Assembly: GCA_010093995.1 (NCBI GenBank)
Contig: ML992504.1
Location: 1,392,885 to 1,456,884, forward strand
DNA length: 64,000 nt
DNA from: Elsinoe ampelina
Taxonomy: Eukaryota
Direction: 5' to 3'
Part shown: positions 1 to 64,000 of the stretch, piece after piece
How the letters are laid out: every line of letters starts with the position of its first letter
How positions within the stretch are numbered: the first letter of the stretch is position 1
Program-made: the position numbers and the translations under genes
Notes under the pieces: model-generated
Databases searched by the model: none
What the model was told of the DNA's origin: nothing
Seen by the model: the letters and a program-made list of their open reading frames with translations, nothing else

Positions 1-29
1 GCGCACAGTGAAGATCTCCGCTCGCTTAC

Positions 30-390
30 CGACCTTTGGGGTGGCAAGGGGCTTCTTTGGTTTCTTGGTCTTCTTCGCCTTCTTTGTCGTGGTGGTAGTA
101 GTGGTAGTCTTTGCCTTCTTGCCTGGTTTCTTGGTTGTCGTCGGCCTAGCTGAAGTAGTGAGCGTCGATGCTGTAGTTGTGGTTTCGGCCTCGACTCCAG
201 AAATTGGTGTTGGCTTGCTCTTTTCGAGCCTAGCTACGATCGAGTTTGCCACTGCTTCTCTGTCGACAGCTGTGTTAGTAGCTGGGGGATCGTCTTGAAG
301 CTCGGGGTTCTCAGCAATCATAGCGGAGAGGTCGAATGCTCCCACGGTGGCCAGGGCGGCCGCGAACGGCAGTGCTTTGATGAGACGCAT
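30..390 (-). CDS. Secreted Thr/Lys-rich protein, first exon (gene continues off the left edge)
   Basis: ATG at 390 reads MRLIKALPFAAALATVGAFDLSAMIAENPELQDDPP...TTTTTTKKAKKTKKPKKP, with a signal-peptide-like N-terminus. A GTAAGC donor starts at 29. Not present in the ORF track. Confidence 0.7.
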
Positions 391-1919
391 TTCGCAGAGG
401 GGACGAATGTGAAGCAATTACTGACGGGTAGACGTGGAATCCGAAAATGTGCGGCACCCGGGAGAAGATGATATACATCCCGTGGCTCGATATTGACTCG
501 TTTAGCCGTTGTGATCAAAAGCCTCTTACAAGACAGTATTCTCTTACTTTGATTCAACGTCAGGGCCAGCCTAGCCGGGATCTGGGCGGACGGGATCGCA
601 TGTTTCTGGTCTCTCGACCTGTAACGGTCAAGCCGGCCAGTGTTGAATTGGAAGACTCGATCCTTGGTTTTGTTCCTGGTTTTGCGGTGATAATATAGTT
701 CGCGTTTTCACGCTGTGCAAGTCATGGAAGCCGACCATTCCGACCTTCTTGACACTACGTAGTTGATCAGTGGCACTAGTGCTAGTCCAAGGGTTTGGGG
801 ATAACCGCGAGGAAGCGGCGAGGAACCTCTTCGTTCTGATTTTGCCGCGGCCGTTTCCATATACCGGTATGTGGCCGGTGGCAGCCGCGGACCACTCCGG
901 ATCGAGATGTTATTCCGTGGATGATATCGGCCAGACATGCAATCGATTGGCTTGTGTGCCTATCCTCGAATGTTGCAATGGCCCTCGTTAATTTGATATT
1001 TCGGTCTTTCGTCGGATCTAAGCCTAGCCATGACATTGTCCTTACCTGCTTGACACACATGGCTGCACTGACTGATCCGTCCGGATGTCGATTGAAATGA
1101 AATGACATGCCAGGCATAATCGAGCGACGGCTCTCGTATCATGTGGGTCCTAAAGTCGTCCTGTGCCTGGCGACAATGCTCGTGTCCAACGTCGTAGGGC
1201 TGCTTAGGCTCCGGCAAAGACGTTGGGTAAGGCGGGACGTTACTCGATACCACCGGACAGCATAGTAAAATGCCATGAGGGACAGGACCGCCTTTGTAAG
1301 GCTGGCAACGGCGTGCACAGGTGATCGCTCGTCAATTAGCTGGGCAAGACAAATGACGAGAGGCTGGAGTCTCTGCTGTGAAGTCTCACGTTGGAAGTGA
1401 GATGCCGCAACTTTGATCTGCTGGATAGTCTTGCGCGATGAATGCCCGAAGAAAGGGAGGTCAGACCAACCGCGTGTGGTGGACTTGCCAATGTGCTCGA
1501 TACCTGATGTAGTGGATGAGGTGAGAAGTTGGAGGGCAAAATGGGATGATTCGGTTAAATCCGCGGGGTCAATTTAACCAGATCACCCGCCGGCATGCTG
1601 AGAAAGGACCTGCATTGATCATCTTGTGCTGCTCGTCTGCCCCACGGGTTCCTCTTTGCCCCTGGATTACAGGCAATTTACGCAATTTCACTGCAAAGAT
1701 TCTTCTGCTCGTTCGTGTCCGTAGGGCTCCGGAGGGGGAAACGTGTCCATGGCCTACTGCGCTCTTCAACCAGCTCTGCACGCCCGATAAAAGAGCTTCA
1801 GGTAGGCGAGACGGGCAAGTTCAACCTTTTTGCCTCTTGATTCGCTGTGAATTATTCGTCCATACGTCTACAGCAGTTCTTGAATTTGTCGAATGATCGT
1901 CAAGTATCTGTAATTCACC

Positions 1920-3850
1920 ATGGGTTCCACCGGACCACTCTATATCGTAAGAGGCCGATTTTACCCCGCCGCTGTCTAAATTGCTCTCTCTAATCGCGAC
2001 GACAGGGGTTTGACTTGTCAACACAACAATTGAAAGGTCACTATATCATCAAAGGATATTACATCGGTCCTCAAGCTTATTTCTTACAGCTCTCGTTGTC
2101 AACTCCAATCTCAAATTGCAACATGAAGCAAAAGTGTCCTTTGATGATGACCTGTCCAAATATGGCGTCAAGAAGGGTGTTCTCACCAATCCATTGGAGG
2201 GCGAGATCTTCGCACCAGTCGCTATGTGGCTAGATGCCATTGAGCTGGTCTTGTCTCGACTTCGTGATGCTGGCTGCGACTTCTCCCTGATCAAGGGTCT
2301 GTCCGGCGCCGGCATGCAGCACGGCACCGTCTTCTGGAGTCTGGAGGCAGAAAAGCTGTTAGCCAGCCTTGACCACACCAAGTCTTTAAAGGACCAGCTC
2401 GAGCCTAGCGATCAGGTAGATGCACGACACGGAGCATTCAGTCATCCACATAGTCCAAATTGGCAAGACGCAAGCACGCAGAAACAGTGCGATGCGTTTG
2501 ATGCCGAGCTCGGTAGTCCTCAAGTTCTGGCAAAGGAGACTGGCAGCAAAGCACATCACGTGAGTCGATTGACATCCCCCCTTTCGATACGACTAACGCA
2601 AGTTACAGAGATTCAGTGGACCGCAGATCATGCGGTGGCGAGAAAAGTATCCACATGAGTGGAAGAAGACTTCCCGCATCTCTCTCGTCTCGTCTTTCAT
2701 CACGTCCGTCTTTCTCGGTAAGATTGCGCCTATCGATATTGGCGATGTCTGCGGCATGAACTTGTGGCACATTGACCAAGGTAAATGGCACGAGAAATTG
2801 TTGCAACTTGCCGCGGGCGGCCAGGACTCGTCCGACCTAAAGACGAAACTCGGTCATGTCCCTGAAGACGGCGGTACCGACCTGGGTACCATCAGCCCTT
2901 ACTTCACAAAACGATTCGGCTTCCCCGACGACTGTGCCATTCGCCCCTGCACCGGCGACAACCCCGCCACCATCCTCGCGCTCCCCCTCCTCCCCTCGGA
3001 CGCCATGGTCTCTCTCGGCACCTCCACAACCTTCCTCATGAGTACCCCGATGTACAAACCCGACCCATCCTACCACTTCATGAACCACCCCACAACCCCC
3101 GGCCTCTACATGTTCATGCTCTGCTACAAGAACGGTGGCCTCGCCCGCGAACAAATCCGAGACAACCTACCCAGCAAAACCTGGGACGAATTCAACTCCA
3201 CCGCCCTCTCCACCCCACCCCTCGCCAGCACCTCATCCTCCCCCGCCCGTCTCGGCCTCTTCTTCCCCCGCCCCGAAATCGTCCCCAACGTCCGCGCCGG
3301 CCAATGGCGCTATGAATACGACTCGGCCTCCGACAACCTGTCCCCCGTGAGCTCCGACCCGGTGGAGTCCGACGCCCGCGTCATCGTCGAGAGCCAAATG
3401 CTCTCCCTCCGCCTGCGCAGCCAGGGCCTCGTCCACCCGCAGAAAGACAAGGACGGGAACACCCTCCCCGCCCAGCCTCGACGTGTCTACCTCGTCGGCG
3501 GCGCGAGCTCGAACCTGGCCATCGCGAGGATCGCGGGGGACGTACTCGGTGGTGCGGAGGGCGTGTTTAAGCTCGACATCGGCGGGAATGCGTGTGCGTT
3601 GGGTGCGGCGTACAAGGCGGTGTGGGGGTGTGAGAGGAGGCAGGGGCAGAGTTTTGAGGATTTTATCGGGGGGAGGTGGGATGAGGATGAGTTTGTTGTG
3701 AGGATCACGGATGGGTACAGGAAGGGAGTGTTTGAGAGGTATGGTGAGGCGCTGAAGGGGTTTGAGAGGATGGAGGCGGAGGTTTTGAAGCAGGCGGGGA
3801 ATGAGAGGGTGGAGTTGACGGGTGGGGTGGTGCATCATCCTGCTTCTTGA
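1920..3850 (+). CDS. XKS1: D-xylulose kinase (FGGY family)
   Basis: Exons 1920-1946 (MGSTGPLYI), 2006-2036 ([10 protein letters not shown]), 2090-2559 and 2609-3850. Motifs [59 protein letters not shown]. Confidence 0.95.
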
Positions 3851-4298
3851 GGGGAGGAGCACTTGGTCTTGTTTGTGGAGGAGCAGGAGACGAGACGCTG
3901 TATTCAAATTGCACACTTACCCTGAGTGCATACCAGGTGATTGAGTCGCAGCAATACATCAATCAACAACCCTCTCGACCTGTCAATCATTTGAAGCAAG
4001 AACTTGACGACTTCAAACCTCACTTTTGCTCTCGTCCAAAGAAAGATCCACTCACATGAAACAGATGTATAGAGTAGACTATCCGTATGTGACATGCGCA
4101 CACGACTTTGCTGACTCAAAAGCTGGTCTCCCGTGCACGACATAGACCCGATAACGAAGCCCCACACGCGCTGTCTACACACACATGCATTTGCTACAAT
4201 TTGCTATATGGCAAAAAGCTGATGGAGAGAATCTAATACATTACCACAACTTAATGAAGTCGTCCTTACTTGCATTTGTAGAAAGCTTCGAGCGGCCG

Positions 4299-4306
4299 AA
4301 AAAAAA
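4299..4306 (-). terminator. RNA polymerase III oligo-dT terminator of the tRNA-Arg gene
   Basis: T8 run on the minus strand, 15 nt after the discriminator base (4322). Confidence 0.8.
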
Positions 4307-4346
4307 TTGTGGTTCCGTCCATGATCGTACCAGGGGTCGAACCTGG

Positions 4347-4396
4347 CTGTGGCCGGGTTAGTTTTGATTTTAGCCATGTGTAGAAGTATCACTAAC
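4347..4396 (-). other. Spliceosomal-type intron 3 in tRNA-Arg (variable loop/T-stem junction, 48/49), 50 nt
   Basis: GTTAGT...AAAACTAACCCGGCCACAG: donor, CTAAC branch point, CAG acceptor. Confidence 0.88.
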
Positions 4397-4407
4397 AATC
4401 TCTTGAT

Positions 4408-4444
4408 GAAATTTTGCCGTTCCCAACTGGAGAACTGGGCTCAA
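4408..4444 (-). other. Canonical (endonuclease-type) tRNA intron at 37/38, 37 nt
   Basis: TTGAGCCCAGTTCTCCAGTTGGGAACGGCAAAATTTC sits one nt 3' of the ACG anticodon and has no GT-AG ends. Removing it restores a 7-nt anticodon loop. Confidence 0.85.
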
Positions 4445-4452
4445 TCGTAGTC

Positions 4453-4500
4453 CTGAGCCGATTAGGTGTGTCCAATTGGACCTGGGTCGAATATGCTTAC
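4453..4500 (-). other. Spliceosomal-type intron 2 in tRNA-Arg (anticodon stem, 29/30), 48 nt
   Basis: GTAAGC...ACACCTAATCGGCTCAG: donor, CTAAT branch point, CAG acceptor. Confidence 0.88.
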
Positions 4501-4511
4501 AAGCGCCTTGC

Positions 4512-4562
4512 CTGAGAACGTATTAGACCAGGAACTCGGCTGGGAAGCGAGAATCCACTCAC
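4512..4562 (-). other. Spliceosomal-type intron 1 in tRNA-Arg (D-loop, between G18 and G19), 51 nt
   Basis: GTGAGT...GGTCTAATACGTTCTCAG: donor, CTAAT branch point, CAG acceptor. Confidence 0.88.
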
Positions 4563-4600
4563 CATTGGGCCATACGACCTCAATTGATGCTCTAGCCAAA

Positions 4601-4620
4601 AGTTTTAAAATATATATTCC
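4601..4620 (-). promoter_or_regulatory. TATA-like AT-rich tract upstream of the tRNA gene
   Basis: GGAATATATATTTTAAAACT lies about 22-41 nt upstream of the mature 5' end, where TFIIIB/TBP usually binds. Confidence 0.55.
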
Positions 4621-5446
4621 AGTAATTGCACAGTCGTGGCAGCTACACGTGACTGAGCGGCCCATACGCAACAATGAGCATGAATAGTGGTACCTGCGAT
4701 CATTGCATGCACGCTACAGCGTGCTGAGAGGCGTCCTAGACCGTATCACGAGGTTCTTGGCTTGATTTGTCGATGTTCCAGGAAATTTCCTACTTGCCAC
4801 AGATCATCGTGTTTGGTCTCATTTGCTCGCTCTATGGCAAGCACAAAGACACATTCCACACAGTCCATTTTGCGTGCCACGAACAGCGGCATCGCTCAAC
4901 CAGCCTGGTATTTTCTCGGTATCGAGGTCATGCTCCAGAGGGGCTTAGCAGTCTCCGAGTAGTCTCTAGCGGACCATAGTGGCGTATTGATGAAGTCAAG
5001 AGCGTCGCGAACCAGCCCGTCTCATCCTTCACGACATGGCGGTGGTAGGCAGAGACTCCAGCAACCTACGTCGGCAGAGGTTCTGGCTAGGGAGCAATCG
5101 AAAGTGGCATTGGCTGCTATCACGCAGAACGATCGGTGTATACAACGGTGAAGGCCCCCTGATTGTCGTTGTCGCCTATCGCTGAGTCATCGCTTGGTGG
5201 CGGTGAGAACAAAGAAACGCACCCTGTACAATGCGATAGGGCATTAGACGGGCTCAGATGCTAATCACCACGATAGGAACAGGAACTAGGATGGAGCCAA
5301 GTGCTTCGTATATACAATGAGCAGACATGTCCCAATATGTACATCCCTACCAGCATCCATGAAAAGCTCGAAGTGATCGCTGATGATGACCACCTCAACG
5401 CCCTACCTATTGCCAACACTACCAGAACCTGATACCACTACTTCCT

Positions 5447-8400
5447 TCACCTCTTCCCAACGTTACCACTAGCATGCCTCAAATGCCTCGGCACCATCGG
5501 CTCCGCCGTCCTCACCTTACTCTGCAACCCCTCCAACCCCGTCCTCCTCTCACCCCAATCACTCTTCGCCGGCTCATCCACACTCCTATTATCCAAACTC
5601 CTCCTCCCACCTGCCACATCCTGCTCAACCTGCTCCGACCGAGAATCCAGATCAAAACCCCTCTGCCCAGTCCGTTTGGCACCCCTACCACTCAACCCAA
5701 CCTGCTCCCCATCCCCTCGTCGAGACTGGTCCGCCTCCGGACTCCCCCTCGAATACAGCGGCGAGTCCCTCTCCCTCAACGGACTCCTCGGCGGCACCTG
5801 CACCTCCTCCTCCGGCAACAGCGCCCAAGGCTGATCCCTCGGGCTCTGCGGCGTCCTCTCCGCCCTCGGCGGGACGTACGCCGATCCCGTATCTCTCCTC
5901 GGCCGCCCCGCCTCCGCAAGAGGACTACTACTCCTCGCACTCACCTTGCTCACCCTCCTCTGCGTCGGCGCTCGTCCCGCCGGACTATCCACACTACGCA
6001 TGTCGAAACTCCCCCTCAAATCAGCAGGGCTCGACTGCCCCACGCTCGCCGCCTTCTCCGTCTCGAGGCGTTCGCTCTCCTCCTCGATCTTGTGCATGCG
6101 CTGCTCGAAGCTATCCGGCGCGATGCCGAGGTCGCCGCTGAGAGCGTCCTTGTCGCCGAGCAGGCGGGAGATGGCCTCGTCGTAGCTGGCGTTGAGAGTG
6201 GCGAATTCAGCGGCGTGGTTGAGTGCGATTTGGGACTTGCGTTTGGCGAGGGCGTGGTGATGTTGGGCTTCGAGGCGGGATTCGGCTCGTCGGAGTTCTT
6301 CCTTTTTGGTCTTGAGGTCGTGGAGGGCGTGGGGTCTGGCGGGCTTGCGCTCGGCGGTGTCGGGTGGGGTGGGGAGGTCGCCGTATTGGGCTTTGAGCTC
6401 TTCTTTCTCCTTTCGCAGGCGCTCGGCTTCCTGGCCTTCAGCGGCCTCTTCGAGGATCTTCCTTTCCGACACGAGATCGTCGAACTTCTGCTTGTACTCC
6501 TTGGAAAGAGTGTCCTTTGCCATCTGGAGGTCGCCGACATGCTGAGCAATCTTGGCTGCGAAGGCTGCTTCGTTCTGGCTGATGACTTTGCCGAGCTCTG
6601 ACAGTTCTGATTGAGCGTGCTGGAGATACTCCTCGAAGGATCTTGCCGAGATGGGTCTATCGCTGGTGTCCAAATCTCGGGAGGTATTTACTGTCTTACC
6701 ATCAGGAGTCACAGGTCGACCATTGATTGCTCGAACAGTCCGATTGGTATCTGGCGATGGCAGTGCCGAGCCTTGGAAGGAAGCGGCCTGCGCACGGCTC
6801 TCCTTGAGCGCCCTCCTCAGCTTTCTGATTGTATGTTGCAGCTCATGCGTGTCTTCGTGCTTGGTCCGATCCAGCTCCACTGTCGTTTCGGTAAGCTTAG
6901 CAGACATGTTCTCCACATGCTTGGCCAACTCGTCCCTCTCACTGACTAGTCTCAGTACCTTCTCAGCCTCCTTCGCTCGCTCCTCCTCAGCACTTGCCAC
7001 TCTTCTCTCTACCTCAGCCAACCTCGCGACAGCATCATCGCCCTCGGTTCTTCCTTTCTGTAGCCCTTCCAGTTCTCCTACCAGTCGACTTTTCTCTTCG
7101 ATGGCTTTACTCTCCCCCTCCAAGGCTCTCGCTACTGCTCTTTTCAACTCGGCGACCGTACCATCTCTCTCTCTTGCGACCTGGCTCATCGACTCTCGAA
7201 GCTCTTGCTCAGCTGACCGAAGTATGTTAACTCGCTCGGTCTCCTCTGCCGCTCGTCGTCTTGCCTCGTCGAGCTGTGCCTTCAGCTCAGCTTGCTTCCT
7301 CTCGTGACTTTCTTCATCTTGCTTACGTTGTTCTCGCATGGAGTTGATCTCGCGGACCAGTCGTTCCGAGTCATCAGCTAGCTTCTGATGATCTGCGAGT
7401 GTCGAGCTAAGCTTCTCTTGCACAACGGACTGTTCCTTTGCCAGCTTGGATCGGAGATTCTCGAGCTCTGCCCGATGAGCATTATCGGCCTCCTTAGCAG
7501 ATTGCGTGAAATGCGTCTCCACTTCGGAGACCTTGCGACTGTGACTCTTTTCCTTCTCCTCCATTTGCGCATACAGCTTAGACTCTAAGGCTTGCATGGC
7601 TTGAACCTGAGCATTGCATTCTTGCTCGAGGGCTTCGGTGTGAGATTTGCGAGTCTCCTCAAGTTCATGAGTCAGCGAATCCCTGGTCTTTTGGAGCTCT
7701 TGCTGGTGACTGGCCGTGAGGTCATTGATCTTCTCCTCGTTGATCTTGCGGAGACGTTGCACTTCCCCAAAATGCTCCTCTTTAGCTTGTCTAATGGCAG
7801 TCTGCAACTTCTCCGCATGCGACTCGATGAGACTCTTTCGAATGGTACTGGCCTCACCCTTCAACTTCTCCAGATCGGCTTGGTGGCTATTTTTGGCAGC
7901 AGTGAGGTCGATCTGGTGCTTCTCGCGCAGTCGCGCCAGGTCCTTCTGATGCTGTTGTAGCAGCTGTGCAGAAGAGGTGTCGGACGTTTCTCTGGCCTTC
8001 TGAAGACGCTCGTTGTAAGATCGCTCGGCTTCCTCGAGCTCATCTTTGTGCTTGGCAGTCAGACCCTTAAGCTCGGATTCATGGGACTCCTTGATCCTGC
8101 TGTGCTCATTCTCAGCAACATTCAGCTTATCCTGGAGCGCCGTCAGAGCCCTTTGATGCTCGTCCTTCAGAGACTTGAGATCAGTTCCGTGCTGGTCCTC
8201 TCTATTGCGAGCTTCCTCCTCACGCTCTTGGATCGTTGCTTTGAGCGCTCCGATCTCCTTGTCGTGTCTCTCTTCCAGCTCTTCCAACCTAGCTTCATGT
8301 CCGGACCGAGTAGTGATGAGCTGGTGATTGGCGCTCTCGATTTCAGACCTTGTAATGCCCAGCTCCTTCGCATGTGACGCGTGGACATCCTGAAGATGTT

Positions 8401-11400
8401 TTGCGTGGAAAGCTTTGATTTGCTCCACCTCAGCAGCGGCACGCTTTCTCAGTTTCTCAAGCTCGTCTGCATGGTTCTTCTTGGTTTCTTGCAATGTTGC
8501 CATCTTATCTTTCTGAGCAAGGCTTCGGACCTCATCAATCGCTCTGGAATGTTCTTCCGATCTGGCGGAAAGCGTCGATTTGTGTTCCTTGAGTGTGGTA
8601 TTCAGTCGTCCTTGAAGCAAGCTGTACGCATCCTCGTGTTCACGACTCTTTGCGGAGAGGGCCCCTTCATGAGATGTCTTGAGATCCTCCAGCTGCTTTC
8701 CGTGCTGTGATTGCAGATCAGACATTCTAGAATCGTGTTCAGAGCGCAATGCGGCTAATTGCTTCTCGTGCTCAGTCATTGCAGCGTTGATCTGAGCAGT
8801 CAAAGATTGCTCTTTCTCTTGGTGTTTCCGTTGCAGAGCCGTCTGCTCTTCCTGATGAGATTTCTTGAGGTTGGCCACCGTCTGCTCCGCTTGTTCATGA
8901 GCCCCTCGGATGTCTTCCTCAGATTTGGCTTGCATCTCTGCGAAATGTTTTTCAAAAGTGGCTTTCTCCTCCTCGAACACCCGGCGCAGCTCTGCGATTT
9001 GCTTGCCATGTGCTTCTTGTGTCTTCTTGAAGTCCGCTTCGGCTCTTGCCTGTACGTTCTTGACTTCGGCTTCGAGTGCGGATTTTTGTCCCTGATGCTT
9101 CTCGTTTAGCTCTGCCAACCGCTTTTGAGACTCCTTGTGGGCATGCTCCAGATCCTCGACCGCCTTGAACTGCGCATCCTTGAGCCGACTTTCCAGTTGC
9201 GACTTCTCTCTGTCATGCTTGGACTTGAAATCTGCAAGGTGTTTGTCGGCGTCGTTTCGGACCTTCGTAATATCGGCATCAGCAGAGTTGCGAAGATCAG
9301 CAATCTGCTTCTCTAGATCCGACCTCTCAGAACCATGCTTGTTCGTCAAGTCCTCGATCTGGCTCTCAAGGGTTGATCTTTCCGAGCCATGCTTTGCATT
9401 CAGGTCCTGGATTTGCTTCTCCGTGTAGTCCCGAACGACCTTCAGATCAGATTCGGCCTTCGTGAGCAGGTCTTGGACATGCTTCTCGTGCTGTTGCTCC
9501 AAATCAGATCGCTCCGATGTGAGCTTCTTCGTCTCCAACTCGTGAGTGGTGGTCAGCTCCTTCTGTCGGACTTCGGCGTTTTTTTGCGCCTGTTGGACAT
9601 CGGATTTTGCCTTTTCTTGAGCTTCGGTAATCTGCTTCATGAGATTGGCGGTAACGGTGGCTACCTTTTCCTTCATGGAGCGTTCTACTTTCTGCTTCTC
9701 GAGTAGCAAGCCACTCCTGTCCTGCTCGTGTGACGACTTGAGATCGGACATCGCACGTTCATGATCAAGTTTCGCTCTATTGATAGCTTCCGAAGCTTGA
9801 GTCTTTGCAGTGGCCAGTTCCGACTCCAGTGACGATCTTGTTGATGCAATTTGCTCACGTAGATTCTTCTCTGATTCTCCACGTTTGCGTTCAATATCAG
9901 ATAGTTGTTCCTGGTGTGCTTTCGCAAGTTCAGAGAGCTTACGATCTGACGTCTCTGTAGCGTCCTTAAGCTCTTTCGCATGAGTGGTTTTGGTCTCACT
10001 TAGATCTCGTTCGGCAGCGTGCTTGGCGGCGGCGATGAGGTCTTGTAAGGCCTTTTCTCTCCGCTCGTGGGCCGAGTTGAGGGCCTCCTTCTCCTTTTCG
10101 AAGTCGTTTCGCAGCCGATCGAATTCCTGCCCCTGCTTCAGCTCGGCAGCTTTCACGTCTTCCGCAGCAGCGGTCTTTGCCTTTTCCAGGTCTTCACCAA
10201 GCTGGTTGACCTTGCTTTCGAGACCCTTACGAGCCCCACTGAGATCCTTGACTTCTGCGCTCAGCTTGGCGATTTCCTGGTCTCTCTCCTCTATCCTGCC
10301 ACGTAAGCGATCAACAGTCTTGGACAAATCCTCGCTCTCATCCCAGGCCTTATCGAGTAGACCTTGCATATCCTTCTCCTTTTTCGCAGCATCTTTCTTC
10401 AGGTGCTCCAACTCGTCCTTCGTCAGGTTGAAATGCTTATTGGTGTCGGCAAGTCGAGCAGCGAGGCCAGCTAGCTGTCCCTTCAGACTATCCTTATCCT
10501 TCCCACTAGCGTTACGAACGATGCTGAGCTCCACTTGGGCCTTCTCGAGCTCAACCTTGAGCGAAGATTTCTCCCGCTCAAGCTCCCTTGTCAGCTCATG
10601 GAGCCGAGTCTCCGCTTCTGAGGCTCGTTGATGCTCTGACTCGTACGCAGCACTTTGCCTCTTGGCGTCCTCCAAGGAGGAGTCCAATTGGCGCTTGAGG
10701 GTGGCAATGGTCTCATGTGATGTGGATAAATCCAAGTCTCTTTTCTTCACGTCCGCAGCGCTAGCATTGATCTGCTCCTGTTTGGACTTGTGCTGAATTT
10801 GTAGAGTGCGCAGTTCGCTAACTTTGCTGTCCAATTCAGATTCGAGCTTGGAATGTAGTGACTCGAGATCCGTCAATTGTTTACTTGCCGTGGCATGCTT
10901 TGATTCGAGATCTTTGACCTTGTTGTTTGACGACTGCAAGGTTTGCTCAAGACTGGTGTGCTTCTTAGCAAGTTCACCATGCGACTTTTCTGAGGCATCG
11001 AGCTTTTGCTGTAATGATTGTGTGGAAGATAGACTGGCCGACTGCTGCTTCTGGAGTGATGCATGATTAGACTGCAGATCTGCAAGACTCTTTTTGATCT
11101 CCTGATTCTGAGCCTTGAGGTCGTCGAGGTGCTTCTGTAATCTGTCTGCATTCTTCAAAGCCTCGGTCCTTTCGTCATTGGCCTCATCGATACGACGCTC
11201 TGCATCTTCGAGCCATTCTTCACGTTCTCGCTTGATCTTATCAATGTCCTGCTTTAGCATCTCTACCTCCTTGGCATGCTCCGTCAACTCGACATCAACT
11301 TCGCTCTCAGAGTCGGAATCGACAGGATCTCTGACCACACTTGGAGCTGCCAAGTTGGCCTTCCGTAGTCGCCGCTTTAGACGGTCAAGCTCTTTTAAAA

Positions 11401-11617
11401 TTTGACTCTGGCTGACCTGGACTCTTGTCGTCCTCCTGAACACTTGGTGACTGATTCCTTCCTCGGGACCAGCATGACCCATGGCGATGAGCTCCTTGAT
11501 ATGGTCGACATCTTTTGCCAGAGTGGCGGGGTCGTGGAGGCCGGAATCTGTGGACAGCAATGAACTCGTACTCTGAGCCAACAGATCATGCCCGCTGCCT
11601 ACTGGCGAAGCACTCAT
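5447..11617 (-). CDS. Very large intronless coiled-coil protein (~2056 aa), function unknown
   Basis: Single ORF with first ATG at 11617 (MSASPVGSG). Near-continuous E/K/L/Q/H heptad-like composition and a disordered S/P/R-rich C-terminus. Confidence 0.85.
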   Translation of the reverse strand: MSASPVGSGHDLLAQSTSSLLSTDSGLHDPATLAKDVDHIKELIAMGHAGPEEGISHQVFRRTTRVQVSQSQILKELDRLKRRLRKANLAAPSVVRDPVDSDSESEVDVELTEHAKEVEMLKQDIDKIKREREEWLEDAERRIDEANDERTEALKNADRLQKHLDDLKAQNQEIKKSLADLQSNHASLQKQQSASLSSTQSLQQKLDASEKSHGELAKKHTSLEQTLQSSNNKVKDLESKHATASKQLTDLESLHSKLESELDSKVSELRTLQIQHKSKQEQINASAADVKKRDLDLSTSHETIATLKRQLDSSLEDAKRQSAAYESEHQRASEAETRLHELTRELEREKSSLKVELEKAQVELSIVRNASGKDKDSLKGQLAGLAARLADTNKHFNLTKDELEHLKKDAAKKEKDMQGLLDKAWDESEDLSKTVDRLRGRIEERDQEIAKLSAEVKDLSGARKGLESKVNQLGEDLEKAKTAAAEDVKAAELKQGQEFDRLRNDFEKEKEALNSAHERREKALQDLIAAAKHAAERDLSETKTTHAKELKDATETSDRKLSELAKAHQEQLSDIERKRGESEKNLREQIASTRSSLESELATAKTQASEAINRAKLDHERAMSDLKSSHEQDRSGLLLEKQKVERSMKEKVATVTANLMKQITEAQEKAKSDVQQAQKNAEVRQKELTTTHELETKKLTSERSDLEQQHEKHVQDLLTKAESDLKVVRDYTEKQIQDLNAKHGSERSTLESQIEDLTNKHGSERSDLEKQIADLRNSADADITKVRNDADKHLADFKSKHDREKSQLESRLKDAQFKAVEDLEHAHKESQKRLAELNEKHQGQKSALEAEVKNVQARAEADFKKTQEAHGKQIAELRRVFEEEKATFEKHFAEMQAKSEEDIRGAHEQAEQTVANLKKSHQEEQTALQRKHQEKEQSLTAQINAAMTEHEKQLAALRSEHDSRMSDLQSQHGKQLEDLKTSHEGALSAKSREHEDAYSLLQGRLNTTLKEHKSTLSARSEEHSRAIDEVRSLAQKDKMATLQETKKNHADELEKLRKRAAAEVEQIKAFHAKHLQDVHASHAKELGITRSEIESANHQLITTRSGHEARLEELEERHDKEIGALKATIQEREEEARNREDQHGTDLKSLKDEHQRALTALQDKLNVAENEHSRIKESHESELKGLTAKHKDELEEAERSYNERLQKARETSDTSSAQLLQQHQKDLARLREKHQIDLTAAKNSHQADLEKLKGEASTIRKSLIESHAEKLQTAIRQAKEEHFGEVQRLRKINEEKINDLTASHQQELQKTRDSLTHELEETRKSHTEALEQECNAQVQAMQALESKLYAQMEEKEKSHSRKVSEVETHFTQSAKEADNAHRAELENLRSKLAKEQSVVQEKLSSTLADHQKLADDSERLVREINSMREQRKQDEESHERKQAELKAQLDEARRRAAEETERVNILRSAEQELRESMSQVARERDGTVAELKRAVARALEGESKAIEEKSRLVGELEGLQKGRTEGDDAVARLAEVERRVASAEEERAKEAEKVLRLVSERDELAKHVENMSAKLTETTVELDRTKHEDTHELQHTIRKLRRALKESRAQAASFQGSALPSPDTNRTVRAINGRPVTPDGKTVNTSRDLDTSDRPISARSFEEYLQHAQSELSELGKVISQNEAAFAAKIAQHVGDLQMAKDTLSKEYKQKFDDLVSERKILEEAAEGQEAERLRKEKEELKAQYGDLPTPPDTAERKPARPHALHDLKTKKEELRRAESRLEAQHHHALAKRKSQIALNHAAEFATLNASYDEAISRLLGDKDALSGDLGIAPDSFEQRMHKIEEESERLETEKAASVGQSSPADLRGSFDMRSVDSPAGRAPTQRRVSKVSARSSSPLAEAGRPRRDTGSAYVPPRAERTPQSPRDQPWALLPEEEVQVPPRSPLRERDSPLYSRGSPEADQSRRGDGEQVGLSGRGAKRTGQRGFDLDSRSEQVEQDVAGGRRSLDNRSVDEPAKSDWGERRTGLEGLQSKVRTAEPMVPRHLRHASGNVGKR

Positions 11618-12435
11618 GGCTGTGATGATGGCGAGATTCCTAGTCAAAGGGTCCCGGCATAGATCAAGCAGAGGTCGTTCTGGGGCGAGACATTTCTCTC
11701 TTTAACGGTGAAACTCGATGTTGGTGGAGAGCTCGAAAAAAGAGAGCTATCATGCAATGTTGGTGAGATGAGAGAAGGGCAAACAGAGGTGATGAACAGA
11801 GCGACAGGGTATGGAACAGAAATCTCTCCAAACTCTTCCATGTCCATCCGAGCCCTCGATATCAAACAGTCGAATCTTCAATCTACCCCTCCGTTCAGCC
11901 GCATGGACACAGATCTCGAAAAAATGGCGGCGGCCCAAGCTCTCGCCGCGTCTTTGCAGCGAAATGACATGGTTCCCGATCTGCCCCACTCTGTTTTCGC
12001 AGATCGATCTATGACGCCTGGCGAGCTGATTTGCGTTTTTGATGATTCCTGCTCCCGATCGCTTGCTCGCATTTCACATGTCAATTTGGCCTGTGATGCG
12101 GCTTAGCAGGCCCAATCGTGCCAATGTCGGCGCCTACTGGCGCACACCGTGGTGGCTTGGCTGGCATTGACCAGAGGGCAGACCGGCGAGCCCTCTGCTG
12201 CCCTTGACATGTGCCTCGCCGGTCCACGTCAGTGTCCGTCATTCAAAAAACAACAGAGACCCTGGACGTTGGTGATGGAGCTTTTGGCAAACACGGTACA
12301 GTAGGCTCCAGCTGTCATAGCGAAGACGGAAGGAAGCAGCGTGACCACCACATCTAGACCACTTATAGATTGACAATGCTGCTCGTAAGCAACTTTGTCA
12401 ATCCTTTTGCTCGACCTACCTTTTTCAATTCCTTC

Positions 12436-13694
12436 ATGGCCACAAATAATCCCAACCAGCGATCAGCGCTGAAGGACTTTCTAGGCGTAAGTTACAATCA
12501 TGCACAATTTGTAGGAATTGCAGTACTGACAGCTGCTAGTCGATAGCTACGATCAAAGGCGATCTCTCCAACATTACAGCCCCTCCATTCGTCCTCTCAA
12601 CACAGTCCACGACCGAGCTTCCTTCGTACTGGGCCGAGTACCCAAGCATCTTTGTAGCACCAGCATTATGCGATGACCCGAAAGAGCGGGCACTGCTCGT
12701 CCTGAGATGGTTCCTCTCCTGTCTGCGACGGCAACAGTACGGCGGTCGACCCGAGTCTGAAGGTGTCAAGAAGCCGCTAAATGCCTTCCTCGGCGAGCTC
12801 TTTGTAGCAACTTTTCCCTCACCCTCAGCAGAAGGCGATACCGTCCAAGTCGGAGAAACGAGATTGATCGCAGAGCAAGTCTCGCATCATCCGCCAATCA
12901 CAGCTTGCTGCCTGTGGAACGAAACGCATGGCGTCCGAGCAGAAGGCTATGCCTGCCAGAAAATCACCTTCAATGGCTCCGTCAACATCAAGCAAATGGG
13001 TCACGCCATCATCACCCTCGAGAAATGGAACGAGACCTATCTTATCCCTCTCCCAGCCGTCAAGGTCTCCGGTATCCTCTCCGGCGTCCCTTACCCAGAA
13101 CTCGGCGGCCACTACCAAATCATCTCCTCTTCAGGCTACGTAGCAGAGATCGATTTCTCGGGCAAGCGCGTCCTCGGCTTTGGCGGAGAGAAGCACCACG
13201 TCCACGCCGCCATCTTCGAGACCAGCGACGAGAACAAAAAGACACCACTTTACGAGATCGAAGGCGCTTGGAATGGGGCAATGGTCGTCAAGGATGCCGA
13301 AGGAAAAGAGACGGATACATGGAACGTTCAAGATCTCACACCCGTACCGCCTCAGGTTCCAAGTGACGAGGAGCAATCGCCTTACGAGTCTCGCCGCGCC
13401 TGGGCTGGTGTAATCGCCTCTCTTAACAAGGGCGACATGCAGGGTGTAGTAGATGCGAAGAGCAAGGTGGAAGAGGCACAAAGGAGTCAGCGAAACAAGC
13501 GAGCCGAGCAGGAGAAGGAGTGGAACACGCTTTTCTTCAAGAAGGTAAAGAAAGACGAGGAGTTTGCAAAGCTATCCAAGAGCATCAGGCAGGAGCAGGT
13601 GCAAGACAGCGAGTCGCATGGCTTCTGGAAATTCGACAGAGGAACTGAAGGTACGAGCAGACCCTTCAGGGAGGGAAAGCCGTGGGATCCTTGA
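12436..13694 (+). CDS. KES1: Oxysterol-binding protein, Osh4/Kes1 type
   Basis: Exon 1 is 12436-12486, intron 12487-12539. Motifs GDLSNITAPPF, KKPLNAFLGE and the OSBP signature EQVSHHPP. Confidence 0.92.
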
Positions 13695-14016
13695 GCTGGA
13701 TCAGGTCGGTACAGCTTAGCATTGAGCTTGATAGACTGGTAAAGACCATGTTTCACGATCATGGTGCGGTGGGTTCGCTGGCGTCTGGCTGGGAAGGAGA
13801 TATGGACGACCTGCGGCGATCAGGTTGAAAGTGCATCTGAGTACGCATCACGATTCGACGAGAGGGCCACGAATGAATGAAATGATTAATGCCAATCACG
13901 TATCATCCTGCGAAGAATCTCAGGGCGTAGAAAGTCTAAGTATTCATGGTATCATGCTCGCTAATATTAGACGCCTGATATAACCCGCCACCCATAGCCT
14001 TTTCCTGCCTACTCAC

Positions 14017-14934
14017 TCAAGTCCTCCTCACCCCATGCTCCTCATCACTGCTGCTCTCTAATACCTTCTCCACCGGGACTTGCTCTACCACCTTCTCCTG
14101 CCCAGCGAATGCCGGCCCAGGATGCGCAACCAACAAAGCCGCCGCAGCCAGCACAATCATCACCCCCTCCAAGGCAATGAACAACCCCTCGTTGGTGATC
14201 AAATCACTCCTATACCCCAACCTCAACTCCTCAATCCTGTACGCACACCTGATGAAGATCAAAACAATCGCCGCCGCCAGAAAACCAGCGAAGATCTTGA
14301 ACGCCTTGCTCAGACCCTTCACGCCATGCGTCCTCTTGAAGCGGACCGCATAATCCCCACACGCCACCGAGAAGACAAACAGTGTAACAACCTGAAAGCT
14401 CAACCCAGCAACACTGATATCCACACCCACACTATTACTCCCCGAACTCGTACTGCTCAGTGCGCCCCCAGCAGCCTGCAACACCAGACTAACCAGATCC
14501 GCAGGAATGAAAATCGCATACCACCACCTGGGCGCGAACCGACTCAACCCAACATCAAGAAGCCTCACCACCCTGCTCAACAAGACATAAATCGCGGCAC
14601 AGTAAAACACGGGCGCGAACGTGATGAGACAAATCTGCATCATGAACCCCGTGAAGCTGAACGGGTTCCGCCAGAGGAGCAAGCGGCCTACGTAACCCAG
14701 GACTTCGGAGATGCAGCCCAGGATCATGAAGAGGGTGAAGGACCGTTCTTTGCGCCAGCGGAGGCCGCGGATGAGGTGCGCGAGGCCGAGGAGGGAGAAG
14801 ATGACGAGGAAGATGATGTTGGCTGGGAGGGACGGGCGGTATTGGTACACTGAGGCTTCGATGGGGCACACGGAGAGGGTGCAGTTGGCGAGGGGGCCGT
14901 AGGAGATGTAGCCGTTTAGGCGGGGGTCGGACAT
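14017..14934 (-). CDS. RTA1/Rsb1-family multi-pass membrane protein
   Basis: ATG at 14934 (MSDPRLNGY). Motifs YQYRPSLPANIIF, EVLGYVGR, APVFYCAAIYVLL, DLVSLVLQAAGG, IRCAYRIEEL. Confidence 0.9.
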   Translation of the reverse strand: MSDPRLNGYISYGPLANCTLSVCPIEASVYQYRPSLPANIIFLVIFSLLGLAHLIRGLRWRKERSFTLFMILGCISEVLGYVGRLLLWRNPFSFTGFMMQICLITFAPVFYCAAIYVLLSRVVRLLDVGLSRFAPRWWYAIFIPADLVSLVLQAAGGALSSTSSGSNSVGVDISVAGLSFQVVTLFVFSVACGDYAVRFKRTHGVKGLSKAFKIFAGFLAAAIVLIFIRCAYRIEELRLGYRSDLITNEGLFIALEGVMIVLAAAALLVAHPGPAFAGQEKVVEQVPVEKVLESSSDEEHGVRRT

Positions 14935-16455
14935 GGTGGGGTGGTTGTGGTAGGTCAAGTCGAGGGGTGGAAGGTGAGGTGAGGTCGGGAAGAGGTGAGT
15001 TGAGAAGTGCGAGGTGTGTTGAGCCGCGATATGCAGGTCGGGAGTATAGCACCTAGTGTAAAGTAGTAGGGTGAAGGATATCCCACACTCAGGATCCTTG
15101 ACTTGAGGCCGTGTAAACGCAAAGAGGAAGTCTAGTTGCAGGTGTGATGTTGTAGAAGAATCCCTCCCCAATGACAAGGAAACCCCAACCTACATATACC
15201 TCCCTGCCCCCCTCCCCCTACCCTCCCTCTACGTCCGTTAAACCACCTCAATCACGCTGCCTGCCACGCACCAAGCACACCGCAGGATCCCCAAAGATTT
15301 ACGGCCGAGTCACGCCTACCCGCCTTGAGATCTACGATACTGCACCAGATAGCGGGCCTGACAAGTCTTGACCGCCGCAGTCGTTGCGCACCTGCAGCAA
15401 CAAGCAACAACCCTTCCTTCCTTCCAACCAGCCAGCAAAACTCCACGGCAACGCTGCCCTCCCGGGGCCCGAGACTCATGAATCTCTACACCCATTCACA
15501 ATAGGGAGATCGTCCACCAGCGTCCGAAATGACAGCATCCCCCTCCCCCCTCAATCCCCTTCTTACGCAAAACCAGCACCGACACCTCGGGCCTTGACCA
15601 CTGCATCGGGCCTAGTCTGAAGATCTGCTTGTCTCTCGCGCGGCAAGTCCAATCTGCATGCATGGAACGGACATCTCGACGACGAGCGATGACGATACGT
15701 TCGGGGCCGGCACGCTATACCCTTTCCGGGGTGCATTGTGCGAGCCCCGGGAATGTGAAAGGGCGCCTGGGGTTCCCTGCGGCTAAAAACTCGACAAGGC
15801 GTGCCAGGCCCCTGGTATACCCAGATCCCGTGTGAAAGTCAACTTACACCGAACGGACGTAACTCCCCGTGGTTGACGTTGGGTACCTTATGGCGTGGTG
15901 TGCCTTGGGTGTAGGTCATGATGCTGTATGTGGCGCTACGGCCGAGAGGAAACACGAACACCTTGGTCACGGATGAACGTACACGACTACGACTGGCCCA
16001 GGTGAGAATACCATTCCATGTTTTGCGCGGTCCCATTGTAGAGGTAAAAAGCATTTGGTTCGCACTAAAAAGTCAATTGCACGTTTCTCATCCCATCCAC
16101 CATATCAGCTGCCCCCCCGGCGTCCGTCGAGAAATCATACACTTGGGGCATAGTCCACCGTCATGCTGCGATCGGTCCCCCCAAAAAGACCACCGCCCCC
16201 CATCCTGGCCGCTCACGGTGCAGAGCAATGAGAGATGTAGCGGGAGAGTCAATCTCCTGCCAAAGCGACCGTCGGTCCGTTGGAGATATTACGATGTGTG
16301 TGTGGAGTGCTGAAAAGAGAGAAGCGTCGCGCAGGCTATCGTTGTTGTTGACGACCGAAACGACACCCATGCTGTATTTCAAGCATGTCCGAGGACACGG
16401 CGAGAGCCGCTGGATATCGAGACGGCGCGGCCTTTGGTTGTGGCAGTCGATGCTA

Positions 16456-17532
16456 TTATCTGCGTCCGAAACGACTAATGTAATGTTAGGTCTGATCAAT
16501 GATTGTCCTTTGCAATGGACTCACTTCTGCTTCTTCTCTGCAGGTTTGAGAATCTGGAACGAACACAGCAGACTCTCATCCACGCTCATCATGGCACCGG
16601 CGTTGTCAAACTCTCCGCAGTAGTTCGGTGCGGAGAACAGTGTGACCAACTGTCGCTTGGAGAAGAACTCGTATCCGTCCTCGACGACTTGATGCGCACG
16701 GCATATCAAGTCCATATCGTGCTTTTGCAAGAACCGAGACACGACATCAGGCCCGAACGTGAACGACACACCTCGATCGTTTTCTGACCAACCGGTGATA
16801 TCCTTGTCTGGGTCAGACCATAGAAGATCACAGAGAAGACCACAATCTGGGATCTAAAGAAAGGTCAGCGAGAAGCATGGTATCCAAGTATGCGCAACGT
16901 ACATCCGTCGGTCTCATGACTCTCCTGATCTGCTCCATCGAGTTGAGATCCGGACTCAGTCCACCGTGCATGGTGAAAATCTTCTCGTCGATGATGGCGG
17001 CAATGGGCAAGCAGTTGAAGCAGTCCGTAAATGTCTTCCACAGCTTGATATTGTATCTTCTCTTGCACTCGTCGTAGAAGCCGTAGATGCGGTTGATGCT
17101 AGCACATTCGTGATTTCCGCGAAGGACGAAAAAGTTCTCCGGGTACTTGATCTTGTACGCGAGGAGCAGGCAGATGGTCTCAAGAGATTGCTTGCCGCGA
17201 TCGACGTAGTCACCGAGGAAGAGGTAATTGGCCTCCGGCGGGAATCCACCATACTCGAAGAGACGGAGCAGATCGTAGTATTGTCCGTGAATGTCACCGC
17301 AAATCTGATCTTGTCAGCTTGAATGTCCCATCTCGTGTAAGTCCCCGTATCTTACCTTTATCGGCGCTTCCAGCTCTAGAAGAATGGGTTGTGAAATGAA
17401 AATCTCACGAGCTTTGGTGCAAAGGTAACGAATCTCCGTCTCGAGCAATTGAACCTGCTTGCCAGGTCTGCTCCCTCGAACTTCAAGAAGTCTATCAATG
17501 ATGGAATCCAAATCCACCTCCTGTTCCGCCAT
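16456..17532 (-). CDS. GLC7: Ser/Thr protein phosphatase PP1 catalytic subunit (Glc7/BimG)
   Basis: Starts [29 protein letters not shown]. Motifs GDIHGQ, GDYVDRG, RGNHE, SAPNYC. Introns 17355-17305, 16902-16854 and 16524-16475; last exon gives KQNRFGRR*. Confidence 0.97.
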
Positions 17533-18810
17533 CTCTTGCGGATATGCTCGACTCACGAGCTATCAACGGCCGTGAAAACTTGCGGGTCGTGCCTAAATTC
17601 TTGGCGCCGATATGAATGATCCAGCAGTGGACAATGCCTGTTGTAGGATGTCAGTCGTGTTGCTTCCATCTCTGCGAGTGGTATAGTGGTGTAATTTGTC
17701 AAAAGCCCTAAAGAAGGCTCCAACAAAAATTTAGGAGGGGCCGTTCGTACCTCGACTAGCCAACACCGACGAGCACAAAGGCTCAAATATTATCTCCTCG
17801 CACACGAACTCGCAGAAAAATCCCTGTTGTGACCCGATTGCAGACTCTTTCTTGCTCTTTTGATGCTCAAACAATAGCTGTTGAGACCCCACTGACGCCG
17901 GACGGTAGCGGCTGGGTGCTTACGTGTTCGTGGATCGGGGTTACTACACGGGCCGTGCGACCAGTGAAGATGTTCTGATATCGTCGTCGAAACTGTCGTT
18001 GATGTTTCTATCGGCAAGCGATGTCGCTCTGGTCACGGGATCTAGCTGATATGTTTAGGCCTGACGAGGGGGACAAGCGGTGTGACTGTCAATGTCGCCG
18101 TTCAAGTCGCGATAGATGATCAGTGTCAGATTGCAAGTCTGATGGACGTCTCGAGTAGTGTTTGTGAGTGCGTTCTAAGAATTAGTGAGTGGGTGCTCGA
18201 ATGAACATGTTCGAGCCTTGTGATGTTTCGTGTGAGAGCCTGGGGGACGAGCCGTGTCCAAAAGTGCATTGGGCGTCGTCGGCAAGCGCAATAGGCAGGG
18301 CGTGAAGTAAAGCAACGCGCGATATGGGTAGACTGACCGTATGATGGGTTTATGAACCTCTGCTTGTGGGCTGATTTGGTTGCACAATAAGAAGTATCCT
18401 GCGCGTCTCGAAGGAGAAAGGGTTTCTGCTGTGGAGTCGGCGGCTTGGCAACAACGGTCTTCCCGCCGCGTTTTTAGAGGCCGAGCTGATTTTCGACCAC
18501 CGAGCCAACGTTTGTCATCATCCAACACGCTCCTGGCAAAAGGATCATCGCGGAAAGCTGTACTAAAGTATATTGGATATGGGATATCATCTCTGCATAC
18601 CATGCAGGTTTCGAACGCCTCGCTATGCTTCAACTTTGCCTCCCTTCCTCTTCAACAACCAAATCTCCATGGAGACTTTTACACCAAAATGACCTCACCT
18701 CGATCTCCTTCATGTCATATACGCAGCCGTGCCATCATACGCTCATGCAGTCGCTATGCTCCACAACGGGAATGCGCAAAGAATGCTTCTACCAAGACGG
18801 GGACGCGTGC

Positions 18811-21260
18811 TCACCCCAGAGTGCGAGTGCTGACACTCACGCCAGTACCAGAAGGCATGCCTGATCGACCGCTGTGTACCGAACTGTAATCTGAGCCATG
18901 ACTTCGATGGCTGGGCCGTCGCTGATCCCATTTGTCCTCGTTCAACGCAGTCAGCCAACCGCTTCCAAGGTCGTTCTTGAGCGCTTCAATCTTCTGGCGA
19001 TAGACATCGCTTGCCATGTTCATCTCGTCTGAGGCCTGAACAGGAGAGTCAGAGTCGTCGACCAGGTCGGGAGTCGTATGAGATGATGAAGAAGGAAGCG
19101 TTGATGTCTCAATAGGCGGCAGAAGAGGCGCAGTATGCTTGCCCTGAGATGTTGAACCACCAACTCGAGCATCGGGAACAGCCTTTGTAGGGGAGTGCGC
19201 CTCTGCGTGAGGCGTATCCACTCTTCTGGTCTCTGGAGAGGACGGATTGCTCTGCGACAATTCTACGATCCTTCTTCGTGGTGCCTTGCGACGTTGTGCT
19301 GTATCATAACCACCGGCCTCTCTCGGCGTGTCCTTTGCAGGTACTGGCGGCGGCTTCTGAGGTAAAGCAGGTGGCGGCATAGAAATGTCGTCTGGCTTGC
19401 GCACGACTGGCATGTTTTGCTCTTCGGTTATGCGATCAATGAGATATTTTTTCTCTCCATAGGTTGGTCCCGTAGAATCAATGCAGATGTCCTCTGTATA
19501 GCCGACAGAGGATCGAAAGAGGTTGAAAATGGTAGTACGATAATTCGAATGTGTACGAACGAAAGGATTGCGGTGGACGTAGACGTGCTGCATATCGGGA
19601 ATGCGAGTCAGTCTAGCCAGCTCGGTGGGATCAGTAAGTCTATTGTCGCGGAGATCAATCTTCTCCAATGAGAACAATCTCTCAATGCCTGCAAGAGAAG
19701 ACAGCCTGTTGGAGTGGAGATTGATGACCGTGATGGCGGGAAGGGGGTTCCGGGCCAATGAGTGGAGACTGCTGATCATGCAGTTGGACAAGTTGAGAGC
19801 GCGGAGGTTGGTGAGACTTGCAAGACTATCGGGTATCTCGGTAAACCAATTGCTGGACAAATCGAGGGAATGCAAGGTACTTGCTAAAGGAGCAAGACCA
19901 GCGGCAAGAATGAAAGTCATGCCATTGTCGGCAAGACTGAGATGTTTGAGGAATCGCCACTTGCTAGGCTGAAGAGTGCCGAGCGAGAGCAGATTGGACG
20001 AGCTGTTACGAGGAGTAGAGTGAACGCTGGAGCTGTCACTGCCTGACGATCTCCTGTACTTTGGTGTCGCGCTTCTAGGATAGATGTGGGAGGTTTGCCT
20101 TGAGCTAGGCGGGCGCGCTGGAGACTGGCTGCGCTGCCTGTGATGTCTCGTGGGTTTCTTGCCTTCCGCAGAGCCCTTCCTAGCCATAGCCGCGGATGGA
20201 GGGCTGCCGAGAGACGCCCTTCTCGCTTCATTGAGCGGGGAGGTCGGCGCAGAGAATTGATCGAGTTGCTTTGCGCTTGGGCTGGGCGCAGGCCATGGTG
20301 TCGCCGGCGAAGATGGAACTGGGTGTTTCGAAGATCTTCTCCTGCGCTTGTCCATATCGTCCAGCACAATGTGTACGAGTAGATCTGTCACATCGTCGAC
20401 ATTGCCTCTCTTGATCGTCAAGCTGCGCAATTGCTCAGCCAGGCGATCCCATCCGTACATCTGTCGAAAGTCCAAATCGCAGATCTCCAATGCGCTCAAA
20501 TTCTTGAATGCAAAGAGCGGTACCGCAGTGTCAAAGGGAAACTCCTCGTATCCAGCGATGAGCCTGGATCTATGATCGGGAGCCAGTCGCAGACATGGGA
20601 TCTTTGTAAAGGCAGAGTACAAGTACTTGAGATCGTCCTGCTCTGCAGCCTTTTGCTTCTCGATCTTGCTATCCTCCTTTGAGGTCAGCCCGAGCTTCGT
20701 CCACATAGATGACATGGTCGACAAGGCGCTTCGGACACTGGAGACAGAGTGGATCGAGTCGGCGTCTGATCTGCCTCGCGACTTGGGCGCTGATCCCAAG
20801 AAGGAGACATAGTTACCAGGTTGGACATCACTGTTGATATTCTCCAGACGAACATTCATGGGCCCGACAGATATCCCTAGCTCTTCAAATCGTGATAGCA
20901 GGTAGAACAGATGGTGCGGCGTAAGAGTCAACTTGACAGGTTTGACACTCTGGGATCCGAAAGTCAAATATGGCAGAGAGAGGGCAGCTGCTATGGCGTT
21001 TGTTCCAGTAGCCGGTGGTTGTTGACCAGACACGCCCGTCGCGGCCGTGGTCGATGATGTAGATGCATTCTTGGTGTGTTTCCTCTGCAATTGAAGCGCG
21101 TTTGCGAGAGCCTTTTCGTGTGTCCGAACAAAGTATGCGAGATGCTACACGTGGGAGAAAGGTTAGCGTGACTGATAAGAAGAGCGCAAGCTCGTGACAG
21201 CGCATGCAGAGCAAACAGGGTGCGAACCTTTATGAAGACTTTTCCATCCTCAGTGTCCAT
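18811..21260 (-). CDS. Leucine-rich repeat protein (conserved fungal, nischarin-like LRR)
   Basis: MDTEDGKVFIK, intron 21227-21145, then HLAYFVRTHEKALANALQ. LRRs such as LHSLDLSSNWFTEIP, LRALNLSNCMISSL, LEKIDLRDNRL. Confidence 0.85.
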
Positions 21261-23017
21261 GGTCTAGTGTAATGCGCTGTCGAAGTTATGCGCAAATATG
21301 CAAGAGGCAACCCATGAGCGACAAAAAAGCAAGATAGGCGGTGACTGGGAAGGATTGAGGATTGAAGTGACACGTCTGTCCGATCAGGAACAGACAGTCA
21401 CTGGTGGGATGGAGCGAGAGCTGAAGGAGCAAGACCCGAGAGAGAGGTTCGGCGGAAAACAGATTTTGTTGATACTGTTTGGTGGTGGCTGCTTTGACGT
21501 GCAGATACAGTAGCTCGTGAAGCCCACCGCTATTCTTCTGGCCGTCGATCAGATGCAGTCAGACCCTGTCGTTTCCTTTTCAGGCAATGCCGCAAATAGA
21601 AGGGGCTCCGCGGTTGTCGACTGCTGATGTCCACCGCTGTTCGAATATCCAAATATTCAATCGTCCAGAAGTCCAAAGGTCCACTTGGTGGAGCGCAGAA
21701 CTGGTCAAAAGATCAACACGGCGACAAGGCCCATGTTTGTATGGTGGGGACTAGCAAGCGCATTGCGAAATTTGCTGGTCGAGCCGGTCCAATCACATGG
21801 ATACCCAGCGCTAGGGCAATGCAGCTCACCCGCACCGTCGTCTCTTGGTCCAAACGTGCATGCAGATGCGCCGCTAGTCGGGCAGATCATGGATCAAATG
21901 TTGCGTGTGCTCTGGACTCTTTGGAGCTGCTCAGGGAAAGCTTGTGGTTCTTTTGACTCGCTGTATCAAACGACTCGAGCGTGGGGGCATTTTTTGTTCC
22001 CTCGTCAATCGCGCAGATCGAATTGATGAAGCAGATCTGTCAAACCGGCCAATTGTCGCCAACTATCACCTGAAGCGACGTGTTCACCCATGTCCGGCAT
22101 TTGCTACCACATGCCTTTTGACAGATGCATCTGCCTCCTCACGGTGACCATTCCGAGGCAGATGGTTGCGCACGTTATCATGCTCCGATCAGCTGTGTAT
22201 CCATGGTTCCGCCGACATCCACAACAACGGCCGGAAACGTACCAAGGGTCGTCTGTCACTCCGACCGTTGACGCCTTCAGTTGGTCTGGCAAATTCAAAA
22301 AGCGCCACTTGCGACGGCCAAAGACAAGTCCTAGCACCTCATGTTTGACGTGTCGCACCAGCCGTCACAACTGCGGAGAAGCTCCGAGGGCATGACTTTG
22401 ACCCGGAGAAGTATCGAAAATGGATCCAAGGGACTTTCACTGTGCTTCAGAAAATTGATATGGGTCTGGTAGGCTAGAGATGCACGTCGAGTCGTTCAAG
22501 CGGTCACGCTTCTGCGCGCTGCATGACCCGCTTGAGCTACTCCATCCAATCCACGTCTCGCCCGACCTGACTATCTATAGCCATGTGCTGGCGCTCCAAA
22601 TGACATGCCGATGCAAGATGATGTGTGCCCACGCTTCCTTGTGCGACTATCAAACACTTTCCCCACACCCCCGTCCGCATCTTCGGTCATGACCTCCCCC
22701 AGCTTTGGTCGTTGAACCGTGGACAGATAGCAGACGACTCATGGCTGAAGGAGGGGTTGGAGGTCTGATAACTTTGATATTCCCTTGGTCGGCTATTGCT
22801 TTGATCTCCACGGCTCCATCCGACAACGGTCTGGCTCGAGCCAGGAGGCGGCTCCCTCCCGGAAGACCATGGACCCTCAGACAAGCCACCACCAACTTGC
22901 ACTGAGGCTGCACCACTTTGCTCCTTCTGCAGGCGGGAAAACTGCATGCATGCTCCTTGACCGTACATTCCTTCCAACGCCTCGCTTAAAAACCCGGACA
23001 AAAGTAAACAATTTGCC

Positions 23018-24168
23018 CTAAGCCTTGGGCACAACGAACAAGCTTGGTTTCATGTTGATCTTGCATAGCTTGGCCACACACCCTGATAGCTGCAGGTAAG
23101 TCTGGACACCCTCGAGGATGCGCATGTGAGTGAAACCGATCTCCTTGATAAACTCAAGCTTTGAGTGTTCCGACAGTTGTGGTATCGTCTTGGTAACCTT
23201 GAACATGGTGCTTATAATGTCGTGACAGGAGTATCCTAGATCCCTACACAGAAGTCAGTCAAGCCCAAGTCCCCATGTCCGTGTCTCTTACCAGAGTTCC
23301 TTGAGAGTATCGAGGGCTTCATCAATCTTCATCTCGTAGCAGCTCTTGATCATGGCCTGCACCTTGATAGGATGCGGGCTATCCACAACCCTGAACACAT
23401 TGTCCCCGTTGACGAAGCCAAATCCAGCAGCAGTACTTTGGAGGTTGTTGATAGCTTGACGCATATCGCCCTCTGCGCTGAAGACCAGAGCAGCAATTCC
23501 ATCGTCCGAGTATTCGACCTGCTCGGCCTTGCAGATCTGCATCAACCTCTTCACCACTTGGGCATCGGTGAGTCGGGCATATCTCAGAATAGCGCAACGT
23601 GACTGCAGAGGCTCGATGATCTTGTTCGACTGATTGCAAGCGAAAGCAAACCTTGTCGTGCCAGAATAGATCTCCATGGTCCTTCGCAGGGCCTGTTGTG
23701 CTCCGGACGTCATGCTGTCGGCTTCATCCAGGATAACAATCTTCTGTCTGCCATTCGGGAGTGTGACCTTCTTTTGCGCGAACCCCTTGATCCTGTTCCT
23801 CACCACATCAATACCTCTTTCGTCGGAAGCATTGAGCTCAAGGACCGCCTCCTTGTACGCATCGCCCAAGAGCTGTCGAGCTAAGCAAAGAATGGATGTG
23901 GTCTTGCCGATACCAGGCATGCCGGATATGATGACATGAGGCATGTTTCCATCTTTTGCAATGATCTTGAGTCGCTCGATCGTCTCCGTGTTCCCGACAA
24001 TGTCGTCTAGAAAGACCGGTCGGTACTTTTCCACCCTGCAAGGATCAGTACAGCTCTGGTGTCGACTTCAAAATGGACCGACCATGGCAGCTCGTAATTT
24101 ACAGGCGCATCTTTGCCGGCTCTGGTAGCGCTCTGCTGAGCCGACGAGGAAGACTCTGCGATAGCCAT
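23018..24168 (-). CDS. RFC4: Replication factor C small subunit (yeast Rfc4/human RFC2 type)
   Basis: PWVEKYRP, Walker [32 protein letters not shown]. Introns 24082-24036 and 23291-23244. Confidence 0.95.
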
Positions 24169-24749
24169 TGTGTCGAGTGTAGAGCTAGGTCGACGAAGCT
24201 GTCAATGAGGGACAAATTCCAAGCTAAATTGATTTCGTGAAGCGCGTTTTGACGCGCCAGAGCAAACCCCCACAAGGGCCCCACGTTTCAATCAGAATTG
24301 GCTAATTCGCCAGCCAAACTTGTTTAACGAGTCATGGTTAAACTTGTCTTGAAGTCATCACGCGCCGGCATCCTCGGTCTGTATTGGAACAGACTACGAC
24401 TTCACTCTTCTGATCCACGCCTTTTGCAGGACACTGACTTTACTCTTGAATCATATGCTGTATAAAATTCGCTGTACAGATTTCTGGTCCACCCAAAAAT
24501 TGCCTGGTGACCTTTCAAAGGAGTGGCGACTGAACCCTCTCCACCGAGACGCGATTGTCCTTGCAGCAAGAGAAATCCACGCTTCTACAACATTGGCACC
24601 AAAAGCTTGGAAGCAAGGACTGATACGATGTGGTGATTGACATTCCTCGCCAAAAGAAGACGCACCCTTGCTCGGAGCTGTCCCGATAACTTGGGCGAAC
24701 TCGAGACTTTTCAATGACCATCTCCAACTGAAGTCACTCTTTTGGCATC

Positions 24750-26562
24750 ATGTTCGCTGGACGACATCATCGTTTCTTTGTCATTACGGCCTGCTTCCTG
24801 GTCACGCTCTATTTCTATGGCACCAAGATCAGTACAGGCAACTTCAACTTTTTCACGGGCAAGGTCCTCGGATCACAAGGCTTCAGGTGGAAGGACTTAC
24901 CATTGAAGTATCCGCCTGCACGGCTGACGCCTTTGCCCGCGGGACCTCCTCAATCTCTTCCGAAGGTGCAGTACCAGTTCGGGAAGGATTCTGACGCTGA
25001 TCGCGAAAGTCGCTCGTCACGCCAGGATGCTGTCAAAGAAGCCTTTCTCCGGTCCTGGAAATCGTACAAGTCCCATGCATGGTTGGCTGACGAGCTGATG
25101 CCGGTTAGTGGGAACGCAAAGCACAATTACGGTGGATGGGGCGCTTCTCTGGTCGACAATCTCGACACTTTATGGATAATGGGCCTCAAGGACGAATACC
25201 ACGATGCTGTCGAGGCTGCCCTGCAAATTCGGTGGGACAAGACTGTCACGCAGGAGCTCAACGTGTTTGAGACCACTATACGCTACCTTGGAGGGTTTCT
25301 TGCCGCCTTTGATCTCAGTCAGGACAATCGCTTGCTGGAAAAGGCTGTCGAGCTCGGCGACATGCTGCTAGTCGCTTTTGACACTCCTAATAACTTGCCC
25401 ATAACTCGTTGGCGACTTCATGATGCTCGGCGTCGCTACGATCAAGAAGCTCACGAGACTGTCATTGTGGCAGAGATCGGCAGCTTGAGCATGGAATTCA
25501 CTCGACTGTCTCAGCGCACTGGTGACAACCGGTACTTCTCCGCCATCGATCGTATCACTCGCGTTTTCGCCGAGCAGCAGAATAGTACGATGCTTCCCGG
25601 CGTATGGCCTGTAATCGTCAATGCCAGAAACACCAACTTCACCGAGCAAAACACCTTCACCTTAGGTGGCATGGCCGACAGCGTCTTCGAATACCTACCA
25701 AAGATGCACGCTTTGCTTGGAGGGACTGATCCGGTATATGCAGACATGTATCGAACCTTCTCCGCAACAGCATTGAAGCACAACATTGTCCGACCCATGT
25801 TACCAGACGAGAAGGATGTTCTGCTGAGCATAGACATTGTGGTCAGGGAGAGCGGTATCTACGTGCACGAGCAAGGTCAACACCTAGTCTGCTTCGCAGG
25901 TGGCATGTTTGCGCTAGCGGGCAAGCTACTTTCTCTCCCCGAGCACGTACAAGTAGGCAAGAAGCTGACCGACGGCTGCGTCTGGACCTACCGTGCCATG
26001 CCTGTTGGTATCATGCCCGAGATCTTCTCGATGGCTACATGTCCTCGGACAGATCCTTGTCCATGGAACGAGACAAGGTGGAAGAGCGAAGTCATCCGAC
26101 AGCGTGCCACCGATCAAAGCGTTGAGGATGCAGATCGTTTCATCCTGGCTGACCGATTACCGAAAGGCTTCACCGGGATCAGAGACAGGAGATATCTCCT
26201 TCGGCCAGAAGCGATCGAGAGCGTCTTCATCCTGTACAGGATAACGGGCGACAAGTCATACTTGGACACAGCATGGGGTATGTTTGAGAATATCCTCAAG
26301 GCGAGCTGGACAAATCTAGCCAATGGAGTCGTCAACGATGTTAGCGTGGCGAAAGAGGATGTCACTGTTGGGGACGTCATGGAGAGCTTCTGGATGGCAG
26401 AGACATTGAAGGTGAGATCGCCACATGCCGCGAGCGAATGTATGCTGATATGTACAGTACTTCTACCTCATCTTCAGCGAGCCGGATCTACTGAGCCTGG
26501 ACGAGTACGTCTTCAACACGGAAGCACATGCATTTAGGCGGCCAACAGCATCGGTCAGCTAG
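24750..26562 (+). CDS. Class I alpha-1,2-mannosidase, GH47
   Basis: N-terminal signal anchor. Motifs NVFETTIRYLGG, AEIGSLSMEF, ADSVFEYL, LRPEAIES, MESFWMAETLK, then intron 26412-26457 and YFYLIFS...FNTEAH. Confidence 0.93.
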
Positions 26563-26778
26563 GGTGGCAGTCTTCGAGAATCATGCAATGTTTTGGGGGT
26601 CTGTTTCGAGTTCGAGATACCACAAGCCGCTACTACCAGTAGCGAGCATGCTCTAATTGATGTGTCCTTTCGTGCTCATTACAGACTTCTCCTCGCTCCC
26701 TGGCACAATGACTAAAGCTTTGCTCTGCCCCTGCGACTGTCAACGCCCTTCTTAGATGTATCGATCGGGTAAACATAC

Positions 26779-27725
26779 TCACAAAGTAGCGATGCACTCG
26801 ATCTCCACATCCGTGCCCATGGGGAGCTGTTTGACAGCAACGCATCTGCCTATGTCAGCTCGACGTGCTCACCGCAGCCCTTTGTCCCTCTCGATCTCCC
26901 CTCCCCTCCACCCCTCACCACCTCCCACGCCTCTCTAGCCTCTCCTCTCTAGCCTCCCTTCCTCCCTCTTTTCCCTCCCCCCTCCCCCGCCATCATCCTG
27001 TGGTTCATTCTCTCCCGACCCCTATTCACCTTCCTCTCCCCCCCACCTTCCTCCTACCCCTCTCCCTCTCCCTCTCCCCGATCCTCCCCATCGTCCTCTC
27101 CCAATGACAGTGTTGCAAGAAAAAGTACTCACGTCCGACAAGGCTTCACCTCCCCGAACCAAGTCTGGTACACCTCGTTCATGGCCGCAAAGTTAGCCAT
27201 GTCGTCCAGGAAGACGTTGACTTTGACTACGTTGTCGATGCTCGAACCAGCTGCTTCGAGGACGTGTTGGAGGTTGAGGAGACATTGTTTCTACTTCTCT
27301 TTAGTTCGCGCATGGGAGCTGTAGATGGGGGAGAGGGAAGGTGGAGCGGTCACTGCCGGGGGAGTGGAAAGGGAGAGGGGGAGGAGCGGGGAGGGTGGAA
27401 TGGCGGGTTTAACGAGTCATCAGGTAAGGAGGATGGGCTGGGGGGATTGGGCGTGCTTGAGTGCGGTGAGGACGGGGGATGGAGTGCGAGAAGGTGCGGG
27501 TGGAGGGAGGCAGGCGGAGATATGTGGTCGAATACGTCGGACGGCTCGTTGAAAGGGACGTACCGTTCGATCACCGACTGTACCCTCGACGAGCTTCCCC
27601 GTCTCGACGCTGGTGGCGACTTGGCCGGAGCAGTAGACTGTGCCGCCTGCGATGATGGCTTGGTTGAGCACGTTGGGGAGACCATTGAGGACCTTGGAGG
27701 TCTTTACTGCTTGCTTGGAGGACAT
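26779..27725 (-). CDS. RidA/YjgF/YER057c-family enamine deaminase (Mmf1/Hmf1-like)
   Basis: Exons 27725-27564 (LNQAIIAGGTVYCSGQV), 27290-27133 (VVKVNVFLDDMANFAAMNEVY...KPCR) and 26845-26779 (TCVAVKQLPMGTDVEIECIA). Confidence 0.92.
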
Positions 27726-27924
27726 TGTGATCCGATGAGATTGTAAATGAGATTGGAACGCGGTATGGAAGTCAGGGTGATGTGGAAGTGCGGTTAATCG
27801 AGGCACAATTTTTGGTGAACCTGGTGCGGGGCATGGTGGGGGAGGGGGCGATCATTCACATTGGCGGGATTGGTAGGGCGTTCTGTCTTCACTCATCAAC
27901 AGTGAATATACATGACTGACATAT

Positions 27925-29508
27925 CTATCTATATTGATCATAGTGCCTCTCCTCGTTCAAGCGTCTTTCCACCAGGTCGAGAACCTCCTTGTTGTACAAA
28001 TCCTCCACCTTCTTGTCACCTTTGAGAACCTCCTTCTCGTGGCGAGCAGCTTCGTCTCTGGTCATTAGCACCAGATCCTTGATCTTTAGATTGTCTCGCT
28101 TCTGGCCCTTGATCGATTCGTCGACAAAGTTTGAAGGCGGCTTTTGCCATCTGACCAGCGCCATTCTGCTCGCCAGTCCGCTCACAATGCTGCGTGCGTG
28201 GAAGACTTCTTCAACCAGATAGCCAACGTCGTCTGCGGTCAGCGGTAATCGCAGTCCTTGTGCATCCGCACCAAAGTGCCGTGCCAATCTGTCTTCGCTG
28301 CCTTGGAGTGAAGATAGAATGCTGTCGTACATCTTCTCCCTTCCCTTGCTAGGAAGGTAGTCGTGGGGATAATCGCCGAGCTCGAGCATAACATGATTTG
28401 CCGCGCAGAGCCCAAACACTGCAGGCATGGTACCAAGAACAGGTAAGATCCTGACTCTGAAGTCTGGCAGGACTCCAAGCTCGGTGACCTTACCTTTCTG
28501 AAATTCTTCCTCAGCAAGCGGTAGGAGTTCGGCTTTTCCTGGTCCAGGTTTCTCCTGACTGTAGATGCAAGCGATGCCGTCTTTGATGCCCTTCATCCTG
28601 AGCCTTCGCCGGGTCGACCTGGACAGAGGATCTTCGTTGCTTGCACTGATGTCGCCGATGAACACTCTGGTAGGATCACTCTTGCATCCGGCACCCATGC
28701 TGCTGACGACCTTGATGCCCTTCTTGTAGCAGTACTCGAGTAGCTCGACCTTGGAGTCAATATTGTCGATCGCGTCAATCACAAAGTCCGGCTCTCGATC
28801 TTCGAATGATGCTAATAGTCGCTCCGCCTTCTCGCCACCAAAAAGCTCGTTCCGGACATCGAACTTGGTCCATGGTGTTACCTGCTCCAGCCGCTTCCTG
28901 AGACAGTGCACCTTCGGGGTTCCGACGTCTGCTAAAGTCGCCACCGCATGCCGATTCAGACTCGAGAGCGTGACCTGGTCGAAGTCGATCAGCCGGATGG
29001 CGCCGACGCCTGAACGAGCCAGCGCAGAAATGGCATGTGATCCGACGCCGCCGCATCCGACAACGATGACAAAGGCTTCACGAAGTTTAGTAAGACCGGG
29101 ATCTTTGAGAAAGGCACGATTTCGCGCAAGCTGCTCCAGAATGAGATCTTCATCGTAGTCACCCGTCTGTGCACGAGCTGCAAGCGCTGCAGAGCGTGAG
29201 TCCTCTGTCTCCTGCTTCGACCTTGGGGCACTGGCGCCGCCAAAGGAATTTATCTAGACCCATATCAGCAAGATCCTTGGCATCATGGCTGCTGGAAAGA
29301 GGCACCAAGCTTGTCGGGATCTTACCTGTCCAACATTCTGCTCGTCCTTTAGGTCTGGAATCGACTCCTTCAGGTCAGATACGCGATATTGCTTCTTCGC
29401 AGTCTGGAGTCCGAAGATGGCCGAAGCGACGACAGCGCCTGATACGACTGCTGTAACAGCAAGTTGCACCCTATGCGACTCAGCTATGTTAGTCAGCCAA
29501 TTTGACAT
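27925..29508 (-). CDS. ThiF/E1-like tRNA threonylcarbamoyladenosine dehydratase (Tcd1/Tcd2 type)
   Basis: N-terminal TM segment, intron 29325-29254. Motifs EQLARN, VGCGGVGS, DFDQVTLSSLNRH, DAIDNIDSK, SSMGAGCKSDP, LPVLGTMPAVFG. Confidence 0.92.
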
Positions 29509-30772
29509 TGCCTTGAAGTGGCATAGAGGTCAATAGTATACCACTGCCGCAAGAGCAAAAGTTGACATGTGGCTGCGATGACCATGACTCGAGCGTGTGG
29601 CTGGTGCTGTGGCCGTGCACATATACATCAATCTTCCACCATGCGAGTATCTCTTTCTCTCTTCCACACATATTGAAAGTAGGTGGCAGTCCCCGCTGTA
29701 CACGTCAAACTCATCGCTGACTCTTTACAAGCGAGCATTCCATGACGATAAAATCGCACACCTCTCAGCAGCTCTCCTGCTCCGGCAGCGCGAAGCCATG
29801 GCTGACAGAATGAACAGAAATCGTAGAAGCGCTCTTCAATACTTCTCACCCACCCTTCTCATCTCCCGAACACGACTCTCTGACCATGGTTCTCAGCTTC
29901 CAAGACCCCAGACCTCATGCTAGACCCGCCGACAACAAAAGTGCGCATTGACGACACCTCACTCTGCTTGACAACATCGCCACCCGCTCGCTGCAAGACC
30001 CCTTTCCACTTCGACTGTATGCCTGCTACCACAGCGTAGCCCTTACAATACAAGTCCCTCCACGCTTTTTGATCTGAGGATCCCACGAGCGAAGCCCGAG
30101 AAGCGCAACCTGCACGCCTGCCATCCATTGATGGCTACAAGGCCGCAGTCCCTGCCATGTCTCACTTCGCCAAGTTGGTTTCGCACAAGAATTCCTCGAC
30201 TGTAGCTTGTGCACTGCGCACGCGCTGCTTTCGGGGACCTCGAGTACGATCACTCCACCGGCTTGGTCGAATGGCTCCATATCGAGCATCTGGTTCCAAG
30301 GAACCATTTGCCCTCTTTCGCACATGCCTTGCGATCAGCAAGATGAAAGGGTCGATTCGACCTACTCCACATCCCAGCTTCGGCTGAAAACAATCCGCCA
30401 CGGGCTTGCAGCGAGCGGATGTTCTGGCGTGGATGATAGCGAAAAACGATAGTTTTCAATCGGACGCGCACTGTTGGCTGGGCCTTCATGAGATCTCTTG
30501 GAAGTCGACGAACCTGCAGAGAACACTGATCGAGATTGATTACGGGTTGGGAGAAGACAACCAAGTCCGATGACGAGAACCACTTAAGCCAGAGTTGCAG
30601 ACAGCATGTACCACCCAGACCCCCGGTCCGGCGCAGGTCACAGCGTTGCCCTTGAGAACACAAGAGAGCTAATCTGAGGACCACCAACCATTCATCAATG
30701 CTTTTGTTTGATACAGCGCTCGCTATGGGAAATATCTGACCACATCTCCTTCCCCCGTCATGTCTCTCCCCC

Positions 30773-31873
30773 CTAGAACCGATCCCTCCTACTCGCCCGA
30801 TACATGGTGAAACCCACATAACCCCCCGCAACCACGAGTCCAAAAATGATAAACTTGAGGAAGAACCACGTCCAACTGCCCCCCTCCCTCGGCGCTTTCG
30901 GGGACGAAGCCTTCCCAAACGGCGAACTCTTCCCGTGCGGCAAATTGCCAGTACCATGCGAGTACAAGTTCCTCGTCTCCATCTTCATGATGTCGAAATT
31001 GTCGGACAACTCGCCCGTCTCGGCCGTCAGACCGAGGTACGTGACCGAGGGGAGCTTGACGTTGGGCACCTCGAAGCACGGCGTCCACTCGTCTTCTTTC
31101 TTGTACATCAGCTCGACCTTGAGGCTTTGCTCGGCGAAGTAGGTGACTTTCATCCGGGTGGGGAAGTCGGTGTTGCGGAGGCCGCGGGCCTGGGATGGGG
31201 TTAGCATGTCCGTGTTTGGTTCAGGGGAGGGGTGGGACCGACCGAGCATCCCGCCAATTCGTTCGCCTTGCCGTCGTTGTCCTTGTCGTACGGCGTGTTG
31301 CCGTCTCCCAGCATCGCCATGACGTAGGGGAAAATCACCCCCGGTCTGTTGTTCTTGTACGTGTCGATGAAGATACCCAGGCCTTCGAAGCGGTCCTGCA
31401 TTCCAAAGACAGTACCCTGCACCGCCCGCTGTTTTGTGAGGAACATCCCCATGCCGTCGCCGAAGAGGTTGTTCTTGCCATGGATCGAGAACTCGAGCTC
31501 GACTTCCCAGTTCGTGGCTGTCAGGGGGACACGCGAAAAGATCCAGCCTGTGGAGGAGGGTTGGTCGGAGGCGAGGCGTACGTACCGGTCGGCGCGGATG
31601 ATGGTGTCGCCGCCGTAGTCGAACCAGCGGGACTGGAGGTCCGAGTCGAGGAAGGGCTGGCAGGGGGTTAGTGGGTGGTTAGATTGGCTGAGGGGGAGGG
31701 CGTACGGCGTTTAGGGAGTGTGTTCGGAGCTGGGAGGTGTTAGTCTAATTCGCTGCAAGTGAGTGAGATTCCCGTACTGGTATGCTCCCATGCGTTCTCT
31801 CCTCTTCACCCACCGCCGGCGACACGGCCGCCAGCAGCGCTCCTAAGAGCGGGCAAAGCCTCCGCAGGAGCAT
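30773..31873 (-). CDS. L-type (legume-like) lectin, VIP36/ERGIC-53-like
   Basis: Signal peptide at 31873. Introns 31777-31730, 31705-31657 and 31242-31190. Motifs WFDYGGDTII, LFGDGMGMFLT, GLGIFIDTYKN, TAETGELSDNFDI; C-terminal TM and RRDRF tail. Confidence 0.9.
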
Positions 31874-32288
31874 GGTGGAATGTGTCCTTTCTCAAGGGGA
31901 GGCCCGAATCCTTGCTGACGTTCAATGGCACCAGACAATTGTCCCTGAGCCGCTGAGATACTTCCGACGGCGCGTGAAGATAGGATTGGTCGGGTGATAT
32001 CACTCTTGGAATAAGTTGATGTCGTGTGCTTCCAGCCCAGATCGACACGGAGCTCGCTACCTCACAGCTGGCAACTTCATGCGCCGGTGCGGAACGTTCC
32101 GCGGGTCTGGCGGAGAAAGTTTCGGTGCTGAGAGTTGACGTCGACATGTTTGGCAACCTGCATCCAATAGAGACAGAACCACAGACGACTCCTAGACAAT
32201 CCGCATAGCCTCCTCTCAGTACTACAACCCACCATCCCAACTGCACAAATCACCCCAAAACCCGCACCACCCTCCACATACCTCCACA

Positions 32289-32594
32289 ATGGCATCCCAA
32301 GTCCAAGCCTTCAAAGACGAAATCAGAAAACAATCAGCCGTCGAAAACGCAAGACATCTAGTAGAAGTGTGTGCCAGATCCCCACCCGCCTCCCCCGGGT
32401 TCCCAGATGCTGATGTGCCACAGAAACTCAACGAGCACTGCTTCGCCCACTGCGTCCCCAAGCCCGGCTCCAGCTTGTCGTCGGGCGAAACGACCTGCTT
32501 CACGCATTGTATGGAGAAGTACATGGCCGCGTGGGATACCGTTTCGCGGCAGTATGTGAGCAAGATTCAGAGTCAGCCGCAGGGGTTGATGTGA
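32289..32594 (+). CDS. TIM13: Mitochondrial small Tim chaperone Tim13
   Basis: Twin CX3C motifs (CFAHC...CFTHC) followed by MEKYMAAWDTVSRQY. In-frame 57-nt intron at 32367-32423. Confidence 0.9.
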   Translation: MASQVQAFKDEIRKQSAVENARHLVEVCARSPPASPGFPDADVPQKLNEHCFAHCVPKPGSSLSSGETTCFTHCMEKYMAAWDTVSRQYVSKIQSQPQGLM

Positions 32595-33420
32595 GTGCCA
32601 CATGTCACTGAGAGGGGTGGGAAGATGGGAGAGGTGATGGGGGTAGATCGGGGCGTAGGGGTTGGGGAGGGCATGGAGGAGAAGAGGGTGTACGGAGGGA
32701 GAGAGGGATGTGCTCGCGGTACCGGGGTCATGCCTAGGAGCCAAAGGGGTCGAACGCCGCCGGTGTCAATGCCAGATGAAGATGCGTCGAAGGGAAGCTC
32801 TGCTGCGCGAGAGTTCCTTGGTCATGCAGAATCAGCGAGGGCAGTGCACGGAGACAGAGCTGTATAGTATTAGAGCCGTCTCATAGAAACGGGAACGGCA
32901 TAGTGGAAAGGCATTGTATCATAGCCCGGCATGGGAGGTTTGGCATAAAATCTCCACTGAACACAATATGGATGAGTGCATACTTCAGCAACACAGGAGC
33001 TCGATACCTTCACATCCTTGAACACGAGTAAAGTGGGTAAAATTGTCATTACTCATCCCCTCTGTCCCCTCCGCCCTTCGTCCCATCCAAGAACCACGGG
33101 CAAGCCTACCCATCCAACCCCCAGCCCAAGCCAAGATAAGTATGTTTCCCTACACTATACCAACATCCCTAACCGCAGATGAAATATATGTCCAGCCAGG
33201 AATCCTCAATCCGGACTGTACCATATCTCACGACCCAAGTCGAACATGTACTGGTGCCATCCTCGACCCCTCATACCCATGCTCAAGAAACGAAAGAACC
33301 GCACTATTACGCCGCGCTGGACAGTAGTCCGTCCCTGCCCCACCGAGCCGTAGTTTCATCGACATGACTAATTCAGCCATTAACAAACGTCAACGCCGTC
33401 GTGAAAGACTGTTCGCCGGC

Positions 33421-36332
33421 CTAGCCAGGGAATGCACCAGGCACCGTCCCACCCATTGTCTCCGGTCCGCCCTGCGCGGCATTCATCCACATGTCCGCCG
33501 CGTCTCTCGCGGTCGACTGCCAATTATCTTCGGTGCCCGTCATTTTGAGGCTGTAGAACCGCAATGCCATCTCCATCATTCGCGTGTCGCTTTGTTCCGG
33601 GGTATATCGGAAGGTCGCTTGGCCTGGTCCCATTCCGCTGATGCCGGAGAGTCTGTTGCCGGCGTTACTGCGGCCTGCGATGCTCACGTGAACGGGTCCG
33701 AGGGTTGAGGATGGAGGCAGGACGCAGCAGAGTGCTTTCTCGCCCCAGTATGTCGTTGCCGTTGCCGTGCGATCGCCGAAGACGACTTCCATGCCTGGTA
33801 CAAAGTTCTGGCCATAGATTGAGACTTCCATGCCTCCTGATGTGGGACCCTCGGAGGGCACGACCTTGTTGATGATGGGTGCTGGCTTCTCGTCGGCTTG
33901 TGGAGCAGGTGTTTGGGATGGAGCGGAGGTGGGATTTCCTTGTGAAAGCGAGAATGGGTTAGGACGGCCGTGCTGTCGTTGGAAAGCTGCGAGATTAGGA
34001 CCGGACAATACTGGGGATGCTGCGCGAGATTGATGTGCAGAATTTGGTGCAGAATAGAAAGCTTGAAAGCCGTTCTGATCGAGAGAAGTGGTTCGATTGA
34101 GGTTCCGATAGAACGGAGCAGAATCTGATGGTGTTGGCGGTTGAGTATGGAACGATGTACGAGAATTCTGGGACATGTTCATGAATCCAGGATTATCAAC
34201 TCCAGGGGTGAAATTGGGATTTGATGTGGGAGAGAAAGGAGTGCCCGTCATGGCTCCGGATGTCATGGGCTGTGACGTGTCGACTTTGGTCATGGTTAGA
34301 CCTGATGGTACTCGTCTGTGTGGTGCTGAAGAGGACGATTTCCGCTTTTTGCTAGGTCCTGATTGACCGAGACCAGTGGGAGAGGCTGGCCGTGATAGGG
34401 TTTTCGGTGTCATGGTTCCGGACGTCGTTTGCGACGCATACCCAGGCATTTGATGCACGTTGCTTGAATGGTGGAACCCACCGGGTCCGAAAGACATGGC
34501 GTGCAGGTTTCCAGTCGACTTTGAGATTGGCATATTCGGCATGTGAGAGTGCAGATCGACCATAGATTGAGAGCCATAGCCCGGAGGTGGGAACTGGCCG
34601 TCATACCACACCTGACCGGCCATTGCTGCCATAGGATGCGTCTTGTGGTCATCGGTGATCAAGATCGAGTCGGAGAGCGCTTGGGCGACTACCTTGCCGG
34701 TGTAATCTTTGAGAGTAAAGATAACCTGGAATCCATCCTTTTCGTTCTGATGTCTGCAATAGCAAGCGATTCGCATTGGAGCGGTGATCTGCATTGCCGA
34801 GTCCGAAGGGGCGTACAGATCCGAGGGTACAGCACTTAAGCTGCCGTCCTTCGGTGGCGGAGAAGGTTGCCAGTCCAGCCACGCCTTGTACTCGTTCGTA
34901 TTGAATACAATGACGCGCTCGGTCTCGTACTTTTCCCAGTGAGCTTGCTCTTCCTCTTTCTTCAGCTTCTTCCTAGCTGCTCGTTTTCTCTCTCTGTTGA
35001 TGCAGTTCTGACATATCCTGACCTCTCCGCCGCTGGCTGGCTTGTCATCCTCTTCATCCTCTTCCGGCTCCTTCTTGTCGACAGCAGAGATTCCTTTTGC
35101 CTGTATTTCGGCGTTATCCTGGGCCGCCGCCTTTTTCAAAGCGTTTTCTCTCGACTTTGGTTGGTTCATGGCGCTCGTACAGACCAGCATCGTGTGCAAC
35201 TCCAAAGTCTCTTCGGCCGCGGGGATGTCTTTGCTAAGCAATTTCGCTTTTGCAATCGTGTGAGTGGGGAGGTGCAGGTTATGCACACCTGGAGGTAATC
35301 TTTCAATCGTCATGCGGATGTTGATCTGGGTCTCGACACGGGATTTTGCTGGAATGGCGCCAATGTGCAGTGGTATAAGTCCATCTTCAACGATGCTCGC
35401 GCCTCTGCCAGCCGCTGCGGCGCTAGTGTTGGCCACCGGTGAGGGAGTCAATCCAAGAGCGCCAGGCGAAGCGAAAGAATTGTCGTAGTTATTCGACCAA
35501 CCTGGAGTCTCTCCGGTTGTGCCCCACATCTGGTTGTTGGTAAAAACATCGGGTGCGGCGGATGATGGTGTGGTATTCGGGAACATGGCAGGGGATCCCT
35601 CGGCGGTCGTGTTGGCTTGTGCTGAGCTTGGTGAAGCACCTGACGAGCCCATGAAGAACTGTGCGGGTTCTATCGTCCCGGCCTGCTTCTCTGTTAGCGC
35701 CTACTTTCAATTTACAGCCTCCGAGGACTTACCGGAGGACCCGGTCGCATTGCTACATTCTTCAATCCGGTGTGAGGATTGAATGCGCCGATTCCAGAAT
35801 CGATTGCGCCTGGACTACTCGCAGCAGAGTCAAAATCAAAGGCATTACCCATATCCATATTCTGGGACATCATGTCCTGGTCCAGTGACAAGTTGTTCAG
35901 TGACCGTCCGAAATTTTGCAGGTTGTGTACATTCTCCGTTTCCATGCCATCATTTTGCATCTCTTGCTTCACATGGAGACCAGCCATGTTTGTGGTTGGA
36001 GGTGATTCGGACGTCGTCTTGCGCTTCCGTCGGTCGGACGACTCTGATGACGAATCCTGACTCGAGCTCTCTACGGATCTTGAGGACAGTTGCGGTCGTG
36101 TAGGATATTGCTGATTTTGCAGAGCAGCAGTCGCGTCCTGTTCGAGGAAGCCCTTTGAGGGTGTTCGAGGTTGGAAATCGGGACTATCGGCGGCGTTCAA
36201 ATTGAAGAATCGACTGGCGTCGAATGGAGAGTCTGCGTTGCTATAGTTGTCAAATTGTACAGAATTAAAGGCAGCGTCGTCGAAGATACCAGCCATGTCC
36301 GCATCCGAGTTCTGATTGTTCAGGTCACTCAT
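33421..36332 (-). CDS. Spt23/Mga2-like transcription factor with IPT/TIG domain
   Basis: Intron 35732-35683. Motifs KSRVETQI, LHLPTHTIAK, ICQNCINRERKRAARKK, RIACYCRH, ILITDDHK, and IPT domain INKVVPSEGPTSGGMEVSIYGQNF. Confidence 0.9.
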
Positions 36333-37757
36333 GATCAGGCCTGGACCATGGGCGGGAGCGAAGGCATACGAATTGAACGAGTGTCGTGCGGAGTGCGGAG
36401 ATCAAAGGCCGGTCGCGGGAGGAGAAGCTGTCAAGATTGGAGGATCCTACGCGGGGCCAAGTGCTTGCAGCGAGGATGCGATCTCGAGACTTTAGCACCC
36501 CATTGTGTAGCGAGAGGGTGAGGTGGTGGGAGAAAGATGTCGCGTCTGAAGGTGCGGGACGAGGTGAGGTGGCAGCGAGGTGCGGCGGCGATGGAGCAAG
36601 CAGACCTCGACTGGTGCCAGTCCAGTCCGGATTAGATGCAAGGCAAGCAAGCAGACGTAGGCAGGGCTCTCTGGTTCGCCAAGCGGAGATGGGAAGGAAC
36701 CGTGAGCGGCGTGAGGGAAGGAAGAGCGACAAGAGACTCTAGGTTCGGCGTGATTGCCCGCTAAGTGGGATAGCTTGATCCGCAGACCGAAAGATGGCGC
36801 TACTTTGCAGTGCTCTGCAGCCTGTAACCATGTATCATGCAGGCGCGTGGGTCTGTAATAATTTCATCGTCTTGCGAGCGGTGGCAGGGACGAGTAGAAA
36901 ACTGCTGGTTCGTGTGCGTGCGCCGTTTTGAAAAGAGCCTTGTATCCCGTCCACGCGAGAAGCGGCATCTCGTGTGCTGCATCTCTTGCTGCAAGCTGCA
37001 ATCCATGCATTTTTATTTTGGATTTCTGCTCGAGTCTGGCTTTGTTCCCCCGCATCAACATCAATTCATGAGCAACGATTGGACGGATGAGAAGCCCTCG
37101 ATTGACTCCCGTCGCGATGTGACGAGTGGCAGATCATTCACTGCACCATCTCCTGTACTAAACTGACTCCCAGCTACGTGGGGTGTTGGCTCTCTCTCTC
37201 GCCCCTCGCCGAAATCCTCGACAGCGCTTTGCAAGCCGCAAGCAATTTATTGAGTTACAGAACTAGCAAAGCATGGCTGGCTCGTCTTCCCCCCGACGGC
37301 AATCCGCAAGCGTGCCGTGTCGCAGCAGTGACATTATTTACTTGTATTTTGCTTTGCCAATCAAAATAGGGACCGATGGCGGAGATCCGTGTCTCGGGAG
37401 TGGCAGGCCTGGGACCGCTTCAACCCATCACTGCAAGGTTTGTTACTTTTCAAATCCTTGTTAGAAATCTACCAGGTCTGGGACAGGATGTGGGAGTACA
37501 GAGTCCGACGCGACGGAAGACGAGAATTAAGAGAGTAGATACTTGCTCTCTAGAACATAAGATCAACCACAGCTCATGCCCAACGCCAACAGAAACGGCC
37601 TCGAATTGGTAGAGAAGGCCCGAATGCTCGAGAGGTCTCGCAGGTACTTGTCTTGTCAAAAGGCGATATTGATTGCCAGTTTCCCAACCATCTGATCACA
37701 TTTGTTGACGGTCCGAGATGGTATGAGTTCTATGTGCTGTATAGGTCGTATGGAGAA

Positions 37758-38960
37758 TTATTTATCAAGAGTCGCCTCAAGTGCTCTAACCTCTTCCGAG
37801 CGCCCGCGCAGGAAGGCATCGTCCCTCAACTGCAGCATCTCTGTCTGCAACTTCGCCATGGCTAGTTCCATATCTTCGAGACCAGCCGAGTCGTCCAGCT
37901 TTGCAAGTTGCCTGTGCTGTGCAAGCGTCTCGTCCATCTCTTCGGTGTTCGGCCTGCCTTGCAACTTTCGGATACGAGACTCCAGCTCCGTCTTTTGATA
38001 TCGCAGTTCGAACCACTTGTCGAATTTCTTCTTCCCTCCGAAGCAGATGCCATATGTCTCGCAGTAGCAGATATGCATCTCCGGACAGACCTCACCATTT
38101 CCGGTGAAGATGTACTGCCACAGATATTCAAACATACGGCCACTCCGATAATCATCAATCGAGGTCCTGATAATCCATGATCTAAGATACAAATACCTCT
38201 GCTTGGGAATCTGGAGTATGCGATCTCTGCTGACGGCAAATTGAGCACAGCAGGGTTGCGAGAGGACCCCTGGCATTTTGTCAATAGGAAAGAGCTCGTG
38301 CCACCTCTCCGGGATGGCATTTTCTTCCTGTTTCTGGATATTATCTCGTGGCGCTTCATTGAGATGCAACCAGTTGGGACAGCCGGGTACCCAATGGCAT
38401 CTCAGGTTGACGTAGCCGTCTTTGAGCACCTTCTCTGGTACCAGATATCGGATCATACCAGCCAAGTCCATGTCCATGAGCTCATTGTTGTGCCACGTGA
38501 AGCGATCCGAGTGGGTAAAAATGGCGACATCTGGCAGCTTTTCGTAGTGATCGATGATGTAGGTGAGATAAACCGTCACCTCATGGCCCTTGTTTCTGGG
38601 AGTATGGAACGGCGCAGACTTGTCATCTGCGACATAGATGGCCTTTGAGAATGAGCCGTTGGGTGAAATCAGATCTCCGAGTTCTTCGTCCACCCACTTG
38701 ACCTTTGCGCCTTTCCTGCTGGCCACAACAATTGTTCGAGTGTAGTCCGAACCAGCAGGTTTTGGCGTGCCAACAAGAAAGACATCCTTCCAAGGCGCAG
38801 CAGAAGGCAAAGTATCTCTAAGATCCGGTAGTATCACCTTTGGCTTCTCTTCGCCATATCTGCGCAGTCCATGCCATGGACTCTCCGACCTGGAAAAGTG
38901 GAGGACGAGGAACAGAACGCAAGCCACGAGGACCGCAGTTGAACGACGTCTCAAGGGCAT
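37758..38960 (-). CDS. DUF3431-family membrane-anchored protein
   Basis: N-terminal TM. Motifs NKGHEVTVYLTYIIDHYEKLPD, TWHN, GYVNLRC, CCAQFAVSRDRI, GRMFEYLWQYIF. Confidence 0.85.
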   Translation of the reverse strand: MPLRRRSTAVLVACVLFLVLHFSRSESPWHGLRRYGEEKPKVILPDLRDTLPSAAPWKDVFLVGTPKPAGSDYTRTIVVASRKGAKVKWVDEELGDLISPNGSFSKAIYVADDKSAPFHTPRNKGHEVTVYLTYIIDHYEKLPDVAIFTHSDRFTWHNNELMDMDLAGMIRYLVPEKVLKDGYVNLRCHWVPGCPNWLHLNEAPRDNIQKQEENAIPERWHELFPIDKMPGVLSQPCCAQFAVSRDRILQIPKQRYLYLRSWIIRTSIDDYRSGRMFEYLWQYIFTGNGEVCPEMHICYCETYGICFGGKKKFDKWFELRYQKTELESRIRKLQGRPNTEEMDETLAQHRQLAKLDDSAGLEDMELAMAKLQTEMLQLRDDAFLRGRSEEVRALEATLDK

Positions 38961-39971
38961 GAGGCATTCATTGCTCGAATACTGCCAGCGTATCCGTCAA
39001 AGACGTTTGAGATCTTGATTGAACGAGTGACAAAGGCATGAGGTGCAGATGGTGAGGATGTCGAGCTCTGGGACAGGTTGATCATCCTCGCCAAGAGTTA
39101 TAGGGCGCTCGCGCCGCCGTGGTGGATCCTGTTTTTAGCACACCATACCTGCATGAACTCTTTTCCCAGGTATCAGATCACACAGTGTTGTGAATGGCGT
39201 ATGCGATCACAGTAGTTCCTGATATGCAATGATTCCTATGGCCACCTTGTGAAGTGCAGTCTCGGTCTTTCCATCAGATAGCAAACGTCAACTAAGGTAA
39301 GGCATGCCCGCTTGTACCAGCTGACCAGCCAAATCCCAAACGGGTCAAGGTCGATGAGTCTACAAGACATATGGCGAACATCCCTTGCTAGTCGTCAGCT
39401 ATATCAGATTCTGCAGTAGTGACAATCTATCTATCATTCGCTCACATCCCTCGTGTCCCGGCCAAACCGCAACGTTCTCTAGTCCAGAATCGTTTGACCT
39501 CTCATAGCCGCTGAGCAACGCAACGTGGAGGCCAGAAAAGAGACGACAACCGCCCCGCTCACGCCCGCACCATCTAGCCCTTTCAACCAATCCCGCCTGC
39601 TGATCGGCACACTTCGGGGTCACAGGCACGCCTCTGTCCTACAATCAATTATACTTGGCTCTTGAGCTTGACAGGAGGTTGCTTGATTAAAAGCAGCCTA
39701 CCGACCGACTTCTTCAATCACGGCGCCTTCACCTCCCTCGTCAAACGCCCGTCCATCTCCAAACAGAGCATCCACCTTCCCGAGCCCCTCTCCCTTGACC
39801 ATCGCTAAGAAACTCACGACCGCAAGCTCCATCCTCTGGGATCCAAAGTTCACAAAGCGACCACCACCGACACGGCTTCACCCCACACACGTTGGCACTC
39901 TCTCGCTCGAGAATCGGTCAGATTCTACCATCAGTGTACGCAGTCTAGGAGGAGGTCAAAGGATACCACCC

Positions 39972-40990
39972 ATGGATAAAAGGCACCCAAGTTCGTTCCA
40001 GCAGCTGGAGAAGCTAGGTGAGGGAACATATGCGACTGTAAGGAACGAGTCGATCATCGCTGGCCGCGGCCACTGACAAGATCCCAGGTCTTTAAAGGCA
40101 GAAACAGGCAGACTGGCGAGTTTGTCGCCCTGAAAGAGATTCATCTGGACTCGGAAGAGGGTACCCCTAGCACGGCTATCCGCGAGATCTCCTTGATGAA
40201 AGAGTTGAAGCACGAGAATGTCGTCAACCTCCACGATGTTATTCATACCGAGAACAAGCTGATGCTCGTCTTCGAGTATATGGACAAGGACCTGAAGAAG
40301 TACATGGACTCCCGGGGGGAGAGGGGCCAGCTCGATCCGGCCACCATCAAGTCCTTCATGCACCAGCTGCTCAAGGGTATCGCCTTCTGCCACGAGAACC
40401 GAGTCCTTCACCGCGATCTCAAGCCTCAGAATCTGTTGATCAACAACAAGGGTCAGCTCAAGCTTGCCGATTTTGGGCTTGCGCGCGCTTTTGGTATTCC
40501 GGTTAACACCTTCTCCAACGAGGTCGTCACTCTGTGGTACCGCGCACCTGATGTTCTGCTAGGGTCCAGGACTTATAACACAAGCATCGACATCTGGTCT
40601 GCTGGCTGCATCATGGCTGAAATGTACACTGGACGACCATTGTTCCCTGGTACTACCAACGAGGACCAGCTTCAGAAGATCTTCAGGCTCATGGGCACTC
40701 CCTCAGAGCGGACCTGGCCAGGCATCTCCCAGTTCCCAGAATACAAGTCAAACTTCACCGTCTACCACACTCAGGACATTAGGAACTACCTACCACAGGT
40801 CGACCCGGTGGGCCTACAGCTGATTGGAAGCATGCTTCAGCTCCGACCAGAGTTGCGTGTTTCTGCCCAGCAAGCCTTGCAGCATCCATGGTTCGCTGAT
40901 TTGCCTCAAGTGCGACAGCAACAGCAAGCACAGTTCCAGGGCCAGCAATCACACATGGGTGGCGTGACCTCGGCACAGCGAGCATACTAG
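39972..40990 (+). CDS. PHO85: Cyclin-dependent kinase Pho85/PhoA
   Basis: [14 protein letters not shown], intron 40038-40087, then VFKGRN. Motifs [46 protein letters not shown]. Confidence 0.96.
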
Positions 40991-41623
40991 GATGTCTCGA
41001 CGGACGGACCACTTTACCCTGAATAATAGTGCGCGGCCCTCGCTGCTGCCATTTTGAGCGAGGAACCAGAGATGAGCTCAAGCATGACAAGACGACGCAT
41101 GGATAATGGGAAGCACCAAAGGGCTATGAAAAACAAGAGAAAATGATAAAGGAACGACAGCATTGTGGTGAAAAGCTTCTAGGGCCGGTAGCGTTGGCGC
41201 TCAAGGACATGCATGATGCATGGGAGTCTCGCAATCTTTTCTGCAAGTCGATCGTGTACCAATACACACATTTCCAAGACAAACAAATATCTCCAATCTG
41301 TCCTTCTGTTCGGAAGTCTTGTTGATCATGTTTATGCCCAGATGCTACAAATTGTGGTGGTCCTGCGAAGGTCTCCACCAGTGTGAACGAACGGTGACGC
41401 CACCACTTTCACCCGTGCTGCGTCCATATCTTCTTCAACCAGACCACATCAACAACACCTCTATTGCTACAAATCCCAACTCTTCCCCCAATACTGCTCT
41501 TCAACACAACTGACCACGCTATCCCCATAATAGAAAATCCCCAAAAGCCCGTGCCCCACCAGTGCCTCAGTACCTCCACACAACCTCACCAAACAAGCCC
41601 CAACCAATTCCCTTCCCACCACA

Positions 41624-42243
41624 ATGTCCTCCCCCTTCCACCGCCTCCTCACCTTCTTCTCCACCCGCTCCCCCCACCCCATCCCGCAAACCATCACCCT
41701 CCTCGACTCCCTCCGCGGCGACCTCAGCCTGGGCCTCAACTTCCCCATCTCCCTGTTCCTGGCCCTCACCCGGCACCTCATCTTCCGCAACACCGGCTTC
41801 TTCTCACTACGCATCCACGTGCCGTCGGTGCAGACATCGCGTGTGCTCCTCGGGGGACCAGGGAGGTTTGAGATCGATGAGAAGCGTGGGTATGGGCTGG
41901 GGGAGCTGGTGGGGGAGGTGAGGAGGCAGGGGGGTGGGGTGGCGGAGGTGGTAGAGGCGGTGGGGTGTTGGGGGTTGGTGGCGGCGAGGGATGGGAGGGT
42001 GAGAGGGGAGGAGGTGAGGGCTTATCAGAGGGGGGAGGTGATGGAGAGGGTGGCGGAGAGGAGGAGGGGGAGGGGGGATGTGTTGCCTTTCTGGAGGGGG
42101 GGACCGATTTCGTGAGTCAACTAAGGGGCGAATAGTTGTGTTTTGGGGTGTTTGCTGACGTGGATAGGGTTGATGGGCATAGTTGGGCTGTGAAGAAATT
42201 TTTTGGGGTGGATGTGTATAAGAAGGATTGGAAGGGGGAGTAA
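41624..42243 (+). CDS. Small hypothetical protein with remote caleosin-like segments
   Basis: ORF 41624-42111, intron 42112-42167 (GTGAGT/CTGAC/TAG), last exon SVDGHSWAVKKFFGVDVYKKDWKGE*. Confidence 0.7.
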
Positions 42244-42664
42244 GGGGGGGTGGGCAAACGGGGAGGCAAACGGGCTTGGAGGGAGGGCGAGACATGGTGC
42301 TTGTGCTCTGATGCAGCTGAGATGGGGACAATGATTATGCGACGAGACTGTCCCAGCTGGTAATTCACAAGGGTGATGGAGGGAATCGTGCACTGAGCAG
42401 CGAAACGTCTGGATGGAGACATGTCGAAGCGCGTGGTATCACATGTCAGACATCGACGACGGCAGCCTGTCCCGCAAACATTCGCAGACACGGAAGCACA
42501 CATGCGAAGGAAGATACTTCATCTGCGCTTCACTCTTCTCTTTCTCCTCCTTCTTCCACATCACCTACACCACCTCCTTTCACACCATAGCACCACCACA
42601 TTCACCCACGATCTACAATAGCATACTCCGTAAGTACTACGCCTCCTCCTGTCTATCCACAGAG

Positions 42665-43834
42665 ATGGGCAGCCAGCCCAGCAAAGAGGTGGAAGAGACT
42701 GCCTCTGCTGTCCCTGCCGTTGTCGCCGCCGCTCCGCCTGTCGAGGAAGCCAGCAAGTCCGTCATCATACTACCAACCATGGATACCGACGAGAACGCCA
42801 CTGCTATCTACAACGAGGTGACTTCGCACGTTCAAGCCATACAGGACCTCGTGAAACCTGGGAAGGATGGTTTGACCGAAGCACAAGCCAAAGCAATCCA
42901 GACTGGTATCAAAGACCAGATGATCAGCTTCGGCACAGAGGTTCACGGCGCCGTTCTGAAGGCTGCGTTTAGAGCCAACAAGAAACTGGAGGACGACAAC
43001 ACTGAACTCAGGGGTCGCATCAAAACCCTCAACACAAACTTGTTCGATTTGGCGACTGAGCATAACCATGTGACCGTTACGCTGGAAACCACACAGCAAG
43101 TTCTGGAGGACCGTACCGATAGGATCAAGGTACTCAGCGACAGGATCATCACGCTCGAAGGTCGCCTCGCCGCACATGACGCTGCTGATGCGCAGATCGA
43201 TCGTCACATTCACAAGCAGAAAGCCATCATCGACAACCTGAACGCACAGATTCACACACTCAAGCATGAGAAGGCGGATTTTCTGAGCTGGCAGAAGAAG
43301 TTGAAGAAGGTCTTTGACGCGAGCGACGAGCGTCCACACAAGCGTCAGCGTCGTGATGCCTTCTCCTCTCCCGACAACTTTCCGTACGACCACCCCCAGC
43401 TCCAGATCGCGAGTGCAGCGAGTGCTCAGAACACACCCAAGGACAGCGGCGACGAAACTCAAAAGTCTGTTGAAGAGGCTGCCACCAGCCCTTGCAACGA
43501 CACTTCTCCTACCCCACCCACCACTGCTGGTGCCGACTACATCCCATTCGACGGGTACGCCATCGACCTCCGTCCCACGCCACGCCACAGGTCATTCATC
43601 AGCCCTCATGATGAAGAGGAGGTCGCCCCAACCGTGAACCACGATGGTGACGATACTACCATGGCCGGCGCGCTTCCTGCAGACGACGTAGTCAACGACG
43701 GCGGTACACCTGACAGTGCGATCCTGGTGACCGATTCTGCTCCTTCAGAAGGTGCTGCCAACCAGCACGGCCAGCGTAGGAAGTCGTCCGCCGCACAGCG
43801 CCGCGACCTTGAGCCGAACTTCACCTCCCAGTAG
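42665..43834 (+). CDS. Hypothetical coiled-coil protein with MGxxxS N-terminus
   Basis: ATG at 42665 (MGSQPSKE). Central heptad-like region and coding-like codon usage. Confidence 0.75.
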   Translation: MGSQPSKEVEETASAVPAVVAAAPPVEEASKSVIILPTMDTDENATAIYNEVTSHVQAIQDLVKPGKDGLTEAQAKAIQTGIKDQMISFGTEVHGAVLKAAFRANKKLEDDNTELRGRIKTLNTNLFDLATEHNHVTVTLETTQQVLEDRTDRIKVLSDRIITLEGRLAAHDAADAQIDRHIHKQKAIIDNLNAQIHTLKHEKADFLSWQKKLKKVFDASDERPHKRQRRDAFSSPDNFPYDHPQLQIASAASAQNTPKDSGDETQKSVEEAATSPCNDTSPTPPTTAGADYIPFDGYAIDLRPTPRHRSFISPHDEEEVAPTVNHDGDDTTMAGALPADDVVNDGGTPDSAILVTDSAPSEGAANQHGQRRKSSAAQRRDLEPNFTSQ

Positions 43835-44523
43835 ACGGACACAGGCAAGAGGAGACATGCACAAGCGACTACCACAATAATCACGGCGGCCTTCCACGTT
43901 CACAGCACCAACTTACGGGACCACACTACACCCAAAGCATCCCTCCACATTCCCCAGCATTACTTAGCACTACACACAGCACCCACTCGATTCCACATAC
44001 AACACCAGAACGATCATCCCCCCGAGACACAACACCAGAATGACCAGAATGTGACACACAACAAAAGCGACTGTTCTCCTTTTCAGCCACAAGACCGTAC
44101 TATCATCGGCACCAGCGCCCTCTCCGCGCTTCTCATACATCAGGTGTTTTTGCTTTATTTTTGTTTCATGGCTTTTTGCAGCCTGCATAGCTCGACGGCA
44201 TAGCGAAGATATGAGCATCGTGTCTACTAGACGGCGACAGTACAGCATAGATATCAGCATGCATAATACACTCATCCAAGACTGCTATTGCTACCACTTG
44301 ACTGTGGCACTATCACCATGCTTGCGCAGCATATGCCTCAACCCAGGAGAACACACATAATGACAGATGAACAAGTGCCATGAAAATCAAGGGTATCTAT
44401 CCTCTCCTATCTCTCCCAGTCCCCATGCCCTCATATCCCCATAGGAACACCATTGTCCACCTCTTCCCCTCCTCTCCTCTCCTCCCCTTCCCTCCTCTCA
44501 CCCCTTCACCCCTCTCACCCCTC

Positions 44524-47072
44524 TCACCCCTCCCTATCCCTCCTCCCACTCTCTATCCTCTCCCAAGCCGCCCTCTCAAACCCCCCCAACCTATTCCAAA
44601 AATGCCTGCCCGCATCATGCTCCCTAATCCTGCCCAACAAATCCGCCACCTTCTCCCTCACCTCCAGCCTCGGATGAAACAACCCCAGCGCCAAATGGAA
44701 CAGCCCCCCTCCGCCCGCCATCCCGCCCGCGGAACCCCACGTCGCGCTGGCCCCTCCCCCCGCGCCGCCCATGCCTTGCATGGCCGCAGGGCCGGTGGCG
44801 CTGGCGACGCCCGCCGCGGGCGTGGGGGACGTGTTCACGACCGTGACGAGGAGGTGGTTGATCTGCTCGTCCGAGTGCACCGCGTTGCAGATGGCCGTGT
44901 AGATGCTGCCGGCGTGATCCGGGCCGAGACGGAGCTTGACGAGTTTGTCGTGGCAGTGCTGGATGTCAATGTCCTTGACGGTGCGGTACGAGTAGTACAC
45001 CGCGAGGTCTTGGATGTAGTTGTAGTAGGAGCGGGTTTTCATCCAGCCTTCGATGCGGGTGGCGTTGGCGGATAGTTCTCGCGTCTTTTCGGCGAGGGAC
45101 GGCCAGACGTAGCCGTACCCTTTTGTGATGTCGGAGGCGGGGAGGGTGTGGGAGGTTGTGCGTTTGAGGTCGGGGGACGAGTCGGCGGAGGAGGAGCCTA
45201 GTTGAGGGGTGGAGATGACGAGGGCGGATGCGCCGTAGACAAGTTCTTCAAAGGCTGCGGCGATGCGGGTAAATTTGAGGACCCAGAGGCGAAATTTGGC
45301 GCGGATGGCGCCTTCGCCGTGGCGGTCGTTGATGGCGCTGAGGACAGATGCCATGAATGTGTTGTCGCCTGTTGGGTCGCCGGTGTAGTTGCCGAGGGGT
45401 ACGTTGCCGCCTAGTGAGTTGGAGGATGAGTGACCGCTGGACGATTTTGAGTTGCTCTCTACTGCGCCGGGGCCGCCGGATTGGAAGTATGCTACTCCTT
45501 CGGTCATGGGAGCGGGTTCAATGTTCTTGCTGATCTGCATGCGTCCCGTGGTCAGATCGCAGAGGAGATCCCACCATTCGGCGTGCATTGAGAATGTAGG
45601 GTTAGTCACACCAGCGATGAAGCCGGGGACTTTGAGAAGATCATCGATCTTGGTAAGATCGGTGTATGGGAAAGCGTGCCGGACGAAACCTCGTAATAAG
45701 CCTCCAGAGGCTAATGCACATGCTGCTAATACAGCTTCTGCGACTGTGGATGAAGGCAAATTATGACCGATGAACACAACGCGCTTCTGGGTGAGCAGAG
45801 CGTTCAGTAAGACTATGATGGGATGGGTGTGAGGGCCGGAGGTCGTAAGGTGAGGATGTAAGGTCTGAAATGCTTGCGGTTCCTTGCTGTGTGGGTGGCT
45901 GAACGTCTGAATGAGCTTGACGAGTGAGAAGTCGCCTACTGTCTCGAGTGAAAGGGCTGTTGGAATCTTGACGGGCACGGGGACGCCATTGTATGGTACG
46001 ATAGACTCGAACTCGTGCGTATCTCGTGGCATCTTGTTCTGCGTCCGTCCAGCCGCAGGCGAATCAGTCACTTCTCCTTGCTCGCCAGATAGTTGCTCTG
46101 ATAGTGTTTCAAACTTCTCCAGAAATAAGTCGCGGACGTCCGACGCTTGTAGAATCATGCGCTCCATGTGTGAAAGCTTCGGCATGAGTGAGAGGTCCAT
46201 TGCGTTCAGCGAGTCGTAAAGCGACGACAAAGTATCCACAACTGGATTCTTGAAGTACTGCTCTAGAGCGAGTAGTAATAGAGGCTGGTGTGATTGTTAG
46301 TTGCTGTTGCGGAATTACTACACATGCGAATACTGACTTTGTAGATGTGTAGGAAAGGATGCCTAGTACAGATGGCCATGGCCTTACACACAGCGCCTCT
46401 CCGTACCGTGTTGTCTTGCTTGGTGGTCACCAGGTTGAGCACATACACCAGCGGCGGTCCTTCCACACTCCGCAATTCCTCGTCTTCTAACGATCCATCA
46501 CTGTTGTCATCCTCCTCTTCCTCTTCCGGATCAAGCTCTCCGTTCGCCATTCGTTCCTCTCGATCTGCTTTTCGCTTCTCCATCTTTTCCCGCCGTATCT
46601 CCTCGTCTTCTGCATTATCCTTGTGCAGAAAGAACATGGTCCAGTCCTGTGTGCGCATGTGCGCTTGATCGGGTAACATCAATTCTGCCAACATGTTCTC
46701 GTCTCCTCCAATAGGTGCGGGATACTGATGCTCCATGATCGAACCGCGGTCAATGTCGAAACTTGCGACGAGGATGTATTCCACATGCTTCTCCTCCGAA
46801 TCTGCTGGGTATTGCGGCGTCACCTTTCGCTTCCTCTTTGCGATCATGCTGTGGTGGTGATTGGGTAGCGCGGGTCGGGAGAATGAGAATACCGTCTGGC
46901 GATGCGAGTCCAGGGGCTTTGTGATCGTCGACGATATGCGATCATCTGACGGGGGCGTAGATGCGGAATGCTTCGACCTGAAGGAGGGTACTGAAGCCAA
47001 CGACGGTCTACGATTGTCGGCTGTGGCATTGGCACCACTTGTCCCCGGTCTGTATGCCATTACTGTAGCCAT
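44524..47072 (-). CDS. mesA: Afi1/MesA-like polarity protein (Arf3 docking, DENN-like)
   Basis: Motifs HVEYILVASFDIDRG, LAELMLPDQAH, QDWTMFFLH, RGAVCKAMAICTRHPFLHIYK, then intron 46337-46285 and PLLLLALE; also HPHLTTSGPHTHPIIVL, FPYTDL. Confidence 0.9.
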
Positions 47073-47614
47073 TGTCTCGGCTCTTGCCTGCTGCTGCTGC
47101 AGCCGAGTGATGAATAGATGGTCCACGACGTGTGAGGGAGAGAAAGGTGGGAGGTTCCGGCCCTACCACCTCATCTCTGCGCCGTGCTCGCTCGGGGGTG
47201 GCAGGGAGTCGGACTTGTGACCGTTGCGTCAACGGCAGCTACCAAACGGTGAAAGAATAGCTTAAAAATGACGGAAGTGGTATGGTCCTGCCCGACCAGC
47301 AAGGTTCATCCAGAAGAGTGCAAGCGACAACCCCTGGTCCCTGACCCTTGGAATGGTGGAGTTCCTGAGAGGGTCAATCCGACTCGTGTAGGGCCTTGGC
47401 GGCCTCCCCACAATGATCGACGCTGGCCGCCTTCTAGCGTCGAGCTTACCCTAGGTACTGTGCGGCTCTTCTCGAGTGTTTGTTTGCACCATTTGTTTTT
47501 TCGTTCCGCCCTCACAACCACCCATCCATTGCTCAAGTGCAGTCCGTTCATACGCACGCTCAACGCTCCACCTGCATCGTCCCGTGGATACATGCAAGGA
47601 GCTTCAACCTCATA

Positions 47615-48664
47615 ATGTCCTTTTCACCACGCCCTTCGCCTTTCAAGAGGCCGGATTCCTCTCCCATCTCAAAAACACCATCGACAGTCCGAGCAGCATC
47701 ACCAGTCATGACAATGTCATCGCCCACAAAGGGCACACAACCCACATCATCGCCAATGCTAGGTGCACCGGACAGACAATCACCCTTTGTCCGACGACCC
47801 TCACAACTCTCCATGAACAGCGATCGGCCTAAGAGTCCCTTCGCGAGAGCTCCCTCCCGCCTCAGCGTCGCCGAAACCTCCACTCCGACATCATCCTCTG
47901 AAGACCCATTCGTCGTCAAATCCCCTCCCCTCTCCTCAGCGAGCAACTCACGACCCAACTCCACCCTCCTCTCCCGCCCCTCCTCCGCCAACGACCCTTT
48001 CACCTCCCGCCCCTCCTCAACCATCGAACCCACCCAACCAACCTCAGACCACAAACCCCCTCCCGCCCGCGACCCCCTCCCCCGCACCCAAACCAGCAGC
48101 ACCCGCCCCACCCTCCCCGCCTTCGCCAACGCAGGCAACTACAGCCACATCCCCCCCTCCCTCCTGCGCACCATGCGCGAATCCTTCGAAGTCCTCGACA
48201 CCTCCTCATCCAACAACATCACCCGCTCCGACCTCACCAGCATCCTCGAACAACTCGGCCTCGACGCCTCCCCCTCCACCCTCAACGGCTTCTTCCCCGC
48301 CTCAGGACCACCCACGCTCAACCTCGCAAAGTTCCTCGACCAACTCACCGAGCCGATGAGGGAGTTGAGCGAGAAGGAAGAGCTCATGGCTGCGTTCGCC
48401 GCGTTTGACGTGGATGATAGTGGGCAGATTGATCTGGGCGAGTTGAGGGATGCGGTGCTCCGGACGGCGCCGGAGCGGGGCGTGGGGGCCAGCTTGAGTG
48501 AGAGGGAGGTGGATGGGATATTGGGGGAGTTTGCGGGGAGGAGGGCGTTCGGTGCGAAGGGGGTGAGTGGGAAGGAGGTCGGGGGGAGGGGGGAGGTGTT
48601 CAAGTACAGAGACTTCATGGCGAGTGTGGGAGGCGTGGGTGGGCAGGAGAGCGTGCAGGTGTAG
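47615..48664 (+). CDS. EF-hand protein, myosin regulatory light chain-like, with long S/P-rich N-terminus
   Basis: ATG at 47615. MRESFEVLD...ITRSDL and the EF-hand ELMAAFAAFDVDDSGQIDLGEL. Confidence 0.8.
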   Translation: MSFSPRPSPFKRPDSSPISKTPSTVRAASPVMTMSSPTKGTQPTSSPMLGAPDRQSPFVRRPSQLSMNSDRPKSPFARAPSRLSVAETSTPTSSSEDPFVVKSPPLSSASNSRPNSTLLSRPSSANDPFTSRPSSTIEPTQPTSDHKPPPARDPLPRTQTSSTRPTLPAFANAGNYSHIPPSLLRTMRESFEVLDTSSSNNITRSDLTSILEQLGLDASPSTLNGFFPASGPPTLNLAKFLDQLTEPMRELSEKEELMAAFAAFDVDDSGQIDLGELRDAVLRTAPERGVGASLSEREVDGILGEFAGRRAFGAKGVSGKEVGGRGEVFKYRDFMASVGGVGGQESVQV

Positions 48665-48834
48665 GGTTAATTAATGATTCATGATGGGTAGAGTTGAGAA
48701 TGCATTGTGTAAATACTTTCTATCTGTGCTTGTCAAGTGGTGAAGCATGCTCTGCATCCAATGCTGGTTGCTCGTGATCCTGGGTCGAGTAATCCCTGTA
48801 TGCTCCCACCGCCGAACTCTCCTCTGCATGGCGT

Positions 48835-50282
48835 TTAGCCAATCGTGCTGTGCCTACCACTCGCCCGCCCTCGTCTCCCTTCGATCGTTCCTGCACCGCT
48901 CCTCTCCCTCTTCATGAGCCCTTTCGTCCCCTTCTCCTCGAAGACTTCCCTACACTCTGCACAGATCCTGATCGCGCAGAAATCGCAGATCCACATCACC
49001 TTGGTGTCCGACATGCAGTCGCCTGCGCAGAGGCAGACCGCGCATTCGATAGCATGCCAGAGGTTACTTGCTTCGTGCCAGCTCGCATGGTGCAGGTGAC
49101 ATGTCCGCTGAGAAGCCAGAATAGGAGGAGCGAGGGCGTAGCGGATATTGGCTACCGCTGGGTGAGTGGAGGTGGGAGAGGGTTCGTCGCGGAGGAGGTT
49201 CAGAGGGTAGGATCGACGAGACAGTCGGACGAGTCGTGGAGAAGGGTCCTTACCACGAGGAGGTGGGAGAGGGTGCTGCTTCGCGAGAGTGCGGCGGAAC
49301 AAGTCTGATGGATGATACTTGCTGCGAGGTCGGTAGATGCGAAGTGAATGATTTGGGTGTTCTGGCGTCGCGTGGATACGGGCTCTTGGTCTCGGCTGAG
49401 GTGGATTGTTCGTGAAGTTGGTCGACACTTGCAATTGGAGCGCTTGCTGGTCGTTGTCAGCTTTCATTTTCCAACATCACGAATGCTAGATTCATCACTC
49501 ACTCTGAATAGCTCTGGTCCAGTAGTTGCGCGTTTCTTCTGGATTTCGCGAGTTACGGTCACTCTGGCGATCTCCATGGCCTCCTCAAGACCATACCTGG
49601 TTGGGCTGTCCTGAGTCAGGGGTGTCGGTGCACGCAAAAGGGGCGTCACGGCCGACTGTGGTGGTATCAATGGGGTCGCAGGTCCCACGTGACTTCCTGA
49701 CTCGGTGGTGAGCGCTGAAGCTTGGAGACTGTGATCATCGCTGCTGAGTTGCGGTGTGGACGCAGGCACGCTATCAAACTCACTGCTTCCTGCTACAGAG
49801 AAAGGGATAGGCTCTTCGGGATCCTCTCCAGAGCTGTCCGAGGATACATCATGACTCGGATCGGCTACAGGGATGACCGTTATATTTTCCTTCTCTGGCA
49901 CAGGTGGAGGTGCGCTCGGCGTTTCTGTCCTGGTACTGGAGCCAGAGCTAGTGGATTGCTCGCTGTCGGACTCATCCTCGGAGGAGATTGGATCTTGGAA
50001 CGCTGTGAATGTACGTGTCACTGGAGGTGGACGTATAGTGGTGGAATAGCTTGGCGATAATGGCGGTGGGTGACTCGAAAGAGGTTGTGGTAGAGGGAAG
50101 CTGAGCCTCTGTGGCAGACTAGTGATCTTGGTTGGAGACGAGGACGTGGGTCTGTGTGTGTATACCGGCCGATTGTCGAGTCGTTGCAAGAAGTTGATGG
50201 AGGAGCGCTTCCCAATCTGCCGACGAAATGACTTTGTATGGTCGTCCTGCTCTGATTGTGCCTTTGAGCTTCCCGAACCCAT
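48835..50282 (-). CDS. Hypothetical protein with MGSGSS N-terminus and C-terminal Cys/His-rich putative zinc finger
   Basis: Two ORFs joined in frame by intron 49502-49447 (GTGAGT/GCTGAC/CAG). C-terminus CHLHH...CAVC...CDFCAIRICAEC. Confidence 0.72.
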
Positions 50283-50517
50283 TTTAGAAACTGCCTAGTC
50301 AAAGATGCTAAGCATAGAATGCTGATCACATGTATTCGTTTAACGTGGAGGATAATGTTGACAGGCCACGTGCCGTGACTGCCAAACCTCTCCAGCGAGC
50401 TTTCCTCGTGATCGCGCATGTACTCCAACTGGCGGGAAGGAGCTCTCTCACAGCATAAATCCGTCAGAGTCTCGCAAGTGTGGTGTCAATGTCGGTCCTT
50501 GTCACAAATCTTTGCGA

Positions 50518-51132
50518 TCAATAAAATCCAGGTTTCCGGTCCTTTGTCTTAGGAGTGATTCCGTTGGAAGTAGTATCTGGCGCATCTGACCCCCTCAGAC
50601 TGCTTATCAAGGAAGTCGTCTCAGTAGCTGTCTTCTGGGTATCTTTCTTCACCTGATTCTTTGCCCACACATCTTCCTCCTTTTCCAAATCTCTCATGAC
50701 CTCTTCCCATTCCTTCTCACGTTCTGGATCCCCTTTGCCCAACATAGCTTCCACATTCACATCTTCCCCTTTCTTAACACGGCCAATGACTTCGCGCAAC
50801 AAGCTCAGCTTTGCATCTGTGCTTTGATTATAATTCAGCCGATGTGTCTTGAGTGATACCAGTTGAATTGCATTGGAGCCTATGAGCAGCGATATGACGA
50901 TGAAGAAAGTCGCCGGATTCCAATCTCGAGACTTTGTAACCTTTCCCGGTCTGAAGTCATCCTTTGGCGTCCTGCGGAAAGGTTTCGGGATGATTGAGGA
51001 CCAGAGGGATGCAGATGCAATGCGCGGTATGGACGAATCGGAGCTGTACGATCGCCTCGTCTCTGTTCCCGCTTGCTTCCAGACATGACCAAGTCTTCGG
51101 TAGATACGATTCACCCCTGTTCGATATAGCAT
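50518..51132 (-). CDS. Conserved fungal, probably mitochondrial, single-TM protein (DUF5321-like)
   Basis: Arg-rich presequence-like N-terminus. WNPATFFIVISLLIGSNAIQL...KLSLLREVIGRV...GDPEREKEWEEV. Confidence 0.75.
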   Translation of the reverse strand: MLYRTGVNRIYRRLGHVWKQAGTETRRSYSSDSSIPRIASASLWSSIIPKPFRRTPKDDFRPGKVTKSRDWNPATFFIVISLLIGSNAIQLVSLKTHRLNYNQSTDAKLSLLREVIGRVKKGEDVNVEAMLGKGDPEREKEWEEVMRDLEKEEDVWAKNQVKKDTQKTATETTSLISSLRGSDAPDTTSNGITPKTKDRKPGFY

Positions 51133-51451
51133 GTTGACGCGGATATCCTGCCCTGCTGGAGTGGTGGTGCTTGCGACAACTTTTGTTGCCGGCCTCGAAG
51201 TCGATTTTTGGACGCCAAGATCTTCAATTGCTCAGGAGCTAGTCCCAAACAGGAAAGATATCAACTTCGCCGACCATACGCGTTTCTTCGCAACATAATC
51301 TTGGAGCATACATTACACGCGTCCACACGCGATATTTCCAGAGAGAAGGCGAGTCGGAGCTTAAATATGCGCCCATGATGTTGCGCAGCGCACCACACGT
51401 ATCACGGTCTGGTTACTCTTCGCGGTCGAGTCAGACACTCCGGCCAAAGAC

Positions 51452-54400
51452 ATGTCGAAGGCGGTAATTGAGCAATTGCGATCAAGCCTGGCCAGAGCCC
51501 AGAACTTTACTGCAGATACGGTGACAGCGCTGGATAGGATCCTGAAGCTGCCACTGAGTGAGAGGAGCAATATCTCCCCCAAGACAGATTCCACGAAGAA
51601 GGTGACTCGGCCGAACACGAAATTAACGAGGCCACCACTAGAGAAACCGCCACCCAAGTCGATCTCTCGACCATCGCCTACCGCCGCATCCCTCTTGAAG
51701 CAACAACAAGCTCTCGCTACGGATGTGGTGAACAGGACTCTGAAGACCTTAAACGAGGCAGCGAAAGTCGTGGCAAGTGCTCGGAAAGATGCAACACAGA
51801 CTACGCTTTCCAACCATCCCATTGCTCAGCACGACAAATATCTCCTCTACGCGGCAAGATGCGCACGCATTGCAACTGCATTTCTGTCTCAGACACGGCA
51901 GCCGTCGGAAAGCCAAGAGGCCGAGCAGCAACTCGGACAGGGCATGATCATTCTGGTTGGAAGACTGCTCGCTCTAGACTTGCATGATGAAGCTGTCAAA
52001 CAGTTACGTTGTCTACGGTCTCACATTGGGGTGGCGCAGAACTCTGGAGATCGCAAGCCAAGCACGGAAACGGCATCACTGGAGACCATGGTTGCGATCA
52101 AGCCCAAAGTACCCACACTTGGTTTGGTCAAGTTATGCGTCACATATCAAGGTTTGGTCGTACAACTGATCGACAAAATTGGATCCTCAGTAGCAGTGGC
52201 AGCTGCATGCCTCTCCCTGGACCCACTGTCCGACAGCAGTCCATACGCTACAATTGTTCTCTACAATAGCCTCTCCTCTTCATTGGAAGACACGGAGAAG
52301 ATGCTCGAGGCTCACGTCAAGCTTCTCGAGATACTCGCTCGTCCTGTCAAATCACGTTCAAAGCTCTCGCCAGCTTCGATTCTACAGCTTGAGCTCTACG
52401 CAATGTGGATACGAGGTCAGAATGGCGCGCCATTCTCCCCTACAAGCCTGTGTTCGCCAATAAAGACCTTTCTCAAAACGTCTAGTCATTCCAACAGCAA
52501 GAAGCTCGAGCTGGTAACAGATCTTGTGGAACGTCTGTATCCCGGAGCTATTGGTCAAGATCCGGAGTTGGACAGATTGCTCGGAGCATTGGCGAATTCC
52601 GTCAGTAATCACTCGTGTACTGGCAGTACCCTTGGTATTCAAGACATGGTCGAAGATACACAAATACTCACCGTCGATCTCGATCGGAACCTTCAAGCCT
52701 TGAAAGAGAGCAAGATAGTGACGGCGACACTTTTGGAGACACTTCACCAAGGACTTGCTGATGCTGTCCGGTCACTGGAAGTTTCCACCTCCTCAATCGA
52801 CCAAATCATCGCAATCCAGACCGTCATAACGAAGCGGACACTCTTGACTCAGCAATCCTCCAATGCCGGAATGAAAAAGCCCCTTTGCGAGTGCTTTCTG
52901 CAGTGTCTAGAGTACTGGAAGTTGTGTCTCAGTTGCGATTGCACCGACGACGCTCAGTCTTCCACACTGAGTCTCCAGTTGCCCAGGATCGTGGACTCGA
53001 GCATCTTGGCAATCAACGGCTTACTTACAGTAGATCAAGGGATTAGATCGACCCTAGTCCTGAGGTCGGCTCACGAGATTCAGCAAGTAATCTTTCAGGC
53101 TATACAACGGATACGTGAGGACATCAAAGCCACAGCCCTTATTGCGCTATCAAACATGCAGTGGAAGACCTACCAGAAAATACGCAAATTACTCAGCGTT
53201 GATGACAAATTTGTACGCGAGGCCGTTGTTGCGTCTATTAATACGCTTCGCATCCCTTACCTGAGCGTAGAGGATAGAGACACGGGTCACTACGTCGACA
53301 AGCTGAGCGCCCTGATCGGCCTTGACCTTGACACGGCTTCATCCACATCGTCTGCAGATTGTACAGGCCTGGTTGCAGAGGCTCGGACGTCGATCTTACG
53401 TCTGCTCAGGCACCTCTCACGGAATGGGTTCTTCGATTGTTGGAAGCACACGTCAGCCAAATCGTCGAATTTGAAGGGTAACGAAACACGTTTGCAAGCA
53501 ATTGTCTCCGCAATGATCCAATTCACGTTAGTCTCGAAAGAGTCATTACTTGGACCTCTTGCAAACATACTCCCTCAAGAACAGGCTGCGATTGTACTTC
53601 ACGCCTGGCTGGACGCTTCGAAGGACAATGGACGGCGGGTCATTCGAGACGAAGTCCAACTCTGCTTCACAACACTGCTCCAGTACAGTGAAGAGTATAC
53701 GGCGCCAGAGCGCCTCAATCTTTGTTCTCGGATCCTGGTTCACGGCTTGTGTTATCCCGACTCCTTATCTGCGACTCTTGTTGACTCGACAATCACGCAA
53801 GCACAGCAGGCAGAGAACGATCTACCTGCTGGGAACAGCAGCTACGTGCAGATGCTGCGAATCTCATGGTCTCTAGCGAAATCTATGCTGCGAATGACAG
53901 CTGGGCAAGAATGCTTTCGTCACTGTCTATCCTCAATATCAGTAGCCATGGAGCTCTCCAAGAGGACCGATATCCGTCTCGGAGCACAGCCGCTTGTCAT
54001 GCTGTTACTGCTGGCCTACGACTATTTCCACCTTAGGGGCTGGCAAGATCTGCAAGAGAAAGCACTCCAAATCTCAGACGTTCTCATTAAATCGAGCACG
54101 ATCTTGAGCCCGTCACAAGTACAGCATATCCAGCTTCTCAGGGTCCGCCACTCTATCGCTTGCAACAAGCTTGACTTTGCTCTGAGTCTGTTAGATGAGA
54201 TAAAATTTGAAGCGCCAAAGCTCGATCTCCCTACGCAAGTCCGGGCCTTGAATGTTCTTGTCGAGCTTGAGGTCGCCTGCTCCGCCTCCGACGAAGCGAA
54301 GATTCACAAAAGTATCGCAGCGTGCGTCACTCTGATGACCAGCAAGGATTGCTCGAAGCAGGACAAGCTTCTTCTTTACCAAATGGAGGCAGACGTCGGT

Positions 54401-57400
54401 CTCGTGCTCTCCGAATACCTTCTTACTCACGGAAAAGCCATTCAGACTGTGCAGCTTCTTCGGGCGACGAGTCGATTGATCAAATCCTTTTCAAATATTG
54501 GTCGTCGAGGAAGGCGTGGCGACTATCATGCTTTAGAAGATGCCACTCGAGCTTTACAGGACCTGACTCTGACGAGTCGCAGCTCGGATGATGACTGTAA
54601 CGGGTATTCTGCACCGGCATCGTACGATTTACACACTAGTGTGGCCGTCATACGGTGTACCCTACTTCAAGCTCAGGCATCGATCCAATTAGGTCTACGC
54701 AAAGAAGTCTCCAATCACCTTCGGAATGTCAAGCGGCTCATGAGCGATGTCGATTTGCAGGGTCTCCATCACTTGGCGCAAACAGATATTCTTCGATTTG
54801 AGACTCTCAGTCAAGACAGAGCAGATGATCCGATCCGATCCGAACTACTAAGTGACCAGACCAGTCCGGAAATGCCGACCACACCTTTAATGATGTTACT
54901 TGTTGCCCTTGGAGACTGGCACCTCCAATTCGACAGTGTTGCATCGGCACTTGCGAAGTATCAAAGCGCAGAAGCTATGGTACAGTCTAGGGCGATGCTT
55001 TCTAGTCCAGCAATGGCCGGCACCAATTCGAATGAAGATGGGAAAGCTCAACGAGCCACGAAGTCAGGTGCTGGTCCAAAGAAGAAGACGAGGACAGTCC
55101 AGACTCCCAAGCCCAAGACATCTGCATCCGGTCGACAGAAGCAGCCGGCAGTTTCAAGAGGACGAGAAAGGGTCGCAGAAACCGGAGAAGACTTGCTAAA
55201 GCGACCTCACCAGCTTCTAACTCTCATTCATCGACAGATTTCAATGGCCTACCTCAAGGGCAATGATTTGCAGCAGGCAAGATTGACCTTGGATCCGATC
55301 GATACCGCCGGGGGTGCTGAAATAGATACACCACAATCTCTGGCACGAGCGCGATTGGAGATGACGCTAGCTGAACAGACAATTGAGCGGGACGTGACGT
55401 TCGCCACCCTTCCAGAATCGACGTTATCAGTACCTGCCTGTGGCTACACTTCGCTTGATCCAGAAATGGACGAGACATCATTGACATCAAGCTCAGACCC
55501 ATCGGACGACAGCCATGAAGTGCCAGGCGGCTCAGAGCAGCTTAAGAAGAGCTTGAAATTAGTCAGAAGTCTTTTGGCCCGTGGGACGGGCGTATCATTA
55601 GCGTCGGGACCCGTAAACATGGCCTATCAAATGATGCACCTCGCAGCACGATCGACAATCACATTGTCTGCCGTCAACGGTAGCAGTGCTGGTCAACTTC
55701 ACCCCTGCACACTAGCATGGACCTTGGAAGCCGCAGCGAATGAAGCTACCAGAAGACATAAGGCCTACGCTGCTCAAGATAGATGCGCCATCAAGCAAGG
55801 CAGTGCTCTACAGTCATTTCCCATGAAAGGACAAAGTACAGCCCTGGACACAGTCGGAACATTCCAGCACGAATACATCGACATCTTGCCGTCGAATTGG
55901 ACAACGGTTTCTGTCTTGATGAACGAGGATGCTACTGAATTGTGGTTGTGCAGATATCACTCTGGCGAGCTTCCCTTCATTCTGCGGCTGCCCATGTCTC
56001 GCAAGAGCGAAGAGCAATTCGATGATTCGGAACCCTTCACTTATAGAGCTGCACATGAGGAGCTGATGAACATCATCCGACTATCTGACTTGTCTTGCCA
56101 CAATCCTCCCGACCCAGCTGCTAAGGGTGGCAAGTCGGGATGGTGGAAGGAGCGAGAAGAACTGGACAGGCGACTCGAAGGATTGCTGAAATCCGTAGAG
56201 GATATGTGGCTGGGAGGCTTCAAAAGCGTGTTCTCGCTGCACGATCGACGATCGGATCTCCTGGCTCGCTTCCGGAAGTCCTTTGACTCCATCCTGGATC
56301 GGCATCTTCCATCACGGCAGGGCAAGCAGACCAAGAAGAATCAACCGATCCTCCATTCCCACATTCTCGATCTCTTGGTTGGATTAGACGCTGGCCCGGA
56401 AGTAGAGGAGAATCTGGATGATGATGTAATGGACATTCTTTTCTTCGTGGTCGATACTGTACGGTGGAATGGTGAGGCAAACGCTCATGATGAGGTCGAC
56501 TTTGATGCAATGACAGTCGAAACAATCGATGCTCTGCAATCGTACCACGAAGCCGCTGGTACAACAGACGCTCAAGATGCATTTGATAAGCACTTGATCC
56601 TTCGGCTGGACAAACGCCTACATTTATTCCCATGGGAGTCTCTACCTTGTCTCCAGAACAAGAGCATCACGCGGGTTACCAGTCTCGTACAGCTCAGAGA
56701 CCGCATACTTAACATGCGGCAGGTCTCGTCTCTGGACTTGGATCGCTACCATGTCGCCCGCAAGAACGGCACAACTCTCCTTAATCCTTCAAGCGATCTC
56801 GTCCGGACGGAAGCTACATTATCGCCACAACTTGCCTTGCTCAAAGAGCAGCATGACTGGTCAGTGTATGCTCAACACAAGCCTTCGCAACCAGAATTTG
56901 TATCTTTTCTGGAGCAGTCGAATGCCCTGCTCTACTTCGGGCATGGCAGCGGCACTCAGTACATTGGCGAACGCAGTATTCAAAGGCTCAAGAAATGTGC
57001 GGATGTAGTGTGGCTAATGGGATGCTCGAGCGGTAAAGTGCAGACTTGGGGTGAGCTTGAGAGTGAGAGCGTTCCTCTTTCGTATTTGCTTGCTGGCGAA
57101 GATGTAGACTGCGATACTCAGGAGAGTCAAGGGAGTGCTGCGAAGATGAGACAAGGCATGTGCATGTCCGTCGTCGCTACGTTGTGGGACGTCACAGACA
57201 GAGATATTGACAACTTCTCGATGAGTGTGGCCAAGAAATGGGGACTGTTTGGCGAACGTAAGATGCCCACTGCAGGGACTAAGAGAGGGGAAGGCACCGT
57301 GGAGGAGCCAGCGGTGCCTAAGACACCAGCACGGAAGGGCAGAGCGCCGAAGACGCCCGCGAAGACACCGAGGACGCCCGCGAAGATGGCAACAAAGGTG

Positions 57401-57574
57401 CCGAAGCGTAATACCAAGAAGAAGACGGTAGAAATCCCTGACGACGATGAGGAGCAGGGTGAGAAAATGAGTCTCGCGACCGCAGTGGCGAGGAGCAGAG
57501 ACGTTTGTTACTTGCGATACCTGAACGGCGCGGCGTCAGTGGTGTACGGCATCCCTACATATCTTGGAGACTGA
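51452..57574 (+). CDS. ESP1: Separase (peptidase C50; Esp1/Cut1/BimB)
   Basis: 2040-aa ORF. C-terminal FPWESLP, LLNPSSDL, catalytic His LYFGHGSG and Cys LMGCSS, LWDVTDRDID, VVYGIP. Confidence 0.96.
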   Translation: MSKAVIEQLRSSLARAQNFTADTVTALDRILKLPLSERSNISPKTDSTKKVTRPNTKLTRPPLEKPPPKSISRPSPTAASLLKQQQALATDVVNRTLKTLNEAAKVVASARKDATQTTLSNHPIAQHDKYLLYAARCARIATAFLSQTRQPSESQEAEQQLGQGMIILVGRLLALDLHDEAVKQLRCLRSHIGVAQNSGDRKPSTETASLETMVAIKPKVPTLGLVKLCVTYQGLVVQLIDKIGSSVAVAAACLSLDPLSDSSPYATIVLYNSLSSSLEDTEKMLEAHVKLLEILARPVKSRSKLSPASILQLELYAMWIRGQNGAPFSPTSLCSPIKTFLKTSSHSNSKKLELVTDLVERLYPGAIGQDPELDRLLGALANSVSNHSCTGSTLGIQDMVEDTQILTVDLDRNLQALKESKIVTATLLETLHQGLADAVRSLEVSTSSIDQIIAIQTVITKRTLLTQQSSNAGMKKPLCECFLQCLEYWKLCLSCDCTDDAQSSTLSLQLPRIVDSSILAINGLLTVDQGIRSTLVLRSAHEIQQVIFQAIQRIREDIKATALIALSNMQWKTYQKIRKLLSVDDKFVREAVVASINTLRIPYLSVEDRDTGHYVDKLSALIGLDLDTASSTSSADCTGLVAEARTSILRLLRHLSRNGFFDCWKHTSAKSSNLKGNETRLQAIVSAMIQFTLVSKESLLGPLANILPQEQAAIVLHAWLDASKDNGRRVIRDEVQLCFTTLLQYSEEYTAPERLNLCSRILVHGLCYPDSLSATLVDSTITQAQQAENDLPAGNSSYVQMLRISWSLAKSMLRMTAGQECFRHCLSSISVAMELSKRTDIRLGAQPLVMLLLLAYDYFHLRGWQDLQEKALQISDVLIKSSTILSPSQVQHIQLLRVRHSIACNKLDFALSLLDEIKFEAPKLDLPTQVRALNVLVELEVACSASDEAKIHKSIAACVTLMTSKDCSKQDKLLLYQMEADVGLVLSEYLLTHGKAIQTVQLLRATSRLIKSFSNIGRRGRRGDYHALEDATRALQDLTLTSRSSDDDCNGYSAPASYDLHTSVAVIRCTLLQAQASIQLGLRKEVSNHLRNVKRLMSDVDLQGLHHLAQTDILRFETLSQDRADDPIRSELLSDQTSPEMPTTPLMMLLVALGDWHLQFDSVASALAKYQSAEAMVQSRAMLSSPAMAGTNSNEDGKAQRATKSGAGPKKKTRTVQTPKPKTSASGRQKQPAVSRGRERVAETGEDLLKRPHQLLTLIHRQISMAYLKGNDLQQARLTLDPIDTAGGAEIDTPQSLARARLEMTLAEQTIERDVTFATLPESTLSVPACGYTSLDPEMDETSLTSSSDPSDDSHEVPGGSEQLKKSLKLVRSLLARGTGVSLASGPVNMAYQMMHLAARSTITLSAVNGSSAGQLHPCTLAWTLEAAANEATRRHKAYAAQDRCAIKQGSALQSFPMKGQSTALDTVGTFQHEYIDILPSNWTTVSVLMNEDATELWLCRYHSGELPFILRLPMSRKSEEQFDDSEPFTYRAAHEELMNIIRLSDLSCHNPPDPAAKGGKSGWWKEREELDRRLEGLLKSVEDMWLGGFKSVFSLHDRRSDLLARFRKSFDSILDRHLPSRQGKQTKKNQPILHSHILDLLVGLDAGPEVEENLDDDVMDILFFVVDTVRWNGEANAHDEVDFDAMTVETIDALQSYHEAAGTTDAQDAFDKHLILRLDKRLHLFPWESLPCLQNKSITRVTSLVQLRDRILNMRQVSSLDLDRYHVARKNGTTLLNPSSDLVRTEATLSPQLALLKEQHDWSVYAQHKPSQPEFVSFLEQSNALLYFGHGSGTQYIGERSIQRLKKCADVVWLMGCSSGKVQTWGELESESVPLSYLLAGEDVDCDTQESQGSAAKMRQGMCMSVVATLWDVTDRDIDNFSMSVAKKWGLFGERKMPTAGTKRGEGTVEEPAVPKTPARKGRAPKTPAKTPRTPAKMATKVPKRNTKKKTVEIPDDDEEQGEKMSLATAVARSRDVCYLRYLNGAASVVYGIPTYLGD

Positions 57575-57693
57575 GGGAGACACCATGATAGAAGTACAGC
57601 ATCACTGTCCCACCACCTGTAATGGAATCTTGTCATACACCTTCCACGCTCCCCTCCCCTCCCATCCCCACCTTCATCCTCATCACCTCCCCC

Positions 57694-59389
57694 CTACCCA
57701 ACAACCCCCACCCTATCCAAATCCGGCGCCCAAGCTGTCACCCCCGTCGCCGCCCCCACGGTAACCGTATTCTCCCCCCCAACATTAAACCCACTCAGCC
57801 TCACCTTATACCCCTTGACCAAATCCTTCTCCCAATTATACCCCGTCAGCGGAAACGTGACCGTCACCGCCTGGCCCCCATTCACACTCACGCTCGCGCC
57901 CCTCAAATTCGGCCCCTGATCCCCGAGGTACCCGATCTCGCAATTGACGTAGTCGAACAACACATCCATAGTCCCCGCCGTGGCGCGGATGCCGCCGAGA
58001 GTGACGGTCGCGCCGGAGCCGATGTTGCCCACCTTCTGGCCGGAAGAGCAGCCCGCGCAGGTTTGGATGTTGGCGCCGCCCGCGAGACGGCCGGCGGGGA
58101 AGGGGTAGTAGGTTGTTTTGGTAGTGGTGGGGGCGGGGGCGTCGCGGATGGAGGAGAGGCGGAGGACGATGGAGCCGTGGGCGGGGAGGGATTTGGAGAA
58201 GGAGCTGGCGCCGGTGGTGGTGGTGCCGGTGTAGATGTCTTTTGCGGTTGCGGATTGGATGTTGAGGAGGGAGAAGGGGAGGGACAGGGTCCGGGCGCGG
58301 TTGGATTGGTCGACGATGAGGACGGCGCGGTCGTTGTTTTGGAGGGGCCCGAGGAAGACGTCGTAGTCGTTTGTGAAGCGTTGGATGAGCTTGACGGGGA
58401 GGCCGAGGGGGTCTTGGTTGATGGCGAGGAGGTCGCGGTTGGTGATGATGGAGAGGGTGGTCGGGGAGATGTTGACGATGCTGGTGCCGAGGATCAGGTG
58501 GGATTTGAAGAGGGCCCAGATGGCGAAGTGTGTGGTTTGTTCGTCTACGGTCATGCCTGGGTTGCCGACTTCGAGCATGTCCATGTCGGCGAAGCGGCCG
58601 GGGGCGCTGAGGCCGAGGAGGCCGGAGTGGATTGCTTGGTTATAGATGCGGGCGACATTAGCCCAGCCGCGGGCGATGTCGTCGGAGATGCGGTAGGAGG
58701 TGGAAATTGGTGGGGCCCAGGTGGAGGGGCCGATGAGACCGGAGGAGTCGATTTGGGGGACGCCCCATTGGCAGATGTTGATACCTTTGATTCCAGCGTT
58801 CTGGAGAGCAGTGGAGATGGCGCCGTATCTGGATGGGAAGTCTGAGCGAGGATCTTTTGGCGCGTTGTTAGGAGGGTCGACGAAGCAGTTGTCAACCTGT
58901 AATGGTATGAGTTTTTGTGCATCAAATTGGTGCTTGCATACGCACCTTGATGTAGTCTACGTTCCAGCCAGCGAATTGGAGAGCATCCTGTCGCTCAAAG
59001 CCAAGCGACCCTGGACGCGGTCTGTCGAACTTGGTATCACAGGAGTATACACCTTGATCGGTGTACATGCTCCATTTCAGCCCCAAGCTGATGGCGATAT
59101 CTGCCAGAGGTCTGATCCCGTTCGGGAAGACGCTAGCATCGTACGTGATGGAGCCATTTGCTTGACGATCGTAGCCTTGCCACCCGCAGTCGACCTGGAA
59201 GAACTTGTAGCCCAAGTCTGCAAGGCCTTTGTCCTTGATGGCACGCATAGTCCGCTCCATGTATGTGCTATTTGGAGAGCATCCGATGTCGTTGTAACTG
59301 TTGTATCCCATGATGGGTGTTCGGCCAAAGCCATTGTCCAGAGCATGGACGGCTAGTGGCAAGAGAGTGGCTGCAGTGAGCAGAGACAT
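57694..59389 (-). CDS. Secreted GH27 alpha-galactosidase-family enzyme with C-terminal CBM35-like module
   Basis: Signal peptide, LDNGFGRTPIMGYNSYN, VDCGW, DYIK, intron 58945-58897, VDNC, YRISDDI, DMDMLEVGN, AINQDPLG; tail CAGCSSGQKVGNIG...APDLDRV. Confidence 0.92.
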
Positions 59390-60114
59390 TGTGAGGGACG
59401 AGAAGTATGGCCGATGACTGGGGGACACTTACATCTGGATGGACCTACCTGGCATACTTATACTTCCAGCCTTCGATCAGATTCATCTGTGACATCCCCA
59501 GGTTCTCCGCAGGTTGTTGATCAAAAGTTTGTCATGGTTGTGCGGGGATATTGCCCCCACCGGACAAAGTGCCGAACGGGAAGGTTCTGTGCAGCTCACG
59601 GGCGAAGAGGTTACGAAATGCAAAAGGTACACGTTTAGCTCGGTTCGAGAGCGAACCTACGGAGCGGATCGACTCCTTGCCTTGTAAAACATTTGTGCAT
59701 CCAAGCTCCAGCTGCATGCTTGTGAATGCACTTTGAACGGCGCTCCAGTGGGGTTATACTCGTATTCAATGTCTGCCAGTCCTCGCACAAGGTGACGTCC
59801 ACCAAGGATGTCGATCGGTAACGCGGCGTGAGAGGAACTCGGACCTCGAGAAGCATCGTATTGTGGGATGTTGACTTGGGTGGTCAGGGAATGGAGCCCA
59901 GGCGGAGGTCGTCGTCGCCGCGTCAGGTGATGTGCTCACCGCCTTAAGCTCGGAGCGGCAGTACAGAATCCTCCGCATCTGTCAATGCATCATTCGTGAA
60001 TCAAGTCGCAGCTGTTGGTAGAATTACAATCCCTTCCGATCTCCTCATTACATCTTTGTTATGGCTGCTTGCTAGCATCATCTCACCTCAGTTGGCCATC
60101 CTCCTTTCGCAAAA

Positions 60115-61594
60115 ATGGCGGCATCCGTGGAGCAGAGCCCGTACTTCGCCGACCGCATCAAGCGGGGTGATCCTGTTGTGAGAGGTAAGTGATGGTCATC
60201 TTACGGGTATATCGGGCGACTGACAGGAAGTAGATTTACCCAAATTCGACCTCGACAGCTACATCGCAAACTACGAAGGTCAGACCCGCCTCGCGCGCCT
60301 GCGCTACATCGCCTGCCTCTGTCCTCAGCTGTCCCTGGAAGCGCTACATATCGCCATCCCAGAAGCCACCACATCCAAGAACCCAGCGCTGTATGAAGAT
60401 CTTACCGCTCTACTCCATGAGCTGAACCCCAAGGACTCTCTTGCCACACCAGACCTCGAATGGATCGAAAGACGAAAGAAGGAGAATCAACGAGAGACTG
60501 AGCGATTGGAGCAAGAGCTCAGAGGGTACAAGAACAATTTGATCAAGGAGAGCATACGCATGGGTCAAGAGGATCTGGCATCCCATTTCCTTGCTACGGC
60601 CGACTTTGACAATGCTCAAAAGGCGTTCCAGAGGATGCGCGAATACTGCACAACCCCCAAGCACGTGGCGGAGATGACCATCAAGCTGATGTATGCGTCT
60701 TTGATCTCTGGCAGCTGGCTCATGGTGCAGTCACACTGCCACAAGGCTAGAGTCTTGTCATTCAAACCCGAAGACAAGGCCAAGTTCGACCCGGCGATAG
60801 AGGCATGTTCAGGTCTCGCCAGCTTGGGCGTCGAGGAGTATGGAAGCGCGGCCAAATCATTCCTTCGTGTTCATCCAAGCTACATCACGGCCGAGCCAAT
60901 TAGCAACATCACCTTTCAGAAGCAAATCATGACTGGGAACGACATTGCAGTCTATGGTGGCCTCACAGCTTTGGCATCCATGGATCGGGAACAGCTCCGT
61001 TCTCAAGTGCTGGAGAATGCTGATTTCCGTACCTTCCTTGAGCTCGAACCACACATCCGTAGGGCAATCTCCAATTTCTGCGAGGCAAAGTATACTGCTT
61101 GTTTGGAAGCATTAGAAGCGTACAGGTCCGACTACCTCCTGGACATCTACCTGGGACCTCGACTCAACGATCTGTACAGCAAGATCCGCTCAAAGAGTAT
61201 CATCCAGTATTTCGTGCCCTTCTCGCACGTGCGTATCGTGGATCTTGCTGCAGCATTTCCTCTGAGAGGTCAAAGAGCGCCCACTGGACCAGCTGCCACA
61301 AGAGCCATGGAGGAGGAGCTAGTAGACATGATACACAGTGGTTCGCTGGAGGCCCGAATCGACGTTGTGGATGGGCTGCTCCTCGCACCACCACGAGATA
61401 CCCGTGCAGAGACACAAGAAAGCGTACTGGAGACAGCAGCAGAGGTCGAGCATGCGCTGAGGCTTAAGCTGCACCGCCTTAACATGCAACAAGCCGGACT
61501 GGAGCTGGCAAACGCAAAGGGCGGAAAGGGCATGAAGATGTCGTCAGGTACATTTGATGGACCGGACTTGGGGACGCCGATGAGTAATGCGTAG
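60115..61594 (+). CDS. CSN1: COP9 signalosome subunit 1 (PCI domain)
   Basis: Intron 60185-60233. Motifs KFDLDSYIANYEG, LRGYKNNLIKESIRMG, RMREYCT, FRTFLELEP, ARIDVVDG. Confidence 0.94.
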
Positions 61595-61888
61595 ACTGCG
61601 AGGACTGCTGCAAGTCTGCGGCGACGATGCATGTTCAAAGGTGGAGCGGGCGAAATTTCATAATGCAAAGCATAGCTACGGAGTTGAGGAAAGGCATAGA
61701 GCATGTATAGGATTGCTCAGACATGATGATACAGAGACGATTCAATGAGAGCGCCAATAGCGCTGATGTTCAGATCAATAATATCTGTGTCTACTTTGTT
61801 CCCAAGCAAATGCTATCCAGCTTTCACATGACTCTCCAATGCTGCTCCGTGTGCTACTTGACGGCCCCAGTAGGTAAGGCCTGTATCC

Positions 61889-62720
61889 TCAAAGCTCATC
61901 ATCGGTCAACCCTTCCACCTCATCACGCTCCTCTTCCTCGGCCTCCTCCTTCTCCACCATCTCTCCTTCGCCGTACTTTCCCTCCAGCATCTCCTCCTCG
62001 ACATCGTAGAACTCACCATCCCCGCCCCCATTCTCAGCCAACAATCCCTCCCTCTCGACCTCGACCGCCACCTCTTCGTCCACTCCCATCTTCCCTTTCG
62101 CACCAAACCCCAAGTCAACACCACTATCACTCCCCTCCTTCCCCTTCAAGCTCCCCTCCAAATCCCCGCCTCCCTCCTCTCCCTTCTCCTCGTCCCGTGT
62201 CTCTCCTTCATCCTCATCCCCCATACCCCCTGCTCCATCCTCCTCCTCCCTTTCAACAACCTCCGCACCATACCTCCCCAACCCCTCCCCCCCACCAACC
62301 ATCTCCCACCCCTCCTCGCCCCCAGGAAAATCCTTCGGTCCCCACCCCTCCCCTGGGCGGTAGAGCATCAACACCTCCAGCACGACGAGGTCGATGCGCG
62401 TCTGCACTGCCGGGAAAGCTTCGCTGTAGAGGCTTGCTTTTGCGGAGATGGAGGCGGCGAGGGAGAGGAGGGTTGTGCCTGGGAGGGGACGGGCGGCAGA
62501 GCCGGGGAGGGCGGAGGGGGAGGGGGAGGTGGCGAGGGAGGTGAGGAAGGAGCGAAGGCGGGAGGGGAGGTGGGTGGGGGTGTAGATCTTGGATAATCTG
62601 GGGGGGGATGTGAGTGGCTGGATTCTTGGGGGGGCAGAGGGGGACGTACTGTGTCTCGCCTGTCTCGGAGGCGACGTGGGATTCGAATTCTGCGGTGGTG
62701 GGCATGGTGCTGGGTGCCAT
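61889..62720 (-). CDS. Hypothetical protein with acidic Gly/Glu-rich C-terminus
   Basis: ATG at 62720 (MAPSTMPTTAEFESHVASETGET). A GTACGT...CCAG intron at about 62649-62598 joins in frame to LSKIYTPTHLPSRLRSFL. Confidence 0.6.
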
Positions 62721-63184
62721 GGTGGTGTGTGGTTGTTGGGGTTGGTGATGTGAAGTGTGAGATGGGGGGGAAGGTGGGAAGGAGGACGTGGCAGAAGAAA
62801 TATGGAAGAAGGAAAAAGAGAGACTCCCGCTACTGGTGGAGATGTGAGTCGGCAACATGCAGTCAAAAGCGGGAGACAGGCGTGGGCAGCTCGTGGCGTG
62901 CACGAGGTCGTGGTGATGCATGTGAAAGTGCTTGTTTCGAAAAGAACTTTGGGTTTCGAAGCGGGCTTTTGACACGGCCTTTCTTCCGTATAAGTTCGCG
63001 AGAGTCTGATTCATATGATCCGGTTTGGAAAATAATATCAATATTAATGGGTATTTGGATGTCGCTGAGGGATAAGTTGATGCAGCCAACTTGACCGGAT
63101 CGAAGGAAGCATAAGGCCTGGAGCTTGTCAACACATCCTGTCGTTCTGAGCGTGATCTTCTCCCATATCCAGGAAGCTTAAAGA

Positions 63185-63818
63185 TCAAGAGTCACTTCGA
63201 GCACTCTGCCGGCCGGAAGCAGTCATGATCCTTTCGTCCCCAATCCTGGCCATGAATTTGACCTCTCGTCGACAGATTCTCCACTGACCGCCACCTTCAC
63301 CTTCGTACTCGTCTTCGTCAGCCACCTTGATCAGCTCGTCGATGTATTTCCCGTAAGTAGTCAGTGTCCGTCCTACCCACTCTCCTTTGCCGAAGTGGGT
63401 AGCGGTGAAGTAGGTCATGACGGACGCACTGGTAGGTCCTTTCCCACCTGACTTCTTCTTCGTCGTGGGCTGAGAGGGGGGAAAGTTGATATGTTGAGTA
63501 GTCAAGGCATGTTGACTGGTGGCAGGGGCGAGTCTATGGTCATGTCAGTTGCATCTTTGTATCATCGTTTGCCACTTGCCTTCGACCAATCCGATTGGAA
63601 AGCTCAGGAATGCCGCGCATCGAGGCGAAAGGATAGAATGCCTCGACATCTTCGGTGAAGACCTCATGAAGCAGATCAAAGTCCTTCGTGTCAAGAGCAA
63701 CACAATACAGACTCAGAGTATTCTTGATGGCCAGATAGTCCAGAAAGTCCGGAGCCAGGCCGTTCGACGATCCGGACGAGGATTTGGAGAACAAGCTAGA
63801 AGGCTTGAGGCTATTCAT
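63185..63818 (-). CDS. SnoaL-like (NTF2-fold) protein
   Basis: IKNTLSLYCVALDTKDFDLLHEVFTEDV...SQHALTTQHI...TYFTATHFG...YGKYIDEL...WRICRR. GC-AG intron at 63579-63534. Confidence 0.85.
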
Positions 63819-64000
63819 GGGGACTTGCTTGTTCCATGCAGCATCTCCTGACGCTGAGTCTGTGCTGAGAAGAAGAAAAGACTTTTCCCGTCCATGTCGC
63901 AGGATGATGCTGGTCTTGGGACGTCGTTTGCCGGGACTTGTTTGTGGCTTGTTCAACCGGCGGGGAAGGCCGCAGCAAAATGGGATCACCGCTGCATCAC

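Follow-up and report, generated by a model that had tools for sequence, protein, structure and literature searches.

A nuclear tRNA-Arg(ACG) gene of Elsinoe ampelina split by three U2-type GT-AG introns and one intron at the canonical tRNA site

In a 64-kb stretch of Elsinoe ampelina DNA (the whole stretch that was analysed, hereafter the window) we found, on the minus strand, a nuclear tRNA-Arg(ACG) gene that is interrupted by three U2-type GT-AG introns and by one intron at the canonical tRNA site. In the textbook view, the introns of nuclear tRNAs are spliced by proteins and lie at position 37/38, while among small-RNA genes those for snRNAs and U3 are known to carry mRNA-type introns, which have been explained by the proximity of these RNAs to the spliceosome. 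For the expression of the gene described here we favour a reading to which we give an even chance: that it is mainly a Pol III unit with leaky termination, whose transcripts are spliced by both the spliceosome and the tRNA endonuclease.

Results

Five pieces of the minus strand join into a tRNA-Arg(ACG)

Between 4579 and 4322 on the minus strand, five pieces join to form a 72-nt tRNA-Arg(ACG), as called by ARAGORN on the joined exons. The parts of the gene are as follows:

4563 to 4579, minus strand: exon 1, tRNA positions 1-18 (5' strand of the acceptor stem, U8, 5' strand of the D stem, and D loop to G18)
4512 to 4562, minus strand: intron 1, 51 nt, GTGAGT..CTAAT..CAG, in the D loop, 18/19
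4501 to 4511, minus strand: exon 2, 11 nt, tRNA positions 19-29
4453 to 4500, minus strand: intron 2, 48 nt, GTAAGC..CTAAT..CAG, in the anticodon stem, 29/30
4445 to 4452, minus strand: exon 3, 8 nt, positions 30-37, holding the anticodon ACG
4408 to 4444, minus strand: intron 3, 37 nt, TTGAGC..AATTTC, not GT-AG, at the canonical 37/38 site
4397 to 4407, minus strand: exon 4, 11 nt, positions 38-48 (3' strand of the anticodon stem and variable loop AGATT)
4347 to 4396, minus strand: intron 4, 50 nt, GTTAGT..CTAAC..CAG, at the junction of variable loop and T stem, 48/49
4322 to 4346, minus strand: exon 5, 25 nt, positions 49-73 (T arm, 3' strand of the acceptor stem, discriminator A)

The joined molecule has an acceptor stem of 7 bp, an anticodon stem of 5 bp and a T stem of 5 bp. 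Read by eye, the cloverleaf nucleotides U8, A14, G18-G19, U33, T54-T55-C56, A58 and C61 are all in place; A15 is able to pair with T48, and position 13:22 is a C-A mismatch. When only the three GT-AG introns were removed, ARAGORN -i called a tRNA-Arg(acg) with a 37-nt intron, i(37,37). The tRNA call depended on the removal of intron 1, so that splicing of this intron is predicted from the fold of the product.

In the unspliced window the gene was missed by ARAGORN, ARAGORN -i and Rfam alike, as is expected for a gene split by such introns. Random triple-splice variants produced tRNA calls in 10 of the 60 that touched this locus and in 0 of 8373 elsewhere in the window. Furthermore, 226 variants built from strict intron candidates yielded six calls, all six of them here. 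Thus, since ARAGORN calls among the splice variants were confined to this locus, the split gene is not a chance parse.

Three introns are of the U2 type and one is of the tRNA type

Introns 1, 2 and 4 measure 48-51 nt and each combines a GTRAGY-type donor with a CTAAY motif 9-11 nt from the 3' end and a CAG acceptor. Judged by donor, branch motif and YAG acceptor, these three are U2-type GT-AG introns with a fungal-style layout and intron 3 is not. Eleven other strong intron-like candidates, 49-65 nt long, were found in the window; they come from a strict motif list, a frame-joining screen having proved too noisy in GC-rich DNA. Intron 3 occupies position 37/38, the canonical site of eukaryotic tRNA introns of the tRNA-endonuclease type, and is a tRNA-type intron, not a spliceosomal one. 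A sequence-only reading of this DNA had counted four introns and inferred splicing by the spliceosome; this fits the GT-AG introns 1, 2 and 4 but not intron 3.

We also weighed whether all four interruptions could be introns with a bulge-helix-bulge (BHB) fold, cut by the tRNA endonuclease at ectopic sites as in Cyanidioschyzon merolae or Archaea, with GT-AG ends that are coincidental. Ectopic and multiple introns of this kind are described for nuclear tRNA genes of C. merolae (PMC3728597, PMC3978253). At introns 1, 2 and 4, the best registers had 7, 6 and 9 of 12 pairs in a simple pairing scan rather than a full model, against a random median of 7 and about 10% of random positions with 9 or more. 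Moreover, each of these introns carries a spliceosomal donor, CTAAY and CAG, and two of them are absent from an RNA-like contig in which the canonical-position intron 3 is still present (see below). We therefore regard an endonuclease origin of all four as very improbable.

As to where the introns came from, an introner-like or repeat-derived origin was rejected: no similarity among the four introns was found by blastn-short, nor any match longer than 14 nt between the introns and the rest of the window, and the introns are thus unlike each other and lack longer copies in it. Intron 2 contains TTCGACCC (4491-4484), an 8-mer identical to the B-box core.

An RNA-like contig lacks introns 2 and 4 and retains intron 3

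The sequencing runs X3, X4, X5 and X7 were taken as RNA runs by guess, as no RNA run is on record. The evidence from X5 consists of one contig of low depth (2.5), and contigs of this kind do not define transcript ends or strand. The contig is RNA-like, 201 nt long and has 0 mismatches to the window. It contains a joint at 4346|4397 that skips 50 nt with CT..AC on the plus strand and has no positional ambiguity, so that intron 4 is removed exactly. After 4452 it continues directly with 12 letters whose only match in the window is 4501-4512, and intron 2 is thereby removed exactly as well. By contrast, it spans 4397-4452 unbroken and so retains intron 3. The contig stops 1 nt upstream of exon 2; it is silent on the splicing of intron 1, because this terminal G is common to the spliced and the unspliced form. 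At its other end it includes a trailer:

4214 to 4321, minus strand: 3' trailer in the X5 contig, with the contig end inside a T5 run (4217-4213)

The contig thus crosses the T8 run that follows the gene and extends at least 85 nt beyond it, to 4214; no loose A run was listed at the contig end.

These data show that the splicing of introns 2 and 4 is real, and that both are excised before intron 3 is removed and before the 3' end is trimmed. The loss of introns 2 and 4 from a molecule that still holds the intron at the canonical position points to two different machineries, of which the first would be the spliceosome. The sequence-only reading had proposed an uncapped Pol III precursor of ~280 nt that is spliced. 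The splicing was borne out for introns 2 and 4, whereas the 3' end was not: because the contig runs through T8 to at least 4214, the sole precursor type seen is not the proposed ~280-nt molecule terminated at T8.

Contig cover was lacking over 4222-4620 in X3, across the entire locus in X4 and X7, and over the upstream gene in X5; these gaps were for that reason counted neither for nor against an independent promoter.

Pol III-type signals surround and lie within the gene

The following signals were found on the minus strand at and around the gene:

4603 to 4618, minus strand: TATA-like A/T tract at -39 to -24, with TATATA at 4616-4611, that is, -37 to -32 relative to tRNA position 1
4562 to 4572, minus strand: A box TGGCCCAATGG, as read in the DNA, with intron 1 starting at its last G
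4333 to 4343, minus strand: B box GGTTCGACCCC, within exon 5
4299 to 4306, minus strand: T8 run of the Pol III terminator type, 15 nt past the discriminator base (4322)

All four lie where the sequence-only reading had placed them. Its claim that the donor G of intron 1 completes the A box likewise holds, since G18 (4563) is the last base of exon 1 and the intron begins with a G (4562) at the place of G19. The distance from the end of the A box to the start of the B box, given there as ~220 nt, is 218 nt. This is outside the natural range of 30-90 bp in tRNA genes, and S. cerevisiae SNR6, with ~200 bp and a TATA box, provides a working precedent (PMC5855946).

The extragenic signals (TATA tract and T8) are genuine and far from what chance would give. 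The TATA-like tract is the longest of six pure A/T tracts of at least 10 nt in the window and holds its sole minus-strand TATAWAW, a motif that lies 25-45 nt upstream of 0.03% of positions; a T4 run at 4601-4598 follows the tract. T8 is the only run of at least eight Ts in the 64 kb on either strand (128 kb of strand), in which there are two runs of at least seven, and of all minus-strand positions, 0.05% have a run of at least eight Ts beginning in the 30 nt that follow.

The intragenic signals are less telling. GGTTCGACCCC is the only strict match to GGTTCGANNCC on both strands of the window. However, survival of the A and B boxes is weak evidence on the polymerase, because both boxes belong to any tRNA sequence; by simple arithmetic, three introns placed at random would leave both boxes untouched in about 37% of cases. 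The T runs within the introns weigh still less. The longest in introns 1-4 are 2, 2, 3 and 2, so that the earlier statement that none exceeds three is correct, but it carries no weight, because 62% of composition-preserving shuffles of the introns also lack a run of four or more. Nor did the comparison with other introns reveal a depletion within the window, as 9 of the 11 other strong intron-like candidates also have a longest T run of three or less.

The same signals bear on whether the locus is a redundant or decaying copy that, with ordinary tRNA-Arg(ACG) genes elsewhere, is transcribed and spliced and gives little or no functional tRNA. The low depth of the RNA evidence would agree with this. 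On the other hand, the joined exons fold into a clean cloverleaf in which the invariant nucleotides are preserved, consensus signals for donor, branch and acceptor persist in each of the three GT-AG introns, and neither the TATA tract nor T8 is damaged; in a neutral copy one would expect some of this to be gone. We consider a redundant or decaying copy improbable and propose a functional tRNA as the product.

The passage of the contig through T8 and the choice of polymerase

The RNA-like contig raises the question of which polymerase makes the precursor. A host transcript of Pol II could start at the TATA tract or continue from the upstream gene, be spliced co-transcriptionally in the manner of an mRNA or lncRNA, and release the tRNA through RNase P and RNase Z, with T8 as a relic or secondary signal. 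Pol II would be the simplest fit for three mRNA-type introns, and tRNA-like ends are known to be cut from Pol II lncRNAs, for example MALAT1 mascRNA. It would also account for the passage of the spliced contig beyond T8 to 4214 and for a separate 160-nt piece of run X3 that covers 4221-4062. Furthermore, the mRNA contig of the upstream same-strand gene ends at 4621, just 42 nt before the tRNA. A precedent for a nuclear tRNA from a Pol II transcript is the tRNA-Sec of T. brucei, as described in PMC2943599.

Several points stand against Pol II. The persistence of the unique T8, at the place of a Pol III terminator, would be unexplained in a gene that has existed long enough to gain three introns, and the contig end is without a listed loose A run. 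Moreover, Pol III read-through would yield an identical contig, and standard libraries probably tend to drop short terminated pre-tRNAs and so favour the long forms. We consider a Pol II host transcript rather unlikely, if clearly the one to be taken most seriously among the alternatives.

The reading that we prefer, a leaky Pol III unit, meets an objection from the same contig: T8 should be a strong Pol III terminator, as terminators of more than 6U are classed as strong (PMC4937561), and yet it is crossed by the sole RNA type seen. Pol III is not excluded by this, because yeast Pol III commonly reads through for 50-200 nt past terminators, according to the same source. The TATA tract, too, could instead serve Pol II or the formation of the 3' end of the upstream gene. 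A TATA box upstream is known to matter for the tRNA genes of some fungi, and TFIIIC-independent transcription is possible (PMC3978253).

Under the leaky Pol III reading, the TATA tract at about -35 would help to position TFIIIB, TFIIIC would bridge the intact A box and the B box 218 bp away as in yeast SNR6, and most transcripts would end at T8. The spliceosome would then remove the three GT-AG introns from a primary transcript of ~280 nt, comparable to the Pol III-made U6 precursor of fission yeast; this step would come first because the cloverleaf cannot form while the GT-AG introns are present. Next would come end trimming by RNase P and RNase Z and removal of intron 3 by the tRNA endonuclease and ligase, and finally the addition of CCA and the deamination of A34, which yields inosine. 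The 3'-extended spliced RNA may stem from Pol III transcripts that failed to terminate at T8, or it may be a minor product of Pol II at this locus. That a nuclear tRNA is matured here by two splicing systems in series, with three excisions by the spliceosome from the ~280-nt Pol III transcript followed by folding, RNase P, RNase Z and endonuclease, has in our estimate slightly less than an even chance.

Discussion

A full-text literature search turned up no tRNA gene described as carrying spliceosomal introns; the sole match to the phrase was 'non-spliceosomal tRNA introns'. Pattern scans of metagenomes gave 0 matches both for the end of exon 1 followed by a gap and exon 2 and for the 25-nt exon 5.

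The nearest likeness is to the U6 genes of S. pombe and other fungi, which are also Pol III-type genes for a small structured non-coding RNA with a spliceosomal intron. The usual account of the U6 introns is reverse splicing into the RNA at the catalytic centre; it is not obviously applicable here, because a tRNA is not part of the spliceosome. Multi-intron small-RNA genes are reportedly present in Rhodotorula hasegawae, and a match to the B box is said to lie inside the Schizosaccharomyces U6 intron. The intron of S. pombe U6 is removed by the spliceosome (PMC5855946). In contrast to U6, the gene described here encodes a tRNA rather than a spliceosome component, contains three such introns within 72 nt in addition to a tRNA-type intron, and is only presumptively transcribed by Pol III.

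In promoter layout the gene resembles S. cerevisiae SNR6, which has a TATA box with Ts just downstream of it and A and B blocks set much further apart than in tRNA genes (PMC5855946); here a TATA tract at about -35 is followed by T4, and the boxes are 218 bp apart. The two differ in that the B block of SNR6 lies beyond the terminator, whereas here the B box is in the last exon and the extra distance consists of introns. The nuclear tRNA genes of C. merolae, some of them permuted, offer a parallel: they can contain as many as three introns outside the canonical position, and their A and B boxes can be interrupted. Their introns, however, are BHB introns of 11-69 bp that are cut by the tRNA endonuclease, while those described here show no BHB above chance and carry spliceosomal signals. 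For T. brucei tRNA-Sec, the likeness would lie in the Pol II origin; the available text of PMC2943599 describes no spliceosomal cis-introns inside that tRNA.

A tRNA with three mRNA-type introns would extend the phenomenon of introns in small-RNA genes to the translation machinery. If the proposed maturation is true, it would be the first known case of a spliceosome-dependent tRNA, the spliceosome would routinely act on uncapped Pol III transcripts besides U6 in this lineage, and mRNA-type introns would be able to colonise tRNA genes. The locus would be a natural test case for spliceosome action on a Pol III product or, if Pol II makes it, for a Pol II-derived tRNA, and it bears on the routes of intron gain, of which reverse splicing into abundant RNAs is one. 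As standard tRNA finders such as ARAGORN and Rfam miss such genes, isoacceptors that are apparently missing from fungi may be hidden in this way.

Neighbouring genes

A coiled-coil ORF beside the locus had no match in Pfam. The neighbouring gene encodes an FGGY kinase (Pfam FGGY_C match), and a search of the Protein Atlas yielded FGGY kinase clusters only, for the most part bacterial. The X3 piece at 4062-4221 may be part of the tRNA transcript, or it may come from an extended 3' end of this convergent kinase gene.

A tRNA-Arg(ACG) gene parted by introns of two kinds

The tRNA locus runs on the minus strand from 4579 to 4322, where four inserts part five short pieces:

4579-4563, minus: exon 1, 17 nt, tRNA positions 1-18
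4562-4512, minus: intron 1, 51 nt, GTGAGT..CAG
4511-4501, minus: exon 2, 11 nt, tRNA positions 19-29
4500-4453, minus: intron 2, 48 nt, GTAAGC..CAG
4452-4445, minus: exon 3, 8 nt, tRNA positions 30-37
4444-4408, minus: intron 3, 37 nt, TTGAGC..AATTTC
4407-4397, minus: exon 4, 11 nt, tRNA positions 38-48
4396-4347, minus: intron 4, 50 nt, GTTAGT..CAG
4346-4322, minus: exon 5, 25 nt, tRNA positions 49-73

A script joined the exons by coordinate into 72 nt, which ARAGORN called tRNA-Arg(acg), with mismatch-free acceptor, anticodon and T stems and a D stem of 3 bp. When only the three GT-AG inserts were cut out and ARAGORN was run with its intron option, the same tRNA was returned, now with a 37-nt intron placed canonically at 37/38. 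Thus, what the sequence-only reading had counted as four introns are inserts of two kinds: three of the mRNA type and one ordinary tRNA intron. Inserts 1, 2 and 4 are each 48-51 nt long and carry CTAAT or CTAAC 9-11 nt 5' of the CAG; the 11 other strong intron-like candidates in the window measure 49-65 nt. In the raw, unspliced window no tRNA was detected by ARAGORN, intron option included, or by Rfam.

Among 226 spliced variants built from intron candidates chosen by strict criteria (75 on each strand of the window), ARAGORN called six tRNAs, all six from introns at this locus. In a control of 8433 random triple-splice variants, drawn from loosely defined GT..YAG candidates (2931 on one strand, 2834 on the other), it called a tRNA in 0 of 8373 variants away from the locus versus 10 of the 60 touching it. 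Excision of the GT-AG inserts as bulge-helix-bulge (BHB) introns of the tRNA-endonuclease type is very improbable, as their BHB pairing was no better than at random positions. A repeat origin was rejected: the inserts showed no likeness to one another or to the rest of the window. Intron 2 also contains a 12-nt perfect palindrome (window 4470-4481, intron positions 20-31; a blastn self-hit), which is probably insignificant.

RNA evidence for splicing of the GT-AG introns

We compared the contigs of four public sequencing runs, guessed to be RNA, over 3000-6500; a search of the runs found none recorded as RNA. Run X5 held one 201-nt contig with 0 mismatches to the locus, which spans 4214-4346 and 4397-4452 and skips 4347-4396 (50 nt, CT..AC on the plus strand), exactly intron 4. 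The 12 loose letters at its terminus match the window once, at 4501-4512, and therefore exon 3 joins exon 2 directly, with intron 2 excised exactly. Intron 3 is kept. The contig ends one base past exon 2, on a G that would stand there whether intron 1 is spliced out (last base of exon 1) or kept (last base of intron 1), and is thus silent on the splicing of intron 1; we infer only that its stop matches the behaviour of an assembly graph where two forms diverge. On the other side it crosses the run of eight Ts (T8) that follows the gene, goes 85 nt further and ends within a T5 run (4217-4213). This evidence is a single contig of depth 2.5 from a run whose RNA status is guessed, and contigs show neither strand nor true ends; its GT-AG-bordered joint is itself cDNA-like. 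The contig shows that a real molecule uses exon borders predicted purely from tRNA structure, and that GT-AG introns 2 and 4 leave ahead of the tRNA intron and of 3' trimming.

Pol III-type signals at the locus

The sequence-only reading held that Pol III signals had outlasted intron insertion, and re-reading the minus strand bore out all its coordinates: the A box TGGCCCAATGG at 4572-4562, in which the first G of intron 1 replaces G19; the B box at 4343-4333, 218 nt from the A box; T8 at 4306-4299; and an A/T tract upstream of the gene at 4618-4603. On both strands of the 64 kb, T8 is the only run of at least eight Ts (at least seven, n=2; at least six, n=10). It begins 15 nt past the discriminator base; a run of that length follows within 30 nt at just 0.05% of positions. 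Of the six pure A/T tracts of at least 10 nt, the one upstream of the gene is the longest and holds the sole minus-strand TATAWAW of the window, at -37; this motif lies 25-45 nt ahead of only 0.03% of positions. With these counts, the 54% G+C window is very poor in homopolymer and A/T tracts, so the two tracts flanking the tRNA stand out.

Other parts of the claim carry less weight. Both boxes are kept, and the window has a single match to the strict B-box pattern, but both belong to any tRNA; we calculate that random placement of three introns over the 71 junctions would spare both in ~37% of cases. Likewise, the introns do lack runs of at least four Ts, yet so do 62% of shuffles, and such runs are missing from 9 of the 11 other intron-like candidates. 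In intron 2, TTCGACCC (4484-4491, minus) is an 8-mer identical to the B box/T loop core of exon 5. It lacks the pair of Gs that opens a B box and lies ~70 nt past the A box, an ordinary A-B distance for tRNA genes. It could be coincidence, at a rough estimate of a few per cent, and recalls a B-box match reportedly present inside the Schizosaccharomyces U6 intron.

Neighbouring genes

The locus lies between an FGGY kinase gene and an uninterrupted 2084-aa ORF (5447-11701, minus), rich in E, K, L and Q and coiled-coil-like, whose C-terminal 1000 residues (8449-5450) had no Pfam match. These neighbours, together with the intron architecture and the G+C of 54%, suggest a fungus-like source. An RNA-like 7237-nt contig of this gene (stop codon 5449-5447, minus) in run X3 extends to 4621, which implies a 3' UTR of ~826 nt (4621-5446) reaching just up to the A/T tract. 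The TATATA element might therefore have a dual use, for the coiled-coil gene in 3'-end formation and for the tRNA unit in initiation. A low-depth 160-nt X3 contig (4062-4221) shares 8 nt with the end of the X5 tRNA contig and sits past the 3' ends of convergent kinase mRNA contigs, which in four runs stop at 3939-3978. This X3 contig may derive from the distal 3' portion of the tRNA transcript or from an extended kinase 3' end.

Polymerase and proposed maturation

We give an even chance to Pol III as the productive route. T8 is the sole signal that only Pol III should heed, and the TATA tract is spaced as in TATA-assisted Pol III genes. Also counting for Pol III, an A-B spacing of ~200 bp functions in the yeast U6 gene, compared with 30-90 bp for tRNA genes, and the single S. 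pombe U6 gene has an intron taken out by the spliceosome (both from a portion of PMC5855946), so the spliceosome can act on a Pol III product. Normal spliceosomal introns are common in fungal U3 genes, according to part of PMC5832005.

What speaks against a straightforward Pol III reading is that the single RNA observed at the locus passes T8. Ordinary libraries probably favour longer molecules, and therefore the read-through contig does not settle the polymerase. Release of the tRNA from a Pol II host transcript is possible if doubtful: it would fit the read-through of T8, the three mRNA-type introns and the stop of the same-strand upstream gene's contig 42 nt before the tRNA, and a section of PMC2943599 offers a precedent in the Pol II-made tRNA-Sec of T. 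brucei. That the locus is a redundant or non-productive copy is improbable.

A full-text literature search found no description of a tRNA gene with a spliceosomal intron, its sole phrase match concerning 'non-spliceosomal tRNA introns'. The locus resembles intron-bearing fungal U6 genes in having a spliceosomal intron within a Pol III-type small-RNA gene, and S. cerevisiae SNR6 (U6) in promoter geometry. The disrupted tRNA genes of C. merolae, as excerpts describe them, share the layout of TATA-like sequence, interrupted boxes and T stretch, but use BHB introns, which the GT-AG inserts here are not.

We propose that transcription would start a few nt upstream of 4579, as general tRNA biology suggests, and that the spliceosome would excise introns 2 and 4, as seen in the X5 contig, and presumably intron 1. 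The 109-nt product could then form the acceptor, D and T arms. By the same general biology, RNase P and RNase Z would trim the ends, tRNA endonuclease and ligase would remove the 37-nt intron, CCA would be added and A34 would be deaminated to inosine; tRNA-Arg-ACG is a substrate of eukaryotic ADAT, as stated in part of PMC8007984.

Follow-up and report, generated by a model that had tools for sequence, protein, structure and literature searches.

The minus strand between positions 4322 and 4579 of the window (the whole 64-kb stretch of DNA analysed) holds a candidate tRNA-Arg(ACG) gene that is broken up by four inserts. Five exon pieces of 17, 11, 8, 11 and 25 nt are parted by three inserts with GT..AG ends (51, 48 and 50 nt) and by a fourth, of 37 nt, that has no GT..AG ends; in standard tRNA numbering, the insert sites lie after positions 18, 29, 37 and 48. 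Exon 1 (4563-4579, 17 nt) covers tRNA positions 1-18, comprising the 5' strand of the acceptor stem, U8, the 5' strand of the D stem, A14 and G18. Intron 1 (4512-4562, 51 nt, GTGAGT..CTAAT..CAG), which is placed by its sequence signals, sits between positions 18 and 19 in the D loop. It is followed by exon 2 (4501-4511), an 11-nt micro-exon for positions 19-29 whose 11 letters occur only once in the window, and by intron 2 (4453-4500, 48 nt, GTAAGC..CTAAT..CAG), which splits the anticodon stem between positions 29 and 30. Exon 3 (4445-4452, 8 nt) contains positions 30-37, with the anticodon ACG, and is separated from exon 4 (4397-4407, 11 nt, positions 38-48) by the insert without GT..AG ends, a classical tRNA intron at position 37/38 (4408-4444, 37 nt). 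Intron 3 (4347-4396, 50 nt, GTTAGT..CTAAC..CAG) lies between positions 48 and 49 and precedes exon 5 (4322-4346, 25 nt), which supplies the T arm, the 3' strand of the acceptor stem and the discriminator A. The first-pass annotation of this DNA had laid out the gene with these coordinates and GT/AG borders, and every one of them is present in the sequence.

Signals for transcription surround and overlap these exons, all on the minus strand. A TATA-like element, TATATATTTTAAAA, is located at 4603-4616 (-37 to -24 when counted from base 1 of the tRNA) and may act as a promoter. An A-box-like 11-mer, TGGCCCAATGG, spans 4572-4562 and remains unbroken in the DNA, as the first base of intron 1 is a G. 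The B box, GGTTCGACCCC, is found within exon 5 at 4343-4333, about 229 nt from the A box, and a run of eight T (T8, 4306-4299), which resembles a Pol III terminator, starts 16 nt past the 3' end of the tRNA. No run of four T was present in any of the four inserts. The intact boxes and T8 would fit continued transcription by Pol III.

The exons were joined by coordinate in a script and submitted to ARAGORN, which called a 72-nt tRNA-Arg(acg). When only the three GT..AG inserts were cut out, the program returned tRNA-Arg(acg), now with its anticodon loop interrupted by a 37-nt intron. In the joined tRNA, the acceptor stem has 7 bp, the anticodon loop has 7 nt, and the D, anticodon and T arms are all present. 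Conserved bases are correct at 15 of 15 positions (U8, A14, G18, G19, A21, Y32, U33, R37, G53, T54, T55, C56, R57, A58 and C61), and standard pairs are formed at 20 of the 21 stem positions; the exception, a C.A at 13-22, is common to the ordinary fungal tRNA-Arg(ACG) of metagenome locus L001, one of the loci compared below. The 72-nt cloverleaf with conserved tRNA bases that had been proposed from the letters is thus borne out by the ARAGORN call, the bases and the stems.

From the uncut genomic stretch, ARAGORN reported no tRNA, and likewise none over the whole 64-kb window. Rfam gave no match over the whole window at gathering thresholds, and its tRNA model RF00005 gave none against 4100-4800 of the genomic locus even at an E-value of 10. 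The gene is therefore missed by standard finders working on genomic DNA, as had been predicted. With the cloverleaf enforced, the 109-nt form from which the three GT..AG introns have been taken out folds within 1.7 kcal/mol of the optimum, giving the mature domain plus an extended hairpin of anticodon arm and intron, with the 3' splice site placed in a bulge of 3 nt. The unconstrained minimum free energy folds of the 109-nt and 258-nt precursors contain no cloverleaf anticodon arm, and these were weighed neither way. The base located 3 nt before the 3' splice site of the 37-nt intron is a T, which does not pair with C32, whereas the pair is present in L001. Pairing with C32 near the 3' splice site helps cleavage by the yeast endonuclease.

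The three GT..AG inserts all carry U2-type signals, namely a 5' GTRAGY (reading GTTAGT in intron 3), a CTAAY at 9-11 nt before the end and a 3' CAG. The distance of their branch A from the 3' end is 9-11 nt, compared to 12 nt in two verified mRNA introns, and their lengths of 48-51 nt compare with 49, 53 and 59 nt for the RNA-verified introns of the FGGY kinase gene in the same window. In signals (three of three) and in size, the inserts therefore resemble the mRNA introns of the window, as stated in the first-pass annotation. A bulge-helix-bulge, in which a 4-bp helix at the exon-intron borders is flanked by two 3-nt bulges, was sought at introns 1, 2 and 3 with shifts of 0-3 nt; the best central helices had 2, 3 and 2 of 4 pairs, and the flanking helices 0-2 pairs. 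Elsewhere in the 64-kb window, and among the four inserts themselves, no insert was matched over more than 14 nt, so an introner-like family was not found there.

Evidence from RNA comes from assembled contigs, from which strand and abundance cannot be read. The sequencing runs carry no record of being RNA, and the RNA nature of three of them (X3, X4 and X5) was deduced from joints in the mRNA of the FGGY kinase gene nearby. Each of these three runs has contigs that skip 1947-2005, 2035-2087 and 2560-2608, segments of 59, 53 and 49 nt with GT..AG ends, and the runs therefore contain spliced mRNA. Run X6 belongs to another study than X5 and bears another organism label, and its RNA nature is without such support from neighbouring mRNA joints. 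Exon 1 and intron 1 lie outside the cover of all runs, and X3 and X4 have no contig over 4222-4620. A contig of X3 that begins in the large upstream ORF (5450-11701) stops at 4621, 42 nt ahead of the tRNA.

At the tRNA locus itself, a 201-nt contig of X5 aligns to 4214-4346 and then to 4397-4452, and a 222-nt contig of X6 aligns to 4199-4346 and then to 4397-4452. All aligned bases, 189 in X5 and 204 in X6, agree with the window. Exactly the 50 nt of intron 3 are left out at the joint 4346>4397; it reads CT..AC on the plus strand, equivalent to GT..AG on the tRNA strand, and is placed without ambiguity (both=0). Past 4452, both contigs carry 12 letters that do not continue along the genome, and the first 11 of these are exon 2 (4501-4511, 11 of 11 letters), which thus directly follows 4452, with intron 2 missing. 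The 12th letter, on the tRNA strand, is a G in X5, fitting the end of exon 1 or of intron 1, and a T in X6, fitting neither. Introns 2 and 3 are thus absent at exactly the predicted borders in two runs from two studies, and the 37-nt insert at 4408-4444 is retained in both contigs. Two exon junctions that the first-pass annotation had named, 4397/4346 and 4501/4452, are accordingly spanned, the former by a listed joint and the latter by the loose-end letters. Its central claim, a tRNA-Arg(ACG) gene split by three spliceosomal-type introns, has the sequence on its side and, for introns 2 and 3, the RNA-derived contigs. Taken as a whole, three spliceosomal introns and one endonuclease-type intron in a single tRNA-Arg(ACG) gene are supported by these data.

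The same contigs run on past T8. Contiguous with the spliced exons (4199/4214-4321), they include a trailer of at least 108-123 nt that runs through T8, and a separate contig of X3 covers 4062-4221. In this way, the 3' trailer at 4062-4321 is covered by contigs of X6 and X5 and by one of X3 that may come from either strand. Passage through T8 fits transcription by Pol II, or read-through molecules, which would be favoured by ordinary RNA-seq libraries. The contigs that pass T8 may be a by-product instead of the productive precursor.

How readily such a locus arises by chance was measured by cutting out GT..AG segments of 40-70 nt, three at a time in every non-overlapping combination, and running ARAGORN with -i on the remainder. 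From 40 random 331-nt segments of the window, 43,110 triple removals gave no ARAGORN call. At the real locus, 67 of 302 triples were called, all anchored on one shared acceptor stem and T arm. With -i, ARAGORN is lenient once an acceptor stem and T arm exist, and for this reason it is the RNA joint that sets the exon borders, for which ARAGORN alone would not suffice. The control shows that the locus is not due to chance, yet it does not itself fix the borders. The full intron-signal pattern at 40-80 nt had 13 matches on both strands of the 64-kb window, three of which are the tRNA inserts, and shuffled sequence gave 8.5 +/- 3 matches, so the pattern is not rare. What is unusual at the tRNA locus is the clustering and the exact placement of the matches.

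A synteny search with the FGGY kinase yielded 80 fungal loci of 59-72% identity. No split tRNA was found among these 80 loci, which are too distant to carry the orthologous locus. In three of them (L001, L002 and L005), the DNA upstream of the kinase contains an ordinary tRNA-Arg(ACG) that bears a 14-nt classical intron; its side and strand are opposite to those of the split gene, whose A-box 11-mer is identical to the A box of all three. The large neighbouring ORF has no relative in the 80 loci, so orthology of the tRNA genes is not established. Compared to the ordinary tRNA-Arg(ACG) of L001, the split gene has paired changes in the anticodon and T stems that preserve pairing (28-42, 50-64 and 51-63), and these argue for selection on the folded product.

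Several other explanations of the locus have to be weighed against spliceosomal introns in a tRNA gene. Chance resemblance or an artefact of assembly could draw on the leniency of ARAGORN with -i, which called 67 of 302 triples at the locus and also made one weak false call elsewhere, but none of the 43,110 control triples was called and the predicted joints are reproduced by contigs from two studies. Two DNA runs contain all sampled words of 3400-5800, which speaks against an artefact, but these runs may be the window's own source. As far as these data tell, the contig joints refute this explanation, and we give it practically no weight. Another reading takes the three inserts as ectopic tRNA-type introns for the tRNA splicing endonuclease, with GT..AG ends by coincidence. 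Multi-intron tRNA genes of the endonuclease type do exist, and in Cyanidioschyzon merolae the 37/38 intron also leaves last (PMC3978253, in the cases it describes). Here, however, the bulge-helix-bulge could not be fitted (2, 3 and 2 of 4 central pairs), all three inserts have a full consensus of 5' splice site, branch and 3' splice site at the size of mRNA introns, and the classical intron stays while introns 2 and 3 are gone; ectopic tRNA-type introns are accordingly highly improbable. It could also be that the joined contigs derive from strains whose DNA lacks introns 2 and 3, as a presence-absence polymorphism, and not from RNA splicing. The study behind X4 and X5 does show base changes relative to the window, and intron presence-absence polymorphisms have been described in another Dothideomycete genus (PMC5647799, as far as that report goes). 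Against this, the 189 and 204 aligned bases of X5 and X6 match the window fully, two introns would need to be precisely missing in two data sets, and X5 demonstrably contains spliced mRNA. We therefore regard a polymorphism as very unlikely; even if it were true, an absence so precise at the GT/AG borders would itself identify the inserts as introns of the spliceosomal kind.

A different objection accepts the splicing and concerns the product. The locus may be the relic of a tRNA gene inside a Pol II transcript, spliced by the spliceosome but giving no functional tRNA, with ordinary genes supplying tRNA-Arg(ACG). The RNA passes T8 with its trailer of at least 108-123 nt, the contigs offer no evidence of mature tRNA, uninterrupted copies of tRNA-Arg(ACG) may exist beyond the window, and the 37-nt intron is without the partner for C32 that L001 has. 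On the other hand, the stems pair after splicing, 15 of 15 conserved bases are kept and paired changes relative to L001 are found, while the A box, the B box and T8 are intact; a perfect cloverleaf over five pieces would not be expected of a relic free of tRNA constraint. A relic is, in our judgement, unlikely, though it deserves more weight than the explanations of the preceding paragraph. We consider it probable that the tRNA gene is real and that the spliceosome excises these introns from its transcript, and with less assurance we favour the view that the spliced locus also yields a working tRNA.

The proposed pathway starts from a nuclear tRNA-Arg(ACG) gene with U2-type introns after positions 18, 29 and 48 and a classical intron at 37/38. 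Transcription would begin a short way upstream of 4579 and, in the sampled molecules at least, continue past T8. The spliceosome would then take out the three GT-AG introns, as seen in the contigs for introns 2 and 3 and as presumed for intron 1. The D arm, the anticodon stem and the T arm could form only after these introns have left, and hence the spliceosome would have to act first; RNase P, RNase Z and the tRNA splicing endonuclease and ligase would follow. The 37-nt intron would be removed last, as suggested by its retention in contigs from which introns 2 and 3 are gone. The contigs fit this spliceosome-first order. After CCA addition and editing of A34 to I34, the product would become a decoder of CGU, CGC and CGA; that inosine formation lets a tRNA-Arg(ACG) read these three codons is established. 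As a measure of demand, CGT, CGC or CGA is used for 308 of the 643 arginine codons in 13 ORFs of the window. Should the precursor be a long Pol II transcript, mascRNA may serve as a model for the release of the tRNA. This tRNA-like small RNA is cut from the Pol II transcript MALAT1 by RNase P and RNase Z; unlike the tRNA considered here, mascRNA is non-decoding and its sequence has no introns.

Spliceosomal introns in non-coding RNA genes have been known for some time. A 2018 review on U6 lists mRNA-type introns in the genes for U6, U2, U5 and U1 snRNA and for rRNA, and describes their determinants as unclear; its examples are U6 of Schizosaccharomyces pombe and other fungi, U1, U2 and U5 of Rhodotorula hasegawae and rRNA genes of ascomycetes (PMC5855946). 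Like these, the inserts described here are GT-AG introns with branch signals in the gene of a structural non-coding RNA. The U6 gene of S. pombe is a precedent for a Pol III transcript that is spliced by the spliceosome, and several introns in one small RNA gene are also known from the cases gathered in that review (PMC5855946). There are differences, since tRNA does not appear in the list given there, and the introns of snRNAs are explained in it by nearness to the spliceosome's active site (PMC5855946), which is inapplicable to a tRNA. Moreover, unlike in the snRNA cases, a second, unrelated splicing system must work on the same tRNA molecule.

Interrupted tRNA genes are likewise known. Disrupted tRNA genes have been reported from Thermoproteales and other Archaea, from Cyanidioschyzon merolae and from the Guillardia nucleomorph, and the cases treated in that paper are all mediated by the bulge-helix-bulge (PMC3978253). 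The split gene shares with them the cuts at several non-canonical positions and the failure of standard finders, and with C. merolae the late processing of the 37/38 intron, an order that at the Elsinoe locus is deduced from the contigs. It differs in that theirs have a bulge-helix-bulge cut by the tRNA endonuclease, whereas here this motif is absent and the signals are spliceosomal. The 37-nt insert has the position and the usual length of the classical eukaryotic 37/38 intron, which is handled by TSEN and tRNA ligase (PMC10275265 and PMC12530127, in the sections concerned), but it is one of four interruptions, unlike in classical intron-containing tRNA genes. The split tRNA-Arg(ACG) thus combines two known kinds of gene, non-coding RNA genes with spliceosomal introns and multiply interrupted tRNA genes. 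The first-pass annotation had been unaware of any description of spliceosomal introns in tRNA genes, and our search of full-text literature, which took in few of the subscription journals, likewise returned no report; the exact phrase 'spliceosomal introns in tRNA' was absent from the full texts searched.

In the sections concerned, a 2023 review of tRNA and a 2025 paper on the loss of tRNA introns keep spliceosomal introns and tRNA introns apart, as two classes that each have substrates of their own (PMC10275265, PMC12530127). A cloverleaf that cannot form before the spliceosome has acted would break this textbook separation, and it would surprise specialists of both spliceosomal introns and tRNA genes. 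If the proposed pathway is true, the cell's capacity to translate about half of its arginine codons would be linked to mRNA splicing. The locus also offers a test case for how spliceosomal introns enter abundant structured RNAs, and for whether Pol III transcripts other than U6 are open to splicing by the spliceosome. In addition, for some fungi the number of tRNA genes obtained with standard finders can be in error. Several genomes have been published for Elsinoe, a genus of crop scab pathogens, which makes the question testable on public data.

Further cases were sought in the DNA at hand. A scan anchored on the T arm over 579,527 bases (the window and the 80 loci) gave seven candidates, namely four ordinary tRNAs, two chance matches and the split locus, and hence no second split tRNA in this material. 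Across the window, 10,552 single and 5,793 paired GT..YAG removals returned the split locus, one call on the opposite strand beside it and one tRNA-Asp-like call. The latter, near 20298-20382, is poor and lies inside a coding ORF, and was judged to be false. A pattern scan of metagenomes for the intron-3 junction gave 0 matches. In the near-telomere-to-telomere genome of Elsinoe fawcettii, tRNAscan-SE 2.0.9 reported 43 tRNA genes (PMC12941528, for the count), and 361 tRNAs are given for Podospora anserina (PMC2441463, for the count). The low number in E. fawcettii would fit the existence of tRNA genes hidden from standard finders. We offer as a tentative and rather doubtful extension that an essential decoding tRNA of Elsinoe is made only by way of the spliceosome and then the tRNA endonuclease in series, perhaps from a Pol II-type read-through precursor, and that many tRNA genes, this one included, escape tRNAscan-SE and ARAGORN, which would account for the 43 in E. 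fawcettii.

Regarding the window as a whole, its Pfam families (RTA1, DUF3431, SPT23/MGA2, separase and GH47) are typical of filamentous ascomycetes, and Elsinoe belongs to the Dothideomycetes. The GH47 ORF has 98% identity to a protein assigned to Elsinoe batatas, 80% to that of E. australis, 79% to that of Sphaceloma murrayae and 58% to Myriangium. These identities place the source of the window in E. batatas or very close to it. At 2359, the base in X4 and X5 is not that of the window.

Ordinary tRNA-Arg(ACG) genes were found close to the FGGY kinase orthologue in three of the 80 metagenome fungal loci collected by synteny search with the kinase of the window. They are located at positions 17-104 of L001, 5-92 of L002 and 2209-2296 of L005, in each case approximately 1 kb upstream of the orthologue and on the same strand, and the classical intron is 14 nt in all three. 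The split tRNA-Arg(ACG) gene of the window is placed downstream of the FGGY kinase, on which it converges. It might share its ancestry with the three ordinary genes, with a local inversion in between.

At the 4452/4511 junction of the split gene, the contig from sequencing run X6 carries one terminal letter beyond exon 2. This letter, a T on the tRNA strand, disagrees with both exon 1 and intron 1 as they stand in the window; it could reflect splicing from another donor further upstream, belong to an adapter or be a mistake. Certain contigs of runs X4, X5 and X6 match the FGGY gene over only 35 bases (3213-3247, plus strand), with 5 differences, and their long flanks are unrelated; this match is probably a conserved motif from a paralogous kinase gene.

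Only 43 tRNA genes are reported from tRNAscan-SE for the near-complete genome of Elsinoe fawcettii (PMC12941528), whereas the number reported for Podospora anserina, 361 (PMC2441463), is far higher. The low count in E. fawcettii may indicate that finders overlook tRNA genes. Within the window, removal of a GT..YAG segment at 20298-20382 (plus strand) produced a poor tRNA-Asp-like call by ARAGORN that lacks the TTC loop and falls within a leucine-rich-repeat ORF; the call was judged a false positive.

A single large ORF of 2084 residues occupies 5450-11701 on the minus strand. Its sole domain match is Apolipoprotein-like, weak and below the threshold, and none of the 80 fungal loci yielded a relative. 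An RNA contig covering this ORF extends approximately 830 nt beyond the stop codon and ends at 4621.

The window can be assigned to Elsinoe, a genus of crop scab fungi, on the strength of its GH47 ORF (24732-26534, plus strand), which shares 98% identity with a protein named as coming from Elsinoe batatas, and 79-80% with those of two further Elsinoe/Sphaceloma species.
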